Origin: Myxococcales bacterium
GTDB lineage: Bacteria > Myxococcota_A > Polyangia > Polyangiales > DASUME01
Length of the DNA: 64,000 nucleotides
Direction: 5' to 3'
NCBI GenBank assembly: GCA_047601445.1
Contig: JASGJH010000001.1
Coordinates: forward strand, 6,528,001 to 6,592,000
Part shown: piece by piece, positions 1 through 64,000 of the stretch
How positions within the stretch are numbered: the stretch's first letter is position 1
Layout: each line of letters starts with the position of its first letter
Made by a program: the position numbers and the translations under genes
The notes under the pieces: model-generated
The model's database searches: none
What the model saw: only the letters and a program-made list of their open reading frames with translations
What the model was told of the DNA's origin: nothing

Positions 1-747
1 GAGATGACCGGCGAGCACGCCGTCTCGTCACCTGGCCACATCCGCACGCCGGCGACCAATCGGCGTACGCCCGCTTCGAGGCCACGCGGCAAGACGCCCG
101 TTCCGGCCACGCCGCAGCTCCAGCAGGGCGAGCACGCCGCGGAGGCCGCCGTGACGGGCCCGGCCCACAGCTCCTGGAACCGGCTGCGCCGGCCGGCACT
201 CGGAAGCCTGGCGTTCCTGCTCGGTGCGGGCGCCCTGGTGCTGTGGTTCGCTGGTCAGCCCAATCGCGAGGATCCGATGGGCGGCATCAACGAGGCCCCG
301 GCGTTGCCCGAGTTGGCCGATGTGCCCGCTGGCAAGGCCGGCCCGAGCGAGCCCGCGGCCCCGACCGCGCTCGCTCCCGTGGCTCCGAGCGAAGGCAACG
401 TCGCCCCGCTCGTGCCCAAGCCCGAAGCTGCTCTGCCGGCGGACGCGGGCGCGCTGGGCGCTGCGAGCCCCGAGGCTACGGCCCCGGCACAAGCTCTTGG
501 GGCTCCCTCGAGCGAGCCCGGTGCCCTCAACCCCGCCGCCCCTGCAGCCCCAGCGGGCAGCGACAAGCGCACTGCCCGTCGCAAGGACGGACGCTCGTCG
601 GGGCGCGAAGCGAGCGAGCCTGCGGGCAAGCCGGTGGCGGCACCCACTCCCGCGACCGCGCCCGCGGCCCCCGAGCCAGCGCCCAAGGCCAGCGCGGGCG
701 GCTCCTTGCTGCAGAATACCGACGGCAACCCGTACCTCCGCCACTGA
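1..747 (+). CDS. C-terminal part of a membrane-anchored Pro/Ala-rich protein, probably a Ser/Thr kinase tail (5' end outside window)
   Basis: Frame is open from base 1. One TM segment (ALGSLAFLLGAGALVLWF), a Pro/Ala linker and a terminal NPY motif typical of myxobacterial kinase tails. No kinase domain is visible in the window. Confidence 0.55.
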   Translation, partial: EMTGEHAVSSPGHIRTPATNRRTPASRPRGKTPVPATPQLQQGEHAAEAAVTGPAHSSWNRLRRPALGSLAFLLGAGALVLWFAGQPNREDPMGGINEAPALPELADVPAGKAGPSEPAAPTALAPVAPSEGNVAPLVPKPEAALPADAGALGAASPEATAPAQALGAPSSEPGALNPAAPAAPAGSDKRTARRKDGRSSGREASEPAGKPVAAPTPATAPAAPEPAPKASAGGSLLQNTDGNPYLRH

Positions 748-888
748 GCCGAGGCGTTCGGGTTGGCTGGTCGTCGCCTTAGGGGGTGTCCCTAACTCCA
801 GCGCACGCCAGCATCGCGCCTTTCCGCCGTATCGCGGCTTTCGTGCTCGGCCCGACCTTCAGGTCGAGCCTGCGGGCGCACTCGCTAG

Positions 889-2036
889 CTAGGGCGCGGG
901 CGTGGTGAGCGATACTTGAATCTGGTACTCGAACTGCGGGGCGCCCTGCGCGCCGCGCGATAGGCGCACGTAGTAGGTGCCCGCCTGCAGCGCCTGCAGC
1001 GCGATCTCCGGACACGCGCCGCCCGAACTTGCGTTGTGCGCGATCTGCACGTCTTCACGCAGTTCGCGCGAGTCGGCTCGACTCAGCGTGAGGTCGAGGG
1101 CAGGCGCGTCCGTGCACGCGGCGCCCGCACCGGTGGTGACCTTGAGGTTGAGCAAGCCCGACTTGGGCAAGCGGATGAGGAAGTTGTCGGGCTGGCAGAC
1201 GTTACCGCCGATCTTGCCGTTGACGCCCACCGGGGTGCTCGGATCGGCGGTCACGACGTTGGCCAGGTAGCTGTCGTCGTTGGGCTCGACCTCGTCGACG
1301 CGGGCCCCATTCAACTCCACGCGGCAGGCGTTGTCGCAGCCGTCGCCGTTGGTGAGGTTGCCGTCGTCGCACACCTCTCCATGGACCTTGGTGCCGTCGC
1401 CGCACTCCGGGCTGATAGCGAGCAAGCGCAGGGGCGTGGTGCTGCCAGGCTCGATGCCGTCGAGGACCACCACGTAGTCGCCAGCGCGATCGGCCACGAA
1501 GGTGAAGTGTTCGGACTCGTTGACGCCGCACACGTCCGCCGCGGCCACGCATTCACGTGGGTCGCAGCTGCCGGCCGCGAAGACCGCCAAGTTCTGGTTC
1601 GGCACCGGATCGAGGTGGAAGTGCCAGCGCTGCTGGGCGCGGGCGTGCACCGTGAAGAAGCCGTCGGCGCGCTGGAGCACGTCCGGGGCCACCGAGCACT
1701 CGCTGCTCTCCGAGACGTTCGACACGAGCCCCGTGACGTCGATCATCATCGGAGTCACGCTGCTCATCACGGACGGCAGGCTGTTGGTGCAGGTATCCGA
1801 AAGCTTAAGAGGGGCGGGCCGCCCGCGTCGTGGCCGGCGTCGGCAACGGCCCCGTCCGAGACGCTGCCTCCATCGCCGTCCCCATCGCCATCTCCATCGC
1901 CGTCACCGGTGTCGATGCGCTTCTCGAGGGATTCATCGAAAACGTTGCAAGCGGACAGTCCCAACCAACCGGCGAGTAGCCAGCGGAGCGTGTCGAAGCG
2001 CGCGCTCGGGCGCGCGAGCGAAGAATAGCGGGCCAT
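889..2036 (-). CDS. Secreted lipoprotein with Myxococcus Cys-rich repeat and PPC-like domains (split by a 1-bp frameshift near 1811)
   Basis: ATG at 2036 overlaps the upstream stop (TGATG). Lipobox LSAC, GD dipeptide repeat, CGDG..EVCDDGN..GDGC..CR and EVEPND motifs. ORFs 1767-2054 and 889-1770 join if the G4 run at 1811-1814 is G5. Confidence 0.75.
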
Positions 2037-3070
2037 CAGAAAGCCTTTCTCCAAGTCAGCTGGCTCGTGCGGCCATCCGTGTTGAAACCGAGCGCGGGAA
2101 TGCGCGAGCGGCGCGCCTGGGCGCGGCCAGAGTGTTTGCCGAAGTCCGTGAACAACCCGAGGACCACCGTCGTGGCGGCCAAGGCGCTGCTGCCGACGAT
2201 CAGAATCGTGGTCCGCAGGTCCTTGTTTTCACCGGAATCGAAGGCCTTCTGCGTGGGCATCGGGCTGTTCTTGAAGTCGTCTCGCGCGTTCAACAGGTCG
2301 ACACCCGACCAGATGGTGACCGCGCCGACCGCCACGGTGGCGCCGAGAAAGCTCCAGAAATACGCCTGATGAAGCCCCTTGTGCTCGGGAGCTTGGTCGA
2401 CCGGCGCGGCTGTCGGAGTGGCCACGCCGAGCGCGGGCGCCTCGGCGGCAGGCTCAGGGGCAGCCGGGCTCGCAGGCGCGCTCGTCGCCAAGCGTGTCAA
2501 CTCGAGCTTGCCGCTCTCTCCAGCGTGGGACTCCACGCGCGCTCGGCTCCCTTCGCCACCCTCGAAGCTTGCCGAGATGGTGTGGGGCCCGGGTTGCAGG
2601 TACACGGTATGGCTCGTCCTGGCCTGAGTCCCCACCGCCAGACCATTCACGGACAACACGCAGGGGCTGGTGCAGTCCACCTGAAATCGGCCCAGCTGGG
2701 GTCGGGCGCGGCCCAGGATCTCCTCCGCCAGCTGACGCGACGTGGGATCGCTGCCGTAGCGGCGCAGCAGCTCTTCCGCGTTGGTGGCCGCCGGAACCAG
2801 ACGGTTGGCGGCGAGCCAGGCACGCGCGGCATTGCGCAGGGCTTCGGGCGCCGGTGCGATGCTGTCGGCCAGCTCGTAGAGCTCGGCAGCGCGGGCTGAG
2901 TCGCCAGAGAGTTCGGCCCGCTGGGCTTGCCCGAAGGCATTGGCAGCAGCGGAGACGTCGTCCGTCTGGGCTCCCGCCGAAGTCCCCTGAAGCAGCAGCA
3001 AACAAATCAAACCCAAGTACCAAGGCGCACGCGGCAGATCGATCGGCACAGGCCCCCCTCGCGGATCCAT
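2036..3070 (-). CDS. TPR/PEGA-domain protein
   Basis: Signal peptide, helical TPR-like N-terminus (AAELYELAD..APEALRNAARAW), beta-rich PEGA-like middle, C-terminal hydrophobic segments. Confidence 0.75.
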   Translation of the reverse strand: MDPRGGPVPIDLPRAPWYLGLICLLLLQGTSAGAQTDDVSAAANAFGQAQRAELSGDSARAAELYELADSIAPAPEALRNAARAWLAANRLVPAATNAEELLRRYGSDPTSRQLAEEILGRARPQLGRFQVDCTSPCVLSVNGLAVGTQARTSHTVYLQPGPHTISASFEGGEGSRARVESHAGESGKLELTRLATSAPASPAAPEPAAEAPALGVATPTAAPVDQAPEHKGLHQAYFWSFLGATVAVGAVTIWSGVDLLNARDDFKNSPMPTQKAFDSGENKDLRTTILIVGSSALAATTVVLGLFTDFGKHSGRAQARRSRIPALGFNTDGRTSQLTWRKAF

Positions 3071-3413
3071 GATCCGTTCGCCCCCGCCTGTACTGCAAGA
3101 TTATCGTGCGTGCACGACGCAACCTCGCATGGGGGCGATCTGGCCGGCTCCCGGCCCGTCGCGTGACGTCCCACGCTGGCGTCGAAACGAGCCCTTGCCC
3201 CCGCTGACCGGTCCCGGACGATGCGCGCGGAGGGTGCAGGTAGACTGGATCCCCGGCGGGGGCTTTCCGAGGCAGCCTCCGAAGTGAGCAGCAGCTTGCG
3301 GGGCACCCTGGGCTGGGTGCGCCGCCCGGCCGCGGACCCACGGTAGGTGGTGATGCCCTGTGGTCGCGGACGGCGCGGCCTCGCGCGGTAGACTGCGCGC
3401 TCCGCGAGGCCTC

Positions 3414-4178
3414 GTGTTCTTCTGGCTATCCAAGACCTTCGATATCTTCACATCGCCGCCCTTCCTGGTTCTGGTCTTGGCGCTCCTGGCCGCCCGCAAC
3501 GCCCGGCGCGGGAACGCGCGGGGCGCCTGGCGATTCGCGATCGCGGGCGGCGTGCTGCTCTATGGCCTGTCGGTCCCCCTGCTGGCCGACCCGTTGCTCA
3601 CCTACACCGAGGAAAACGACGGGCATCCCTACGACCCGCGAGCCTCCTATGACGCAGTCATCGTGCTCGGAGGCTTTCTGGGGCGTGACTTGGACTACGG
3701 CTATGCGCTGAGTGAGCCAGGCGAGCGCTTGCTGCGCGGCTTCGAGGCCTTTCGCAGCGGCAAGACCTCCCTCGTGATCCTGTCAGGCGGCGGCTTTGGC
3801 GACGAGGTGGAGGCCGACCTGATGGCCAAATTGCTCACGGAGTGGGGCGTGCCGAGGGACCGTCTGTTGCTGGACCGTGACAGCTTGAACACGCGCGAGA
3901 ACGCGCTCGGGGTGCAGCGAATCGTGGAGCGGCACGGCTTGCGCAGATTGCTGCTGGTGACCAGCGCCTTTCACATGCAGCGCGCACTCGACTGCTTCCG
4001 GGCGCTCGGTCTCGAGCCCGATGTGCTGCCATGTGATTTCCAGGCGCCTGGCACCGCGGGCTGGTTCTGGACGCTGGCGCCGCGCGCCGGCACGCTCGCT
4101 GTGTCCGAAATCGCGCTGCGGGAGTTGCTGGGCCGCCTAGTGTACCGAGGGATGGGCTATGCCAAGCCCGGAGCCTGA
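3414..4178 (+). CDS. YdcF/ElyC family protein (DUF218)
   Basis: DAVIVLGG, ILSGG, SLNTRENA and LLVTSAFHMQRA motifs; N-terminal TM helices. GTG start chosen at 3414. Confidence 0.9.
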   Translation: MFFWLSKTFDIFTSPPFLVLVLALLAARNARRGNARGAWRFAIAGGVLLYGLSVPLLADPLLTYTEENDGHPYDPRASYDAVIVLGGFLGRDLDYGYALSEPGERLLRGFEAFRSGKTSLVILSGGGFGDEVEADLMAKLLTEWGVPRDRLLLDRDSLNTRENALGVQRIVERHGLRRLLLVTSAFHMQRALDCFRALGLEPDVLPCDFQAPGTAGWFWTLAPRAGTLAVSEIALRELLGRLVYRGMGYAKPGA

Positions 4179-5716
4179 GCTGGTCCGAAGTCGAGGCCGT
4201 CGAGCTCCAAGGTGGTCAACACCAGCGTGACCTGCGCGAGCCGTGTGTCTTCGAAGCGCAGCGTTGCGTCTTCGAGGCGGGTCAGGTGAGCACTCGAGGT
4301 CAGTACGCTCGAGCCCAGAGGCATGGCATGGACGCTCGCCGTCAGCTTGTCCCCATCCACGCGCAAGAGTCCCGCGCGCGGTGCAGATTCGGGATCGTGG
4401 TGGACGGTGCCTTGCACGCGCAGGCTTCCCAGCACCAGCTCGCGCAGGGCTGCGTTCATGGGGCGTGCCTGGGGGGCGAGCGAAAAATCCGTGTCGATGT
4501 TGGCGAGGGTCATGTGACGCAGGGCAAAGCGTGGGCCGCTCCCGCCGTTCGCGCTGGGCTCGGGAGGCGGCTCGCTCTGGCGCGGGCTCGAGAGGCGTGC
4601 CTGCGGCAACACCGCGAGGCGCACGCGGTTGCGCTCGGCGAGTCGATAGTCCTCCGGCGTGAGGTCCCAAATCACGAGCGGCTTGCCACGCCCGCGCACG
4701 CCCACCAGGGGGATACCCACCTCGAGCACGAGTGCGCCTTCGCGCACGGCGAAGTCGAGCAAGGAGTCCTCGAGGCGCGAGAGTCCGCTCTCGAGCACCA
4801 GATAGTCGAGGCTGCCATCTGCGATGGGCACGCGGATTTCGTGGGTGGCGCGGCGACGGCCGATGATGGGGACCGCTAGATCGACTTCGACGTCCACATT
4901 GAGATTGCCGGACACGCGATCGAGCAGGCTGCGATCCCACAAAGGGTTCGTGGAGGGTGCCCCGGGGGCACGTGACTGACGCGGTTCGGGTGGGCGCGAC
5001 TGGCGTGGCTCGGGTGGCTTGGGCGCCGGTGGGAGTGAGAGGTTGCCCTCGACGCGCTCGAGCTTGGCGCGTCGGGCCTGGATGGAACCTGCTTGATAGG
5101 AGCCCTGCTCGAGCGCCACGGCGCTGCCGCGCAGTTGCACGTTGGCCTGGGTGAGCTCGAGCTCAGGGGCCCGGAGCTGCCCGAAGCTGAGCTTGAACTC
5201 CGGGTCGCCCCAGCCGATGTGGAGAGCTTCTGCCCGCAACTCGGGAACCGCGACACGCAGGGCCCCGGCGGACTCGACCACGAGATTGCGGAACACGGCG
5301 ACGTCTGCCTGCACGCTGCCAGCGGAGCCCTTGAGCTCGAGCACCAACTGGTCAGCTTCGAGCAACGCGCTGATGTGTAGCTTGCCGATCTGGACCGACA
5401 ACTCCACGGCGCGCGTGCGCTCGGTCGCAACGCGACCCTCGAGTTGTCCGCTGCGCGTGCCGAGCGCGGCCTGGAGCCCATCGAAGACGGTTTCGCCCTT
5501 GGAGAGCAGGGTGAGCGAACCAAAGGTCAGCTGGAGAAGGTCGAGCTGCAAGCTCGGCGCGCGCACGCCCTCGAGCTCGAAGCCCCGAGAGTCGGAGAAC
5601 ATCTTGCCCGAGATGCCATCGGCGGAGCGCACGCTGACCCGGTCGGACGGATGGCCCTCTCGGGCGAGGTCCAGTGCGAGTCCATGGAGCGCAAGCCGCT
5701 CGAGATCGATGCGCAT
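4157..5716 (-). CDS. Hypothetical beta-strand-rich protein (possibly AsmA-like)
   Basis: 519 aa ORF with protein-like composition and repetitive amphipathic beta strands; internal PPEPRQSR duplication. Confidence 0.6.
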   Translation of the reverse strand: MRIDLERLALHGLALDLAREGHPSDRVSVRSADGISGKMFSDSRGFELEGVRAPSLQLDLLQLTFGSLTLLSKGETVFDGLQAALGTRSGQLEGRVATERTRAVELSVQIGKLHISALLEADQLVLELKGSAGSVQADVAVFRNLVVESAGALRVAVPELRAEALHIGWGDPEFKLSFGQLRAPELELTQANVQLRGSAVALEQGSYQAGSIQARRAKLERVEGNLSLPPAPKPPEPRQSRPPEPRQSRAPGAPSTNPLWDRSLLDRVSGNLNVDVEVDLAVPIIGRRRATHEIRVPIADGSLDYLVLESGLSRLEDSLLDFAVREGALVLEVGIPLVGVRGRGKPLVIWDLTPEDYRLAERNRVRLAVLPQARLSSPRQSEPPPEPSANGGSGPRFALRHMTLANIDTDFSLAPQARPMNAALRELVLGSLRVQGTVHHDPESAPRAGLLRVDGDKLTASVHAMPLGSSVLTSSAHLTRLEDATLRFEDTRLAQVTLVLTTLELDGLDFGPAQAPGLA

Positions 5717-5970
5717 CTCGGAAACCTGCCATTCCTCACGAAGGGATGCCAGTTTGGAGCCCGCGCGCTTCGAGCAGGGACGCTCCTCCCCTGGTGCTCA
5801 ACGGTGGCGAAAGCGAAAGCCGTCCCTCTAAAGCTCCTCTAAAGCGCGAGAGGCGAGAATCGCTGCTGCGATGCCCGCCTCCCGTGATGAGCACCAGCTG
5901 GTCGCTCAGTCCTTCACGTCGCCTCGAGCGAAGATCGAGCCACGCAATGTTACTGAGTGACCCTGGTCGC

Positions 5971-8028
<2,058 letters not shown>

Positions 8029-8110
8029 GAGCGAATACCCCCGGAAGTCATGGTCTCGACTTAGGCTACCACAACGCGAGAAGCGAGGGGGCGGCGATCA
8101 CTCTTTCATT

Positions 8111-8135
8111 TCGTACACGTACGCGTGCCCGTGCC
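8111..8135. repeat. Half copy of a dispersed CGTGCC-based intergenic repeat
   Basis: 22/25 identity to the reverse complement of 29005-29029. Confidence 0.6.
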
Positions 8136-8269
8136 GGCGCTCGCGCCGAGCCGTCCATGGGTGCTGTGTAGGGACACGCCGCGCCAGCCTCGCGGGGACG
8201 CGCCGCGCGCGCTGAACCCACACGAAATTCACAGGCCGCCGGGGCGTGCGGGCCTGCTACCCTCGTCGG

Positions 8270-9562
8270 ATGCGCTCCGAGCTCGAGATCGCATTGCGCC
8301 TGGATTTCATGTTGGCCCAAGCGGCCAGCATGGCTCGGCCGCTGCCCTCGCTCACGCCCGAAGACGCGGCGAGCGAACGCGCCCGCTTGATCGCCAGCCT
8401 GGGCCGGGGCGAGCTGCCGGTGCCCGCATTCAAGGCCCAACGACAGCGTCTCGCCTCCGATGCCTATCGCTTGATCGATGACGCACGCAGGCTGTCGTCG
8501 GAGTGCGTGATTGGTGGCCTTTATACCGATCGTCTCGACGAACTCGAGCTTGATTTGGCCATTTTGGAGGCCTGGGGCGACGCCAAGTTGATCCGCCCGC
8601 TGTGCGCTCGTCGTTATGGACGAGGGGACGAGCGCGTGGCGCCCGGGGCGCTACGCGTGCGCTCCATGGTTTGCTCGCGGGCGGACCCGCCCGCTTCGAC
8701 CGCGGGCGGCCCGGATGGGGACACGACGCGAGAGTTCACCCTGATCGAGGTCGCACGCGAGCTCTTGCGCACCTTGCCACGCAGCGAGCTACCCGAGGCC
8801 ACGCTGCCCGCCGTCGCGACCAAAGGTGCGCCTTCGGTGGCCGCCCTCATGCAGCGCGCCTTCCTCGGCATCGGGCTGGATGCCGAGGTTCGCGTGGAGC
8901 CGCGCTTGTCTTCCCTGGCAGCCACCGGGGAACGCACGGTGTTCTTGGCCGATCGCTTGTTCAGCCTGCGGGAGGCGCGTCGGCTCACCGCGCACGAGGT
9001 CTTCGGCCATTTGGTGGTGGCAGCCAATGCGCGCGCGCAGTCGCTGCGGCTCCTGCAGATTGGACTCAAGGGGTCCTTCGCCGATCAGGAGGGGCTCTCG
9101 CTGTACCTCGAGGAACAGCTGGGCTTCATGTGCAGCGAGCGCCTGCGGACGCTGTCTGCGCGCGTCGTGGCCACCGAACTGCTCCACGCGGGCGCGTCGT
9201 TTGGTGAGACTGCGCGACTGATGTCCGTGGAGTACGGCTTCTCGGCGGAGGCCTCGGTCTTGATCGCCGAACGCACCTATCGAGGTGGCGGTGCCGCGCG
9301 GGATGTCGGCTATCTGGCGGGCTATCTGCGTGTGCGCGCGGCCATCGCTGCCGGAACTGCTGAAGTCGATGAGCTGCGTCGTGGGCGCGTGTCGGTCGCT
9401 TCGCTGCCTGCGCTGCGCGAGCTCGAGGGGCGCGGTTGGGTGCGCCCGAGCGTCTATCGGCCGAGCTTCTCTCTCAGCCGCAAGTTGATATTGGGCGGCA
9501 CCAACGCGGACACGTCACCGCCGAGCGACGCAGCCTCCTTGACGATGTTGGAGCTCACGTAG
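8270..9562 (+). CDS. DUF1704 / QEGLA-motif metallopeptidase-like protein
   Basis: HEVFGH zinc-site-like motif, QEGLS and RDVGYLAG; 3' end overlaps coaD in antisense. Confidence 0.8.
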
Positions 9563-9933
9563 AAGTAGGCGTCGTTGGCCATCAAGAACACGGTCTCCAT
9601 CCCTTCGAACAGGTGCCGGTTCATGTTCGCCATCTGCAGCTCGTACTCGAAGTCGGCCACCGCGCGCAGTCCGCGCAGCACGACCTTCACGTTCTTACGG
9701 CGGCAGTAGTCCACCAACAAGCCATCGAACGAGTCGACCTCGATGCGCGTCTCGTCCCCGACGGCCTCGCGGATCATGTCGATGCGCTCTTGCACGCTGA
9801 AGAGCGACTGCTTCTTGGGGTTCGACAGCACCGCGACGATCAGGCGATCGACCACGACCAGGCCACCCTTGATGATGCTCAGATGGCCGTTCGTCATCGG
9901 GTCGAACGAACCGGGATAGATCGCCACGCTCAT
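9454..9933 (-). CDS. coaD: Pantetheine-phosphate adenylyltransferase
   Basis: [26 protein letters not shown] and VSSNIVKE motifs; ATGA overlap with rsmD. Confidence 0.98.
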
Positions 9934-10523
9934 CGCACTTCGCCTCTCGGGTTGGTTGGGGGCGTCCCCCAGGTCAGGATCTCCACGGCCGTGTCGCCGT
10001 AGCGGTAGCTCGATTGAACGGCGAAAGCAGTTGGCAGCGCCAAGTGTCCCTTCGCCGCATGCTCTAGCAGAAGGACGGCGTCCTCGGCCAGCAGGCCGTC
10101 CCGGCACAGCTGCTCCAGGGCGAGCAGGGCTCCGTCGACCTCGCGATAGGGCGGATCGAGCAGCACCAGATCGAACGGAGCTAGCGCCAGAATCGCTTTT
10201 TGGCCCCGGGCTTTGCCGATGTCCTCGCGCAACACCCGCACGCTCGAAACAACGTCGAGCTCCTGGGCCGCCATGCGGATGTGTTCGGCCACGCGAGCGT
10301 CCCGCTCCACGAACAAGACCTGCGTCGCGCCCCGGGAAAGCATCTCGAATCCGAGCGCCCCACTGCCCGCGAAGAGATCGACCACGCGCGCTCCTTCGAT
10401 GGCGCCGCGCGCCGATAGCGCCGAGGTCAATGCCTCACGTACGCGCTCGGAGGTGGGTCGAGTCACGTTCCCAGGCGGGGGCGCGATGCGACGACCCCCC
10501 AAGCGTCCGCCCACGATCCGCAC
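9930..10523 (-). CDS. rsmD: 16S rRNA m2G966 methyltransferase
   Basis: [30 protein letters not shown] and YGDT motifs; canonical rsmD-coaD order. Confidence 0.95.
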
Positions 10524-10527
10524 GGCT

Positions 10528-11712
10528 CTAGAACTGCACGGTCGCGTTCAGCATGGCTTGGCCATGACGGTAGCTCGGGCGGAAGCTCACGCGTTGCTGC
10601 TTTCGCAGCGGGTCGGTGACGAGCAAGTAGGTGCCGACACCACCAAAGACGATGGCGCTACCCAGGAAGACGTACTGCAGCACTTCCAGAGTGTCCGCCT
10701 CGTTGCACAGCGAGTTCGCCTTGCTCTCGAGCCCTGCCTGGCTGGGATGCTTGTGCGCCAGGGTGCCAGCCTCGGCCGCGACACAGACGTCCTGGACGTT
10801 GGGCGGGAAGGCGGCGCGATACTCTTTCAGGTACGGGTCGTCGTTGATGTTCCCGATACGGACCCAGCTGTAGATGGTGGCGCCGGTGAGGCCGAGCGCG
10901 AGTCCGATGGAGGTCCAGCCGAGCACGCGACGCAGCTTGCTGGGCTGAAGGTCCTCGGGGGCTTCCATGCCTGCGAACGCGGATGCGGGTTCCTCGACGA
11001 GCGGGGCATCCGCCGGCTTGAGCACCACGCGCAAGGTGGCCGTGGCATTCTCGCCGACCATGACGGGCACGTCGCGCACGCGGTCCTCGACCGGGTCGTG
11101 CACCGTGACGCTGTGCTTGCCCGCCGCGATCTCCGAGAGCAGGAGCTCGCCGCGCGGGTTCAGCTCGCCCACCGGATCGCCATCGATGGCGACCTCGGCG
11201 CCCGGGCTGTCGCCGACGATGCGCAGGGATCCGAGCGCCCGTTTGCCCGCCAGACGCTCCATGAGGGCCTGGGCGCTCGGGCCGAGGTTCGGACCTTCCA
11301 TGCGCTCCGCGGGGACCTTTTGCTCGATGGACGACTCGACCTGCCCGCTCACGGCGTCGAAGCTGAACAGGGCGATCTGGACCTCGCCTCCACTGCGCGC
11401 CGTGGTGCCGTAGATCAAGCGATCGACCTTCAGGGTGCTCGCGATGTCGGCCATGCAGCGTGCGTCCGGCTCGTCGCAGCCGTGGGCCAGGCTCATCTGC
11501 GCGAGCGACACGTCGCGATCGCTCACCTGAAAGCCCTGGATCTTTTTCGCCGCCTGGCGAAGGGCATTCGATACGTCGCGCGCTTCGTCGTCGTCGCCGT
11601 CCAAGGAGCGCACGCCCAACACCACGACGGAGCTGTCGGCGGCCACGGGAAGCGGCGAGCTGGCCAGCACGAACATCGTTGGAATAGCCAACCACAGCCA
11701 CAGCAGCTTCAT
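10528..11712 (-). CDS. PEGA-domain exported protein
   Basis: Signal peptide, GCDEPDARC segment, PGAEVAIDG..GKHSV PEGA motif, C-terminal TM region. Confidence 0.75.
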   Translation of the reverse strand: MKLLWLWLAIPTMFVLASSPLPVAADSSVVVLGVRSLDGDDDEARDVSNALRQAAKKIQGFQVSDRDVSLAQMSLAHGCDEPDARCMADIASTLKVDRLIYGTTARSGGEVQIALFSFDAVSGQVESSIEQKVPAERMEGPNLGPSAQALMERLAGKRALGSLRIVGDSPGAEVAIDGDPVGELNPRGELLLSEIAAGKHSVTVHDPVEDRVRDVPVMVGENATATLRVVLKPADAPLVEEPASAFAGMEAPEDLQPSKLRRVLGWTSIGLALGLTGATIYSWVRIGNINDDPYLKEYRAAFPPNVQDVCVAAEAGTLAHKHPSQAGLESKANSLCNEADTLEVLQYVFLGSAIVFGGVGTYLLVTDPLRKQQRVSFRPSYRHGQAMLNATVQF

Positions 11713-11822
11713 GCGTTCCTCGTACCCACCATTCACTCCGCACCATACTGATAGTTCACCTGCTCCCGCAATGTTTTCGGGGCTTGCTCAGGTCCTCCGG
11801 ATGTGTCCTGCTGGGGCCCCAA

Positions 11823-12575
11823 ATGCGGGCAGCACAGCAAGACGTCTGCGGATGTTTCCCCACAGGGCGGCACTATCCGGGCATTTCCGAGTTCATGGCC
11901 CAGCTGCTCGAGAAGGTGGAAGGCGTTTTCCACGCTTTCGACCCGAAGCTGCCCTGGACCGACTTCCCGATCGCCGTAATCGATTTCGAAACCACCGGCT
12001 TCGACGAGCAGGTCGATCGCGTGGTCGAGGTCGGCGTGGTGTGTTTCCACCGGGGCGTGCTGACCGACAAAAAGAGCTGGCTAATTCAGCCCGGCATGCC
12101 GATTCCAGAGTCGGCGGTCAACGTCCACGGCATCACCGACGCCATGGTGGCGGACGCGCCCTTCTTCCACGAGATCGCCCAGGAGCTGAGGCAGGTCCTC
12201 TCGGGCCACCTGCCGGTGGCCTACAACGCGACCTTCGATCGCAAGTTCATGCACGCTGAGATGCGCCGGGCGGGTATCTCGGATGATCGGGTTGCGGCGC
12301 TCGACGCCAAGACCACCTGGGTCAATCCGTTGGTGTGGACCCGCGAGCTGATGGCCGAAGCCAAGAGCAAGCGCCTGGCCGACATCTGCGAATTGCTCGG
12401 TATCCCGCTGAATGACGCCCACCGCGCCTGGGCCGACGCCGAGGCCACGGGTCGCGTGCTCTTGGCCCTCGCCGATCGCATGCCGCGGGGCTACGCGGAG
12501 CTGGTGCGCGTTCAGGATCAGTACTCGGCCCGCCAGGAAGCCGAGCTGGCTGATTGGCGCAGGCGGCGTGGTTGA
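11823..12575 (+). CDS. DEDDh 3'-5' exonuclease (DnaQ-like)
   Basis: IDFETTG, VHGITD, AYNATFD and HRAWADA motifs. Confidence 0.9.
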   Translation: MRAAQQDVCGCFPTGRHYPGISEFMAQLLEKVEGVFHAFDPKLPWTDFPIAVIDFETTGFDEQVDRVVEVGVVCFHRGVLTDKKSWLIQPGMPIPESAVNVHGITDAMVADAPFFHEIAQELRQVLSGHLPVAYNATFDRKFMHAEMRRAGISDDRVAALDAKTTWVNPLVWTRELMAEAKSKRLADICELLGIPLNDAHRAWADAEATGRVLLALADRMPRGYAELVRVQDQYSARQEAELADWRRRRG

Positions 12576-12602
12576 GTCGACTGGGTCCGTGTCCGGGACC
12601 GT

Positions 12603-13457
12603 TCAGCGCTCGGCGGCTTCTTCCATCCACATCGTGAGCAGCATATTGCGCAGGCGCAGCTCGCCGCGCTGGGCATAGGCCGTCTCGAGCAGGGCGGTGC
12701 CATCGTTCAGCGCCCCCCCTTGGTACAGAAAGACTCCGTAGGCCTCGGCGCTCCGCTTCCCACCCGCCTCGTGGAAACGCTGCGCGGAGAGAGCCCGTTC
12801 CTGCGGTGGGAACAGCTCGGCGTGCAGGGCCTTGAAGCCCTCGAATGCCTGCAGCTCCACCGCGGCCAAGCCTTCGTGTGGCGCTCGCGCGTGGATCAGG
12901 TTCCAACGCGCCTTGTAGGCCGCGCGGATGGAGAGCCAGGGGGCCCGGAAGAGACCTTCCGCGGTGACCAAGCGATGCTCGACGAGGGAGCGCGGAAAGA
13001 CTCCGAGCTGTCCCGCACCCTCCGGCCCGCCGCCTCCGGTTCGCAGCGCAGCCATGGCGCGCTCCGTGGCCCTCACCCGCAGTAGGTTGCGATCGGTCGG
13101 GCTCAGGCCGTCCGCGTAGATCGAGAGTCGGCGTTGCCGTCCGGCGTCGTAGCGAGCGTTCGGGTCGAGCTCGGAGAGGCCATGGGCCACGTAGAGTTGT
13201 TCGAGCTCGTCCGCGCGCTGGAACTGGGGCGTGCGCTGGGCGAGAGCACGATCCGCCTCCAGTACCGCCTCGACCAGCTTGTCGTCGAGGACCAGGGGCG
13301 GGAGCACGTTGGGCTCGATGGCACGCGGAATCGCCAGGGCGGTGATCGCGCAGGCCACCGCGCAGGCCACCAACGTGAAGAAGCCCGTGAACGCGCGATC
13401 GCGCGGCACGGGCTTCGGAGCTTCCTGGGAAGGTTCGTTGAGCACGACCCCGCTCAC
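12603..13457 (-). CDS. Hypothetical membrane-anchored helical protein
   Basis: GTG start overlaps the pssA stop (GTGA); N-terminal TM segment. This is the C-terminal 284 aa of ORF 12603-14201. Confidence 0.65.
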   Translation of the reverse strand: MSGVVLNEPSQEAPKPVPRDRAFTGFFTLVACAVACAITALAIPRAIEPNVLPPLVLDDKLVEAVLEADRALAQRTPQFQRADELEQLYVAHGLSELDPNARYDAGRQRRLSIYADGLSPTDRNLLRVRATERAMAALRTGGGGPEGAGQLGVFPRSLVEHRLVTAEGLFRAPWLSIRAAYKARWNLIHARAPHEGLAAVELQAFEGFKALHAELFPPQERALSAQRFHEAGGKRSAEAYGVFLYQGGALNDGTALLETAYAQRGELRLRNMLLTMWMEEAAER

Positions 13458-14290
13458 CGCGGGCGACGGTGCTCCACGGGCTGGGGCTGCGCCTCGGGCT
13501 GCACACCCGGGTGCCCGGTCCGCGGCGAGTGCCGCCCGCGGCGCAGGGTGCGGGCCGTGAGGCTGAGGAAGGCCTCGGCCAAGCCGATGACGACGTAGCT
13601 CGTCAGCAGCCAGACCAGCGCGAAGGCCGGCTTGAAGCGCAGCGCGATGAAGGTGGTGGAGCCCACCGCGAACAGCACGAACAGCACCGTGCGCAGCGAG
13701 AGGTGGAGGTCCTTGAAGGAACGGAAACGGATGGTGCTGACCATGCAGGCGGACAGCACGAGCACCACGGCCAGCACCAGCATCTTCAGCTGGGGCAGGT
13801 GGCCGCTGATCGAGTGGTTGGCCACCACGAGCGAAACCACGATGCCCGCGGCGCCGGGGATGGGCAGACCGAGGATGTACTTGCCGGGCTTCTTGGGCGC
13901 GCCCGAGTCGTTGGTGGCGAGCACGTTGAAGCGGGCCAGGCGAATGACGCCGGCCGAGACGAAGGCGAAGCACGCCGCCAAGCCCACCGGGCCCAGGCTT
14001 TCGAGCGACCAGCGATAGAGCAGACAGCCCGGCGCGACGCCGAAGCTGATGACGTCCGCCAGTGAGTCCAGCTGCACACCGAGCGCCGACTGGGTCTTCG
14101 TCAGCCGAGCCACGCGGCCGTCGATGGTGTCGAAGAACATCGCGTACACGATGAGCAGGGCGGCTCGGTAGAAGTCGTTCTCCGAGGCGCCGGTCCCGCA
14201 CAGGAGGATCGCGCTGAAGCCGCAGAACACGCTGCTCAGGGTGATCAAGTTGGGCAGCAAGAACAGGCTCTTGCGCAGATTGACTCGCAC
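13454..14290 (-). CDS. pssA: CDP-diacylglycerol--serine O-phosphatidyltransferase
   Basis: LPNLIT, CDP-alcohol motif DGRVAR..G.QLDSLAD.ISFG, RLARFN and GLPIP. Confidence 0.95.
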   Translation of the reverse strand: MRVNLRKSLFLLPNLITLSSVFCGFSAILLCGTGASENDFYRAALLIVYAMFFDTIDGRVARLTKTQSALGVQLDSLADVISFGVAPGCLLYRWSLESLGPVGLAACFAFVSAGVIRLARFNVLATNDSGAPKKPGKYILGLPIPGAAGIVVSLVVANHSISGHLPQLKMLVLAVVLVLSACMVSTIRFRSFKDLHLSLRTVLFVLFAVGSTTFIALRFKPAFALVWLLTSYVVIGLAEAFLSLTARTLRRGRHSPRTGHPGVQPEAQPQPVEHRRPR

Positions 14291-14383
14291 GTGCGGCGCC
14301 TCCCGGAAGGAATGGAAGAGGACCGAGACTACAGAAGGCGGCCCGGGCTGTCCAGGTTGGATGGCAATATCACTGAACAAAGG

Positions 14384-16117
14384 TCAAGGCATTTTGGGAC
14401 GCCGGCGAGGATGCTCGTAGACGCTCACGATAGGCACCCCGTCGTAAGTCAGCACGTGGGCCGGCTGCACCGAGCCGAAGGCCTGCCAGGCCTGGAAATC
14501 GACCTCGGCCATGTGGCGCTCATGGTGGACCAGCACGAAGTCGGCATCGGCCAGGTTGGCTGCTGCGCGGATATTTCGGGGCAGGCGGCCGTCCTTCTTG
14601 AGCATGTCGAAGGCCGTGGTGGTGGTGTCGTGCAGGAACACGCTGCCTCCGTTGGGCATCTGCTCGCGTAGGTAGTCGACCACGTTGCCCGTGGTGAAGC
14701 CCCAGAACTGGCGGTTCATGCCCAGGTCGGCCGCGCCCGGTACGCCCCCAGCGGGCAGCGTGTAGTGCGAGAGCCCGAAGCGGTGGCTGTGGGCGGTCTC
14801 CGCGAAGCTCGGCGCGAGCAGTACCGTCATCGACACGATGGCCACCGGCGTGGTGTCCACCAGGCCCCGACTGATCAAGCGCGACTCGATGGAGACCACC
14901 ACGTAGAGCGCGGCGTAGCCGGCGAACAAGCACAGGAAAGGGTAGGCCGTGAACCAGTGCTTGGTGCCGCCGAAGATGGGCGTGTCCGGCATGAGGAACA
15001 CCGCGTACGGCGTGAGGGCCCCGCCGAGCCACAGCACGTCCGTGGCGCGCACGTCCGCGCGCAGGCTGCTGCGAGGCATCAGGCGTGCGGCGAGGCCGCT
15101 GGGCAAGAGCGCGCGCGCCCGCACCACGATGCCCGTGAGGGCCAGGGCCGTGATGGTGAGGGGCAGCGTGAAGAGCGTCATCACGAACGCGTAGCTGCGC
15201 GGGAAGGGCGGCGTGAAGTAGTTCACGCCGAAGTACTCCATGTTGTAGTAGACGTGATGCAGGTGGAACTGCGCGTAAGCCGCGAGCCGCGTGGCCGTGT
15301 CGAACCAGATCCACGGCCAGCTCACGAAGAACACCAGGGGTCCCAGCGTGGCCATGCTCAAGAGCCAGTAGGGTGCGATCACGAGCCGTGGGCGCTCTCC
15401 GCGTCGCCGCCGCACGAGCTCTTCGCTGACCACCCAGACCCAGTGCACGAAGAGCATCCCCGGCACTAGCCAGCTGTTGTGCTTGGTGGCCAGCGCGCAG
15501 CCGAAGGCGATGCCCGTCATGATCGACCAGCGGCGATTCACCAGTGAGCGCCAGTACGCATAGACCGTCCAGGTGATCATCAGGACGATCGGGATGTCGA
15601 AGCAGTCGAGGTGAGAGTGGTAGAAAATGCGTGGCAGCGTGGCGAAGGCCAGCGCGCCGAACATGCCCACCCGTCGGTCGGCTCCGCGCGCGCCGAAGAT
15701 ATAGATGAGCCACAGCGTCAGCGATGCGCACACCATGCCGAAGAAGCGGTAGGCCATGGAGGCCTTGGGAAACAGCGGCTCCGGGCTGAGTCCGACGGCT
15801 TCGCGCAGCTTGGGGTAGCCCTTCTGGTCGAGCAGCCAGGTCCAGGCGAACATGGTCTTCGGCAGGGCCGGGTGTTCGCTGTTGTAGGACCAGTAGCGGT
15901 CCACGATCTCGCGCTTGGTGGCTTCGCTCGGGTCGTCGAGCAAGCGGTCGTACCACATGCCGTAGCGCTCCGCGGCGATGACGTAGAAGCCCTCGTCGCG
16001 CGACATGCCGAGCTCGGTGGAGGTGGCCAGCAAGATCACCAGATAGGCCAGGGCCATGAAGGCGCCGAGCAAATGATCGCGCAGTCCCACGTGGGTCGGC
16101 GTGGAAAGGATGCTCAC
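14384..16117 (-). CDS. GT-C fold glycosyltransferase (family 39 / ArnT-PMT-like)
   Basis: RDEGFY acidic motif after the first TM, EHPALPK, many TM helices, ALATKH. Confidence 0.85.
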   Translation of the reverse strand: MSILSTPTHVGLRDHLLGAFMALAYLVILLATSTELGMSRDEGFYVIAAERYGMWYDRLLDDPSEATKREIVDRYWSYNSEHPALPKTMFAWTWLLDQKGYPKLREAVGLSPEPLFPKASMAYRFFGMVCASLTLWLIYIFGARGADRRVGMFGALAFATLPRIFYHSHLDCFDIPIVLMITWTVYAYWRSLVNRRWSIMTGIAFGCALATKHNSWLVPGMLFVHWVWVVSEELVRRRRGERPRLVIAPYWLLSMATLGPLVFFVSWPWIWFDTATRLAAYAQFHLHHVYYNMEYFGVNYFTPPFPRSYAFVMTLFTLPLTITALALTGIVVRARALLPSGLAARLMPRSSLRADVRATDVLWLGGALTPYAVFLMPDTPIFGGTKHWFTAYPFLCLFAGYAALYVVVSIESRLISRGLVDTTPVAIVSMTVLLAPSFAETAHSHRFGLSHYTLPAGGVPGAADLGMNRQFWGFTTGNVVDYLREQMPNGGSVFLHDTTTTAFDMLKKDGRLPRNIRAAANLADADFVLVHHERHMAEVDFQAWQAFGSVQPAHVLTYDGVPIVSVYEHPRRRPKMP

Positions 16118-17178
16118 GGCGCCTCCCTGCGGCGTGCGTCCTGCACCGTGCCGGCCCAGCAGAACCAGCGGTCACGGCGGCTCGAGGAGCTCACCTCGAC
16201 CCGCACCTCTCCGCGCGCGCTCGCGCTGCGCTTTTGGGCGGGACGCGTGTCGACCTCGTAGCGCTTGAAGCCCTCTCCGTCCCGGTGCACCAACTTGGCC
16301 GCCTCCTCGCCGTCGATCAGCACGCGCATGATCACGGGCGCGCCCTGCTCGTCGCGTTCGCGGTGATAGTCGAGGCCGGCGTAGAGCACGAGGCGGGTGC
16401 CCAGGTGCACGTCCTTGAAGGTGGCGCTCACCGGGTCGCGGCCCTGCGGGTGTTGCCAAATGCAGCGCCGCGGCGCGAGCGAGAGGTCCTCCAGGATGGT
16501 GGTGCCGACCCAGGCCGAGGCTTCACGGGCGTCACACACGAAGCGTTGACGGGGCGGCATCGGACCGAAGCCGAGTCCGCCGCGGCCAGGTCCCCCGACC
16601 CGCTCTTTCCAAGGGCAATCGGTGAGCTCTCCGCGTGGGCGATAGTCCACCTGCGCGCTCGGCAGGGCATCGACGAAGTCGAACACCACGGGCGACGGGC
16701 CGAAGTCGTAGCGGGAGACGTTGACCCGTCCGAAGTCCTGCTCGAAGTCCGGCGCGCGCGCGGGTGCTTCCGGCGAGCGCTTGCCGCGGATGGAGAGCAC
16801 CCACAGGCGTTCGAAGGAGGACAGGTCGGCGCGCCCCGAGAGCTTGGCGTTCATGCGGTCCCCGAGGTGCAGGCGCAGCAAGGGGTCGGCCCAGCTGGGG
16901 GCCACGGTGATGGCGTCGTTGGTCTCGAGCTGCGCCCGCACCAGGGCCGCGGCGGCCACCCAGTCGTCCTCCGGCGGGACCCGCGAGACGCGCACCGTGA
17001 GGGCCACCAGCTCGGCCAGCGCCAGGCCCAGGAACACGAGCCACCAAGGGCTAGCCCAGCGCGGCGCCGGAATGACGCCCGAGATGGTGGCGTGGGCCGC
17101 GCGAAACGTGTGATGACCGCTCGAGACGGTTAAGGAATCCCCCGACTTAGGGGCCTCACGTTCGGTCTCGCCACTCAT
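16114..17178 (-). CDS. Hypothetical membrane-anchored periplasmic protein
   Basis: N-terminal TM, Cys-containing beta-sandwich-like C-terminus; GTGA coupling to the GT39 gene. Confidence 0.7.
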   Translation of the reverse strand: MSGETEREAPKSGDSLTVSSGHHTFRAAHATISGVIPAPRWASPWWLVFLGLALAELVALTVRVSRVPPEDDWVAAAALVRAQLETNDAITVAPSWADPLLRLHLGDRMNAKLSGRADLSSFERLWVLSIRGKRSPEAPARAPDFEQDFGRVNVSRYDFGPSPVVFDFVDALPSAQVDYRPRGELTDCPWKERVGGPGRGGLGFGPMPPRQRFVCDAREASAWVGTTILEDLSLAPRRCIWQHPQGRDPVSATFKDVHLGTRLVLYAGLDYHRERDEQGAPVIMRVLIDGEEAAKLVHRDGEGFKRYEVDTRPAQKRSASARGEVRVEVSSSSRRDRWFCWAGTVQDARRREAP

Positions 17179-17279
17179 GCGGGCGGCATCCTACAGCGAG
17201 TCGTGCGCTCGTCGATTCGATTTTCCGGGTTTCGTAGTGCTTGACGGCAAGGCCTCGCGCGCCCAGCGTGAAAGCTCAG

Positions 17280-18698
17280 ATGAGCGTGAACGCACCGGGT
17301 TCGAATTTCGCGCGGGCTTTGATCGAGATCGATAGGGCCCTGGCGAGCGACCAGATTCTGACCGACCCGGACGTGTGCGCCGGCTATGGGCACGACGAGA
17401 GCGAGGTGCCCGCGCGAACCCCCGACGCGGTGGTGCGGGTGCGCTCCGCCTCGGACGTGGTGGCCGTGATGAAGGCGTGCTCGCGTCATGGGGTCTTCGT
17501 GACCCCGCGTGCTGGCGGTACCGGGCGCACGGGCGGGGCGGTGCCCGTGCAGGGTGGCATCGTGCTCGCGTTCGAGGGCATGAACCAGCTGGAGGAGATC
17601 CACCGGGGAGACCTGGTGACGGTGGTCGAGCCTGGCTTGGTGCTAGGCGCGCTGCATCAGGCAGTCGAGGGCGAAGGGCTGTTTTACGGGCCCGATCCGA
17701 ACTCGCTCGGGAGCTGCGCGTTGGGTGGCAACTTGGCGGAGAATGCGGGCGGGCCGCGCGCCTTCAAGTACGGGGTCACGCGTGACTGGGCACTCGGACT
17801 CGAGGTGGTGACCGCGGACGGCACCATGCTCTCGCTGGGCAAGCGCACGGTGAAGGGTGTGGCGGGCTACGACTTGGCGGCGCTGATGGTGGGCAGCGAG
17901 GGCACGCTCGGCATCATCACCAAGGCCACGCTCAAGTTGCTTCCCAAGCCGGAGACCGTGGTCACCTTGCTCGCGCTGTTGCCTGACGTGCATGCCGCCG
18001 GACGTGCGGTGAACGCGCTGCTCGCGCTGGGCATCATGCCGCGCTGTCTGGAATTGATGGACGGACACACGCTGTCGTTGGTGCGGCCGGCGGTGGCGCT
18101 GCAAATCCCCGAGGCGGCGCAGGCGGCGTTGTTGGTGGAGCTCGACGGCAGCGCGAGCCAGTGCGAACAGGGCCTCGAGCGAGCAGGCAATGCGGCGCTC
18201 GAGGCGGGCGCGCTCGAGGTGCTGGTGGCGCGTCACGGCGGAGAGCGCGAGAAGTTGTGGGCGGCGCGGCGCGAGCTGTCGCGTGTGTTGCGGGCTACCG
18301 CGCGCTTCAAGCTGGCCGAAGACGTGGTGGTGCCGAAGAGTCAGATCCCGGCGTTGCTCGAGTTCGTGTCCGAGACGAGTCGCAAGCAAGGCATTCCCAT
18401 GCCCACTTATGGACACGCGGGCGATGGCAACCTCCACGTGAACTTCCTGTGGAACGACCCGAGCGAGGAACCCACGGTGCACGCGGCCATCGAGGCCACC
18501 TTCCGCAAGGTGGTGGAGCTGCGCGGGACCATCAGCGGAGAGCACGGCATCGGCGTGCTCAAGATGCCTTACCTGCCGCTCGAGCAGAGTCCCGAGCTCA
18601 TCGCCATGCAGCGACGGGTGAAGGCCACCTTCGATCCGCAGGGCATCCTCAACCCGGGCAAGATCTTCGGGGAAGCCTCACCTCACCGCGCGTGCTGA
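17280..18698 (+). CDS. FAD-linked oxidase, GlcD / D-2-hydroxyacid dehydrogenase family
   Basis: GGTGRTGG, NAGGPRAFKYG, GSEGTLG, GHAGDGNLH, GEHGIG and LNPGK motifs. Confidence 0.92.
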   Translation: MSVNAPGSNFARALIEIDRALASDQILTDPDVCAGYGHDESEVPARTPDAVVRVRSASDVVAVMKACSRHGVFVTPRAGGTGRTGGAVPVQGGIVLAFEGMNQLEEIHRGDLVTVVEPGLVLGALHQAVEGEGLFYGPDPNSLGSCALGGNLAENAGGPRAFKYGVTRDWALGLEVVTADGTMLSLGKRTVKGVAGYDLAALMVGSEGTLGIITKATLKLLPKPETVVTLLALLPDVHAAGRAVNALLALGIMPRCLELMDGHTLSLVRPAVALQIPEAAQAALLVELDGSASQCEQGLERAGNAALEAGALEVLVARHGGEREKLWAARRELSRVLRATARFKLAEDVVVPKSQIPALLEFVSETSRKQGIPMPTYGHAGDGNLHVNFLWNDPSEEPTVHAAIEATFRKVVELRGTISGEHGIGVLKMPYLPLEQSPELIAMQRRVKATFDPQGILNPGKIFGEASPHRAC

Positions 18699-20008
18699 GC
18701 GACGAACCCTGCGACGACGCGCTCGGCCTGCTTCTGCACCGGCTTCTTGGCGCGCCCCACGCTCACGATGTGCAGGCCCGAAGCGCGCACGATGCGCTGC
18801 GCGGCGGCGCGGATGTCCGCCGCCGTGACGTGGGCCACGTCGCTCCACAGGCCGGACAGGTCGATGGCGCGCCCGAATACGGCCTGGGTGCCCGCATAGA
18901 GCGCCATGTCCTCGGGTGAATCCACCAAGCGCCGCAGGGTCCAGGCGTAGCGCGTGCGGGCCTTCTCGAGCTCACGAGGCTCCACGTCGCGCTCGGTGAG
19001 CTCGTGCAACATGCCCAGGATGGCGCTCAGCACCTCCGGGACCTTCTCGTGCTCCACGCTGGCGCCCACCTCGAGCAGCCCAGTCTCTTCGTAGGGGTCG
19101 AGCGCCGCGAAGGCCTCGTAGGCCAGGCCGCTCTCGTCGGTGAGCCTGCGGTGCAGGCGGGTGCTCATGCCGTCGTCGAGGATGCGCACCATCAGCTTGA
19201 GCGCCGTGTAGTGCGGGTCGTCCGGGCCGAAGGCGCGCAAGCACACGCGTACGTCGCTTTGGCTGGCGTCGTGGTTCACGAAGCGTAGGCGCTCGTCGTG
19301 GCGCGCAGGAGGTGGCTCCTCCACCAAGGTCAGGCGCCCGCGCGGGAAGTCCCCAAACAGCCGGCGCGCGTGCTCCACGATGGCTTCCGGCTCCACGGCG
19401 CCAGTGGCCACCACCGCCATGTTGGCAGCGCCGTAGTGGTTCGACAGGTGCGCGTGCAGCTCGGCTGGACCGAAGCCCTCCACGTTGTCCGCTTCGCCCG
19501 TGATCTTGAAGCCCAGTGCGTGGTCGCCGTAGACCAACAAACGCGACAGGTTCTCGGCGTCCACCTCGCGTCCGTCGGCGTCGCGATCGGCCAGGATCTC
19601 CTCGCGCACGATCTTCTTCTCGAGGGCGAGCTCGCCGAAGCGTGGCGCCCGCAGGAGCTCGGCGAGAAGCTCGAGCGCCTTGCCCGCGTGCTCGCGCGGG
19701 ACACCGAGCTGGTAGTGCGTGAAGTCGGCGTAGGTGGCGGCATCGATGGCGCCGCCGAGCTGCTCCGCCGCGAAGCTCAGATCGTAAGCGGTGGGATAGC
19801 TCGGCGTACCTCGAAACAGCATGTGCTCGAGGAAGTGGCTGATGCCGTTGGTCTCCGCGCGCTCGTAGCGTGGACCCACCTTCACGAATACGGACAGCGA
19901 GGCGCCCTGCAGGTGGCCGAGGGGCACCACCACGACACGCAGTCCGTTCTCGAGCGTGGCTTCAAAGCTCTGCGGAGCGCGCAAAGGTTCGAAGCGCTGC
20001 TCGCTCAA
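18683..20008 (-). CDS. M16 family zinc peptidase
   Basis: LENGL and inverted zinc motif HFLEH; TTGA coupling to the upstream PPIase. Confidence 0.92.
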   Translation of the reverse strand: MSEQRFEPLRAPQSFEATLENGLRVVVVPLGHLQGASLSVFVKVGPRYERAETNGISHFLEHMLFRGTPSYPTAYDLSFAAEQLGGAIDAATYADFTHYQLGVPREHAGKALELLAELLRAPRFGELALEKKIVREEILADRDADGREVDAENLSRLLVYGDHALGFKITGEADNVEGFGPAELHAHLSNHYGAANMAVVATGAVEPEAIVEHARRLFGDFPRGRLTLVEEPPPARHDERLRFVNHDASQSDVRVCLRAFGPDDPHYTALKLMVRILDDGMSTRLHRRLTDESGLAYEAFAALDPYEETGLLEVGASVEHEKVPEVLSAILGMLHELTERDVEPRELEKARTRYAWTLRRLVDSPEDMALYAGTQAVFGRAIDLSGLWSDVAHVTAADIRAAAQRIVRASGLHIVSVGRAKKPVQKQAERVVAGFVAQHAR

Positions 20009-21627
20009 AGCGACGCCGTCTCTTCGGAGGCGCTGTAGCGCACGGCCTCCGGGTTGATGCTGATCGCGCCCTCGCCGTCGGCGCGCTTGCGGAGCTCACG
20101 CACGTAGCTCTCGAGCACTTCCAGGCGCTTGCGACGCAGCAGGGCGTCGTTCAGGCGAGCCTGCTCGGTCCCGGCGAAGGCGGCCTTGTCGGGGCTTTCG
20201 CGCGAGAGGAGCTGGATCACCACCCAACTGTCGCCGGCCTTGATGGGCGCGCCGGGCAGCGGGCTCTCCTTGGTCAGGTCGAAAGCCGTCTTCACGAGCT
20301 CGGTGTTGTCGACGCCCACGATGGGGCTGTCACCGCGGCCGAAGGGCCGGGTCTCCTTCACGACGGGCGCCTGGGGCTTGTCGCCGCCGGCTTCCTTTTC
20401 GGCCTTCAAGCGCGCCTCGAGGGCGTCCATGCTTCCGCCCTTGAGCTCGGCCAGCACCTTCTCGGCGGCCGCCTTGGCCTTCTGCTCGGCGCTGCCCGCC
20501 TTGAACTGCTTCTCGGCGATCTCGCGCTTGGCGTCGGCCACGGGCACATCGCCCTCGCGTACGCCTTCGACCTTGATCACGTGATAGCCGAAGCGCGTCT
20601 CGACCACCTCGGAGACGTCGCCCGGCTTGAGCGCGAACTGCGCGTCGTCGAAGGGCGCCACCATCTTGCCGCGCGTGTTGTAGCCGAGGTCGCCGCCTTC
20701 CTTGGCGCTGCCGGTGTCCTCGCTGAGTTCACTGGCCAGCTTGGAGAAGTCTTCGCCCTTGAGTGCGCGCGCGCGGACCGCTTCGGCCTTCGCTTTGGCG
20801 GCCTGCTTCGTGGCGGCATCGGCGTCACTCGCCACCTTGAAGAGGATGTGACGTGCACGCACCTGCTTCTCGAGGCCGGTGTAGCGGTGCTTCTCCTTCT
20901 CGAACTCCGCGTCCACGTCTTGCTGGTGGTCCTTCAGCCAACCGTCGATCTCCGCCGCGCTGGCGGGGCCTTGCTGGCGGAAGCTTGCGGCATCGAAGCG
21001 CACGTACTTGAGCGTGGCCTTGTCCTTCTCACGCACGTAGGCGTCCCAGACTTCGCTCGGAGCGACGGCCACCGAGGCCGCCACGGTGTCGCGCATGCGC
21101 TGCGCGAGGGTCTCCTGGATCTGGGAGTTGGCGAACTCCTCCACGGTGCGACCCAGTCGGTTCTGGATGAAGCGACGCACGTTCTCGGGATCGAAATTGC
21201 CGTCCTTGTCCTCGAAGCTGACCGGCATCGGTCCGGACGGCATCGAGCTGGGCGCTCCGATCGGCGCGGACACGTAGAGGAAGCCCTCTTCGGCCAGGCG
21301 CACCATCACGTCGTCCTTGGTGGTGTTGAAGCCGACCTGCCGCGCCTCGCGCGCCAGCAGATCGCGCTCGATGAGGCCGGCCAACACCAGCTCCTTGAGC
21401 TTCATCTCCCGCGCCGTCTCGGTGCTGTAGCGCGTGCCATTGGCGAGCACGTAGGCGGCTTTCATCTCGCCCAAGCTGATGGTGTCGCCGTACACACGGG
21501 CCGCGTAGCGCGCCTTCGCTTCGCCGGCGCAGCCGCGTGACTGGGGACCGCCAAACTCGATCAGGAATACCGCGCTCAGCGCGAGCACGATGACGAGAAG
21601 ACCGAGATTCTGAATCGTTTGACGCAT
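20005..21627 (-). CDS. PpiD/SurA-like parvulin peptidyl-prolyl isomerase
   Basis: N-terminal anchor, SurA-N-like helices, VRARHIL, SED.GS..GGDLG and TRFGYHVIK motifs. Confidence 0.92.
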   Translation of the reverse strand: MRQTIQNLGLLVIVLALSAVFLIEFGGPQSRGCAGEAKARYAARVYGDTISLGEMKAAYVLANGTRYSTETAREMKLKELVLAGLIERDLLAREARQVGFNTTKDDVMVRLAEEGFLYVSAPIGAPSSMPSGPMPVSFEDKDGNFDPENVRRFIQNRLGRTVEEFANSQIQETLAQRMRDTVAASVAVAPSEVWDAYVREKDKATLKYVRFDAASFRQQGPASAAEIDGWLKDHQQDVDAEFEKEKHRYTGLEKQVRARHILFKVASDADAATKQAAKAKAEAVRARALKGEDFSKLASELSEDTGSAKEGGDLGYNTRGKMVAPFDDAQFALKPGDVSEVVETRFGYHVIKVEGVREGDVPVADAKREIAEKQFKAGSAEQKAKAAAEKVLAELKGGSMDALEARLKAEKEAGGDKPQAPVVKETRPFGRGDSPIVGVDNTELVKTAFDLTKESPLPGAPIKAGDSWVVIQLLSRESPDKAAFAGTEQARLNDALLRRKRLEVLESYVRELRKRADGEGAISINPEAVRYSASEETASL

Positions 21628-22002
21628 GTTCGCCCTTGCCTGGCGCAAGCCTGGCACCGCAGGCGGGCGCGTGCCCGGCCTGAAAAAGGCCCGAACCATA
21701 TCGAACCGTCCCAACCTGAGCAAGCTGGCTACGGGGCCGCGCCTGTTTCGCGGGCCGGGTGCTCAATGCTCTGAAATCATGTGGCATTTTGCGCACGATC
21801 TGGCGCAGTTGGTGGCCGCGCGCGGTCATCTTGCGGTCAAAGTCACTCGTGCGCGCCAAGGCGCCTACCGGCCACGCACGAGCGCAGCGCCCGAAAAGCA
21901 CCCCGAACAAACCGGCCGCGGGCCCCCTGGCGAGCGCCGTTCCGGCAGCGCCATCTCGCTTTGCTCGGTCGCTGGGAGGGCGTGTGTTAGCGTGCCTGGT
22001 TC

Positions 22003-23262
22003 GTGCGCCACCCCTTCCTCGGCCTCGCGTGGGCCTCGCTGGCCTTGCCCCTCGCGGTCTTCTGCGGGCCCGCGCGGCGTACGTGCGCGCAGGAGCTGGC
22101 GGCGCTCCCGGCTCCCCCCGAACCCGCCTACTACGTGCTGACCTCCGCAGAGCCCGCGCGCCGGGAAGTGCTGGAGTCCGCTGCGAGTGCCTGGCTGGTG
22201 GCGCATGGCGAGCACGCGGAGCCACTCCGCCCGACCGCGCTGACCCAGGTGCCCGCGCTGACCCCCCGCTCCGAGCTGCGCGTGCTCGAACAGGTCGAGT
22301 CGCTCTTGCGGGAGGGCCGCGAGCTATCGGCCCGTTTCGACGAGCGGCTCGCGTTGCGCCGCTATGCGGAGGCGGAGCAACTGCTGCGCTCATCGCTCGA
22401 GATTCCACAGGTGCACGCCTGGCTTGCCGAGGTGAACCTGCAACTTGGGCTATGTGCGGCTCAGCTTGGTGAGCTCGGACTCGCGGAAACGGCCCTCGGG
22501 CGCGCCGCCTCGCTCGATCCGCAGCGCACGGTGCAAGCTGCCGAAGCGCCGCCCTCCCTCGTTCATCTTGCGCACGCCATCGAGCAGCGACGGGCGCGTG
22601 CGCCAGCGAGCCAGGTGCTCATCGAGACCGAGCCCGCGGGGGCGACGCTTTGGCTCGATGGTCGACGGGTGGGCCAAGCGCCGCACGAGATGAGCTTGAG
22701 CAGCGGCATGCATGTGCTGCGCGTGGCCGCCCCCGGTCGCCGAACCTACGCCGCTCTGCTGGAGCTGGGGCCTGGCCGGCGCTCGCCCGTACGTGTGGAG
22801 TTGGATGAGGAGCCGGCGGAGCAGGCGCGCCGAGAGCTCCTGGCCCAGCTAGGGCGACCCTCACAGGTTGCGGTCCATGCGCACGCGTTGTCGGCGTTGA
22901 TCGAGCGGCCACTGTGGATCTTCGAGGCCGGCACGGGGCCGCTCGCGCGCGGTCTGGTGCGGCGCTGCGATCCCGAGTGCACGTTGGTCGCCACGCTGGG
23001 CGAGGGGCCGGCGCTCGCGCTCACTCCTGTGCCCAGCTCCGCCGAGGAGTTGGCCTGGCTCTCAGCCGAGCCGCGTCCGAGCGCGCACGAGGCTCCCGCC
23101 AACGTGGAGCGACCTTGGTGGAAGCGCTGGCCGGCCTGGACGGTCGGTGCGCTCGTCGTGGTAGGGGCAGGTGTCACCGCGGCGGTGCTTGCGGCGCGCG
23201 ACCCCAAAGTGGTCGACGAGCGACAGCTGGTGCTCGACCCCGGCAGTTTGCCGCCGCCGTGA
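22003..23262 (+). CDS. TPR/PEGA-domain protein
   Basis: ETEPAGATLWLDG..G.H.LRV PEGA motif; PWWKRW followed by a TM segment. Confidence 0.75.
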   Translation: MRHPFLGLAWASLALPLAVFCGPARRTCAQELAALPAPPEPAYYVLTSAEPARREVLESAASAWLVAHGEHAEPLRPTALTQVPALTPRSELRVLEQVESLLREGRELSARFDERLALRRYAEAEQLLRSSLEIPQVHAWLAEVNLQLGLCAAQLGELGLAETALGRAASLDPQRTVQAAEAPPSLVHLAHAIEQRRARAPASQVLIETEPAGATLWLDGRRVGQAPHEMSLSSGMHVLRVAAPGRRTYAALLELGPGRRSPVRVELDEEPAEQARRELLAQLGRPSQVAVHAHALSALIERPLWIFEAGTGPLARGLVRRCDPECTLVATLGEGPALALTPVPSSAEELAWLSAEPRPSAHEAPANVERPWWKRWPAWTVGALVVVGAGVTAAVLAARDPKVVDERQLVLDPGSLPPP

Positions 23263-23398
23263 CCTGGCGGGTGCAGGTGCATGCAACGTCGCGGGCCCGC
23301 AGCCGACCAGCATGCATGCACTTCGAAGGGGGGAGCGGGGCGCGCCTCCGCGTCAGAATACGTGGCGAGGCACACCTCTTGAGGTAGACTTCCCGGCC

Positions 23399-23989
23399 AT
23401 GGCCGATGACTCACTTGCTCCGCCCCCACCCAGTCAAGGCGGAGGGACTGCGAAGTACCTGATCGCACTCTTGCTCCTGTTGGGAGGAGGCTTGGGAGTG
23501 TATTTCGCGACCCGGCCACCCGAAGCGCCTCCTCCTCCGCCGCCACCTCCGGTGAAGAACGCGGACCGCAGCACGGCCCTCGACAACAACGTCATGGCCA
23601 TCCCGGAAGACGAGCCGGACGCAGCTGCCCCCGTCGCGGAGCAGCAGCCGGTGAAGAAGCCGCGCGTCGCTGCGGGCGACCCCTGGGAGTGTGCCGGTGA
23701 CGTCGCGCCCAAGGACATCACCAAGATTCTCAATGAGTCCCAGAGCGCCATCCGCAGCTGCTACGAGCGCCAGCTCCGCAACGACAACGCGCTTCAGGGC
23801 GACCTCAAGCTTCAGGTCAAGATCGGCACCGATGGCGCCGTCGCCAGCACGCGCGTACGCGGCAGCCTCAACGACAAGACGGTCCGCGAGTGCATTCAGA
23901 GCATCGCCAAGCGCTGGAGCTTCCCGGCGCCCACCGGCGGCCCCTGTGCCGTATTCGATGCTCCCTACAACTTCATGCCCAAGAACTGA
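23399..23989 (+). CDS. AgmX/PglI C-terminal (TonB-C-like) domain protein
   Basis: TM, Pro-rich linker, IRSCYERQL..LQG and C...W.FPAP motifs. Confidence 0.85.
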   Translation: MADDSLAPPPPSQGGGTAKYLIALLLLLGGGLGVYFATRPPEAPPPPPPPPVKNADRSTALDNNVMAIPEDEPDAAAPVAEQQPVKKPRVAAGDPWECAGDVAPKDITKILNESQSAIRSCYERQLRNDNALQGDLKLQVKIGTDGAVASTRVRGSLNDKTVRECIQSIAKRWSFPAPTGGPCAVFDAPYNFMPKN

Positions 23990-24024
23990 GGATTTTCACG
24001 GGGAGGTCATGCGACCTTCCTGTT

Positions 24025-25692
24025 TCAGCCCAGTAGGTCGACGTGGTGCGGTGGCCTGAGCACGCGGCCTGCGCCGCTGCGTTCGAGCTCGGCCATCAGC
24101 GCGAGCACCGTGGGTTCGTCCCACGCGTCGCCCACGATCTGCAGCCCCATCGGTAGGCCGTCTGCGTCGAGGCCCACGGGCACCGTTCCCGCCGGCAAAC
24201 CCGTGAGGTTGGCCAGGAAGGTGTAGCGGCACATGGCCTGTACGCCCTGCGCGTCCAGCCGCCCCGTGCGATCGTCGCTCGAGATCAGAGGCAATCCGGT
24301 CTTGGCCGTGGTCGGCAAGGCGAGCGCGTCGACGTCACCGAAGCTGCGCGCCACCTGCACGCGCAGGCGCTCCCGCAGGGTCTGTGCCCAGAGATACTCG
24401 CGCGCGCTGAGTTGATTCACCATCAACATGAACGCCTGAACATCGAGCCCGAACGCCTCTCGATGCCGCTCGAAGGCGTGGGAGTAGCAGGCGTAGCTTT
24501 CGGCCGCGATGGTCAGGGCCCCGATGGGCAAGGCGCTCTGGGCCAGTGGAATCGTGATCTCGACCAGCGTGGCCCCGGCCTGCTCCAGGGCCTTGAGGGC
24601 CTGCTCGCCCGCATTCGCGATGGCGCTGTCGGCGTCGCGCCATTCCTTGGGGTCGACGCCGATGCGCAGCCCGCGTACGGAGCGCCGCAAGGCACGCTCG
24701 AACGCGCCCGGTGCAGGTGTGGGTGCGGCCAGGCTCAGCGGATCGCCCGGATCCGGGGCGGCCACGGCGTCCAAGAAGACCGCTAGATCACGCGTGCTCG
24801 GACCGAGCGGACCGAGGTGGTTCACGCTGCCCGTGAATGCGTCGCCCTTGCGCGAGACGCGACCGAAGCTCGGCTTCAGCCCGAACACTCCGCAGATGGC
24901 AGCGGGGATGCGGATGGAGCCGCCGCCGTCAGCGCCCACCGAGATCGGCGTCAGGCCCACGGCCGCGGCGATCCCCGCGCCGGTGCTGCTGCCACCCGCC
25001 GCGCGCTCCACGTGGTGCGGGTTGCGCAGGGCAGGGCGGTTGGGGTTGACCCCGATGGGCGACATCCCGAGCTCGGTCATCGCGGTTTGGCCCACCACGA
25101 TGGCCCCCGCTTCGCGCAAGCGGGCCACCAGGGTGGCATCGTGCTGCATGGGAGCGGGGCTCGGCAGCTCGTGCCCGAGCCGACGCGGCAGGCCACGCAC
25201 CGCCAGCTGTTCCTTGATCAACACGGGTACGCCGTCGATGGGACTCTTGGGCTTACCTCGGGCATAACGCTGGCTCGAGGCGCGCGCGGCCTCACGAGCG
25301 CCGAGCTCGTCCCGAGTCCACAGACAGCCCAGCAGGGGCTGGCGTTGGGCCAGGCGGTCGGCCTCGGAGAACACGTACTCGAGGACCCGCTCGGGGGTGG
25401 AGCGGCCCTGGAGGAAGGCGTTGGTCAGGGTCTGGCACGTGGGGGCCCAGCTCGGTGCGGTGGGCGGCTCGACCGACTCGTTGCCCTCGCGCGGCGCTCG
25501 CCCCTGGCGAGGTGAAGCCGAGGGCTCGAGTCGCTCGTTGCCCTCGATCAGCTCCGGAAGCCCAGTCATCCCCAGCTCTGCACGCAGGACGTCGGCGCCA
25601 AGCGCCGCGATGCGGGGTTGTCTCAGTGCGCGCGCCGCCAGTGCCAGCGGGTGTCCCGAGAGGCGTCCCGACAACAGATGTTCGATGGCCAT
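24025..25692 (-). CDS. Amidase-signature enzyme, fatty-acid-amide-hydrolase-like
   Basis: DGVPVLIK (catalytic Lys), GGSSTG, DGGGSIRIP, GLKPSFGR and NLTGLPA motifs. Confidence 0.93.
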   Translation of the reverse strand: MAIEHLLSGRLSGHPLALAARALRQPRIAALGADVLRAELGMTGLPELIEGNERLEPSASPRQGRAPREGNESVEPPTAPSWAPTCQTLTNAFLQGRSTPERVLEYVFSEADRLAQRQPLLGCLWTRDELGAREAARASSQRYARGKPKSPIDGVPVLIKEQLAVRGLPRRLGHELPSPAPMQHDATLVARLREAGAIVVGQTAMTELGMSPIGVNPNRPALRNPHHVERAAGGSSTGAGIAAAVGLTPISVGADGGGSIRIPAAICGVFGLKPSFGRVSRKGDAFTGSVNHLGPLGPSTRDLAVFLDAVAAPDPGDPLSLAAPTPAPGAFERALRRSVRGLRIGVDPKEWRDADSAIANAGEQALKALEQAGATLVEITIPLAQSALPIGALTIAAESYACYSHAFERHREAFGLDVQAFMLMVNQLSAREYLWAQTLRERLRVQVARSFGDVDALALPTTAKTGLPLISSDDRTGRLDAQGVQAMCRYTFLANLTGLPAGTVPVGLDADGLPMGLQIVGDAWDEPTVLALMAELERSGAGRVLRPPHHVDLLG

Positions 25693-25864
25693 GTGATTCG
25701 AGCGTAAAGTCCGCCGGAGTTTAGAGCAATGCTCGCGGCGGATCGCGGTTCCATAGGTCGGGTCGGACTGCTCGGGATAGGCTCGATGGGGTGGCCAGTG
25801 GTATAGAGGGCGCCCAGAGCGGTGGCTTCAGCCGCCGGGCATCGACAGGCAGGGGAGTCGTTTC

Positions 25865-26611
25865 ATGAGCGGCCATAATAAGTGGTCCACCATCAAGCAC
25901 CGCAAGGGCGCGCAGGATGCGAAAAAGGGCAAGATCTTCACCAAGGTGATCAAGGAGATCACGGTGGCGGCCCGCATGGGAGGAGGCGATCCCGGAGCCA
26001 ATCCCCGACTGCGTCACGCGCTCGACTTGGCTCGCCTCAACAACATGCCCGCCGAGAACGTCAGCCGCGCCATCAAGAAGGGCACCGGCGAGCTCGAGGG
26101 TGTCACCTACGAAGAGCTGGTGTACGAGGGCGTGGGTCCTGCGGGCACGTTGATCGTGGCCGAGATCATGACCGACAACCGCAATCGCACGGCAGCCGAG
26201 CTGCGCAAGGTCTTCGACAAGAACGGCGGGGCGCTGGGCGCAAGCGGTTCGGCCATGTGGGCGTTCGAAGCCAAGGGCATGGTCACGCTACCGCTCGCGG
26301 CAGCCACCGAGGAGCAGCTCTTCGACGTGGCCGTGGGGGCCGGCGCGGAGGACGTGCAGAGCGACGACGAGCGCTGGGTCATCATGACGCCGGTGGAGGC
26401 CCTCGAAGGCGTCCGCGTGGCACTGGTGGGCGCCAAGCTTCCGGTGACCACGGCGGAGCTCACCAAGGTGGCCAAGACCCCCAAGGTCATCGGCGGCGCA
26501 GACGCCGAGTCCGGTATGGGCCTGGTGGAAGCCCTGGAAGACCACGACGACGTGCAGAAGGTCTACACGGACTTCGAGCTGTCGGACGAGGCGCTCGCGA
26601 ATCTCTCGTGA
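25865..26611 (+). CDS. yebC: YebC/PmpR family protein
   Basis: MSGHNKWSTIK, YEG.GP.G, TDNRNRT and DDVQKVY motifs. Confidence 0.97.
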   Translation: MSGHNKWSTIKHRKGAQDAKKGKIFTKVIKEITVAARMGGGDPGANPRLRHALDLARLNNMPAENVSRAIKKGTGELEGVTYEELVYEGVGPAGTLIVAEIMTDNRNRTAAELRKVFDKNGGALGASGSAMWAFEAKGMVTLPLAAATEEQLFDVAVGAGAEDVQSDDERWVIMTPVEALEGVRVALVGAKLPVTTAELTKVAKTPKVIGGADAESGMGLVEALEDHDDVQKVYTDFELSDEALANLS

Positions 26612-27168
26612 AGGGCTCTCGCCGCGCCTGGCCGAACCTGCCCGGGGCAGCACCCGGGGCCGCCAAAGGCCCAGTCGGCCAGGGGGGCGTGCTACGTGTG
26701 CTGGGACTCGATCCCGGCAGCATCCGCACCGGCTGGGGTGTGATCGAGCGCCACGGGCAAACGGCGCGCGGCATCGCCGCGGGTGTCATCCGGGTCCCCG
26801 AGAAGGCGCCTTTGTCGGAGCGCCTGCACCAGATCCACGCGGGCGTGCGAGCGGTGTTGAGCGAGTACAAGCCCAACGCCGTGGCCGTGGAAGACATCTT
26901 CTTCGCGCGTTACCCGCAAGCGGCGCTGATGCTCGGACATGCGCGCGGCGTGGCCATCTTGGCAGTCGCCGAGGCGGGGCTCGGCGTGAGCGCTTATCCG
27001 CCGACCGTGGTGAAGCGGGCAGTGGTCGGCTCGGGCAAGGCCGAGAAATCACAGGTCGCCTTGCTGGTGGGCGCGCTGCTCGGGCTCAAGGAGCTGCCCA
27101 CCGTGGATGCCACCGACGCGCTGGCTGTAGCGATCACGCACCTCAATGTGATGCGGCTGGGCGCGTAG
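26608..27168 (+). CDS. ruvC: Holliday junction resolvase RuvC
   Basis: LGLDPG..TGWGV, AVEDIF, LGHARG, G.G.AEK.QV and DATDALAVAITH motifs. Start is 26608 (GTGA overlap) or 26689. Confidence 0.95.
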   Translation: MKGSRRAWPNLPGAAPGAAKGPVGQGGVLRVLGLDPGSIRTGWGVIERHGQTARGIAAGVIRVPEKAPLSERLHQIHAGVRAVLSEYKPNAVAVEDIFFARYPQAALMLGHARGVAILAVAEAGLGVSAYPPTVVKRAVVGSGKAEKSQVALLVGALLGLKELPTVDATDALAVAITHLNVMRLGA

Positions 27169-27174
27169 AGGGGC

Positions 27175-27362
27175 GGCGAGCGGCCATCTGTCAGGGGCCA
27201 ACGGCCATCCGCCGACAGCTAGCGACAAAGCGGCAAACAGCCACCGGCGAGCGGCAAGCAGCCCGCGGCGCGCGGCCGGCCGCTGTCCACTTGCTGTTGG
27301 CTGTCGGATGTCGGCGGGTTGCGGATGGCTGCTGGCTGATTGAGGCTGTCCGCTGGCCGCTC
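27175..27362. repeat. Palindromic array of degenerate 7-bp units between convergent genes (possible bidirectional terminator)
   Basis: About 15 units like RGCNANC followed by about 11 reverse-complement units like GNTNGCY. Confidence 0.8.
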
Positions 27363-28196
27363 CTACTCGAACAACGCGTCCACGACGCTCACTGGCACCT
27401 CGTCGCGCCCGCGTCCGCGCCCGATCATCACGCCTGGCGTCGCTTCGCCGTGGAAGTCGCTACCGCCCGTGAGGCGCATGCCCAACTCTCGCGCGGTCTT
27501 GCGGATCCTGCGTCGCGAGTTGGCGTCGTGCGCCGGGTGAACTTCTTCCAGGCCATCGAGTCCCTGGTCGCGCAGCTCGCGCGCGAGTCGGTCGATGCCG
27601 CCCGGTCGCTGGAGGTTGCGCGCCAAGGGATGCGCCCACACGGCTTTGCCGCCCGCCTCGTGGATCCAGCGGATGGCTTCCTCGGGAGACGGCACCTGCT
27701 TGCGCACGTTGGCAGGCGCCGAGTCGCCCAGGAAGCGCCGAAACGCGTCGTCCACGTCGCGCGCGAAGCCCTTCTGTACCATGGCCTTGGCCACATGGGG
27801 ACGCCCGGGGTTGGCGCTGCCGGCGACCTCGTACACGTCCTCCACGCTGATCGCGACGCCCAGGCTGCGTAGCCGTTCGACCAGCGCAGGGATACGGTTC
27901 TGCCGCGCCTCACGCTGCTCCTGCAGGTGCTGCACGAGCCCGGTGTGCTCCGGGTCGAAGCCGTAGCCGAGGATGTGCAGCTCCAGGTTCTCGAGGCGCG
28001 TGGAGAGCTCCACTCCCGGCAACAGACGCAGCCCGTAAGCATCCGCCAGGCGCTTGGCCTCGGCGAGCCCCGCGACGGTGTCGTGGTCGGTGAGCGCGAA
28101 GACCGCCACACCCGCGTCGCGCACGGCCGCGACCAACTCCGCCACCTGCATGCTTCCATCGGAACAAGTGCTGTGCATATGCAGGTCGCAGCGCAT
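27363..28196 (-). CDS. PHP-domain phosphoesterase (TrpH/YciV-like)
   Basis: DLHMHSTCSDG, LTDHDT, GVELS, HILGY, GRPHVA, AHP and GGSDFHG motifs. Confidence 0.93.
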   Translation of the reverse strand: MRCDLHMHSTCSDGSMQVAELVAAVRDAGVAVFALTDHDTVAGLAEAKRLADAYGLRLLPGVELSTRLENLELHILGYGFDPEHTGLVQHLQEQREARQNRIPALVERLRSLGVAISVEDVYEVAGSANPGRPHVAKAMVQKGFARDVDDAFRRFLGDSAPANVRKQVPSPEEAIRWIHEAGGKAVWAHPLARNLQRPGGIDRLARELRDQGLDGLEEVHPAHDANSRRRIRKTARELGMRLTGGSDFHGEATPGVMIGRGRGRDEVPVSVVDALFE

Positions 28197-28222
28197 CCCT
28201 CAAGTCTAGTAGTCTGTCCGTC

Positions 28223-28921
28223 ATGCTCACGCTCTTTCAGCTGCCGCGTGGACTGGGTGCGCCCAACTTGAGCCCTTTTTGCAGCAAGCTCGAGACCTAC
28301 CTGCGCATGGCCAAGATCCCCTACCAGATCCAGGTGAGCGACACCCGCAAGGCCCCCAAGGGCAAGGTGCCCTGGATCGAGCACGAGGGACATACGCTCG
28401 GGGACTCGAGTTTGATCATCGAGTATCTGAAGCAGCGCTTCGGTGATCCTCTCGATGGCGCGCTCAGCCCCGCGCAGCGGGCGCTCGGACGTCTCGTGCA
28501 GCGTACCCTCGAAGAGGGGACGTACTGGGTAGGTGTCTACGACCGTTGGGCGGTGGACGAGAACTTCGAGCGCATTCGTGAGCCCCTGTTCGGCGCCATC
28601 CTGGGCCGCCCCTTGATCTGGGTGGTGCCAGACTTGATCCGCAAGCGCATGCTGGGCGTGCTCTACGCGCAAGGGACATCCCGCCACACCCGCGACGAGG
28701 TCTACGCCATGGCCCGGGCCGACTTCGAGGCGCTCTCGCAGCTACTCGGCGATCAACCGTTCCTGTTCGGGGAGCAGCCCACCTCGTACGACGCGGTCCT
28801 CTACGCTTTCACCGCGCCCTCGCGCCATCCGTCCACCAGCACACGCTTCCGCGACCTGCCCCTGAACCTGCGCTCCTTCGCCGAACGCGTACACCAGGCC
28901 TACTTCCCCGAATTACCCTGA
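28223..28921 (+). CDS. Glutathione S-transferase family protein (metaxin/FAX-like)
   Basis: SPFCSKLETYLR, PKGKVPWI, DSSLII and FLFGEQPTSYD motifs. Confidence 0.9.
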   Translation: MLTLFQLPRGLGAPNLSPFCSKLETYLRMAKIPYQIQVSDTRKAPKGKVPWIEHEGHTLGDSSLIIEYLKQRFGDPLDGALSPAQRALGRLVQRTLEEGTYWVGVYDRWAVDENFERIREPLFGAILGRPLIWVVPDLIRKRMLGVLYAQGTSRHTRDEVYAMARADFEALSQLLGDQPFLFGEQPTSYDAVLYAFTAPSRHPSTSTRFRDLPLNLRSFAERVHQAYFPELP

Positions 28922-28940
28922 GATTTTTCGGGATCTTGTC

Positions 28941-29030
28941 TCGTTCGTGCCCGTGTCCGTGCCCGATCTTCCGATCGGACCGTGAAGGGCCGAGATCGTT
29001 TACGGGCACGGGCACGCGCGCGCGTACGAC
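28941..29030. repeat. REP-like inverted repeat built of CGTGCC/GGCACG hexamers between convergent genes
   Basis: Left arm CGTGCCCGTGTCCGTGCCCG, right arm TACGGGCACGGGCACG. Confidence 0.75.
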
Positions 29031-29063
29031 CCAGAAACGAGGCGCCCGACATCTCCGCGAAAG

Positions 29064-31169
29064 TCACGCGCTGCGGTTCTTACGCACCGCGCCCCGGCTC
29101 AACACTTCGCGCACCTTCTTGCCGATTTGTTCGACCGTGAAGGGCTTCGCCAGCGTGGGCCCCAGCGAGGCGTCGTAGGCCGACAGCATGTCCTTGCTGT
29201 AGCCGCTGATGAACAGCACCTTCAGCGAGGGGATGAGCTCGCGCAGGCGCGCCGCCACCACGGGACCGCTCGCCTTCGGCATCACGATGTCCGAGACCAA
29301 GAGGTCGATCTGCGGCGCTCCCGTGGCGTGGGCGATGGCTTGATCGATGTTCTCGGCCTCGAGCACGCGATAGCCGAGGTCCTTCAAGATCAGCGCGGTC
29401 ACCTCTCGCACCTGGGCCTCGTCCTCCACCAGCAACACGGTCTCGCTGCCCATCAGCTCGCCGCGCTCCGTGGGGCTCGCCACCGGCCCCGCCTCGGGCG
29501 ATGCCTCGGCGAAGCGCAGCAAGAAGCGCGAGCCCTTGCGCGGTGCACTCTTCACCTCGATGCTGCCGCCCATCTGGGCCACCGTGCCCCAGACCGTGAA
29601 GAGCCCGAGCCCCGAGCCCTTGCCCACGTCCTTGGTGGTGAAAAACGGCTCGAAAATGCGGTCCTGGACGTCCTTCGGCATGCCCATGCCGTTGTCGCTG
29701 ACTTCGAGCACCGCGAAGCGCCCGCTGCTGTTCTGCTTGCGTGGTCCACCGTCACGTAGGGTGCGCAGGGTGATGTTGCCGCCCTCCGGCGTGGCCGCGT
29801 CGCGCGCGTTGACCACCAGATTGAGCACGACCTGCTCGATCTGCCCGGGATCGGCGCGGATCAACAGCGGCTCCTTGGAGAGCGAAAGCTCCAGCGCGAT
29901 GTGCTCGCCGATCAAGCGGCGCAAAAAGGTCTCCATGCCGCGCAGCACCACGTTCAAGTCGAGCACCCGCGGCGCGACCGGATCGCGACGGCTGAGGGCG
30001 AGCAGCTTGCGCGTGATGTCCGCGGCGCGTTCGGCGGCCTTGCCGATCTCGGCCACCGGGCCCTGCAACGGGTCGTTCTTGTCCAGCTTGCGCGCTAGCA
30101 GGAACGCATAGCTGGAGACCACGGTGATGACGTTGTTGAAGTCGTGGGCCACACCGCCCGCCAAACGCCCCACGGCCTCGATGCGACGCGCGTCGTCTAG
30201 CTGGGCGTTGCTCGAGCGCAGGGCCTCCTCTGCGCGGCGATGCTCGTGGGACTCCACTGCCAGGGCGACGAAGTCGGCGAAGCTCCCCGCCAGCGCGTGG
30301 TCTTCGTCGGTCCACTGACGTGGCCGACCGAGCTGCTCGTAACACACCACGCCGAGCACCCGGTCACCCACGCGCACCGCGGCGTCAAGCGAAGACACGA
30401 TGCCGAGCGGGCTGAAGTAGTCCTGCAAGAAGCCCGCGAACACCGAGCGGTCGCGCACGTCGTCCACCGCGATCACGCGCTCGTCGTGCAGCACCTTGAA
30501 GTACTCGGGGTAGTCCTGAGCACTGAGCGGAGCGGTGACTGGGGGCTCGCTGAAGCGCGGGTCGAATACGTCGGCCATCACGAGCCGCGAGCCATCGGCC
30601 TCCAGCAGCCAAACGCTGACGCGTGCGACATCGAGGCTCTTCGAGGCAGCCTCCGTGATGGCCCGCAAGCCGGTTTGCAGGTCGCTCGAAGCCAGTTGCT
30701 TGGCCAGCGAGCGCAACGCCTCGTTGTGTCGCCGCAGCCGGTGCTGACGCTGGCGTTCGTTCTCCTCACGCGCGAGGTCGGCCCCTCGGCTGACCTCGCG
30801 GCGGCGCTGCTGCGCCTTGCTGACCGCACGCGTCAGCTCGATTTCGCCCACAGTCGCACACTCATCGATGCCCCAACCGATGGCCTCCACTTCGAGCGCG
30901 TACTCGGGCCGCACCACCAGGACGATAGGCAAGCCCGGCGCGCGGTAGCGCAGGGTGCGGGCGGTTTCGGGGACCCATCCGGCGATGCCCTGCCCATCCA
31001 GGCAAGCCAGGTCGAACTGGCTCAGATCCAGGCTGGTGAGCGCCTCTGGCTGCACCACCGTGAGCTCTCCGCCGGCGAAAGCGTTCCTCAACAGCAGGGC
31101 CAGGCCGTCTCGATTCAGGGGCTCGGGAGCCACCAACAGGACTTCCGAGACGGCACGATTCGAATCCAT
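29064..31169 (-). CDS. Hybrid sensor histidine kinase (degenerate REC-GAF-HisKA-HATPase-REC)
   Basis: GAF (SSLDAAV..GVVCYE), AHDFNN, NLVVNARDA, DNG.GM, FFTTK, GSGLGL, and a C-terminal LLVEDE..SD..KPF receiver. Confidence 0.93.
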   Translation of the reverse strand: MDSNRAVSEVLLVAPEPLNRDGLALLLRNAFAGGELTVVQPEALTSLDLSQFDLACLDGQGIAGWVPETARTLRYRAPGLPIVLVVRPEYALEVEAIGWGIDECATVGEIELTRAVSKAQQRRREVSRGADLAREENERQRQHRLRRHNEALRSLAKQLASSDLQTGLRAITEAASKSLDVARVSVWLLEADGSRLVMADVFDPRFSEPPVTAPLSAQDYPEYFKVLHDERVIAVDDVRDRSVFAGFLQDYFSPLGIVSSLDAAVRVGDRVLGVVCYEQLGRPRQWTDEDHALAGSFADFVALAVESHEHRRAEEALRSSNAQLDDARRIEAVGRLAGGVAHDFNNVITVVSSYAFLLARKLDKNDPLQGPVAEIGKAAERAADITRKLLALSRRDPVAPRVLDLNVVLRGMETFLRRLIGEHIALELSLSKEPLLIRADPGQIEQVVLNLVVNARDAATPEGGNITLRTLRDGGPRKQNSSGRFAVLEVSDNGMGMPKDVQDRIFEPFFTTKDVGKGSGLGLFTVWGTVAQMGGSIEVKSAPRKGSRFLLRFAEASPEAGPVASPTERGELMGSETVLLVEDEAQVREVTALILKDLGYRVLEAENIDQAIAHATGAPQIDLLVSDIVMPKASGPVVAARLRELIPSLKVLFISGYSKDMLSAYDASLGPTLAKPFTVEQIGKKVREVLSRGAVRKNRSA

Positions 31170-31352
31170 TGCGTGAACGTAATCAGACGGCGGCGAACTC
31201 TTCAAGCGGAGCTCCAACAAAGTGGTGGGATACTCTCTTTTCTCGCATCTTGATTGATGTCCTCCCAGCCGCAAAGCGACGGCGGATTCGAGCTTCGGAG
31301 GACCCCCCAACGCGGGGAACGCTCGACCAGTCCAGAGAGAGGAGCCGAGACC

Positions 31353-33101
31353 ATGGCCGACCGCGAAGCCGTTACCCAACCGAGCTTCATGCGAGCCCTG
31401 TGTATGGGCAGCATCGAAGAAGATTCGATCTTCCCCTATCCGAGCATGGACGCCGCGGAGCGCGACACCCTCAAGGACGTCATCGGATCCCTGGACTCCC
31501 TGCTCACCCCCCGCGAGGGCGAGTTTCGCCACTGGGACGAAAAGGGGGAAATGCCGGCCGAGTTTATCGAGGAGCTCAGGCAGTTTGGGCTGTTCGGCCT
31601 GGTCATCCCGGAAGCGCAGGGCGGGCTCGGATTTGGTAGTGCTGCATACTCTCGCGCCCTGCAGGAGATCGCGCGCCACGACGCCTCGGTGGCGGTCACC
31701 ATCGGCGCCCACAGCTCGATCGGCATGCGCGGCCTGCTGCTGTTCGGGACCGAAGCCCAGCGGGCGCGCTACTACCCCGAGCTCGCCAGCGGCAAGCGCA
31801 TCGCCGCCTTCTGTCTGACCGAGCCGGGCTCGGGGTCGGACGCCGCATCCATCCGGACCCACGCCGTGCAGGAAGGCGACCACTGGACCCTCAACGGCGA
31901 GAAGCTCTGGATCACCAACGGCGGCATCGGCAGCTTCTTCACGGTCTTTGCGCGCACCGAAGGGCAGGGGCACGGCCGCATCACGGCGTTCCTGGTTACG
32001 CCCGAGATGGGCGGGGTCAGCCATGGACCCCACGAAGACAAGATGGGGCTGCGCGCCAGCTCCACCACCACGGTGAGCTTCGATAACACTCGCGTGCCGA
32101 GCGACCACGTACTGGGCGACGTGGGGGCTGGCTTCAAGGTGGCCATGAACATCTTGAACAACGGCCGTACCGGCCTGGGCGGTGGCTCGGTGGGAGCGAT
32201 GAAGAAGGTTATCGCGCTGGCTGCCGCCCACGCTCGCGATCGCAAGCAGTTCGGCAAGCCCATCGCCGAGTACGGCGCGATCAAGCAGAAGCTGGGGCAG
32301 GCGGTGATCGACTGCTACGCGGCAGAGTCCACGGTGAACCTGGTCGCCCACATGATCGATGCCAAGACCCAGGACTTTGCGGTGGAGGCCTCCATCAGCA
32401 AGGTGTTCGCCAGCGAGGCCCTGTGGCGCACGGCCGACGAGGCACTTCAGATCGCAGGCGGCCTCGGCTTCATGCGCGAGCTGCCCTACGAGCGCGTGCT
32501 GCGCGACTGCCGCATCAACCGCATCTTCGAGGGCACCAACGAGGTGCTCAGGCTGTTCATCGCGCTGACCGCCATGAGCGACGTGGGCAGTCAGCTCCAG
32601 GAGCTCTCGTCCAGCCTCAAGGACGTGTTCAACGACCCGATCAAGGGCTTCGGGGTGCTCTCCGAGTACGCCCGCCGCCAGGCACGCATCCACACCAACT
32701 TCGCCCAACAGAAGCGCTTGACCAAAGTGGCCCCACAATTGGCCGACCTGGCCCCGCTGTTCGAGGCCCGCACCAAGGCGCTCGCCCAGGCCGTGGACCG
32801 CCTGCTGCGCAAGCACGGCCGGAACATCATCGGCAAGCAGTTCGCTTCGCGCCGCCTCTCCGACATCATGATCGATTTGTTCGTGCTCTCGGCGGTCATG
32901 AGCCGGGTGAGCACACGCCTCGCAGGCGCGCAGGCCGCCGAGGTGGAGAAAGAGGTGGTCATCGCCCGGGCCTTCGCCAGGCAAGCAGAGCTCCGTATGC
33001 AGCAGAACTTCGACCGCATCGATGACAACGATGACGAGTTGATCAAGCAGCTTTCGGATTTTGCGGTGGACAGGGAGGGCTATGCCTGGGATGTGATTTG
33101 A
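31353..33101 (+). CDS. Acyl-CoA dehydrogenase (VLCAD/ACAD9-like, with C-terminal extension)
   Basis: FCLTEPGSGSD, KLWITNG, KMGLRAS, RKQFG and IFEGTNE motifs. Confidence 0.95.
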   Translation: MADREAVTQPSFMRALCMGSIEEDSIFPYPSMDAAERDTLKDVIGSLDSLLTPREGEFRHWDEKGEMPAEFIEELRQFGLFGLVIPEAQGGLGFGSAAYSRALQEIARHDASVAVTIGAHSSIGMRGLLLFGTEAQRARYYPELASGKRIAAFCLTEPGSGSDAASIRTHAVQEGDHWTLNGEKLWITNGGIGSFFTVFARTEGQGHGRITAFLVTPEMGGVSHGPHEDKMGLRASSTTTVSFDNTRVPSDHVLGDVGAGFKVAMNILNNGRTGLGGGSVGAMKKVIALAAAHARDRKQFGKPIAEYGAIKQKLGQAVIDCYAAESTVNLVAHMIDAKTQDFAVEASISKVFASEALWRTADEALQIAGGLGFMRELPYERVLRDCRINRIFEGTNEVLRLFIALTAMSDVGSQLQELSSSLKDVFNDPIKGFGVLSEYARRQARIHTNFAQQKRLTKVAPQLADLAPLFEARTKALAQAVDRLLRKHGRNIIGKQFASRRLSDIMIDLFVLSAVMSRVSTRLAGAQAAEVEKEVVIARAFARQAELRMQQNFDRIDDNDDELIKQLSDFAVDREGYAWDVI

Positions 33102-33116
33102 GCGCGAGCAGGTTTC

Positions 33117-33578
33117 GTGCTCTCATCGGTGGACTCAGGCCTCGTGAACGCTCTTGAAGTCCTATTCATCCTCTCCGCCCTCAACCCTTTCGGCGGAGCG
33201 TTTCTGGCGATCCCACTGGCGATCTTCAAGCTCGGCTGGTCGCCGTGGTTCGTCTGGTTCATCACGATCCCGCTGATTTATGCGCAGGTCATCGTGGTGG
33301 ACCTGCTCTGGGATCGCTTGCTCGCCTGGCCGCGCGCGGCGCGCTTCCTCGAGCAGCGCAAGAGCGAGAAACTCGAGCGCATCCTGGGCAGCAAGCATTC
33401 CGGCCTGTGGCTGTCCGTGTTCGGTGTGTGGGCAGGTTGCTGGTTGGTGATGGCCGCGGCGCGCTTCGCGGGTTACCGCCAGTCCAAGGTGGCGTTTCCG
33501 CTGTTGTTCGGCATCAGCTACCTGGTCGCGATCGCGGTCCTGATTTGTCTCTATGCGCCCGAGTGGCTGCCCAAGTGA
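33117..33578 (+). CDS. Small integral membrane protein (small multidrug export-like)
   Basis: Four hydrophobic segments; P..G..LAIP motif. Confidence 0.6.
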   Translation: MLSSVDSGLVNALEVLFILSALNPFGGAFLAIPLAIFKLGWSPWFVWFITIPLIYAQVIVVDLLWDRLLAWPRAARFLEQRKSEKLERILGSKHSGLWLSVFGVWAGCWLVMAAARFAGYRQSKVAFPLLFGISYLVAIAVLICLYAPEWLPK

Positions 33579-33648
33579 GCGTGTGACCCGCGCTTGATCG
33601 GGGCGGCCACGCTTGCCGAGGGCGCGAGCAGCGCGCAGTCTTCGTCGC

Positions 33649-34332
33649 GTGACCGAGGCACCCGAGCTCGTCCTGAGACCCGCCGCCACCGTCGTCCTGC
33701 TCCGTGAGGCTCCGTGCGGCTTCGAAGTGCTGATGATGAAGCGCGGAGCGCAGCTCGCGTTCCACGGTGGTGCCTGGGTGTTTCCGGGCGGTCGGGTCGA
33801 CCCAATCGATGAGGAAGCTGGCGACCTGGTGGCGTCGGCTCAGCGCGCGGCCGTGCGCGAAACGCGTGAGGAGTCGGGTCTCACGTTGCAACCCGAGGCG
33901 CTCGTACCCTTCTCGCACTGGACCACTCCGCACGGACTGCCACGGCGCTTCGCGACCTGGTTCTTCGTGGCGGCACTCGACGCAGATCGCGCCGATCTCG
34001 AAGTGCGCGTGGATGGTAGCGAGATCCACGCCTACCGCTGGCTCTCACCCGGAGACGCCCTGGCGCTGCAGCGTGCGCAGAGCATGGAGCTGCCGCCGCC
34101 CACCTTCGTGACCCTGACCGCGCTGGCCAGGTTCGATCGCATCGCTGACGTGCTCGACCACGCGCGCCGCACGCCGCCTGGCGTGTTCGTGCCGCGGCCC
34201 CAGGCCCACGCCATGGGCATCGTCTCGCTCTACGCGGGCGACTCCGCCTATCCGGACGGCGACCTGGAGCGGGCCGGTCCACGCCATCGCTTGTGTATGT
34301 TCCGCGACGGCTGGCGTTACGAGCTCGGCTGA
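33649..34332 (+). CDS. NUDIX hydrolase (NUDT19-like)
   Basis: PAATVVLLR, VFPGG, AAVRETREESG and W.TP....RRF.T.FF motifs. Confidence 0.9.
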   Translation: MTEAPELVLRPAATVVLLREAPCGFEVLMMKRGAQLAFHGGAWVFPGGRVDPIDEEAGDLVASAQRAAVRETREESGLTLQPEALVPFSHWTTPHGLPRRFATWFFVAALDADRADLEVRVDGSEIHAYRWLSPGDALALQRAQSMELPPPTFVTLTALARFDRIADVLDHARRTPPGVFVPRPQAHAMGIVSLYAGDSAYPDGDLERAGPRHRLCMFRDGWRYELG

Positions 34333-34405
34333 GGCTCAGGGATCCTCGGAAGCGGAGGGGCGCGTGGCCTCCCCGTGACAGCAGCAAGCGCGCTATCGTG
34401 GAGGG

Positions 34406-34978
34406 GTGGCGGGCCAAGAGGAGCCGAAATCGTTACCTCCCGTGTTGACCGAGGAGGAGCGAGCCTACCGGGCGTCCCTGGAGAAGCTAGTCGATTGGTA
34501 TCGACTCCGACAATCCCGTGCGCTCGCCCGGGCCTTCTTGCCTGGATTGCTCCTGTTGCCGCTCGGCAGCCTCATCGTGGCCGTTTCGATGGCGCAGCTG
34601 AAGTTGCCCGAGATCCTGCGCCCCGTGTTGACGGTGCTCGGCGTGCTGGTCACAGCGAGTGGTCCACTGTGGGCCATCTGGCAGCTCTATCGCGCCATCC
34701 GCGGCGACCTGTACCTCGCCATCCGCGTCGATGGCCTGGTCCTGCGGCTCGATCCGAACCGAGAGGAGCGGGTCTACGCCTGGGAATCCCTGGAGGAAAT
34801 TCGCCACGAGGCCGGCGCCGCGGTGCTGCGGCTGGAACTCCAGGACGGCTCCGTCTTGAGCGTCGCGGGGCCTTTCGAAGGGATTTCGCTCGCGGATTTG
34901 GCGAGTCGCATTCGAGACGCGCGCCGGCTGGCTGTGTGGAATCGCCTGGTTCCGCGCTACCCTCCCATGGAGGAGTGA
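34406..34978 (+). CDS. Hypothetical membrane protein
   Basis: GGAGG RBS, two TM helices followed by a PH-like beta region. Confidence 0.65.
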   Translation: MAGQEEPKSLPPVLTEEERAYRASLEKLVDWYRLRQSRALARAFLPGLLLLPLGSLIVAVSMAQLKLPEILRPVLTVLGVLVTASGPLWAIWQLYRAIRGDLYLAIRVDGLVLRLDPNREERVYAWESLEEIRHEAGAAVLRLELQDGSVLSVAGPFEGISLADLASRIRDARRLAVWNRLVPRYPPMEE

Positions 34979-35019
34979 AGCAATTCGGCGGGTGGGCACG
35001 TCGTAGGAGCTGGTAGATC

Positions 35020-35379
35020 ATGAGAGACATGACCATCTTGCGTAGGTTGGTGGTCGCGCTGCTTGCCCTGGGATGGAGCGCGGCGGGCCACGCCGAGGAT
35101 AAGCCCAAGCCCAAGCCGCGTCCCAGGGAGGCCGCGGGCATCGAGCATTGCGCCGTGGCCACCGGGAGCGTGCGCATGGAGGCCTACGGCTACATGCACG
35201 TCGTCACGCTGCGCAACGGTTGTGACCGGCCCGTCACCTGCGAGGTGTGGACGGACGTCGATCCGGCGCCCCGCTACACGCTGCATGCCGCGCCCGGCGC
35301 GGTGGAAGAAGTCATCACGCGGCGTGGTTCACCCGCGCGAGAGGTCAGTGCGGAAGCGAGCTGCCACTACGACTCGTGA
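35020..35379 (+). CDS. Small secreted Cys-containing protein
   Basis: AGGAG RBS, signal peptide (AGHA-E), four Cys. Confidence 0.7.
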   Translation: MRDMTILRRLVVALLALGWSAAGHAEDKPKPKPRPREAAGIEHCAVATGSVRMEAYGYMHVVTLRNGCDRPVTCEVWTDVDPAPRYTLHAAPGAVEEVITRRGSPAREVSAEASCHYDS

Positions 35380-35505
35380 GGCGGTGCCACGAAGGGCAGC
35401 TTTCGTGTGCTGTGGCGATTTTGATGTGACGAGCCGAGGTCGGCGCACGGATTGGCCGGGTCTCGGACGCTTATAGTAGATTGAATGACAACCATCGGAG
35501 GAGAC

Positions 35506-36123
35506 ATGGGGAACAGGCTGAGCCAAACGGCGCTTGTGTTGGCGGCTTCTGGGGCGATCGTGCTGTCGGCTTCGGGCTGCAGCCACACTCCGAAAGCGGT
35601 ACGCGGCTCCGACACGCCAGGCCTCGATTACTCGGCCATGGGCACCGGACTGGATCGTCGTGACCTCTCCCAGATGCTGCGCGAGAACATGCAGGCCATG
35701 AAGACGTCGCGCGTGTTCCAGGTGTGGGCCTCTGAAGATTGGCCGCCCGTCAGCGTGCTGCCGATCCGCAATGAGACCAGCGAGCACATCGATAGCGCCC
35801 TCGGCGCGTTGATCTCCGAGGTCGAGACCGAGCTCGTCAACCAGGCGCCCGTGCGGGTGATCAGCCTCGAAAACCAGAAGTCGCTCATGGAGGAGATTCA
35901 GCGCCAGCAAAACAGCCAGGGCGCCTTCGATGCTTCTCAGGTGGCCAGCTGGGGCAAGCAGCTCGGTGCGCGCTACGTGATTACCGGCAAGGTGTTCTCC
36001 ACCGACGAGCGCGCGCCTAACGCGCACCGCGTGCAGTACTACCTGTTCATGCGGGTGATCTCCGTGGAGACCAGCGAAGTGATGTTCCAGAACCAAGCTG
36101 CGGTCACCAAGGCCATCCTCTGA
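35506..36123 (+). CDS. LpoB family outer-membrane lipoprotein
   Basis: GGAGGAG RBS, lipobox ASGC, IRNETSEHID, GKQLGA.Y.ITG and YYLFM motifs. Confidence 0.8.
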   Translation: MGNRLSQTALVLAASGAIVLSASGCSHTPKAVRGSDTPGLDYSAMGTGLDRRDLSQMLRENMQAMKTSRVFQVWASEDWPPVSVLPIRNETSEHIDSALGALISEVETELVNQAPVRVISLENQKSLMEEIQRQQNSQGAFDASQVASWGKQLGARYVITGKVFSTDERAPNAHRVQYYLFMRVISVETSEVMFQNQAAVTKAIL

Positions 36124-36126
36124 TCC

Positions 36127-37636
36127 ATGCCGCCGGCAGTCGTTATCGGTTCTTTCAACGGGGAGGGCACGCGCCCTCCCCGCCCGTCGCGGCAAAGCCG
36201 CGCCGGGGCCCACCCCACCGCGAGGTTCGCTTCGCTCGCGGCGCACTGCGATGTCACGGAAGAGGTCACGCGACCTGCCCGCCCGTCGCGGCTCAGCTTG
36301 TGCGTGGCCTTGGGTATGCTCGCGCTCGGGGCGGGTTGCGCGGGTCACGCCGACCGCACCAAGGCAGCGCGTAGCGCACTCGACGCGCATCATCCGCAGC
36401 AGGCGCTCGCGCTGTACAACGATGCGCTCGAAGTGAAGACCGGAGCGGAGTTGCCCAAGAAGGTCGAGGGCGACAACGCTCTGCTCCTGCTGGACCGCTC
36501 CAGCATCTCGCAGCAACTCCAGAAGTACGAGGACAGCAGCCGCGATTCTGGAGGTCGCCGACAAACAGGTCGAGATGCTCGACTTCAGGCGCTCCACGGC
36601 CCACGAGATCGGACGCTACTTGTTCTCGGACGACGTCGGCCCCTACAAGGCGCGGCCCTACGAGAAGCTGCTGGTCAACACCCTCAACATGCTCAACTAC
36701 CTGGCGCGCGGACAGCTCAACGGCGCCAAGGTCGAGGCTCGGCGGCTCGCCGTGATGCAGAAGTACCTGGGGCAGGTGGAGGACGAGCCCACGGCCCCAC
36801 TACTCGGGCCGGGCAGCTACTTGGCGGGCTTCGTGTTCGAGATGGCCGGCGAGTACGACGAAGCGCTGCGCTACTACGACGAGGCGCTCAAGGCCGCGGA
36901 CTACCCATCGCTGGCAGCGCCCATCAAGCGCCTCTTCGATCGCACGGGCTATCGTTCACCCAAGCTCGAGCAGCTGGCTGCGTTGGCCCCCGCGGACGAC
37001 CTCCAGGGCCCCAGCGGAGATCTGCTCGTGGTCGTCAACTACGGGCGCGTGCCGGCCTTGCACGCGGAGCGTGTGCCCATCGGACTCGCGCTCACCTACG
37101 CCTCGCTGTTCATGGATCCGGCGGGTTTTCAGGCGGCGCGTCGGCTGGCAGGGCAAGGGCTGGTCACCTGGGTGAACTATCCCGAGCTCGATCCTTCGCC
37201 GCGTTCCTACCCCGCGCCTCAGGTCAGCGTCGACGGTCGCGCGGCGCCAGTGGACACGCTGACGCCGGTGGATTCCCTGGTGCGTGCAGCCTACGAGAAA
37301 GCCAAGGGCCCCATCTTCGCGTCGGCGCTGACGCGGCTCGTCGCGCGCGGTGCCATCGGTGCGGGTGCGGGCGTGGCCTCGGGGCGCGGTAGCGGCTCGT
37401 CTGTGGTCGGCATGTTGGTGGCACTCGGGACCCAGGCTGTGCTGACTGCGGCAGATACGCCCGACACACGTTCGTGGGCCACTTTGCCTGCGCGAATAGG
37501 CATCGTTCGTGTGCGTCTTGCAGCAGGCAGTCACACTGTGCGGGTGGCCGCTCAGGGAGTCGCACGGGATGTCACGGTGAACATCCCGGACAACGGCTTC
37601 CAAGTGGTGAACCTCACGGAGCTCAGCCAGTATTAA
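36127..37636 (+). CDS. COG3014-type TPR lipoprotein (1-bp frameshift at about 36546; start uncertain)
   Basis: Lipobox GAGC, Y...PYE.LLVN, A.VE.RR and DTRSW.TLP motifs. Removing one T from GATTCTG joins ORFs 36127 and 36575. Confidence 0.8.
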
Positions 37637-37653
37637 CGAATCGAGGAGGCAGC

Positions 37654-38376
37654 ATGAATCCAGGTTTTCGCACGGTCACGCGACTCGCCTCCGTGCTTTG
37701 CCTCTTGAGCGGACTTTGGCTCGCCGGCTCGGCTCGAGCAGACGTGCCACCGGACACCGTCACCGAGGTCGATCCCATCGACATCCCGCCCGAGCATGAC
37801 CCGCTGGCCCACGCGTTTCGCCGGCTAGACGACCGCGGCGGCTTCTACCTCCGGCTCTCCACGAACATCGGCTACCACAGCACGCGGCTGGGATCCGGAC
37901 CTGGCGATGCCGGGCCGTCGGAGCGCGCGCGCGGCTTCGGCACGGCGTTCGGCGTGGACCTCGGCGGCTTCGTGCAGCCCTGGCTGGCGCTGCACCTGGA
38001 TTCCACGCTCGGTATCCTGTGGAACGGCGACATCGATCGCGATCTGGCCATCGACGAGGGGCTGGACAACAGCGTGCGCATTCTGGCCTATGGCGTGGCG
38101 CCGGCGCTCACCTTCTTCTTGCCGCACACCTTCTTCATCAAGACGGCGTTCGGCGTGGGCATGGCGACCATCAAGCGAGTGGGCCGCACCAACAACACCA
38201 ACCCTGGCTTCTACATGGACCTGGTGCTGGGCAAGGACCTGTACGTCGACGATCATTTCTCGTTCGGCCTGCAGATGCAGATCATCTACATGCGACTCGG
38301 CGCCGACAGCCGCATCAACGAGGCCCGCGTGCAGCAGTATCTGTGGGGCGTGAGCTTCGGCTTCGACAGCCTCTGA
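37654..38376 (+). CDS. Outer-membrane beta-barrel protein
   Basis: GAGGAGG RBS, signal peptide (ARA-D), alternating amphipathic strands ending WGVSFGF. Confidence 0.7.
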   Translation: MNPGFRTVTRLASVLCLLSGLWLAGSARADVPPDTVTEVDPIDIPPEHDPLAHAFRRLDDRGGFYLRLSTNIGYHSTRLGSGPGDAGPSERARGFGTAFGVDLGGFVQPWLALHLDSTLGILWNGDIDRDLAIDEGLDNSVRILAYGVAPALTFFLPHTFFIKTAFGVGMATIKRVGRTNNTNPGFYMDLVLGKDLYVDDHFSFGLQMQIIYMRLGADSRINEARVQQYLWGVSFGFDSL

Positions 38377-38395
38377 GCGCCCAGGGGGTGTCCCC

Positions 38396-39271
38396 CTACT
38401 TCTGACAGTGCGGGCAGTAGTGCGTGGAGCGCTGCCCGAGCACGATGCGCTTGATGCTCGTGTGGCACACGGAGCAGGGCTCACCGGTGCGGGAGTACAC
38501 CTTGCGCTCGTTTTGGTAGGCGCCGTCGCTGCCGTCGGGTTGCACGTAGTCGCTGATGCTGGAGCCGCCCGTCTCGATGGAGCGCAAGAGCACCTGGCGC
38601 ACGCTGTCGGCGAGCTTGTCGCACTCGAGCCTGGTCAGGCTGCGCGCGGCGCGACCAGGCCGAATGCCGGCCCGAAATAGCGCCTCGTCCGCGTAGATGT
38701 TGCCGACCCCCGCCAGGGCTTCCTGATCGAGCAACAAGGTCTTGATGGCTGTCTTGCGCTTGCGCGACACCTCGTACAGCCGCTCGCCCGTGGCGCCGAG
38801 CGCGTCGGGGCCGAGCTTGTCGAGGCGCGGGTCCTTGGCCTGCGGGGCGAGCCAGCGCACCTTGCCGAACTTGCGTACGTCGCGGAACAACACGGCTTCG
38901 CCGCCATCCTCGAAGCGCAGCACCAGGTGCGTGTGGGGGTCGGGCTTGAAGCTCCCCTGATCGTTCGGGTCGAGGGCTCCGGTCCCCGTGGTGCGCAACA
39001 GGCGCACGCTGCGCGCAGAGGCCGTGAACAGTTGGCCCGTCATCCCCAGGTGGAGCAACAGCCGCGTGCGGTCGTCGAACGATGCCAACAGGTACTTGCC
39101 CAGGCGTTCCAGCCCCACCACGCGGCGGCCCACGAGCTTGCGCGCGAGCTCCTTGGGCGGCGTGAGAAAGAAGTAGCTAGCCTTGGTGGTGACCACCTCG
39201 GAGATGGTGCGCCCCACCAGCTTGGGCTCGATGCGCCTGCGCGTGACCTCGACCTCGGGGAGCTCAGGCAT
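38396..39271 (-). CDS. mutM: Formamidopyrimidine-DNA glycosylase
   Basis: MPELPEVE, HLGMTG, D.RKFG, GVGNIYADE and a C-terminal zinc finger. Confidence 0.98.
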   Translation of the reverse strand: MPELPEVEVTRRRIEPKLVGRTISEVVTTKASYFFLTPPKELARKLVGRRVVGLERLGKYLLASFDDRTRLLLHLGMTGQLFTASARSVRLLRTTGTGALDPNDQGSFKPDPHTHLVLRFEDGGEAVLFRDVRKFGKVRWLAPQAKDPRLDKLGPDALGATGERLYEVSRKRKTAIKTLLLDQEALAGVGNIYADEALFRAGIRPGRAARSLTRLECDKLADSVRQVLLRSIETGGSSISDYVQPDGSDGAYQNERKVYSRTGEPCSVCHTSIKRIVLGQRSTHYCPHCQK

Positions 39272-40148
39272 GGTCGCTCGAGGCCGCCGCTGGCGCCTCG
39301 CCGCTCGGCGGGGCCGCGTCGCGTGCGGTGGGCGGGTCGCCCTTGAAACCGAGCTGCTGCAGATACGTATGGTCGAGTCGACTCCTGGAGCGCGCGAACT
39401 GACTGCGCGCCAACAGCGCCAGCCCGCGCGTCACGGCCCACGCGCGCCGCATCCCCGAGGGCCGTTCTTCGGGCACGAAGCCCAGGGCCTGACCCTGGCG
39501 CCACACCCGCTCCTGCACGTGCTTCACGAACGCGTCGAGCTGCGCGAGCACCGGGTGATCGGGCGCGCGTTGCTTGAGGTTCTTCACCGCGAAGGGCACC
39601 AAGAACAGCTGGAGCTCGAGCAGGCCATAGAACGCCTGCTTGAGCCCGGGTTGCTCCGCGAGCACACGCCGGGTCTCCTTCTCGCCCCAGGCCACGTGCT
39701 CTTCTTCTTCTTTGCAGATCACGCGCAGCTTCTTCTGGATGCCCGGCACCCGTGGGTCGCCTTCTGGCAGCGTCTGCAGCAGCACGTCGCGAAAGATGTC
39801 GAGCACCATGCCCTCGCCGAGGGCGTGCTCCATCAGCACCTTGAGCGGATAGTAGTCGTTGTGGGCCGACAGCACGCGGATCACCCAGTGCGCGGTTTCC
39901 GGCTCGAGTTCGAGGGCGCGGAACATCTCGGCGAACAGGGTCAGGTGGTTGAGCTCCTGGCGCGCCTGGCGCACGTAGAAGTGCGCAGCCTCGAGGGTCT
40001 GTGCGGCATACAACGAACGCCCGCAGTACACGCCCGTGGCCTCGCCGTACAGTGCCTGGGACAAGATGAAGCGCAAGACGTCTCGGTCGCGGGGACTCTC
40101 GAGATCGAAGCGGGCCTCACCGAAGTCGAATCCTGGAGCCTCCTGCAT
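39264..40148 (-). CDS. Ferritin-like diiron protein
   Basis: E / ExxH / E / ExxH pattern (GEATG, QELNH, GEGMV, EEEH). Confidence 0.75.
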   Translation of the reverse strand: MQEAPGFDFGEARFDLESPRDRDVLRFILSQALYGEATGVYCGRSLYAAQTLEAAHFYVRQARQELNHLTLFAEMFRALELEPETAHWVIRVLSAHNDYYPLKVLMEHALGEGMVLDIFRDVLLQTLPEGDPRVPGIQKKLRVICKEEEEHVAWGEKETRRVLAEQPGLKQAFYGLLELQLFLVPFAVKNLKQRAPDHPVLAQLDAFVKHVQERVWRQGQALGFVPEERPSGMRRAWAVTRGLALLARSQFARSRSRLDHTYLQQLGFKGDPPTARDAAPPSGEAPAAASSDHA

Positions 40149-40194
40149 GGCAACCAGCCTACCGCTTGGGCGCGGATTGGTCTAAGTCCGTCGC

Positions 40195-40851
40195 GTGAGC
40201 GAGTCTTCACAGCCTGAGCGCGTCCCCGAGCCACTCGACGAGGCGCTGCGGGCGCGAATCTTGGGCCACCTCGCGGCTCGCCGACGTACCTGTGTGGAGC
40301 TCAGCGCCGCCCATCAGCGCGCCGCCGCTGTGTGCGTCACTCTGGTGCCCGGTCCACGCGACGAAGCGAGCTTCTTGCTCACCCGGCGCCCCGGCGATTT
40401 GTCTCGTCACCCCGGCCAGTTCGCCTTGCCCGGCGGTCGGCTGGAGCCCGCTGAGACACCCGAACAAGCCGCGCGACGCGAGCTGGGCGAGGAGCTCGGC
40501 GTCACCCTGGAGGCGGACAGCGTGCTGGGCAGCCTGGACGACTTCACGACCCACAGCGGCTTCGTCATCACGCCCGTGGTGCTCTGGGGCCCTCTCGTGC
40601 GCACTCTGGCGCCCGACCCGCGTGAGGTGGCCATCGCCTACCGCATCCCGCTGCGCGAGCTGTACGGCGCCAATGTGCCGCGCTTCGAGACGGTAGCCGG
40701 TCTCGACGGACCGCTCATCTCCTTACCCCTGGTCGGCACGCACATCTACAGCCCCACGGCTGCCATCGTGTACCAGTTTCGCGAGGTGGCTTTGGAGGGG
40801 CGGGACGTCGCGGTCCAACACTTCGCCCAGCCGCGTTTCGCCTGGCGCTGA
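40195..40851 (+). CDS. CoA pyrophosphatase (NudL-like NUDIX)
   Basis: AAV, LLTRR...L..HPGQFALPGG, RELGEELG and F.ITPVV motifs. Confidence 0.9.
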   Translation: MSESSQPERVPEPLDEALRARILGHLAARRRTCVELSAAHQRAAAVCVTLVPGPRDEASFLLTRRPGDLSRHPGQFALPGGRLEPAETPEQAARRELGEELGVTLEADSVLGSLDDFTTHSGFVITPVVLWGPLVRTLAPDPREVAIAYRIPLRELYGANVPRFETVAGLDGPLISLPLVGTHIYSPTAAIVYQFREVALEGRDVAVQHFAQPRFAWR

Positions 40852-40957
40852 GTCGTACCGGGGCTCGTCCCGAATTCTTGCAGGCGACACGCGCCTTTCC
40901 GACGCTCCCGGGCCCGCTCGCCGCGAGGCGACCGGCCGTGCTAACAAAGGCCAGCGA

Positions 40958-42286
40958 ATGGCGCGGAAACCAGCGGGATTGAGCGGGTGGGGCCGGACCT
41001 TCTTGCCGGGTGAGGAGAAGCGTTCGGAGCAGCTCATCGAGGTGACGGCCGGCTCCAGCCTCACGCGCGGACTCGGGCGCTCCTACGGTGACGCCTCGTT
41101 GCCCGCACCGGGTGTGCAGCAGGTGGCGGGCTCCACGCTGGCCGATCGCATCATTGGGTTCGACGAGAGCACCGGCGTGTTGCGCGCCGAGGCAGGCTTC
41201 GCGCTCTCGGAGCTCCTGCGCCTCTACTTGCCGCGCGGGTTTTTCACGCCGGTGACTCCAGGCACCAAGTTCGTCACGCTGGGAGGCATGGTGGCCTCCG
41301 ACGTGCACGGCAAGAACCACCACGTCGACGGTACCATCGGTCGCCACGTGCAGGGCTTCAAGCTGCAGCTCGCGGACGGCAGCGTGGTGCGTTGTTCGCG
41401 TGAACTCGAGCCGGAGCTCTTCCGGGCCACTCTCGGTGGCATGGGCCTCACGGGCCACATTCTCGAGGTCGATCTCAAGTTGGTGCGCGTGCCGTCGCCC
41501 TACATCGTGCGCGAGAGCACGCGGATTCCCAACCTGAGCGAGTTCCTGAGCGCGCTCAAGGAGTCCGGCAAGACCTGGCCCTTCACGGTGGGCTGGCTCG
41601 ACACCGCCGCGCGCGGTAGCGCCTTGGGCAGGGGCATTCTCTACGTCGGGCGCTGGGCCGAGCCCTCCGAGGCGCCGGCAACCTATCCCAAGCCCAAGTT
41701 CAGCATCGTGGCGCCGTTTCAGCCGCCGTCGGGCCTGCTCAACCGCACCACGGTGAGCCTGTTCAACAAGGTCGTGTACGGAAGCCACTTCCGCAAGCAC
41801 AAGGCCGACGTCTGCAGCGCCGACACCTTCTTCTACCCGCTCGATCGCGTGGTGCGCTGGAACATCCTCTACGGGCCACGCGGAGTGACCCAGCACCAGA
41901 GCGTGATTCCCGATGAAGCTGGGCCCGAGGCCATTCGTGGGCTGCTCGAGGTGCTCGAGCAGACGGGCGCTGTCTCCTTTCTCACCGTAATCAAGGATTG
42001 CGGCCCCGAGGGAGAAGGCGTCCTGTCGTTCCCGCGTCCAGGCATGTCGGTGGCGCTCGACATCCCGATCCGCGCCGACACCCAAGAAGTCATCGATCGA
42101 CTCAACGAGCACGTGATCCGTTGCGGTGGGCGCATCTATCTGGCCAAAGACGGCTTCACCAGAGCGGAGCATTTCCGCAGCATGGAGCCGCGTCTGCAGG
42201 AGTTCTTGGCCGAGAAGCGACGCTGGGATCCCGAGAGCAAACTACAGAGCGCGCAAAGTCGGCGGTTGTTCGGGGAAGAGGCATGA
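40958..42286 (+). CDS. DprE1-like FAD-dependent polyprenyl-phosphoribose oxidase
   Basis: RGLGRSYGD, VTPGTKFVTLGG..ASDVHGKNHH, GGMGLTG, FFYPLD, YG.RG..Q.Q, LSFP and YLAKD motifs. Confidence 0.9.
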   Translation: MARKPAGLSGWGRTFLPGEEKRSEQLIEVTAGSSLTRGLGRSYGDASLPAPGVQQVAGSTLADRIIGFDESTGVLRAEAGFALSELLRLYLPRGFFTPVTPGTKFVTLGGMVASDVHGKNHHVDGTIGRHVQGFKLQLADGSVVRCSRELEPELFRATLGGMGLTGHILEVDLKLVRVPSPYIVRESTRIPNLSEFLSALKESGKTWPFTVGWLDTAARGSALGRGILYVGRWAEPSEAPATYPKPKFSIVAPFQPPSGLLNRTTVSLFNKVVYGSHFRKHKADVCSADTFFYPLDRVVRWNILYGPRGVTQHQSVIPDEAGPEAIRGLLEVLEQTGAVSFLTVIKDCGPEGEGVLSFPRPGMSVALDIPIRADTQEVIDRLNEHVIRCGGRIYLAKDGFTRAEHFRSMEPRLQEFLAEKRRWDPESKLQSAQSRRLFGEEA

Positions 42287-43023
42287 GAGCTGTCGTATTG
42301 GGTGCGGGCAAGGGCATCGGGCGCGCCGTGGCCCGGCTGCTCGCGGAGCGCGGCGCCGAGCTGCACCTGCTCGGTCGGGACGTCGAGGATCTGGAGCGCA
42401 GCGCGCGCGACCTCGAGCAACGCGGCGGTGGCAAGCGTCCCGTGCTGACCAGCCACTGCGACCTCTCCGAACCCGGTGAGTTCGAGACCGCCCTGGCGGC
42501 CGCTGATCACGCCCTCTCGGGCTTCGACACCGTGATCGTCACCGCGGCCTTGTTCGGCACCCAAGCGCAGCTCGAGGAGGACACCGTCTTCGCGCAGCGC
42601 ATGTTGACCGTGAACTTCGCCAACACGGTGGCCTTCTGTGAGTACGCCCGCAAGCGCCTGCTCTCGCGGGGGGGCGGCACGTTGTGCGTGGTGAGCTCCG
42701 TGGCAGGTGAGCGCGGGCGCAAGCCGGTGGTGCTCTACGGCGCGAGCAAGGCGGGCCTCTCGGCTTACCTCGAGGGCCTCGACCACAAGTTCCGCAGCCA
42801 GGGCCTACGTACCATCTGTGTGAAGCCTGGCTTCGTGAAGACCGGCATGACGCAGGGCCTCAAGCCGCCACCCTTCGCCGGCACGCCAGAACAAGTTGCG
42901 CACGACATCGTGAAGGCCATGGATCGCGGCACGCCCGTGCTCTACACGCCGCGCATGTGGGCCCTGGTGATGTGGGTCATCCGCCTGCTGCCGCGCTTCG
43001 TCATGCGCCGCATTGGGTTCTAG
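42283..43023 (+). CDS. DprE2-like short-chain dehydrogenase
   Basis: ATGA coupling to the DprE1-like gene; VLGA..GIG, SSVAGERGR, YGASKAG and KPGFV.T.MT motifs. Confidence 0.88.
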   Translation: MRAVVLGAGKGIGRAVARLLAERGAELHLLGRDVEDLERSARDLEQRGGGKRPVLTSHCDLSEPGEFETALAAADHALSGFDTVIVTAALFGTQAQLEEDTVFAQRMLTVNFANTVAFCEYARKRLLSRGGGTLCVVSSVAGERGRKPVVLYGASKAGLSAYLEGLDHKFRSQGLRTICVKPGFVKTGMTQGLKPPPFAGTPEQVAHDIVKAMDRGTPVLYTPRMWALVMWVIRLLPRFVMRRIGF

Positions 43024-43044
43024 ACAGAGAGAGCTCTCGCGCCC

Positions 43045-44845
43045 TCAAGGCAGCCAGCGGAAGCCGAGGAACACCTGGTCGTAGCCGCTCAAGAGGCCGC
43101 CGATGTTCATGCTCTGCATGCCGTTGATGCCCGGGTTCGGGCCCTCGAAGATTCTGAGCGCCCGCGTCGAGGTAGAGGCCCTCCTTGGCCTTGACCTCGA
43201 TGTGAGGCACCAAGATCAGTGACGGGCCCACCATGGTCACCGTGGTGACGTCGAAGCGCACGGTGCCCTCGAGCACGGCGTAGCTGAGCGCCAGCATGCC
43301 GCCGGCGAAGGTGCCCGTGCCGGGGATGAAGCCCCACCAGTCGCGGCTCTTGTCGTATGGCAGCGCCAGCGCATTCATCCAGAACGCCTCGGCCACCGCG
43401 GCAAAGGTCTCGCCCTTGAGCCACTCCACGTGCAGGGCTCCCTGCACCATGGGCACGCCCTTGCGGATCTTGGTGTTGGTGACGTTGCCCTTCCAGTTGC
43501 CGTCGCCGTCCTCCACCGGATCGAGGATCTGTTGGGTCGTGTTGGGGATCGGCAGGTGTCGACCGTCGTTGGTGGCGGCGTACAGGTGGCGGGAGGGAGA
43601 GAAGGCGAACTCGAAGCCAATCGACACCGGCGAGATGTCGAAGCTGCCGTCGACGCCCAGCAGGTAATAGCGCTGGTACGCGATATCCACGAGCGGCGCA
43701 CCCGCGCTCAACGGTCCACCGACGCGCTGCAACAACGCGTCGTTGTTCGGATCGATGGCCAGGTCGTTGACCGTGGGCGTGTAGTAGATCTGGGGCAGCT
43801 TCTCGAGGGCCGTGCCCGCGCTCAGGCCGAACTCCATGGCGTCGCCGCGGAAGTTCGAGCGCAACTGGGCCTGAGGGGTCTTGAAGTCGGGAGCCGGGCC
43901 CACGAAGCGCAGGCCCGATTCGCTCATCTTGGTCTGCCAAGACGGGTCGACCAGGTTGCTCAGGCTACCCGGCAGTTGGCCGGTGCCTCCGCCGCCCACC
44001 ACTTGGGCCACGTACTGGTCGCGGTTGGGGCGCGACAGATGCGGCATGAACCACGGCAGGTACACGAACTGCAGGGTGGCCCAGGAGTTGAGGTCCCAGT
44101 CCACGCGCACGGCCGGTTGAGCCAGCTTGTTCGCGGCGAGATCCAGACGCGGCTGCGGGCGCAGGTCGTAGGCCGCCAGGATGTCGGTCGGCGAATACAT
44201 GTCCATGCGGCCGAGCGAGATGGCCTGCTGGCCGAGGCGAAGATGGAAGCCGTCGCCGAGCGTGGTGTCCACGTAGGCCGCCGTGGCGAACACGTCGACC
44301 TCGAAGCGGTCCTCGTCGAGAGCACGCTCTGGCGGATCGTGGTCCCTGAGCACGGGGTCGTTCTGGCCCGGGACTGCCCAGAAGAAGTCGAGCCGACTAC
44401 CCAGCATCAAACGCAGATTGCGGGAGCGCCTCAGTTCAACTTCTCCGCCGAAACGCAGCCGCGTTTCATACGCGTCTTCGAGGGAGCCCTCCTGGTGCAT
44501 GTCTGCCGCGACTTGTCCCAGGAGCTCGAGGCGAGCCAGGCCGGTGTTGGCCAGCGGATCGGGTTCGTCTTCGTAGGAGTGCGCAGCGGCTTCAGCGCTG
44601 GGCGGGGGCGGCGGAGGCTCGGCCCGTCCCTCTTCCTGCACGGGGCCCCAGCCAAAGTCCTCGGTGGGTTCGCTCGCAGGGGGCGGGGAGGCGGGGGACG
44701 GAGCGGGTGCGGAACCCGCCAATTCTGGGTCCAGAATGACTTCCTCGCCGTCTTGGGCTGCGGCTTCCTGCCGAACGAAGGCAAGGGCTGCTCCAAAGGC
44801 GAAGGCCGCGAGCGAGCGCGCGCGGCCAGTCCGGAAGTCGTTCAT
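43045..44845 (-). CDS. DUF1302-like outer-membrane protein (1-bp frameshift near 43152)
   Basis: Signal peptide, LRLGQQ.I..G..D..SPTD motif. Removing one base restores the C-terminus IFEG..YDQVFLGFRWLP-stop at 43045. Confidence 0.7.
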
Positions 44846-44967
44846 GCTCGGGCCTGCACGATCACGAGGGGGAGAACAGCAGGCCTTGGGCACGTGAAGT
44901 CAGCGATAAGCATTAAGCGTACGACCCAGTGAAAGCGCGCCACGATGCGCGCGTACGAAACGGCGCC

Positions 44968-45774
44968 TTACCCGTGCTCCAGGGCGGTGGGGGTAAAGGC
45001 CGTATCCGGAATGCTGTTGCGTGGGCGTAGATTGTCCACGACAAGCTCGGTTGTGTGACCTGTTTGTTTATTGACCATCTGGGCTTCCACGATGACCGGC
45101 CGGCCCTCCATGGTGCGGATGCGCTTCGTGTAATAGGTCTTCAGCAACTTCCCGCTCTTATCGTAAAACCGAATACGCAACGGAAGGAAGTTGTCCTGAC
45201 GCACCCAGGTCTCGATCTTGGAGTAGGCCGACGTGGCCTGGTCCTTGGGGGTGGACTCGATGACGTAGGTCTTTACCCCACCTAGGTCCTCGTCGGGCAA
45301 GCGCTTCTGGCTCGACCCGCGGGTGTCGCGGCGCTCGAAGTCCGCGTAGCTGAAGTCACTACCCATGAAGCTGCCCTCGCGCTCGCGGCCGACGATGCGG
45401 CGGGTGCGCTTGAGGCCGGGCAGGTAGATGTGCTGCTCGGACTCGCCCTTCTCGCGCTCCAGCATCAAAAAGGCCGTGCCCGCGACTTCCTGGGGAGCCC
45501 GGAAGCGGACCACGCTCTGGAGCTGCCCGTTCTTGCGACGGCGCAGGTTGTCCATGATGCGTTCCTTCTTGGCCCCGGTGCTGTCGATCAGCGTCATCCG
45601 GACGGTGGTCTCGGCTTCGTCCCAGCCGAACGGATCCTGGGCGAGCATGCGCTCCGAGATCTGGTCGGCGGTTTGGGGAGCCTGGGCGCGAGCGAGCGGG
45701 AAAGAGACGCTGGAACCGACAGTGGCTGTGCAGACGATTAAACTAAGCAGACTCAATAGAAACCGATACCGCAT
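44968..45774 (-). CDS. LolA-like outer-membrane lipoprotein-sorting protein
   Basis: RF.AP.EV.GT.FL, YLP.LKR.RRI, FMGSDFSY.D and FYDK.G.LLK motifs; GGAGG RBS. Confidence 0.88.
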   Translation of the reverse strand: MRYRFLLSLLSLIVCTATVGSSVSFPLARAQAPQTADQISERMLAQDPFGWDEAETTVRMTLIDSTGAKKERIMDNLRRRKNGQLQSVVRFRAPQEVAGTAFLMLEREKGESEQHIYLPGLKRTRRIVGREREGSFMGSDFSYADFERRDTRGSSQKRLPDEDLGGVKTYVIESTPKDQATSAYSKIETWVRQDNFLPLRIRFYDKSGKLLKTYYTKRIRTMEGRPVIVEAQMVNKQTGHTTELVVDNLRPRNSIPDTAFTPTALEHG

Positions 45775-46073
45775 GATGCCTCCGCGCAACCGCGACGCAT
45801 CTTGCACGTGTCACATTCAGGGGTCAACGGCCTGACCGCAGCTCTGCTCACGCGCGCTGCCTCACCGAGCTGGGGTCCGTCGCGGAGGTGCGCTCTTCGA
45901 ACGCGGCTTCGTCAGCGGCGCCGTGACCCTTCGAATGCGTTCGGAATCACAGCCCGGCGCAAGCTTTCCGTCGCGGTTGTCGGCTGCTCGACGGAGGCTG
46001 CCTACAGGTCGAGACGTTGGCTGTAAATCACACAATTCCGGCCAAATTTTCGTGGTATTGGCAGCAGGATCTC

Positions 46074-46103
46074 TTGACGAAAACCGCGCTGAGCGCCGAG
46101 GAT
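46074..46103 (+). promoter_or_regulatory. Putative sigma70-type promoter upstream of the GT2 leader
   Basis: TTGACG, 18-bp spacer, GAGGAT (weak -10). Confidence 0.3.
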
Positions 46104-46105
46104 GT

Positions 46106-46325
46106 AGGAGTCAGGCGTAGCGGTCACTGCGGTCATGGCGGGAACGCCTGCTTGGTCCGAGGGTTGAGGAGAAGCAGCTGGGGAAGCTTTCGGATCGCTG
46201 GGTCCACTTCGCCTCAAAAAACTGCGCGGGACGGGGCCACTAATAGGGCGTACGGCCGGGCGGCCCCGAGTGAGGTAGCCCACCGACGTTCGTGGCGGCT
46301 TACTCCTGGGCTGTTCGTTTTCTTT
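46106..46325 (+). ncRNA. Candidate structured leader RNA / sRNA (family not recognised)
   Basis: Nested helices AGGAGT/ACTCCT, CAGGCGT/ACGCCTG, TTGAGG.GAAG/CTTC.CCTCAA and CGGGGCC/GGCCCCG, followed by a U-rich tract. Confidence 0.3.
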
Positions 46326-46373
46326 GTGCTCGCGGGATACCCCGCCCACTTCGACGAGTCTTGAGAGGTCGTA

Positions 46374-47531
46374 ATGAGTCTCGAAAACTGGTTGCTCTTG
46401 CTTACGTCCCTCGCCGCAGTGATCTGGCCTGCGGTCGCCGTGGGGGCTTATGCGAGCTACCGCCGCTGCCGCTCCCTGGTACCCGAGCGGCATTTCGAGA
46501 CCGGCGCCAAGAACCTCACCAAGCTCAGCGTGGTGATCCCGGCGCGCAACGAAGAGGCCGACATCGAGAACACCATCCGCTGCGTGCTCGCGCAGCCTGG
46601 GGTCGAGGTCGAGGTCATCGTCATCAATGATCACTCCACCGACCGCACCGGCGAGATCATCAACCGCCTGGCGGCCGAGGACCCCCGCGTGCGCCCCCTG
46701 CACGATCCGCCCTTGAAGGACGGCTGGCTCGGCAAGGCCAACGCCATGCAGTACGGCTCGCAGTTTGCCACCGGCGAGTACATCATCTTTACGGACGCGG
46801 ACATCACGCACAACGCCGGTAGCTTCCTGGCCTCCCTGCACGAGATGCAGGACCACCGCCTCACGCTGCTCTCGCTGATGCCTCAGTTCGTCTGGAAGAG
46901 CATCTGGGAGAACGCGGCTGCCCCCGCCTTCCTGCTGGCCACCACCAACTTCCTCAGCGGCCCGATCCACGAGCCCGAGAGCGAGGACGCCCTCGCCATC
47001 GGCGCCTTCATCATGGTGGACGCCGAGGTGTACCGCTCGCTCGGCGGCCACGAGGGCGTCAAGGCGCAGATGCTCGACGACGTCATGTTGGCGCGTTGGT
47101 TCAAGTCCCACGGACAGCGCGTAGGTTTCCGCGTGGCCCCGCAGTGCCTCAGCGTGCGCATGTACTCGAGCGCCCGCGCGGTGTTTTACGGCAGCATCAA
47201 GAACTGCCTGGCCGTGTTCGGCGAGAACTTCTGGCTGGCCATCCCGCTGGCTTTCACCTTCGCCATCGGCGGTGTGTCCGTGCTCTCGGCGCCCTTCGTC
47301 GGCCTCTTTACCTGGAACATCACGCTCCTGGCGCTCGGCTTGTTCGTGTACTTCGAGGTCTGGTTGGCCGTCGTGTTCGCCAGCTCGTACATGAAGACCG
47401 ACCTGCTCAAGCTGGCGGCCTTCGTGGTCGGAGCTCCGCTGCTGCTCGCGGCGTCGTGCGTGGCCACCTACCAGGCGCTCTTCTACGGCTCGGTGCTCTG
47501 GCGCGGTCGCGCCATCCGCGTGACCGAATAG
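46374..47531 (+). CDS. Family 2 glycosyltransferase (HpnB/CrtQ-like)
   Basis: SVVIPARNEE, DHSTDRT, GWLGK.NA, FTDAD, GGH..VK...LDD, VRMY and WRGR motifs. Confidence 0.9.
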   Translation: MSLENWLLLLTSLAAVIWPAVAVGAYASYRRCRSLVPERHFETGAKNLTKLSVVIPARNEEADIENTIRCVLAQPGVEVEVIVINDHSTDRTGEIINRLAAEDPRVRPLHDPPLKDGWLGKANAMQYGSQFATGEYIIFTDADITHNAGSFLASLHEMQDHRLTLLSLMPQFVWKSIWENAAAPAFLLATTNFLSGPIHEPESEDALAIGAFIMVDAEVYRSLGGHEGVKAQMLDDVMLARWFKSHGQRVGFRVAPQCLSVRMYSSARAVFYGSIKNCLAVFGENFWLAIPLAFTFAIGGVSVLSAPFVGLFTWNITLLALGLFVYFEVWLAVVFASSYMKTDLLKLAAFVVGAPLLLAASCVATYQALFYGSVLWRGRAIRVTE

Positions 47532-47556
47532 CTTTCCGTTCCGAACGCCGCATGAG

Positions 47557-48318
47557 TTAGAGCGAGACCGGCAAAGTCCGCGCGATCTGGATGCCCTCGG
47601 GGCTCGAGTGCGCCTGAAGCGCATACACCTCGACCCCTCGTTCGGCGGCTTCGCGCAGGAGTCGCCCATACGCTGGATCGATCTGGTCGGCGGGCGCGAA
47701 TCGCGCGCAGTCGCTGCGCTGGACGCAGAACACCATGGCCGCCCGCTGGCCGAGCTGCACCACGTGCATCAGCTCTGCGAGGTGCTTTTGGCCGCGCTCC
47801 GTGACCGCGTCCGGGAACAGAGCCGTCCCCGCCTGCACCAGGGTGGTGTTCTTGACCTCGACATAGACGCGTTCGTCGCCACTCGGCAGCACACGGGCAC
47901 GGGAGGGGCTCCGCGTCGTCACCGGCGGCTCCGTGCCGCCACGCGAGAGCAGGATGTCGATGCGACTCCCGAGTTCCCGTCCGTAAGGAATCTCCCGGAA
48001 GCTCCGGGTGTAGCCCGCGAGCGCCGGCAAGTGCCCGGAGGTGATGGCCTCCTCCACCAACGGAACCGCCAGGCCTGTGTCCACCCCGACCCAGGTTTCC
48101 CCGATCCGGATCAGCTTCCAGCCGAAGGGCAGGCTGCGCTTGGGTCCCTTGGCGACCATCAATTGCACCGGGGCGCCCGGCTCCAGACAGCCCAACAAGG
48201 CGCCAGTGTTGGGACAATGGGCCACCACCTGCTCGCCGCTCTCGAGCTCCACGTCCACGAAAAACCGCTTGTATCGCCGGAGAAAACGACCCGAGACGAG
48301 GGGTGGGTCAAACTGCAT
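47557..48318 (-). CDS. sfsA: SfsA nuclease
   Basis: RYKRF, AHCPNTG, SRID, YVEVK and FPDAVT.RG.KHL.EL motifs. Confidence 0.95.
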   Translation of the reverse strand: MQFDPPLVSGRFLRRYKRFFVDVELESGEQVVAHCPNTGALLGCLEPGAPVQLMVAKGPKRSLPFGWKLIRIGETWVGVDTGLAVPLVEEAITSGHLPALAGYTRSFREIPYGRELGSRIDILLSRGGTEPPVTTRSPSRARVLPSGDERVYVEVKNTTLVQAGTALFPDAVTERGQKHLAELMHVVQLGQRAAMVFCVQRSDCARFAPADQIDPAYGRLLREAAERGVEVYALQAHSSPEGIQIARTLPVSL

Positions 48319-48389
48319 GGAGCGCGCGTTGTAGCAGGGGCACCGTTCGGTGGCTGCCGTCGGGGCTGTCTTGGAGGCATACTGAACCC

Positions 48390-49067
48390 ATGGGGGCTGT
48401 GAACCGGTGGGCGTGTTGCGGTTTTGGAGCGCTGGCGAGCGTCGTGGCGTGCGCGGGGAGCCAGAATGCGCTGCCGGTGCAAGGTGGAGACACCCAGGGG
48501 CCGCCCCGAGTCGAAGCGCTCCCCAGCCTGGATGTGGACGACACGGCTCTGAGCAAGGAGATGCGCATGGCGCGCATGCTGAGCGAGGAGAGCCTCAACC
48601 TGCCGGCGCCACCGCTGCCGAGCGGTCGCACTGCCCAGGACATCCAGCACTGGAGTGAGGAAACCCTGGCCCCTTGGCTTCAGAGCAAGCAAGCCCGCGC
48701 CGAGGCCGCCCGCGCCGAGCTCGACGTGGCTGCGCTCCAGAACCAGCGCCAGCGCATCGTGGCCGGAGCGCTGGTGGGCTTGGTGTACGAGGACGTGGCG
48801 CAGGGACTATTGCGGGTCCCAGCGCCCCGTGAGCTCGACAGCGAACCCGAGGTGCTCGCCATGTACCACGACCTGTTGCAGCAGCAGGCAGCGCCCTATT
48901 TGATGCACGCCAGGCTGGGGTACGACGCCTGCGCGGCCAACGCGCATGCCCTGCGCAGTCTCGAGCACTGGTCGGCCTTTTGCGGGGAACGCTCGAGTCA
49001 CTTGCCGTCGGGCGAGCGTCTCGCCCCCGGAGAGTCCGAGACGAGCGTCACGGTGACCAGGGATTAG
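48390..49067 (+). CDS. Hypothetical lipoprotein
   Basis: Lipobox VVAC; helical body ending in C...A.....W...C. Confidence 0.65.
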   Translation: MGAVNRWACCGFGALASVVACAGSQNALPVQGGDTQGPPRVEALPSLDVDDTALSKEMRMARMLSEESLNLPAPPLPSGRTAQDIQHWSEETLAPWLQSKQARAEAARAELDVAALQNQRQRIVAGALVGLVYEDVAQGLLRVPAPRELDSEPEVLAMYHDLLQQQAAPYLMHARLGYDACAANAHALRSLEHWSAFCGERSSHLPSGERLAPGESETSVTVTRD

Positions 49068-49076
49068 GCAGATTCC

Positions 49077-49091
49077 TTTACACATCTTTAC
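49077..49091. promoter_or_regulatory. CpxR-box-like direct repeat
   Basis: TTTAC-ACATC-TTTAC is the reverse complement of GTAAA-N5-GTAAA; it lies 88 bp upstream of the Spy/CpxP gene. Confidence 0.65.
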
Positions 49092-49178
49092 GCGCGCGCA
49101 GGAGACGCGACACAGCGTGGATCTAGCTTGGATTCGAGAGCGAGCTCATACAGGGCTCGCCTAGGAAGAGAGAGCTCC

Positions 49179-49637
49179 ATGGCAAACACGAACCTGAAGT
49201 GGATCCTCGGCGGCGCACTGGCGCTCGCGGCTGGCATCGGCGTGGTGTCTCGCGTTCAAGCGGGCCCCTGGCACGGACACCGCGCGCAGTCGGCGGCAGA
49301 GGTGCAGGTGTTCATGGAGCGTCGCGCCGAGCATTTGCTCGATGCGGTGGACGCCGACGACGCGCAGCGCGAGCAGGTGGAGGCCATCCTGGCCAAGAAC
49401 GCGCCGCAGATGTTCGCCTTGATGCAGGAGGGGAGGGCGCTGCGGCAGGAACTCAAGGCAGCCCTTCTGGCCGAGCGCGTCGATCGCACGCAGATCGCGC
49501 TGGGTAAGCAGAAGCTCGATGCGCTGGCCCAGCGCATGGCGAACCTGGGCGTCGACGGTCTGGCGAGCGTTGCCGAGGTGCTGACACCCGCGCAACGCAA
49601 GCAAATCGCCGACAAGCTCACGCACTTCCACGACTGA
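49179..49637 (+). CDS. Spy/CpxP family periplasmic protein
   Basis: Signal peptide, helical body, VLTPAQR (LTxxQ) motif. Confidence 0.85.
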   Translation: MANTNLKWILGGALALAAGIGVVSRVQAGPWHGHRAQSAAEVQVFMERRAEHLLDAVDADDAQREQVEAILAKNAPQMFALMQEGRALRQELKAALLAERVDRTQIALGKQKLDALAQRMANLGVDGLASVAEVLTPAQRKQIADKLTHFHD

Positions 49638-49652
49638 CCGCGAAAGTTCGAG

Positions 49653-50375
49653 ATGACCCGTGTTCTGATTGTCGACGACGACGAGCGCCTGGCCGAGATG
49701 TTGGCGAGTTACCTGCGTTCGCGGGGCTATGAGGTGGAGCATCGCGCCGACGGTAAGGCGGGTCTGCATGCCGTGCTGAATGCGCAGGTCGATGCCCTGG
49801 TGCTCGACATCATGCTGCCCGACCTGGACGGCCTCGAGGTGCTCAAGCGGCTGCGCGCGGCCGGATCGAACCTGCCGGTGCTGATGTTGACCGCACGGGG
49901 CGAGGACACCGATCGCATCGTCGGCCTCGAGCTGGGGGCCGACGACTATCTGCCCAAGCCGTTCAATCCACGCGAGTTGGTGGCACGCTTGTCGGCCATC
50001 CTGCGCCGCGGGCGGGTTACGACACCCAGTCCGATCAGCGCCGGAGCTGACGTGCTGCGCTTCGGCAACCTGGAGATCGATCGAGGAGCTCGCGAGGCGC
50101 GGCTCGACGGCAAGGTGTGCGCCATCACCTCCCATCAGTTCGCGCTCCTCAACGTGCTCGCCGAGCGCGCCGGGCGCGTGCAGTCCCGTGATCAGCTCAT
50201 GCAGGCGCTGCGCGGGGCAGACCTCGAGGAGTTCGATCGCTCCATCGACGTGCACATCTCGCGCATCCGTGCGGCCATCGAGGACGATCCGCGTCACCCA
50301 CGCCGCATCCGGACGGTGCGTTCGGTGGGCTACGTGTTCGTGACTTCGCTCGGCGTTGAAGGTGAGGCCTCGTGA
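49653..50375 (+). CDS. OmpR/CpxR family response regulator
   Basis: IVDDD, LDIMLP, LELGADDYLPKPF, DRSIDVHISRIR and IRTVR.VGY motifs. Confidence 0.96.
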   Translation: MTRVLIVDDDERLAEMLASYLRSRGYEVEHRADGKAGLHAVLNAQVDALVLDIMLPDLDGLEVLKRLRAAGSNLPVLMLTARGEDTDRIVGLELGADDYLPKPFNPRELVARLSAILRRGRVTTPSPISAGADVLRFGNLEIDRGAREARLDGKVCAITSHQFALLNVLAERAGRVQSRDQLMQALRGADLEEFDRSIDVHISRIRAAIEDDPRHPRRIRTVRSVGYVFVTSLGVEGEAS

Positions 50376-51640
50376 AATATCGGCTTCAATGGCAGATTTT
50401 CACGGCTCTCGCGCTCACGGGGGCGCTATGCGTGGGCCTGGCCGTGCTCATCGGCTCGCTGATCTGGGAAGACCGGGGCGCCGTCCCGCGCTTCGTCCAG
50501 GGGCTCGGGAGCATCATCGTGAGCGATCTCCCGAAGGATGATCGCATGCTCTACGAGCAGACCCTGAAGCAACGGGCCGAACAGCTCGATGCGTCGATCA
50601 GTGTGTGGGACGAGCGCGGCACGCCCATCGCGAGCAGCGGCCGCCAGCTCAAGCGACGGGATCTCAACGGCAAGCGCGGCGTCTACGACTACTCCCAGCA
50701 CACCCTGTGGATCACGCTGGATCAGGGCGGCACGTTGGCCCTGGCCATCAATCATCCGCCGGATCGGCCCGGCTTCTTTCGCATGGCTCTCAGCGTGCTG
50801 TTCGCAGCCATCCTGTTCGGCAGCTACATCGCGGCGCGCTGGATCACGCGTCGCCTCAAGGTGCTCGAAGAGGGCGTCACCAAGTTCGGCGAAGGGGATC
50901 TCGAGGCACGCGTGACCTTACCCGGCGGCGACGAGATCTCGCGGCTCGCGGACGCATTCAACAACAGCTCCACGCGCATCGCAGGGCTCGTTACGCAGCA
51001 GCGCAGACTCCTGCAGAGCGCCTCTCACGAACTGCGCTCCCCGCTCGCGCGGCTCGGGATGGCGCTGGAGCTACTCTCGGAGCCTGAGCAGGAGCCGGGA
51101 CAGCGCGAGCGACTGCGGGCCGACGCCGCGCGCGACATCGAGGAGCTCGATCAGCTGATCGGCGACCTCTTGCTCTCGGGCCGGCTCGCCGACTCGGGCC
51201 TGCCCAAGGACTTCGTGCCCGTGTCGATGGCGCCGCTCTTGCGCGAAGAGGCCGTGCGCGTGGGCGCGGCCCTGGAGCTCGATGACACCAGTGAGGTCTA
51301 CTCGGTGGCGGGCAATCCGCGCATGCTGCGGAGCCTGATTCGCAACCTGCTCGAGAACGCGCGCCGCCACGGTCAGACGCCCATTCGCACCGCCTTGCGG
51401 CGCGAGCGGCCCGGCGAACTCGTGCTGACGGTGGACGACAGCGGCGCTGGCGTCGCGGAGGCCGAGCGCGAGAAAATCTTCGAGCCCTTCTACCGGCCCA
51501 AGGGACACCGCGAAACCCAGGACGGCGGCGTGGGGCTCGGGCTCTTTCTGGTCAAGAGCCTGGTCGAGCACCACGGTGGCCAAGTGCGCTACGTGGCCCT
51601 CCCGCAAGGCAGTCGCTTCGAGGTGCGCCTGCCCGCCTGA
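50372..51640 (+). CDS. HAMP-domain sensor histidine kinase
   Basis: Two TMs, HAMP (DEISRLA..FN), SHELRSPLAR, NLLENA, D.G.G and G.GLGL motifs. Confidence 0.95.
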   Translation: MKYRLQWQIFTALALTGALCVGLAVLIGSLIWEDRGAVPRFVQGLGSIIVSDLPKDDRMLYEQTLKQRAEQLDASISVWDERGTPIASSGRQLKRRDLNGKRGVYDYSQHTLWITLDQGGTLALAINHPPDRPGFFRMALSVLFAAILFGSYIAARWITRRLKVLEEGVTKFGEGDLEARVTLPGGDEISRLADAFNNSSTRIAGLVTQQRRLLQSASHELRSPLARLGMALELLSEPEQEPGQRERLRADAARDIEELDQLIGDLLLSGRLADSGLPKDFVPVSMAPLLREEAVRVGAALELDDTSEVYSVAGNPRMLRSLIRNLLENARRHGQTPIRTALRRERPGELVLTVDDSGAGVAEAEREKIFEPFYRPKGHRETQDGGVGLGLFLVKSLVEHHGGQVRYVALPQGSRFEVRLPA

Positions 51641-51644
51641 GCGA

Positions 51645-53024
51645 CTACTTCGACAGCCACTCGGCCGGCAGCGGCATGATGTTCCAGGTCCAGGTTTCGC
51701 GGGGGTTGTCGCGCTTCAGGATCGTCTCGCGCACCGGCTTCCCGTCCTTCCACACGTAACGACGCAGCTCACCCTGATCGTCGGCTGCCACGTACAGCTC
51801 GTCCTTGCCGTCTTCGTCGAGATCGGTGAGCAAGGCCGCGTGCTCGAAGCCCGAGGAATCGGTTTCGATGTTCTCCACCGTCCACTCGTCCTTGGCGGTC
51901 TTGCCGGGGCGGAGCAGCCACACGCCGCTGCGGAACGCGGCCGCGACCATCTCCTTCTTGCCGTCGCCGTCCACGTCGCCCGCCGTGAGAAAGCGGCAGA
52001 AGCGATCCTGGATGCGGGCCACGACTTTGCCCTTGTCTGCGGGGGTGTTGGCGTCGAAGCGGCGGATCTCCACCGGTTCCACCACCTTGACGTTCTCCTT
52101 GGAGCCTTCCGTGAGCGCTTCCACGGCCACGTAGAGTTCGTCACGGCCGTCCCCGTCCACGTCCTTGACCAGGATCTCCTTGGCGTGACGCTTGCCGAGG
52201 TCCGCGACCACCTTGCGGCCTTCCTTGAGCTTCGGCACGTAGCGCACCACGCGTCCGCTCTGCGCACCTGCGTCGAGACGGTTGGGCTCGCTGGGCGTCG
52301 CGTAGATCTCGAGGGCCCCGTCGCCGTTGAGGTCACCGAGCTCGATCTCGTGGATGAACGTGTCGGGCTCGCGGTCCAGCTTCTCGACCTGCCACTTCCC
52401 GTCGGCCAACTGCTTGAGGTACGCCACCACGCCCTGGTCGTGGGTGGCCACCGCGATGTCGACCAAGCCGTCGCCGTCGACGTCGCCTACCTCGGCGTCG
52501 CGCATGCGATCGAACTTGCCGCCGAAGGCCTCGGTCCACCAGGTCTCGGACTGCATCGGGGCACGCTTCCAGCCCTTGACCGCGGCCTTCATGCCGCCGA
52601 GGGTCACCAGGGTTGCGGGCTTGCCCGGCAAGCTCAGGGCAAAGGCCTTGTGGAACACATTGCTGTCCGCATCGTCGAAGCTCTCGACCTTCCAAAGGCC
52701 GGCTTGCGGGGTCAAGAGGTCCGCCCGCGCGGGCTGCGGCGTGGTACCCGAGAACCGCGACAGGGCCAGCACCAGGCCCCGTTTGGCGGCGGGGGCTGAG
52801 GCGGAGGGTTGCGGCTGGGCTTGCTTGGTTTCGGCAGCGGGTGCGCTCGGCGTGGGCGCTTCGGGAGCTGGCGTTTCGGCTTTCTTTTCGCCGCCGCAGC
52901 CGAGGGCCATGCACAGGGCCACGCACGAGAGCGCCTGTCGAAGCGGGCGGCTCTGCGCGCGAGCAAGGCGACGAGCGCGGACAAGCCTGGAAAACCGAGC
53001 CTTGGAGGGACGCGAAAGCAGCAT
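51645..53024 (-). CDS. FG-GAP/VCBS-repeat lipoprotein
   Basis: Lipobox ALGC; five D(V/L)(D/N)xDG repeats. Confidence 0.85.
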   Translation of the reverse strand: MLLSRPSKARFSRLVRARRLARAQSRPLRQALSCVALCMALGCGGEKKAETPAPEAPTPSAPAAETKQAQPQPSASAPAAKRGLVLALSRFSGTTPQPARADLLTPQAGLWKVESFDDADSNVFHKAFALSLPGKPATLVTLGGMKAAVKGWKRAPMQSETWWTEAFGGKFDRMRDAEVGDVDGDGLVDIAVATHDQGVVAYLKQLADGKWQVEKLDREPDTFIHEIELGDLNGDGALEIYATPSEPNRLDAGAQSGRVVRYVPKLKEGRKVVADLGKRHAKEILVKDVDGDGRDELYVAVEALTEGSKENVKVVEPVEIRRFDANTPADKGKVVARIQDRFCRFLTAGDVDGDGKKEMVAAAFRSGVWLLRPGKTAKDEWTVENIETDSSGFEHAALLTDLDEDGKDELYVAADDQGELRRYVWKDGKPVRETILKRDNPRETWTWNIMPLPAEWLSK

Positions 53025-53036
53025 AGGTCAGAGCGC

Positions 53037-54680
53037 TTAGCGCACCTCTTTTGCGCCGTCCAAGAACGTGCGGGGCGGGTCCTGCTGCAGGTCGATCACC
53101 ATGCGCGCATCGCCCTTGGTGGGCAGTTCCACCGACAGGGAACGACTGCGTCCGAGCGGCGGGCAGCTCAGCTCCACCCGGTGCACCCCCGAGCGCAGCT
53201 TGATCTTGCGCAGGGGCGTGGTTCCGAGCGCTTTCCCATCGATGGATACGTCGGCCCAGGGCAGCGCATTGATGCTCAAGGTGCTGCGACCGCCCTGCTC
53301 GCGCGCCCCCGCGTCGGCCCCGAGGTCGGGCGTCTTCGGTGCTTCGACTACGTTGGCGGATGGCGAGGCGGTCTCCGTTGGCACGTCGGGACGTTGGGCT
53401 GGCTGCTCGACCAGGCTCGGCGCGCTGGGTTGCGGCGGGCTCGCCGTCGGCTTGGGATTGCGCTTCCAGGCCAGGACCAGGGCCGCGGCCATCGCAACCA
53501 GGGCGAGCCAGGGCCATGCCTTGAGCATCCAACGGGTGAGCGCGGGGCTGTGAGCTTGCGACGCACGCGGCTCCGGCTCGCCACTCGAGCCGACCGGCAG
53601 CGCGCGCTCGCGGATGCGTCGCGTGCCCTCGGCTTCGGCAGCGCCTTCCTGCACGGGCGGCGCCGGGGCCTTGGGGATTGGAGCCAGCCCGGAGGAGCGC
53701 ATGATCTCGGTGAGCACAGGGCTCGTGGCGATGCTTTTGGCCGGCACGCGAGCCGTGCCTTCGGAGCTCGGGGCACGCACCGTGGACGCCTCGGAATCCT
53801 CACGCGCGCTCGCCCGCTGGCCTCGCCGTTCACGCGCGAGCAACGAGGCGCGCGAGGTGCGGGCCTGCATCTCCTGCAACACGCCTTCGGGCCGAGTTTG
53901 AGCCAGGAATTCGCGCAAAGCTCGCGCCACGGCCGCCGCCTTGGGGCGTCCAGCCGGAGCTTCCGAGAGCATGGCCTGCGTCAGCTGCGCAAGCGCCGGG
54001 GGAGTCCCCGCCAAGCGGGCGAAATCGGGCGCTTGAGTGAGCGATGCCCGCAAGGTCTTGGCGAACGCGGGCGTGCCCGTCAGACACTCGAAGAGCACTG
54101 CACCCAGGGAGAAGAAGTCGCTCTCGGGCCCCAGACCCTCGCCGCGTGCTTGCTCGGGTGACATGTAGCCAGGGGAGCCGAACAGCTCTCCGCTCACCTC
54201 GCTCACGCTGGTGGCGATACCGAAATCAAGAAGCCGAGCGTGTCCGGCCTGATCCACGATAATGTTGCGCGGGGTAATGTCGCGGTGAAGGATGCCAAAG
54301 CGGCTGTGCGCGTAATCGAGCGCCTCGCAGATCTGAGCACCCAGGTGGGCCGTGAGCGCGGGCGAAAGAGGACCTTCTTCGAGCAGGCTCGCGATGGTCG
54401 CGCCCTCCACGTACTCCATCGACAGGTAGTACGTGCCCTCCGCCGCGCCGAGCTCGTAGACCTGCACGATGTGCGGATGACTCAGCGCGACCAGCGTGTT
54501 GGCCTCGCGCACGAAGAGCTCCACGAAGCGCGGGTCGCGCGCGAGCTCGGGCTTGATCTGCTTGATCACCAGCTGCTTCTCGAAACCGCCCAGACCACGC
54601 AGGCGCGCGCGAAAGACGCGCGCCATGCCGCCTTCCGCGAGTTCTTCGTCAATCAGGTAGGGGCCGAGCTGAGCGAGCAC
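53037..54680 (-). CDS. Hanks-type Ser/Thr protein kinase with TM and C-terminal PEGA domain
   Basis: GGMARV, VIK, HRDITPRN, DFG, GSPGYMSPE motifs, then TM and PWADVSIDG..G.TP. Start uncertain (54680 or 54734). Confidence 0.92.
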   Translation of the reverse strand: MLAQLGPYLIDEELAEGGMARVFRARLRGLGGFEKQLVIKQIKPELARDPRFVELFVREANTLVALSHPHIVQVYELGAAEGTYYLSMEYVEGATIASLLEEGPLSPALTAHLGAQICEALDYAHSRFGILHRDITPRNIIVDQAGHARLLDFGIATSVSEVSGELFGSPGYMSPEQARGEGLGPESDFFSLGAVLFECLTGTPAFAKTLRASLTQAPDFARLAGTPPALAQLTQAMLSEAPAGRPKAAAVARALREFLAQTRPEGVLQEMQARTSRASLLARERRGQRASAREDSEASTVRAPSSEGTARVPAKSIATSPVLTEIMRSSGLAPIPKAPAPPVQEGAAEAEGTRRIRERALPVGSSGEPEPRASQAHSPALTRWMLKAWPWLALVAMAAALVLAWKRNPKPTASPPQPSAPSLVEQPAQRPDVPTETASPSANVVEAPKTPDLGADAGAREQGGRSTLSINALPWADVSIDGKALGTTPLRKIKLRSGVHRVELSCPPLGRSRSLSVELPTKGDARMVIDLQQDPPRTFLDGAKEVR

Positions 54681-54698
54681 GAGATCAGGGGCCCGAGC

Positions 54699-56580
54699 AT
54701 ATCGCGTCCCGAGCGAAGCGCGCGAACAAGCCATCCCAATCAGGGGCGGGCGCGCCGCGGGCGCTTCGCGCGGGCCTCGGCCCTCGGTCTCATCCTGGCC
54801 GCCTGCGCGTGCCGCGGAACCGAACAGCACACCCATTCGAGCGAAGTCGCGCTGCGCTACCTGCCCGGGTGCGCCCCCGACGTACTCGATCAATTCACCG
54901 TCGAAGCCCTGGGTGATTTCCCAGCCAGTGACGGCACCATCGTTTCCTTCGACGCCCGTGACGGGACGGGCACGCTGAGCGATCTCCCGGTGGACGCTCG
55001 CTTGTTTCGCATCCAGCTGACTACCCCCACCTACGCGGGCGCCGCGATTGCCCAGGTCGCCGACGGCTCCGCGTCCGCCCCCTCCGTGGTCCTGCCCACG
55101 GGCCTCGCCTGTCAGGTGCCGAGCTTGGCGCCGCCGCCGCTTACGGCTGCGGCCGTGGCCGTGAGTGCGAACGGCGAGGTCTTGATCGCCGGCGGTCTCG
55201 AGGGCGATCTGGTGGGCTCGAATCAGAATCGTTCGTCTCAGCGTGGAAGACCGACTCTCCGAGCGCCTCGCCGAAGGTCTGTTCGTGCCGCGCGCCGGCG
55301 GCTACGCCGTGAGCCCCACCGGGATCACCAACGAGACCTGGATCATCGGTGGCGCACCGAGCCTCGCGCCCGGCACTTTGGCCCTCAATTCCTTCGAGCG
55401 CATCGACCAGGGTACGCGCGAAGTGCTCGGCCTCGGTCGCCTGCGCGTTCCTCGCGTGCACGCTCGCGCGCTCGCGTTGCCCGACGGGTCCGTGCTGGTG
55501 GCAGGCGGTGAGAGCAGCGTAGGGAGTGCCGGCACGCTCACCACGCTCGAGCGAGTCGCTGCGGGCAGCGTCGAGAGCCAACTCGAGGCCTCGCTGCCCT
55601 GGTCGGGTTCGTTGGACGCCATGCTCCTGCGGGACGATGGGGTCGTGGTGTTGGCAGGACGTGCTGGTGTCGAGCTCCGCCTCGCCCTCTTCGATCCCAA
55701 GTCGCAGCAGGTGGCGAGCCTCTCACCACCTTCCGCGACCTGGGATCCGAACCTGGTGGTCACTCTGCCGGGCGCTCGCATCGCACTCATCGAGACGGCG
55801 CCCGACGCGCTCACGGGTGAGCTCCACACCACAGGCGCGCTCTGGCTCTTGCTGCCCGACGGCAGCCAGCTGCACCTCGACCATTGGTTCTCTTCCTTCA
55901 GCGACCTCACCAACGTCCGCACGGCGACCCTCGATGACGGCCGCATCCTCCTCAGTGGCTCGTCCTCCGCGGGAGCCTTCAGCGCGCGCGTGATCGATCC
56001 TGGGCGTTCCGACGTTCGCCCACGTCCACTCGCGGCCCTGCCCGCCCAGCTCCTCGCGCGCAACGATGGCAGCATCGTCATGTTGGCCGACAACGCCGTC
56101 GCGCTCCTGCGCGAGTCCGCCCGTACACCCTACGACAACCCTGGCGGTACCCTGCTCGCCGACGACACCGCCGACACCAGCGTGCTCGCGCTCGACGCGC
56201 CTCAACGCTTTCGTCGCGAGGGTGTGGCCTTGGTCTCTACCGCCGCGCTCGCACGCTTCGACGTCGCGCTCCTGCGCTACGACGACGTGCGCGTGGACGT
56301 GCGCGCTAGCGGACCGACCGAGCTCTTGTTGCGGCGTGCCGATGGCGCCGAGAGCTCGATCGAACTGGGCAGCGAGCGCGTGGGCCCCGCCCTGTGCAGT
56401 CTCGACAGCGATCCGAGCCAGGTCGTACGCCTGGAACGCCAGGGCGAGAGCTTGCGCATCCGCACCGCGCGCGCCGAGCGCACCTGCCAGCTTGCTGGTC
56501 TGACGGGAGCCATATCTGTGGCCGTACGCGCCCTCGAGCCCGACGTGCGCATCGATGATCTCGAGGTCACGCGCTTCTGA
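54699..56580 (+). CDS. Kelch/beta-propeller-like lipoprotein (1-bp frameshift at about 55227; start codon unresolved)
   Basis: Lipobox-like LAACAC, repeated L.DG.VL.AGG motifs. Removing one A from CAGAATC joins the 54240 and 55243 frames. Confidence 0.7.
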
Positions 56581-56585
56581 GCAGG

Positions 56586-57536
56586 TCAGTTCGCGTCGCT
56601 CAGTCGCTTGGCCTCGCCCTTCTCGATACGCAGCGCCTGCACGGGTCCGCCGTAGTGTCGCGAGAGCCCCACGTCGATGCGCCACACACGACCGTCGCAA
56701 GCTGCGTTCACGCCCTCGGGCTGCACCGTGTGTCCCACGACCATGCGCTTGGCCCCCAGCGCCCCGAGCACTTGTCCGAGCTCTTCACAAGCGGGCGTGG
56801 GCACACCGGAGTAGACGCGCGTCCATACCGGCCCATCCTCCGCCATCACCACCGGGGACAGATCTGGCCGCTGCCCTAGCAGGAATGCCCTCACCTCATC
56901 GTTCATCCGCTTGAGCCCATAGCGCACGTGCTTCATCAGCACCCCGCCGTGAGCGAACACCGTGTCGCCTACCTGCACCACCACGGGCCGGTCCGCGAGC
57001 ATGCGCGCGTAGGGACCGCCCGGCCGAAACGCCTCCAGGCGACCCCCAGCGCTATCGAAGGCCGCCACGCTGCCCGGCGTCACATAGCGAAAGTCCTGCA
57101 CCACGTTCATCAGCTCGTGATTGCCCGACATGGCGATCACCGCTCCGCCCGCCGCGTTGGCCTCGCCCTTCAAGCGCTCCATCAAATCGAGCACCGCACG
57201 ATCGTCATCACCACGGTCGATTTCATCGCCCGTCTGCACCACCACCAGCTTGCCGCCGCGCCAGTGGTCGCTCTCGTCGATGGCGCCCGCTAGCCGCAAT
57301 ACCTTGCGAGTCTGCTCGAGGTCTCCGTGCAGATCACCGATGGCCACCAGCGAGCTCGCCTGCGGGAGACTCACGAAGCTCCCCTTGGCCCCCCCGCTGT
57401 CGGTCGGCCTCTGCTTGGGGAGCGCTTGGGGCTCCTCGGTGCGCGTTCGCGTCGGGGCTTCCTGCGGCGCCTGAGCCGGCGCTTGGCAAGAGACCAAGAA
57501 GAACGAGAACGTGAGGAGTCGACCCAGTGATCTCAT
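56586..57536 (-). CDS. Shewanella-like (Shelph) metallophosphoesterase, lipoprotein
   Basis: GDLHG, GD.IDRG, GNHE, HGG, GP.W.R, VVGHT and IDVG motifs; lipobox LVSC. Confidence 0.9.
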   Translation of the reverse strand: MRSLGRLLTFSFFLVSCQAPAQAPQEAPTRTRTEEPQALPKQRPTDSGGAKGSFVSLPQASSLVAIGDLHGDLEQTRKVLRLAGAIDESDHWRGGKLVVVQTGDEIDRGDDDRAVLDLMERLKGEANAAGGAVIAMSGNHELMNVVQDFRYVTPGSVAAFDSAGGRLEAFRPGGPYARMLADRPVVVQVGDTVFAHGGVLMKHVRYGLKRMNDEVRAFLLGQRPDLSPVVMAEDGPVWTRVYSGVPTPACEELGQVLGALGAKRMVVGHTVQPEGVNAACDGRVWRIDVGLSRHYGGPVQALRIEKGEAKRLSDAN

Positions 57537-57627
57537 GGCGTGGCAGCGTACTCGCGGGCTGCCTGCGGGCCAGGATTTCGTCGGCTGCCATTGACGGACG
57601 CGGACATCCAAGTCGGTGACGCGTTGA

Positions 57628-58392
57628 TCAGCGCGTGTGCGCGATCCTGGACTCGTTGACCAGCACCACGTCGAGGTCGTTGTCCGCAGTGTTGCGGTTG
57701 AGGGCCGGGGGCAGGTCCGAGAACAGGCGTGCGACCCGGCTTTCGCGCCACAGCCGGTCGATGATCGTCGCCATCCCCGCCATCTCGGTTCCCTTGGCCT
57801 TGTCCCGTTGGATCACGATCACGTCCGAGGGGATGCCGTAGGCTTCATGGCCTCGCCGCAGGGGAACCGCCCCGAAGCGGTAGCCGAGTTCCTGCGTGCT
57901 CCGATCATTGCGCGTGATGGCGACCATCACGGCAGCGCTGGTGCTCAAGAACCGGTTGATCGCGATGCCGGCCAACACCTCGGACATGAACGGCCCAACC
58001 TTGTTGCGTCGCCAATCCGGATGAACAGTCATCTGTCCGAGGCTCATGACCTGCTCGTACCCTTGGTCGAGTAGCAGCTTCAAGACCTCGCTCGGAAAAT
58101 GGCGGAAGTACGACAGGTCGCGGTGTGCCTTGAGCCGCAAGTCGCGAAAGTCGAACATCTGCAGTGCAACGACTTGATCTCCCATGAAAATGGCGCTCAC
58201 CTCGCGCTGGGTGAGGAACATGTCGCTTTGCAAGTTGATGTCGGCCTGCACTTCCGAGAACGTGGAGCGCCACATCTCGAGCCAGAACGAATAAGCCTTG
58301 TCGTAATCCTCCTCCGTGCCCCGCCCAGGCCCCCGCGCCTTGAGCAAGACGTGACGCAGCGACTGCACCGTCTGTTTGTCGATCGTCTGCAT
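57628..58392 (-). CDS. Hypothetical GNAT-fold protein (acyl-amide synthase / LuxI-FeeM-like candidate)
   Basis: Strong RBS AGGGAGG; motif-A-like LGQMTVHPDWRR and motif-B-like AITRND..QELGYRFG. Confidence 0.7.
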   Translation of the reverse strand: MQTIDKQTVQSLRHVLLKARGPGRGTEEDYDKAYSFWLEMWRSTFSEVQADINLQSDMFLTQREVSAIFMGDQVVALQMFDFRDLRLKAHRDLSYFRHFPSEVLKLLLDQGYEQVMSLGQMTVHPDWRRNKVGPFMSEVLAGIAINRFLSTSAAVMVAITRNDRSTQELGYRFGAVPLRRGHEAYGIPSDVIVIQRDKAKGTEMAGMATIIDRLWRESRVARLFSDLPPALNRNTADNDLDVVLVNESRIAHTR

Positions 58393-59661
58393 GTGTCTAC
58401 CTCCCTTTGTCGATGTGACGTCGTTGCCGACTATTTCCCCCACGAATAACTTCTGAGACGAACTGAAGATCGCGCATGAATTGCAGTGGAGCTCTGACTC
58501 GCGAGCGCTCTGCGCCGACGAACCCGAGAAGCTGCGACTCGGGCCGCTGCTTCGAAGATGGCTTCAGCGCTGGCGCCCTCACCGCGCGCGCACGAGCCCA
58601 GCCCACGCGATGCGCCTCGAGCCCCGTCGGGCGATTCGCGGAGCGCCGTGCGGCGCGAGCATCGAAAGCTTTGACCCGACGCTGGGGCCATCCGCAGGTC
58701 CTGGCAGGCCGGCCCAGGCGAGAAAAGTTGATCCAAGCGGACGGCGCGTCCTCCAGCTGATCTCGAATGTCGTTCGACGATGCCCAGATGGGCATCCGGC
58801 GCGCCAACAACGGGCCTCATTTGGTTATTCGAGGCGTCCACGAATCGGAGCGGACGGCGAATCTCTGAATCTTCGTGCAGCCAAATGCCGCCAAATCCAG
58901 CTTCGGAGTCAGACGCGCCTGTTTGCATTGACCATATTCTGTCAGTGCAGGCGTTTTTGCTTCCAGCGGTAAAATTCTTTACCTGCTGTAGCCGGTCCTC
59001 GCGAGAGGACAATTTCGTTGTGTTCGGGAGCGTTTGCTGAATTTCAAGGCAGTGACTCAAACGGGCAGCGCGCAATGGCAATTGTGTCCTCAGGCGCAAA
59101 GCCTCCCGGCAGGGACCGCAAACAAACCTGCTCCTCCCGACTCGGAGCGGCTCGCGATTGACGTGCAACATCCATCCTCCACTCGCGAGTTTCCTGACGT
59201 TCGCGATCGCGCGCGGTCGAGCACTCCCGATTGGCGAGCGAGCGCCCGCGGGTCAACGCGCTTTCCGCCCTGAGTCCGCGCTCTGAGAGTTCGTCCCCAG
59301 CAGCGGAGTTATTGCGGCGCCTGATGGGGCGGTGGCGTTGCTCGACCACGCTGGGTCTCCCCAAGTCAGCACTGTGATTCGCAGTGCAACCTGTAGTGCG
59401 GCGCGGGCCCAATCGTTTGCGCGTCCAGCAAACTTGCTTGCGTTCTCGCGTGTGACGACCGGCAAGCACCATGTGAAGCAGCTCGCCCCTACTCGTGAGA
59501 ATGTGCCTTCCAGGGATGGTGTGCAGCCATGCTTTGCGGGCGATCGGGTGAATGCTGTGTCTTGGCTTACGACGACGCCCTACTCATTCAGGTCGCGCGC
59601 GCCCGCACGCTCGTGGACTTTCGCTACCCCGCTCGCGAGGCGCTTGATACAATGTGGGGAG

Positions 59662-60720
59662 ATGGACGCCGTTCGGGAGCAGCAGCACCGCCCTCTCGCA
59701 GCCTACCAAGGTTTCGTCCGGTCGCAGTTGAGCCGGTTTGGGGCGTCACACAGTGATTTGGAAGACCTCATCCAAGAGGTCTGGCTCATCGCGATCGCAC
59801 GTTCTCCGCGGTTCACCGAAGACCGCGCCATTCGCGCATGGCTCAGCGAGGTCTGTCGACGCGTCGTTGCTGGGGCTCGCAGGTCGCGAACGCGCACTCC
59901 GCTCTTGCCCGGCGACGCGCCGGAGTTGTCGGTCGAACCGGAGCAGGTGGAGCACATCGAAGTCGAACTCGACGAGCAGATGTGCATGGCTGCACTCGCC
60001 AGGTTGGATGAGCGCCAGCTCGACGTTCTTACTCTCTACGGCGGCGGTGACCTCTCGATGCGCGAAGTCGCCGAGCTGGTCGGTGAGCCCGAGCGAACCG
60101 TGTACTCACGCTATCGTTCGGCAATCAGCGAGCTCACGCGCGACTTGCGGCGCAACGAGCGCACGAAGCCCCGCTCGAGCCTGCCACCACCGTTTCCTCT
60201 CAGCGATACGCTGAACATCTCGGGAGACAGCGAGATCTGGGCCGATCAAGGGCGCTTGGCGATCTACCGCTCCGATGAACGAATGGTGCTGGGCCGTCTG
60301 GGCAACGTCGTCGTCGCCCGTTGGCGCAAACGAGCGTACGAAGACTCCTCGCTGGCGATCGGCCGTGCGATCGGAGAGGCTCACAAACGCATGGGAGGCC
60401 TGGTGGTGCTATTGAACCACGTCGAGCCCGAGATGCGCCTGCTCAATGCGTCTGAGCGGAGCTACATGCGCGAGCTGATCCGGGTGAGTTCCCCGCAGTT
60501 GGCAGTGGTCGTCGACGTTTGCAACACGCCGATTGTGCGCATCGGTGGTGCAATCATGCAGGCACTCATGCTGATCACTCGGTCCACGACTTCGTTCGTG
60601 GTGGTTCCGACGCTCGAGCAGACGCGTCGGCATGTGACGCCGCATGCGTTCTGCACCGCGGGGCCTTTGAGCTTCGAACAAGTCGCGCACGCCATGCAGA
60701 CGCTTCGCTCGCAGCCTTAG
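59662..60720 (+). CDS. ECF sigma factor with C-terminal STAS/SEC14-like extension
   Basis: Region 2 DLEDLIQEVW..RAWL..VCRR; region 4 L.E.Q..V..L...LSMREVAE.VG.PE.TV.SR; about 160 extra C-terminal residues. Confidence 0.85.
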   Translation: MDAVREQQHRPLAAYQGFVRSQLSRFGASHSDLEDLIQEVWLIAIARSPRFTEDRAIRAWLSEVCRRVVAGARRSRTRTPLLPGDAPELSVEPEQVEHIEVELDEQMCMAALARLDERQLDVLTLYGGGDLSMREVAELVGEPERTVYSRYRSAISELTRDLRRNERTKPRSSLPPPFPLSDTLNISGDSEIWADQGRLAIYRSDERMVLGRLGNVVVARWRKRAYEDSSLAIGRAIGEAHKRMGGLVVLLNHVEPEMRLLNASERSYMRELIRVSSPQLAVVVDVCNTPIVRIGGAIMQALMLITRSTTSFVVVPTLEQTRRHVTPHAFCTAGPLSFEQVAHAMQTLRSQP

Positions 60721-60990
60721 CGATTCCTTGGGCTCGGCAGCGAGCACAAACGCGAGGATCGGCATCGCGCGGCCTGGGAGCCCGACGGCCAGAATGGCGT
60801 CATTGCGCAGGCCGGTTTGTAAGCTGGCCCCGGTTTGTCGCGCCGCCGGGGGTGAATCAAAGAGTTTTCTGCAGCCTCGTCAACGCCGCTTGCAGATTGA
60901 AGAATTCGTCGTCTTCTGGAGCTCACTGTTCCAGCATCGGCACATTTTTCCTGTGGAACGAAAACGAGTCGCTTTGACACGATATGGCCA

Positions 60991-62172
60991 ATGGAAACAA
61001 AAAAAGTCATTCCCGAGACCCTTCAAGGAGGCATTTGGCTGATCGGAAGCCCAGTTGAAGCGAACGGTGAGGTCGCCTCCTGGGCAGAAAATGGCCAAAC
61101 GAGGTCAAGCGTTTGGGTGCGGCACGCGGTGGAGAGCCGCTTCGGCCGAAACGCCCATCTTTCGCCGGGCGCGCTCCGCAACTCCCTCGCAATCGAGGCG
61201 GTATGGCTCGCCGATGGCGCGAGCGAAGAGGAGCTCGCCCCCGCCTTGTATCGCGCGCTGCAGATCGGGCGCATCCGCGATCTGAACACCGTGGTGGCCC
61301 ACCTTTCGGGGGTGGAGTCTGCGGTCGCTCGCGTGCTCCGACTAGCAGAGCTCAGCGCTGCGAGTGAGGTTCGGGAGGGGCGCGAGTTCGTGGCCATGGC
61401 GCAGATGCTGGACGTCGCAATCTTCGAGGCGGCCCGTCGCTGTAGCCCGGCCGCGTGGCAAGAAGTCCGCAAGGGATTGGCCCTGGAGGCGATGGAGATG
61501 GTGCGGCACTGGCTGCCACGATTCTATGGGGGCAGTTTTACCCGTTCGGTCCTCGATAAGACCATGACCCGCGAGCAGTACATCCAGACGCTGTCCAATG
61601 CCCATCACTACGTTCGCCAGACGACGCAGCACTTGGGGCGCGCGGTCGCCAATGCGAACGATCGCGACATGCGCCGCCACCTCATCCATCACCTCAACGG
61701 GGAGATCAACCACGAGGTGATGATCGAGAACGACCTACGGCACCTCGGCGTGGACCCCGAGTACGTAACCCGTCACCGCATGCCCAACTGGAAAACCAAG
61801 GCGTTCATGGCGGTGCAGGAGGCTGCGGTGGGCTTCTACCACGATCCGCTGATGCTCATGGCCTGTGCGTTGGCAGGCGAGGCGGTCGCGGCCCACATGC
61901 CGAGCGAGTTCTTGCCCTGCCTGCGTGAGCTGGTCGTTTCGTGGGGCGTGCAACGACCAGAAAGAGCGGTCTCGTTCATCGCGTCCCACACGCACGTGGA
62001 CGGAGGCGAGGCTGGTCACTGGCAGGCGACGGCCGATATCCTCGGAAACTACCTGGTCGACGAGGCGACACAGCGGCGCTTCCTGTGTACCGTGCGCGCC
62101 ACCGCCGAGTCTTTCGAGCGACTGGCCAACTCCAATATCGACGAGCTGCCGCTCTTCGCGCGGGTCTCTTGA
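60991..62172 (+). CDS. Heme-oxygenase-like diiron oxidase (iron-containing redox enzyme) with an extra N-terminal domain
   Basis: Helical C-terminal domain with HHLNGEINH..IENDL..LG, AGE and SFIASH...D....GH ligand pattern. Confidence 0.75.
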   Translation: METKKVIPETLQGGIWLIGSPVEANGEVASWAENGQTRSSVWVRHAVESRFGRNAHLSPGALRNSLAIEAVWLADGASEEELAPALYRALQIGRIRDLNTVVAHLSGVESAVARVLRLAELSAASEVREGREFVAMAQMLDVAIFEAARRCSPAAWQEVRKGLALEAMEMVRHWLPRFYGGSFTRSVLDKTMTREQYIQTLSNAHHYVRQTTQHLGRAVANANDRDMRRHLIHHLNGEINHEVMIENDLRHLGVDPEYVTRHRMPNWKTKAFMAVQEAAVGFYHDPLMLMACALAGEAVAAHMPSEFLPCLRELVVSWGVQRPERAVSFIASHTHVDGGEAGHWQATADILGNYLVDEATQRRFLCTVRATAESFERLANSNIDELPLFARVS

Positions 62173-62287
62173 AATTGGGGGCACAAGGTCACTCGGCGGC
62201 TCAGCGGATGGCGAGCTTGTGGTTCGCCCCCCGGCACCCACAAGCTCGCCATCGCTCGAGCCCGCATGCTAGCGACCGAAAAACCGA

Positions 62288-62665
62288 TCAGGGCAAGGCG
62301 TGACGAATATGATCCTTGAGTTGGGCCGGACGAAAGGGTTTGGTGAGAAAACTGCTGGCGCCCAAGCCGAGGACTCGCTTGCGGGCGCCGTCTCCCTCGC
62401 TGCTCATGATGATCACGGGCAAACCCGGCCGCTCCCGACGCAGGCGCGCGAGCAACGCGTCGCCGCGCAGACGGGGCATGTTCATGTCGAGCAGGACAAC
62501 ATCAACAGAATAGTCGCGCAGCTTCTCCAGCGCCTCTTGGCCGTCACACGCCTCGGCCACTTCGTAGCCCCAACTGGCCAGCAGCGTGACACAAAGCCCG
62601 CGAAGCATGGGCTCGTCGTCGACTACTAAGATTCGCTGCACTTGTTCCTGACAGACCATCTGCAT
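62288..62665 (-). CDS. Single-domain response regulator (CheY-like)
   Basis: ILVVDDE, LLDMNMP, IIMS and KPF motifs. Confidence 0.9.
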   Translation of the reverse strand: MQMVCQEQVQRILVVDDEPMLRGLCVTLLASWGYEVAEACDGQEALEKLRDYSVDVVLLDMNMPRLRGDALLARLRRERPGLPVIIMSSEGDGARKRVLGLGASSFLTKPFRPAQLKDHIRHALP

Positions 62666-62814
62666 CTGTCTGGTGGAATGCAGTTCCCCACCCCAATTCC
62701 TGAGAAAAAGTTGTCCACCTGGCAGTTTTTTCGCTGCCGGGGCGGAGTGCGTCGTTCAAGGACCTCGAAATTCCTGGGCAGAAGGCTCCAGGCGTGGCCA
62801 AGGTCGGCTAAATT

Positions 62815-63657
62815 CTAACTGCTTTCGGTGAGCCAACGCTCCAATGCAGACGCGATCGGGCCCCGCGCGATGTCGTCTTCCCGCAACACGTCGGTCGCTG
62901 CGCGCTTGAGCTCGTGTGGCGACTGAGGCATCGCGAAGGAGCGAGCGGCGTATTCGAACATAGACAGGTCGTTCAGCCAGTCACCGATCACGGCCGTGTT
63001 CTCGTGCTCGATTTCTAGACGCTGGGCTAGCTCGGAAAGCGCGGCGCCCTTGCTGGTCCCCTTGGCGAGTAGGCGAACCACCTGCGTTCCTCCGAGTTCG
63101 AAGCGGAACGTGTCGACGAGAGCTTCGTAGGGATGCAGGGCTTGCTCCACCTCGCTCACTGCGTCGGCTTCGCCAATTCCGAGCAACATGATCGCGTCGT
63201 CATTGCCGCGGAAGGCGCCGACCCGCAGGTCCTGGTGGGTCGTGACCTCGTGGGCCCAGCCGCGCACGAAGCTGTGATGGGCGGACCCCATTTGGCAGGT
63301 GTGGATAGCTTCGTGAGTGAAGACAAAGCTCGCGAGAGAGCCGCGCGCGAAGTGATCGAGGAGGGTTTGCGAGAGCTCGCGGTCCACCGCGCGTCGCGCC
63401 AGCACCCGTTCGGTGGTGCTGCAGGCGAGCACTCCGCCGTCCGCGCAGATCAGGGGAGCATCGAGCCCGAGCACGCGCGCGATGGGGTGTGTACGGCTCG
63501 TGAGCCTACCCGTGGCCAAGGTCACCACCACGCCCTGCTCGCGCGCGCGCTGGATGGCGGCCACATCGTTTGGGTGGATGGTGTCGCCAGGGATCAAGAG
63601 CGTGCCGTCGAGATCCGTGGCGAACAGCTTGTTCGGAGCGGGCCTACTCGTTGGCAT
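62815..63657 (-). CDS. Cof-type HAD hydrolase
   Basis: DLDGTLL, ATGR, SKG.AL and IGDWLNDLSMF motifs. Confidence 0.93.
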   Translation of the reverse strand: MPTSRPAPNKLFATDLDGTLLIPGDTIHPNDVAAIQRAREQGVVVTLATGRLTSRTHPIARVLGLDAPLICADGGVLACSTTERVLARRAVDRELSQTLLDHFARGSLASFVFTHEAIHTCQMGSAHHSFVRGWAHEVTTHQDLRVGAFRGNDDAIMLLGIGEADAVSEVEQALHPYEALVDTFRFELGGTQVVRLLAKGTSKGAALSELAQRLEIEHENTAVIGDWLNDLSMFEYAARSFAMPQSPHELKRAATDVLREDDIARGPIASALERWLTESS

Positions 63658-64000
63658 AGCCGAGAGCCTTCAGGCGCTCTTGAGCTGCTTTGTCCATGGC
63701 GAGGTCGACCTCGCGGGCTTTGAGTGCGCCGGTCTGCGCCTGGGTCGCGGCCTGCTCGAGCTCTTTCTCGGTGTTGCCGAGGAGCGGCTGGTCGGTGGGA
63801 GCGAGGTTCTTCAGTTCGGCGGCGTCGTTCTCGAGCTTGTACAGCTCGCGTTCGGCGAGGCCGCGCGGGTTGCCGGCGTTGGCACGGATGAGCTTCACGG
63901 TGCTGCCGCTCTGACGGGTGCGCAGGCTCGAGAGCACGTTGCCCTCGTGGCTTTCCTCGGCGAACGTCTGCTCCTTGCCGCGGAACAGGTCCACGCCCTG
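63644..64000 (-). CDS. C-terminus of a sulfatase-family protein (5' end outside window)
   Basis: KLI, ELY.L..D..E..NLA and ERLKALGY, typical of sulfatase C-termini. Confidence 0.7.
   Translation of the reverse strand, partial: QGVDLFRGKEQTFAEESHEGNVLSSLRTRQSGSTVKLIRANAGNPRGLAERELYKLENDAAELKNLAPTDQPLLGNTEKELEQAATQAQTGALKAREVDLAMDKAAQERLKALGYANE

Follow-up and report, generated by a model that had tools for sequence, protein, structure and literature searches.

What do three unusual genes do that lie together in a soil myxobacterium-type genome, one for a GNAT-fold protein, one for an ECF sigma factor with an extra C-terminal domain and one for an HO-like diiron oxidase (HDO)? They are found in the 64,000-nucleotide stretch of DNA analysed here (the window) and are followed by a gene for a lone receiver. 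The sequence-only reading proposed a quorum-sensing-like circuit: the GNAT makes an acyl-amide, the oxidase tailors it, and the sigma factor senses the product in place of LuxR. Our analysis describes an uncharacterised trio, conserved in relatives, in which the likely product of two enzymes is a small fatty-acyl derivative of an amino acid. Possibly this compound is sensed, as a cell-to-cell signal of a new kind, by a domain of the pocket type that is fused here to a transcription factor.

Genes of the locus and their protein products

The three genes are intact open reading frames and, like the receiver, lie where the sequence-only reading had them. The GNAT-fold acyltransferase-like protein, P0001, is encoded at 57628-58392 on the minus strand (254 aa from the ATG at 58392; open reading frame and structure model); a GTG at 58443 is an alternative start that would lengthen it by 17 aa. 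The ECF sigma factor with its C-terminal STAS/SpoIIAA-like domain lies at 59662-60720 on the plus strand (352 aa; Pfam/NCBIfam and Atlas). P0003, with an N-terminal GNAT-fold domain and an HO-like dimetal oxidase domain, follows at 60991-62172, also plus (393 aa; PF14518 and AF2), and the single-domain response-regulator receiver at 62288-62665, minus (PF00072, E 1e-30).

The GNAT/ECF spacer is 1269 bp long with a GC of 61.8%, and the ECF/HDO spacer 270 bp with 58.9%; both are, as first described, AT-richer than the window (66.8% GC), and one 300-bp bin is at 54%. The description of an otherwise tightly packed window is overstated: by a rough codon-score gene call with imprecise start sites, 18 of the 55 intergenic gaps exceed 250 bp, and a further long gap, of about 1.4 kb, is found at 8028-9454. 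Of the two spacers only the 1.27-kb one stands out, the 270-bp one being of ordinary length. The codon score per codon is atypical for the ECF and the HDO N-terminus (0.03 and -0.01, versus 0.20 for the GNAT).

P0001 is predicted with a GNAT alpha/beta fold (AF2 model, pLDDT 91). Its nearest PDB structure is RpaI (6wn0, Z 15.5, rmsd 3.2, 197 residues aligned; VIA), and FeeM (2g0b) follows with Z 14.4 and an Atlas TM of 0.61-0.62, in agreement with the acyltransferase fold proposed earlier for the protein at 57.6 kb. All 50 top VIA rows are acyltransferase or GNAT-fold entries (Z 11.9-15.5); the best matches are the CoA-dependent AHL synthases RpaI and BjaI together with FeeM, and Foldseek places N-terminal protein acetyltransferases (Naa60) high as well.

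At the sequence level P0001 has no Pfam or NCBIfam match at E<=1, the FeeM family PF21926 included, and a PDB search with the GNAT profile gave nothing significant. The family comprises 726 representatives at E<=1e-3. Among 149 members only two reach Pfam FeeM at E<=0.01 (best E 0.0012, below the gathering score), and none matches the Autoind_synth profile of LuxI enzymes. E-x-S-R, the strand motif of LuxI/FeeM enzymes, is absent from P0001, where S117-L-G-Q120 is found instead; alignment position 120 is Y, Q, N or H in 130 of the 149 rows. The family keeps V-x-P-x-W-R128 (R in 147/149), R161 (146), N162 (105), Y171 (108) and G174 (146), at positions that presumably coincide with the GNAT CoA-binding motifs, and these residues make P0001 a putative user of acyl-CoA. 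We model P0001 as a member of an unnamed family whose closest structural neighbours are enzymes of the LuxI/FeeM class. Among 8000 scored candidates there is no GNAT fusion of greater length (497-2000 aa), which is a weak indication that such fusions are absent.

In P0003 the HDO domain spans residues ~156-393 and matches PF14518 above cut-off (E 3.7e-7). The AF2 model (pLDDT 90) resembles Sden_3740 (3dde, Z 23.7), CADD (21.6) and UndA (20.2) in VIA, and the heme-oxygenase-like helical bundle that the first reading had recognised is thereby confirmed. The candidate iron ligands E238, H241, E297, H333, D337 and H343 are invariant in 19 of 19 aligned HDO rows and form a set of three His and three carboxylates, the ligand roles being assigned from spacing, not from residue-level superposition; the E-x2-H spacing resembles that of UndA, whose numbering underlies the assignment. 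P0003 is thus likely an HO-like diiron oxidase, with a predicted diiron cofactor and predicted O2-dependent turnover. In PDB sequence searches a short-HDO profile finds 3DDE as its sole match and a long-HDO profile nothing significant.

Residues ~1-141 of P0003 form a GNAT-fold domain (2bsw Z 10.9, 1mk4 Z 10.4; VIA) that had been overlooked. The long HDOs carry such a second, shortened GNAT-fold domain, in which no R/Q-x-x-G-x-G loop, a motif of GNAT domains, is visible. That the domain is a duplicate of P0001 is rejected (hhalign P 0.2%).

Gene neighbourhood in relatives

An HDO neighbours the GNAT at 14 of 16 other loci. Within 3 kb of the GNAT, 14 of the 16 have a STAS-like domain, either as a separate protein or joined to an ECF, so the co-occurrence on which the proposed circuit depends is seen in homologues. 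The genomes are kin, and 9 of the 16 loci went into the STAS profile and 10 into the HDO profile; therefore only five STAS matches (L014, L037-L040) and four HDO matches (L007, L036-L038) are independent of the profiles, in addition to an HDO match at L047, outside the 16. At most loci the STAS protein is free and not an ECF fusion. The loci with a STAS neighbour span three GNAT clades, each with support of its own (100/99, 100/98 and, for the third, members of a 93/90 group). Further, five genomes outside the STAS profile have one to four STAS matches each, and in four of the five one of these adjoins the GNAT or the GNAT-HDO pair. A natural GNAT-HDO fusion protein (P0079) also exists.

A Bdellovibrio plasmid, the only Bdellovibrionota context, carries both the GNAT (E 4.5e-24) and the HDO (E 3.9e-36); no STAS match is found beside the pair there (L047) or at L036. 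At the two loci that lack an HDO (L039, L040) the genes ahead of the GNAT are ThiF-like and nitroreductase-like, called at Pfam E 4e-5 to 7e-3, all below cut-offs, and the STAS is retained. This replacement points to N-acyl amino-acid chemistry. In OxzAB/TyzACB an N-acyl amino acid is desaturated by an O2-dependent enzyme and cyclised, as 10.1101/2020.06.11.147165 describes for oxazolones, and the nearest structures of the N-acyltransferase TyzA are given as FeeM and BjaI. The GNAT family of the window resembles OxzAB (Pseudoalteromonas) and TyzACB in having a FeeM/BjaI-like acyltransferase and, at two loci, ThiF-like and nitroreductase-like genes, a likeness in gene set and structural neighbours. 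The window cluster differs in its HO-like diiron oxidase, its conserved STAS-like partner and its lack of ThiF/nitroreductase. Given the shared gene set, the HDO would take the position of an established step in the tailoring of N-acyl amino acids.

The divergent synthase/regulator layout of the sequence-only reading does not hold. Three relatives (L005, L006, L008) have the full trio, and in each of them HDO and GNAT are adjacent on the same strand. The cluster of L006 lies at the same chromosomal site, and relative to this syntenic locus the ECF-HDO block of the window is inverted against its flanks. A LuxI/LuxR-like divergent layout is therefore rejected as a conserved feature; it is a local inversion. 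The distribution is patchy (10/301, 8/301 and 1/401 genomes), the last, phylum-wide sample adding no further genome, and a plasmid search with P0040 gave no match.

Compared with LuxI/LuxR systems (RpaI, BjaI, LasI and the myxobacterial AgpI), the locus shares its best fold match, RpaI, and the position of a small synthase beside a candidate sensor. It differs by having no autoinducer-synthase Pfam match, no E-x-S-R motif, an extra oxidase and a divergent layout that varies among relatives; no LuxR-type receptor is found in the window cluster. With the FeeM synthases (PF21926) of the fee enamide pathway the locus shares the GNAT fold, and acylation followed by oxidative decarboxylation, the latter being FeeG chemistry, is plausible here too; unlike there, the tailoring enzyme is an HDO and not a flavoprotein. 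With UndA, CADD, BesC and the uncharacterised Sden_3740 (3DDE), P0003 shares the alpha-helical HO fold, PF14518 and the three His and three carboxylates, whereas its identity to characterised HDOs is 12-16% and it adds the N-terminal GNAT-fold domain. HDOs are defined by a 3H/3C ligand set in a 2026 review (PMC13108848), in whose main text the words "enamide", "signal" and "fusion" are absent; AgpI is described as retaining all eight LuxI residues (PMC7862692).

Sigma factor, receiver and spacers

In the ECF protein sigma2 (~59701-59898) and sigma4 (~59992-60135) are present without sigma3, with PF04542 (E 2e-9), PF04545/PF08281 and TIGR02937 above cut-offs, and the STAS-like part spans ~60232-60717. 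This tail has no Pfam sequence match. In Atlas it reaches TM 0.57-0.65 to SpoIIAA-like/STAS/DUF7793 clusters (PF11964, PF01740, DUF7793) and 0.80-0.86 to unnamed myxococcotal proteins, with models on both sides and a whole-protein pLDDT of 0.66 for the ECF; against the free STAS family hhalign gives P 60%, E 8.5e-5. A SpoIIAA-like fold is thus predicted for the tail, and the initial ECF-STAS assignment is upheld by the structure matches. Other extended ECFs (ECF41/56/294 with SnoaL, ECF42 with TPR, ECF238 with Cys-rich CorE) likewise join an ECF core to a C-terminal domain, but the extension here is STAS/SpoIIAA-like; the 2021 reclassification of ECFs (PMC7826278) contains neither "STAS" nor "SpoIIAA" in its main text.

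The same genome has four full-length ECF-STAS paralogues. Among the genomes searched the fusion is restricted to one genus, and eight of 12 ECF-STAS genes have no GNAT or HDO neighbour in the flanks examined, one of them at a contig end. The ECF-STAS tree has no starred branch, the enzyme-linked ECFs form no supported clade, and no anti-sigma gene is seen beside the ECF. What is conserved beside GNAT and HDO is the STAS domain and not the sigma factor. The proposal of a sigma factor in place of LuxR is weakened by the one-genus fusion, the enzyme-free copies and the free STAS at most loci. SpoIIAA-like proteins are described as able to open a nonpolar cavity, and carrier or enzyme roles are suggested for them (PMC2954212); by analogy, the STAS domain is a putative binder of hydrophobic ligands.

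The receiver adjoins the ECF-STAS in L005 and L006, a receiver-like open reading frame (by eye) is found beside it in L064, where the enzymes are missing, and in L004 a 75%-identical receiver paralogue lies 4.4 kb from an ECF-STAS paralogue. The receiver travels with the ECF-STAS genes, a pairing that suggests another input.

A conserved motif at 60954-60990 (plus), TGGAA..AAAA..TGACA-N2-ATATGG, immediately precedes the start codon of the HDO and is a putative promoter/operator. A second copy at 58930-58966 (minus) points into the HDO-like remnant described below and towards the GNAT and may be a shared promoter/operator. The 9.5-Mb genome has just two copies of the core, at 58944(-) and 60975(+) of the window. 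For the mechanism it may be observed that one and the same motif stands before the HDO and before the transcription unit that runs towards the GNAT, and nowhere else in the genome. It is also upstream of the HDO in L005 and L006, and missing in L008, which has the ECF. No sigma-70 consensus or promoter was found in the spacers, the HDO upstream motif included.

The 1.27-kb spacer is real and AT-richer, but it is not empty. After the minus-strand motif a drifted HDO-like ORF of 165 codons (58431-58928, minus) starts with ATG and ends 38 bp before the GNAT ATG. It opens like the HDO N-terminus (GGIWL), and its codon score, -0.37 per codon, is non-coding-like. The likeness to HDO is weak beyond ~40 codons, where random genome segments matched the score in 1, 0, 244 and 145 of 300 cases for four queries, and hmmsearch was not significant. 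It is probably the decayed 5' remnant of an ancestral HDO gene that once preceded the GNAT. Structured RNA or a repeat element in the spacers is rejected (no Rfam match at E<=1, repeats at chance level only), and the genome holds no second copy of the spacer.

A possible circuit and its alternatives

In the mechanism that we propose, the GNAT would likely acylate an amino acid with acyl-CoA, and the HO-like diiron oxidase would likely oxidise the product, with decarboxylation or desaturation as the most likely reaction and an N-acyl enamide or a dehydro-amino acid as the outcome. The STAS/SpoIIAA-like domain would bind this lipophilic product, and in this genus the STAS-fused ECF would switch on the motif before both enzyme genes. 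The folds, the invariant candidate ligands, the neighbourhood, the GNAT-HDO fusion, the shared motif and the inversion are observed; enzyme activities, product, ligand binding and sigma target we infer. It is probable that GNAT and HDO work on the same small molecule and jointly make a tailored acyl-amide. That the STAS senses it is rather doubtful, and we put forward the whole chain, a locally rearranged conserved module of synthesis by GNAT and HDO, STAS sensing and ECF output, only tentatively. A still broader reading, somewhat unlikely, is that predatory bacteria use acyl-amides for cell-to-cell signalling of a new class, with LuxI-fold synthases, an exchangeable oxidase, a STAS receptor and an ECF that autoinduces the synthase genes. 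The synthase family would then comprise more than 700 clusters, the oxidase would be an HDO or ThiF/nitroreductase, and the receptor would be free in most Polyangiales and ECF-fused here as a one-component, ligand-gated sigma factor.

The product may instead be a lipid, antimicrobial or stress metabolite made without self-sensing, while ECF-STAS and receiver control the operon in answer to another cue and the free STAS proteins are regulators of a general kind retained in the neighbourhood. This is possible, if on the doubtful side. Eight of 12 ECF-STAS copies stand alone, the receiver accompanies the ECF-STAS even without the enzymes (L064), GNAT-HDO pairs lack a STAS at L036 and L047, and oxazolones have no obvious phenotype in their producers according to 10.1101/2020.06.11.147165. 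However, the STAS is kept beside the GNAT across three clades at ~30% identity and through a swap of tailoring enzyme, which fits a link to the GNAT or its product better than a generic regulator. Such a link could also mean that the STAS carries the acyl substrate or product, in a CRAL-TRIO-like manner, or is itself acylated by the GNAT as an intracellular protein-modification switch with no diffusible signal. The STAS staying with the GNAT at both ThiF/nitroreductase loci, the carrier or enzyme roles suggested in PMC2954212 and the high rank of Naa60 agree with this. It is nevertheless unlikely, as the longest and highest-Z alignment of the GNAT is to a small-molecule synthase, RpaI, and the substrates of the ThiF/nitroreductase partners are small N-acyl amino acids.

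It is less likely still that the GNAT-fold protein is no acyltransferase and serves the HDO as a partner that binds a ligand or has a structural role, the pair being an oxygen/iron sensor or a stand-alone oxidase feeding STAS/ECF. The catalytic Glu/Arg positions of LuxI/FeeM are indeed not conserved, and the second GNAT-fold domain of long HDOs shows no R/Q-x-x-G-x-G loop; against this, R128, R161, N162, Y171 and G174 are conserved at positions that presumably match the CoA-binding motifs, and the GNAT is also found without HDO beside ThiF/nitroreductase genes. A chance cluster or decaying island with no common function would account for the local rearrangement, the spacer remnant, the atypical codon usage and the patchy distribution, but it is highly improbable, being largely refuted by the fusion protein and the 14/16 neighbourhood conservation, together with three intact genes and L006 at the same chromosomal site.

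In the open-licence PMC/bioRxiv literature searched, no paper was found on the GNAT-HDO-STAS set, in line with the first impression of a combination not described, or on the function of Sden_3740. Only about a dozen HDOs are functionally validated (PMC13108848), and in the literature searched none is described as paired with an N-acyltransferase; with just two genes, the GNAT-HDO pair offers a directly testable way into new chemistry of HDOs on an N-acyl amino acid. Little is known of the small-molecule signals and receptors of myxobacteria. These bacteria may detect acyl signals by undiscovered means (PMC7862692). If STAS-like domains are receptors, an expanded family of myxococcotal hypothetical proteins would gain a function, and a ligand-gated ECF type would be defined.

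A minor observation concerns the far end of the locus. Between the convergent HDO and receiver genes lies an inverted repeat (62198-62262) with 25-nt arms, 84% complementary, and a 15-nt loop, a possible terminator, although the terminator scan did not call it.

The gene set and its occurrence in relatives

The genome holding the window is a single contig of 9.5 Mb with 66% GC. An ORF check of the window returns four ORFs where the sequence-only reading had placed them: the GNAT-like protein P0001 (57628-58392, minus strand), P0002, an ECF sigma factor with a STAS-like tail (59662-60720, plus strand), P0003, an HO-like diiron oxidase (HDO) protein (60991-62172, plus strand), and a lone receiver gene (62288-62665, minus strand). 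The GNAT-HDO-STAS module is real and conserved, a variant of putative N-acyl amino-acid tailoring that is undescribed in the papers searched.

Of 301 genomes surveyed in the order, 10 have the GNAT family; one sister family has it in 8 of 301 and the own genus in 7 of 10. In a phylum sample (n=401) the own genome is the only one to have it. We compared all 16 other distinct GNAT loci obtained from the order, sister-family, genus, phylum and earlier searches. At 14 of them an HDO gene adjoins GNAT, which bears out the co-occurrence expected of homologues, and 14 have a STAS-like domain no more than 3 kb away (it is absent in L036 and in L007, a 1.2-kb contig). The STAS-like domain is the module's constant third partner. 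It should be borne in mind that nine of these loci were the source of the STAS profiles and ten that of the HDO profiles, and that the genomes are kin. In five control genomes outside the STAS-profile set there are 1-4 STAS matches each, with one beside GNAT or the GNAT-HDO pair in four of the five.

The loci show three architectures. In type (i) (L005, L006, L008) ECF-STAS and a long HDO are followed by GNAT, and L007 has the HDO-GNAT pair only. In type (ii), at nine loci, GNAT precedes a short HDO of 200 aa and a free STAS-like gene is divergent or convergent, L036 being without STAS. In type (iii) (L039, L040) ThiF-like, nitroreductase-like and GNAT genes follow one another, a STAS gene is convergent to them, and HDO is absent. 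A GNAT tree built on 23 rows supports type (i) and type (iii) each as a clade, and a further clade that unites (ii) with (iii).

Beyond Myxococcota, GNAT then HDO, with no STAS, is found on a plasmid of Bdellovibrio sp. HM001 (L047:84-2393, AP029175.1). One flank has a divergent XRE HTH gene, the other a convergent 191-aa protein, PAS-like by eye and without Pfam match; the annotated GNAT start seems to be placed too late by about 45 codons. In P0079, GNAT and HDO are naturally fused into one protein.

Additional genes accompany the enzymes in some relatives. In one (L005:8740-10365) a gene of the tryptophan-halogenase family overlaps with the stop of GNAT, which suggests further tailoring there. 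At L019 a co-oriented fatty-acid desaturase lies 3' of GNAT-HDO, with a DMATS-type prenyltransferase 4 kb off (7860-9083 and 14686-15819), and in two same-genus genomes a cytochrome P450 gene is convergent to GNAT-HDO (L022:8319-8840, by eye; L024:10018-11418, by Pfam).

The enzymes and the proposed chemistry

P0001 is without match in Pfam or NCBIfam and belongs to a large family without a name (726 representatives at E<=1e-3), whose Atlas clusters are chiefly from Bdellovibrionota and Myxococcota. The predicted acyltransferase fold is upheld: the AF2 model (pLDDT 91) has a GNAT fold, and VIA places it nearest to RpaI, a CoA-dependent AHL synthase (Z 15.5, rmsd 3.2, 197 aligned), followed closely by an uncharacterised acyltransferase, SbzI, FeeM (14.4) and arylalkylamine acetyltransferases. 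The top Foldseek matches are Naa60, FeeM and BjaI. LuxI and FeeM enzymes carry an E-x-S-R strand motif. This motif is absent here, and two of 149 family members show a weak match to PF21926 (FeeM); by sequence P0001 is neither a LuxI nor a FeeM.

P0003 matches PF14518 in its HO-like domain and resembles Sden_3740 (VIA Z 23.7), CADD (21.6) and UndA (20.2). Its candidate metal ligands E238, H241, E297, H333, D337 and H343 are invariant in 19 of 19 homologues and agree with the 3H/3C set of HO-like oxidases as defined in PMC13108848. Residues 1-141, overlooked earlier, form a second GNAT-fold domain (VIA: 2bsw Z 10.9, 1mk4 Z 10.4), for which hhalign detects no relation to P0001. Two more PF14518 genes of the own genome (contig positions 9348882-9349373 and 9078889-9079407) have no match to the module profiles within 1.5 kb. 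An in-frame stop splits the HDO homologue of the metagenome contig L007 (347-351), and a Vibrio plasmid offers another HDO context, in which genes with the annotations thermostable hemolysin, AMP-binding protein, iron-containing redox enzyme and SDR follow one another (L050:2829-6980).

The best clue to mechanism is the replacement of HDO by ThiF and nitroreductase. In OxzAB/TyzACB an N-acyltransferase uses acyl-CoA to form N-acyl-Tyr or -Phe, desaturation and cyclisation of this product fall to nitroreductase and ThiF domains, and the nearest structures of TyzA are FeeM and BjaI (10.1101/2020.06.11.147165, PMC12596934, PMC10404671); both also rank among the top structural matches of P0001. 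HDO substrates are mainly fatty and amino acids, and the reactions include C-C cleavage to olefins and desaturation (PMC13108848). Because of this replacement, the TyzA-like structures and the known HDO substrates, it is likely that GNAT acylates and HDO then oxidises, an enamide being one candidate product of several.

The ThiF-like and nitroreductase-like matches have Pfam E of 4e-5 to 7e-3, below cut-offs. These type (iii) sets (L039:5828-9967, L040:8384-13551) come from two genomes of one Polyangiales genus and are candidates for an oxazolone pathway of myxobacteria in which ThiF and nitroreductase are separate genes; a LuxR-HTH regulator lies upstream of the L040 set.

The sigma factor and the proposed sensing arm

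P0002 is an intact ECF sigma factor by Pfam and NCBIfam. Its last 160 residues resemble SpoIIAA-like/STAS models (Atlas TM 0.57-0.65), and their resemblance to unnamed myxococcotal proteins that stand alone is closer (0.80-0.86); the tail is homologous to the free STAS proteins (hhalign P 60%, E 8.5e-5, 138 columns). Full-length ECF-STAS occurs in 5 of 10 own-genus genomes as 11 copies, and beyond that genus the tail profile has two weak matches and no strong ones in the 301 order genomes. The weak point of the module is its sigma factor: of 12 copies, counting L008, four adjoin GNAT/HDO enzymes and eight have none in the 8-18 kb of flank examined (one copy is at a contig end). In the ECF-STAS tree no branch is supported.

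We prefer a reading in which the STAS-like domain would be a receptor for the GNAT/HDO product, since it is the constant third partner and a SpoIIAA-like fold can open a nonpolar cavity, as PMC2954212 describes. This sensing arm is plausible; the whole chain, from enzymes to receptor, is tentative and rather doubtful. It is also possible, though rather doubtful too, that the module is a metabolite pathway under control of unrelated cues. That the STAS-like domain is instead a carrier or acylation target seems unlikely, and that GNAT is non-catalytic less likely still.

The proposed acylate-then-oxidise logic resembles OxzAB/TyzACB and Fee, and the module may operate like LuxI/LuxR; it does not belong to the LuxI, FeeM or Oxz systems. 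The combination, not recognised as described in the earlier reading, is not described in the open-access papers searched either. The main text of the 2026 HDO review contains no 'enamide', 'signal' or 'fusion', and that of the 2021 ECF reclassification (PMC7826278) no 'STAS' or 'SpoIIAA'; the supplementary ECF group tables and the HDO network supplements could bear on novelty.

ECF-STAS has a receiver gene as companion in the window, L005 and L006 and a receiver-like one, judged by eye, in L064, where the enzymes are absent; this suggests a second input. Directly 3' of an ECF-STAS paralogue of the own genome are two near-identical short ORFs (L001:9300-9730, about 5456300-5456730 of the contig), possible bacteriocin/RiPP precursors, whose N-terminal part ends in what we take to be a double-glycine-like leader.

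Layout of the locus and its spacers

The spacers of 1269 and 270 bp lie where first described, with GC of 61.8% and 58.9% vs 66.8% for the window. Only the longer is unusual as claimed, since 18 of 55 gaps in the window exceed 250 bp by a rough codon-score gene call. The same scan calls no gene in a further gap of about 1.4 kb (8028-9454).

The divergent synthase/regulator layout does not hold as a general feature. At the same chromosomal site L006 has Cof, receiver, ECF, HDO, GNAT and metallophosphoesterase all on one strand, and the ECF-HDO block of the window is inverted relative to both flanks, so the divergence arose locally. How this came about can be read from the long spacer. A motif before the HDO start (60954-60990, plus strand), also found before HDO in L005 and L006 and not in L008, has a second copy in the spacer (58930-58966, minus strand), followed at equal offset by an ATG (58928); its core occurs exactly twice in the 9.5-Mb genome. 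From this ATG a 165-codon ORF begins like the HDO N-terminus and stops 38 bp short of GNAT. Its codon usage is that of non-coding DNA and its HDO similarity is weak beyond the first ~40 codons. Against random segments, the score was reached by 1, 0, 244 and 145 of 300 for four DNA queries, so that it stood out for the first two only. We read the ORF as a putative decayed ancestral HDO, which would leave GNAT under the same putative promoter motif as the intact HDO.

A non-coding stretch 5' of the receiver genes is conserved at 78-80% identity (window 62666-62740; L006:4956-5027; L004:13520-13559) and is a candidate promoter distinct from the HDO motif.
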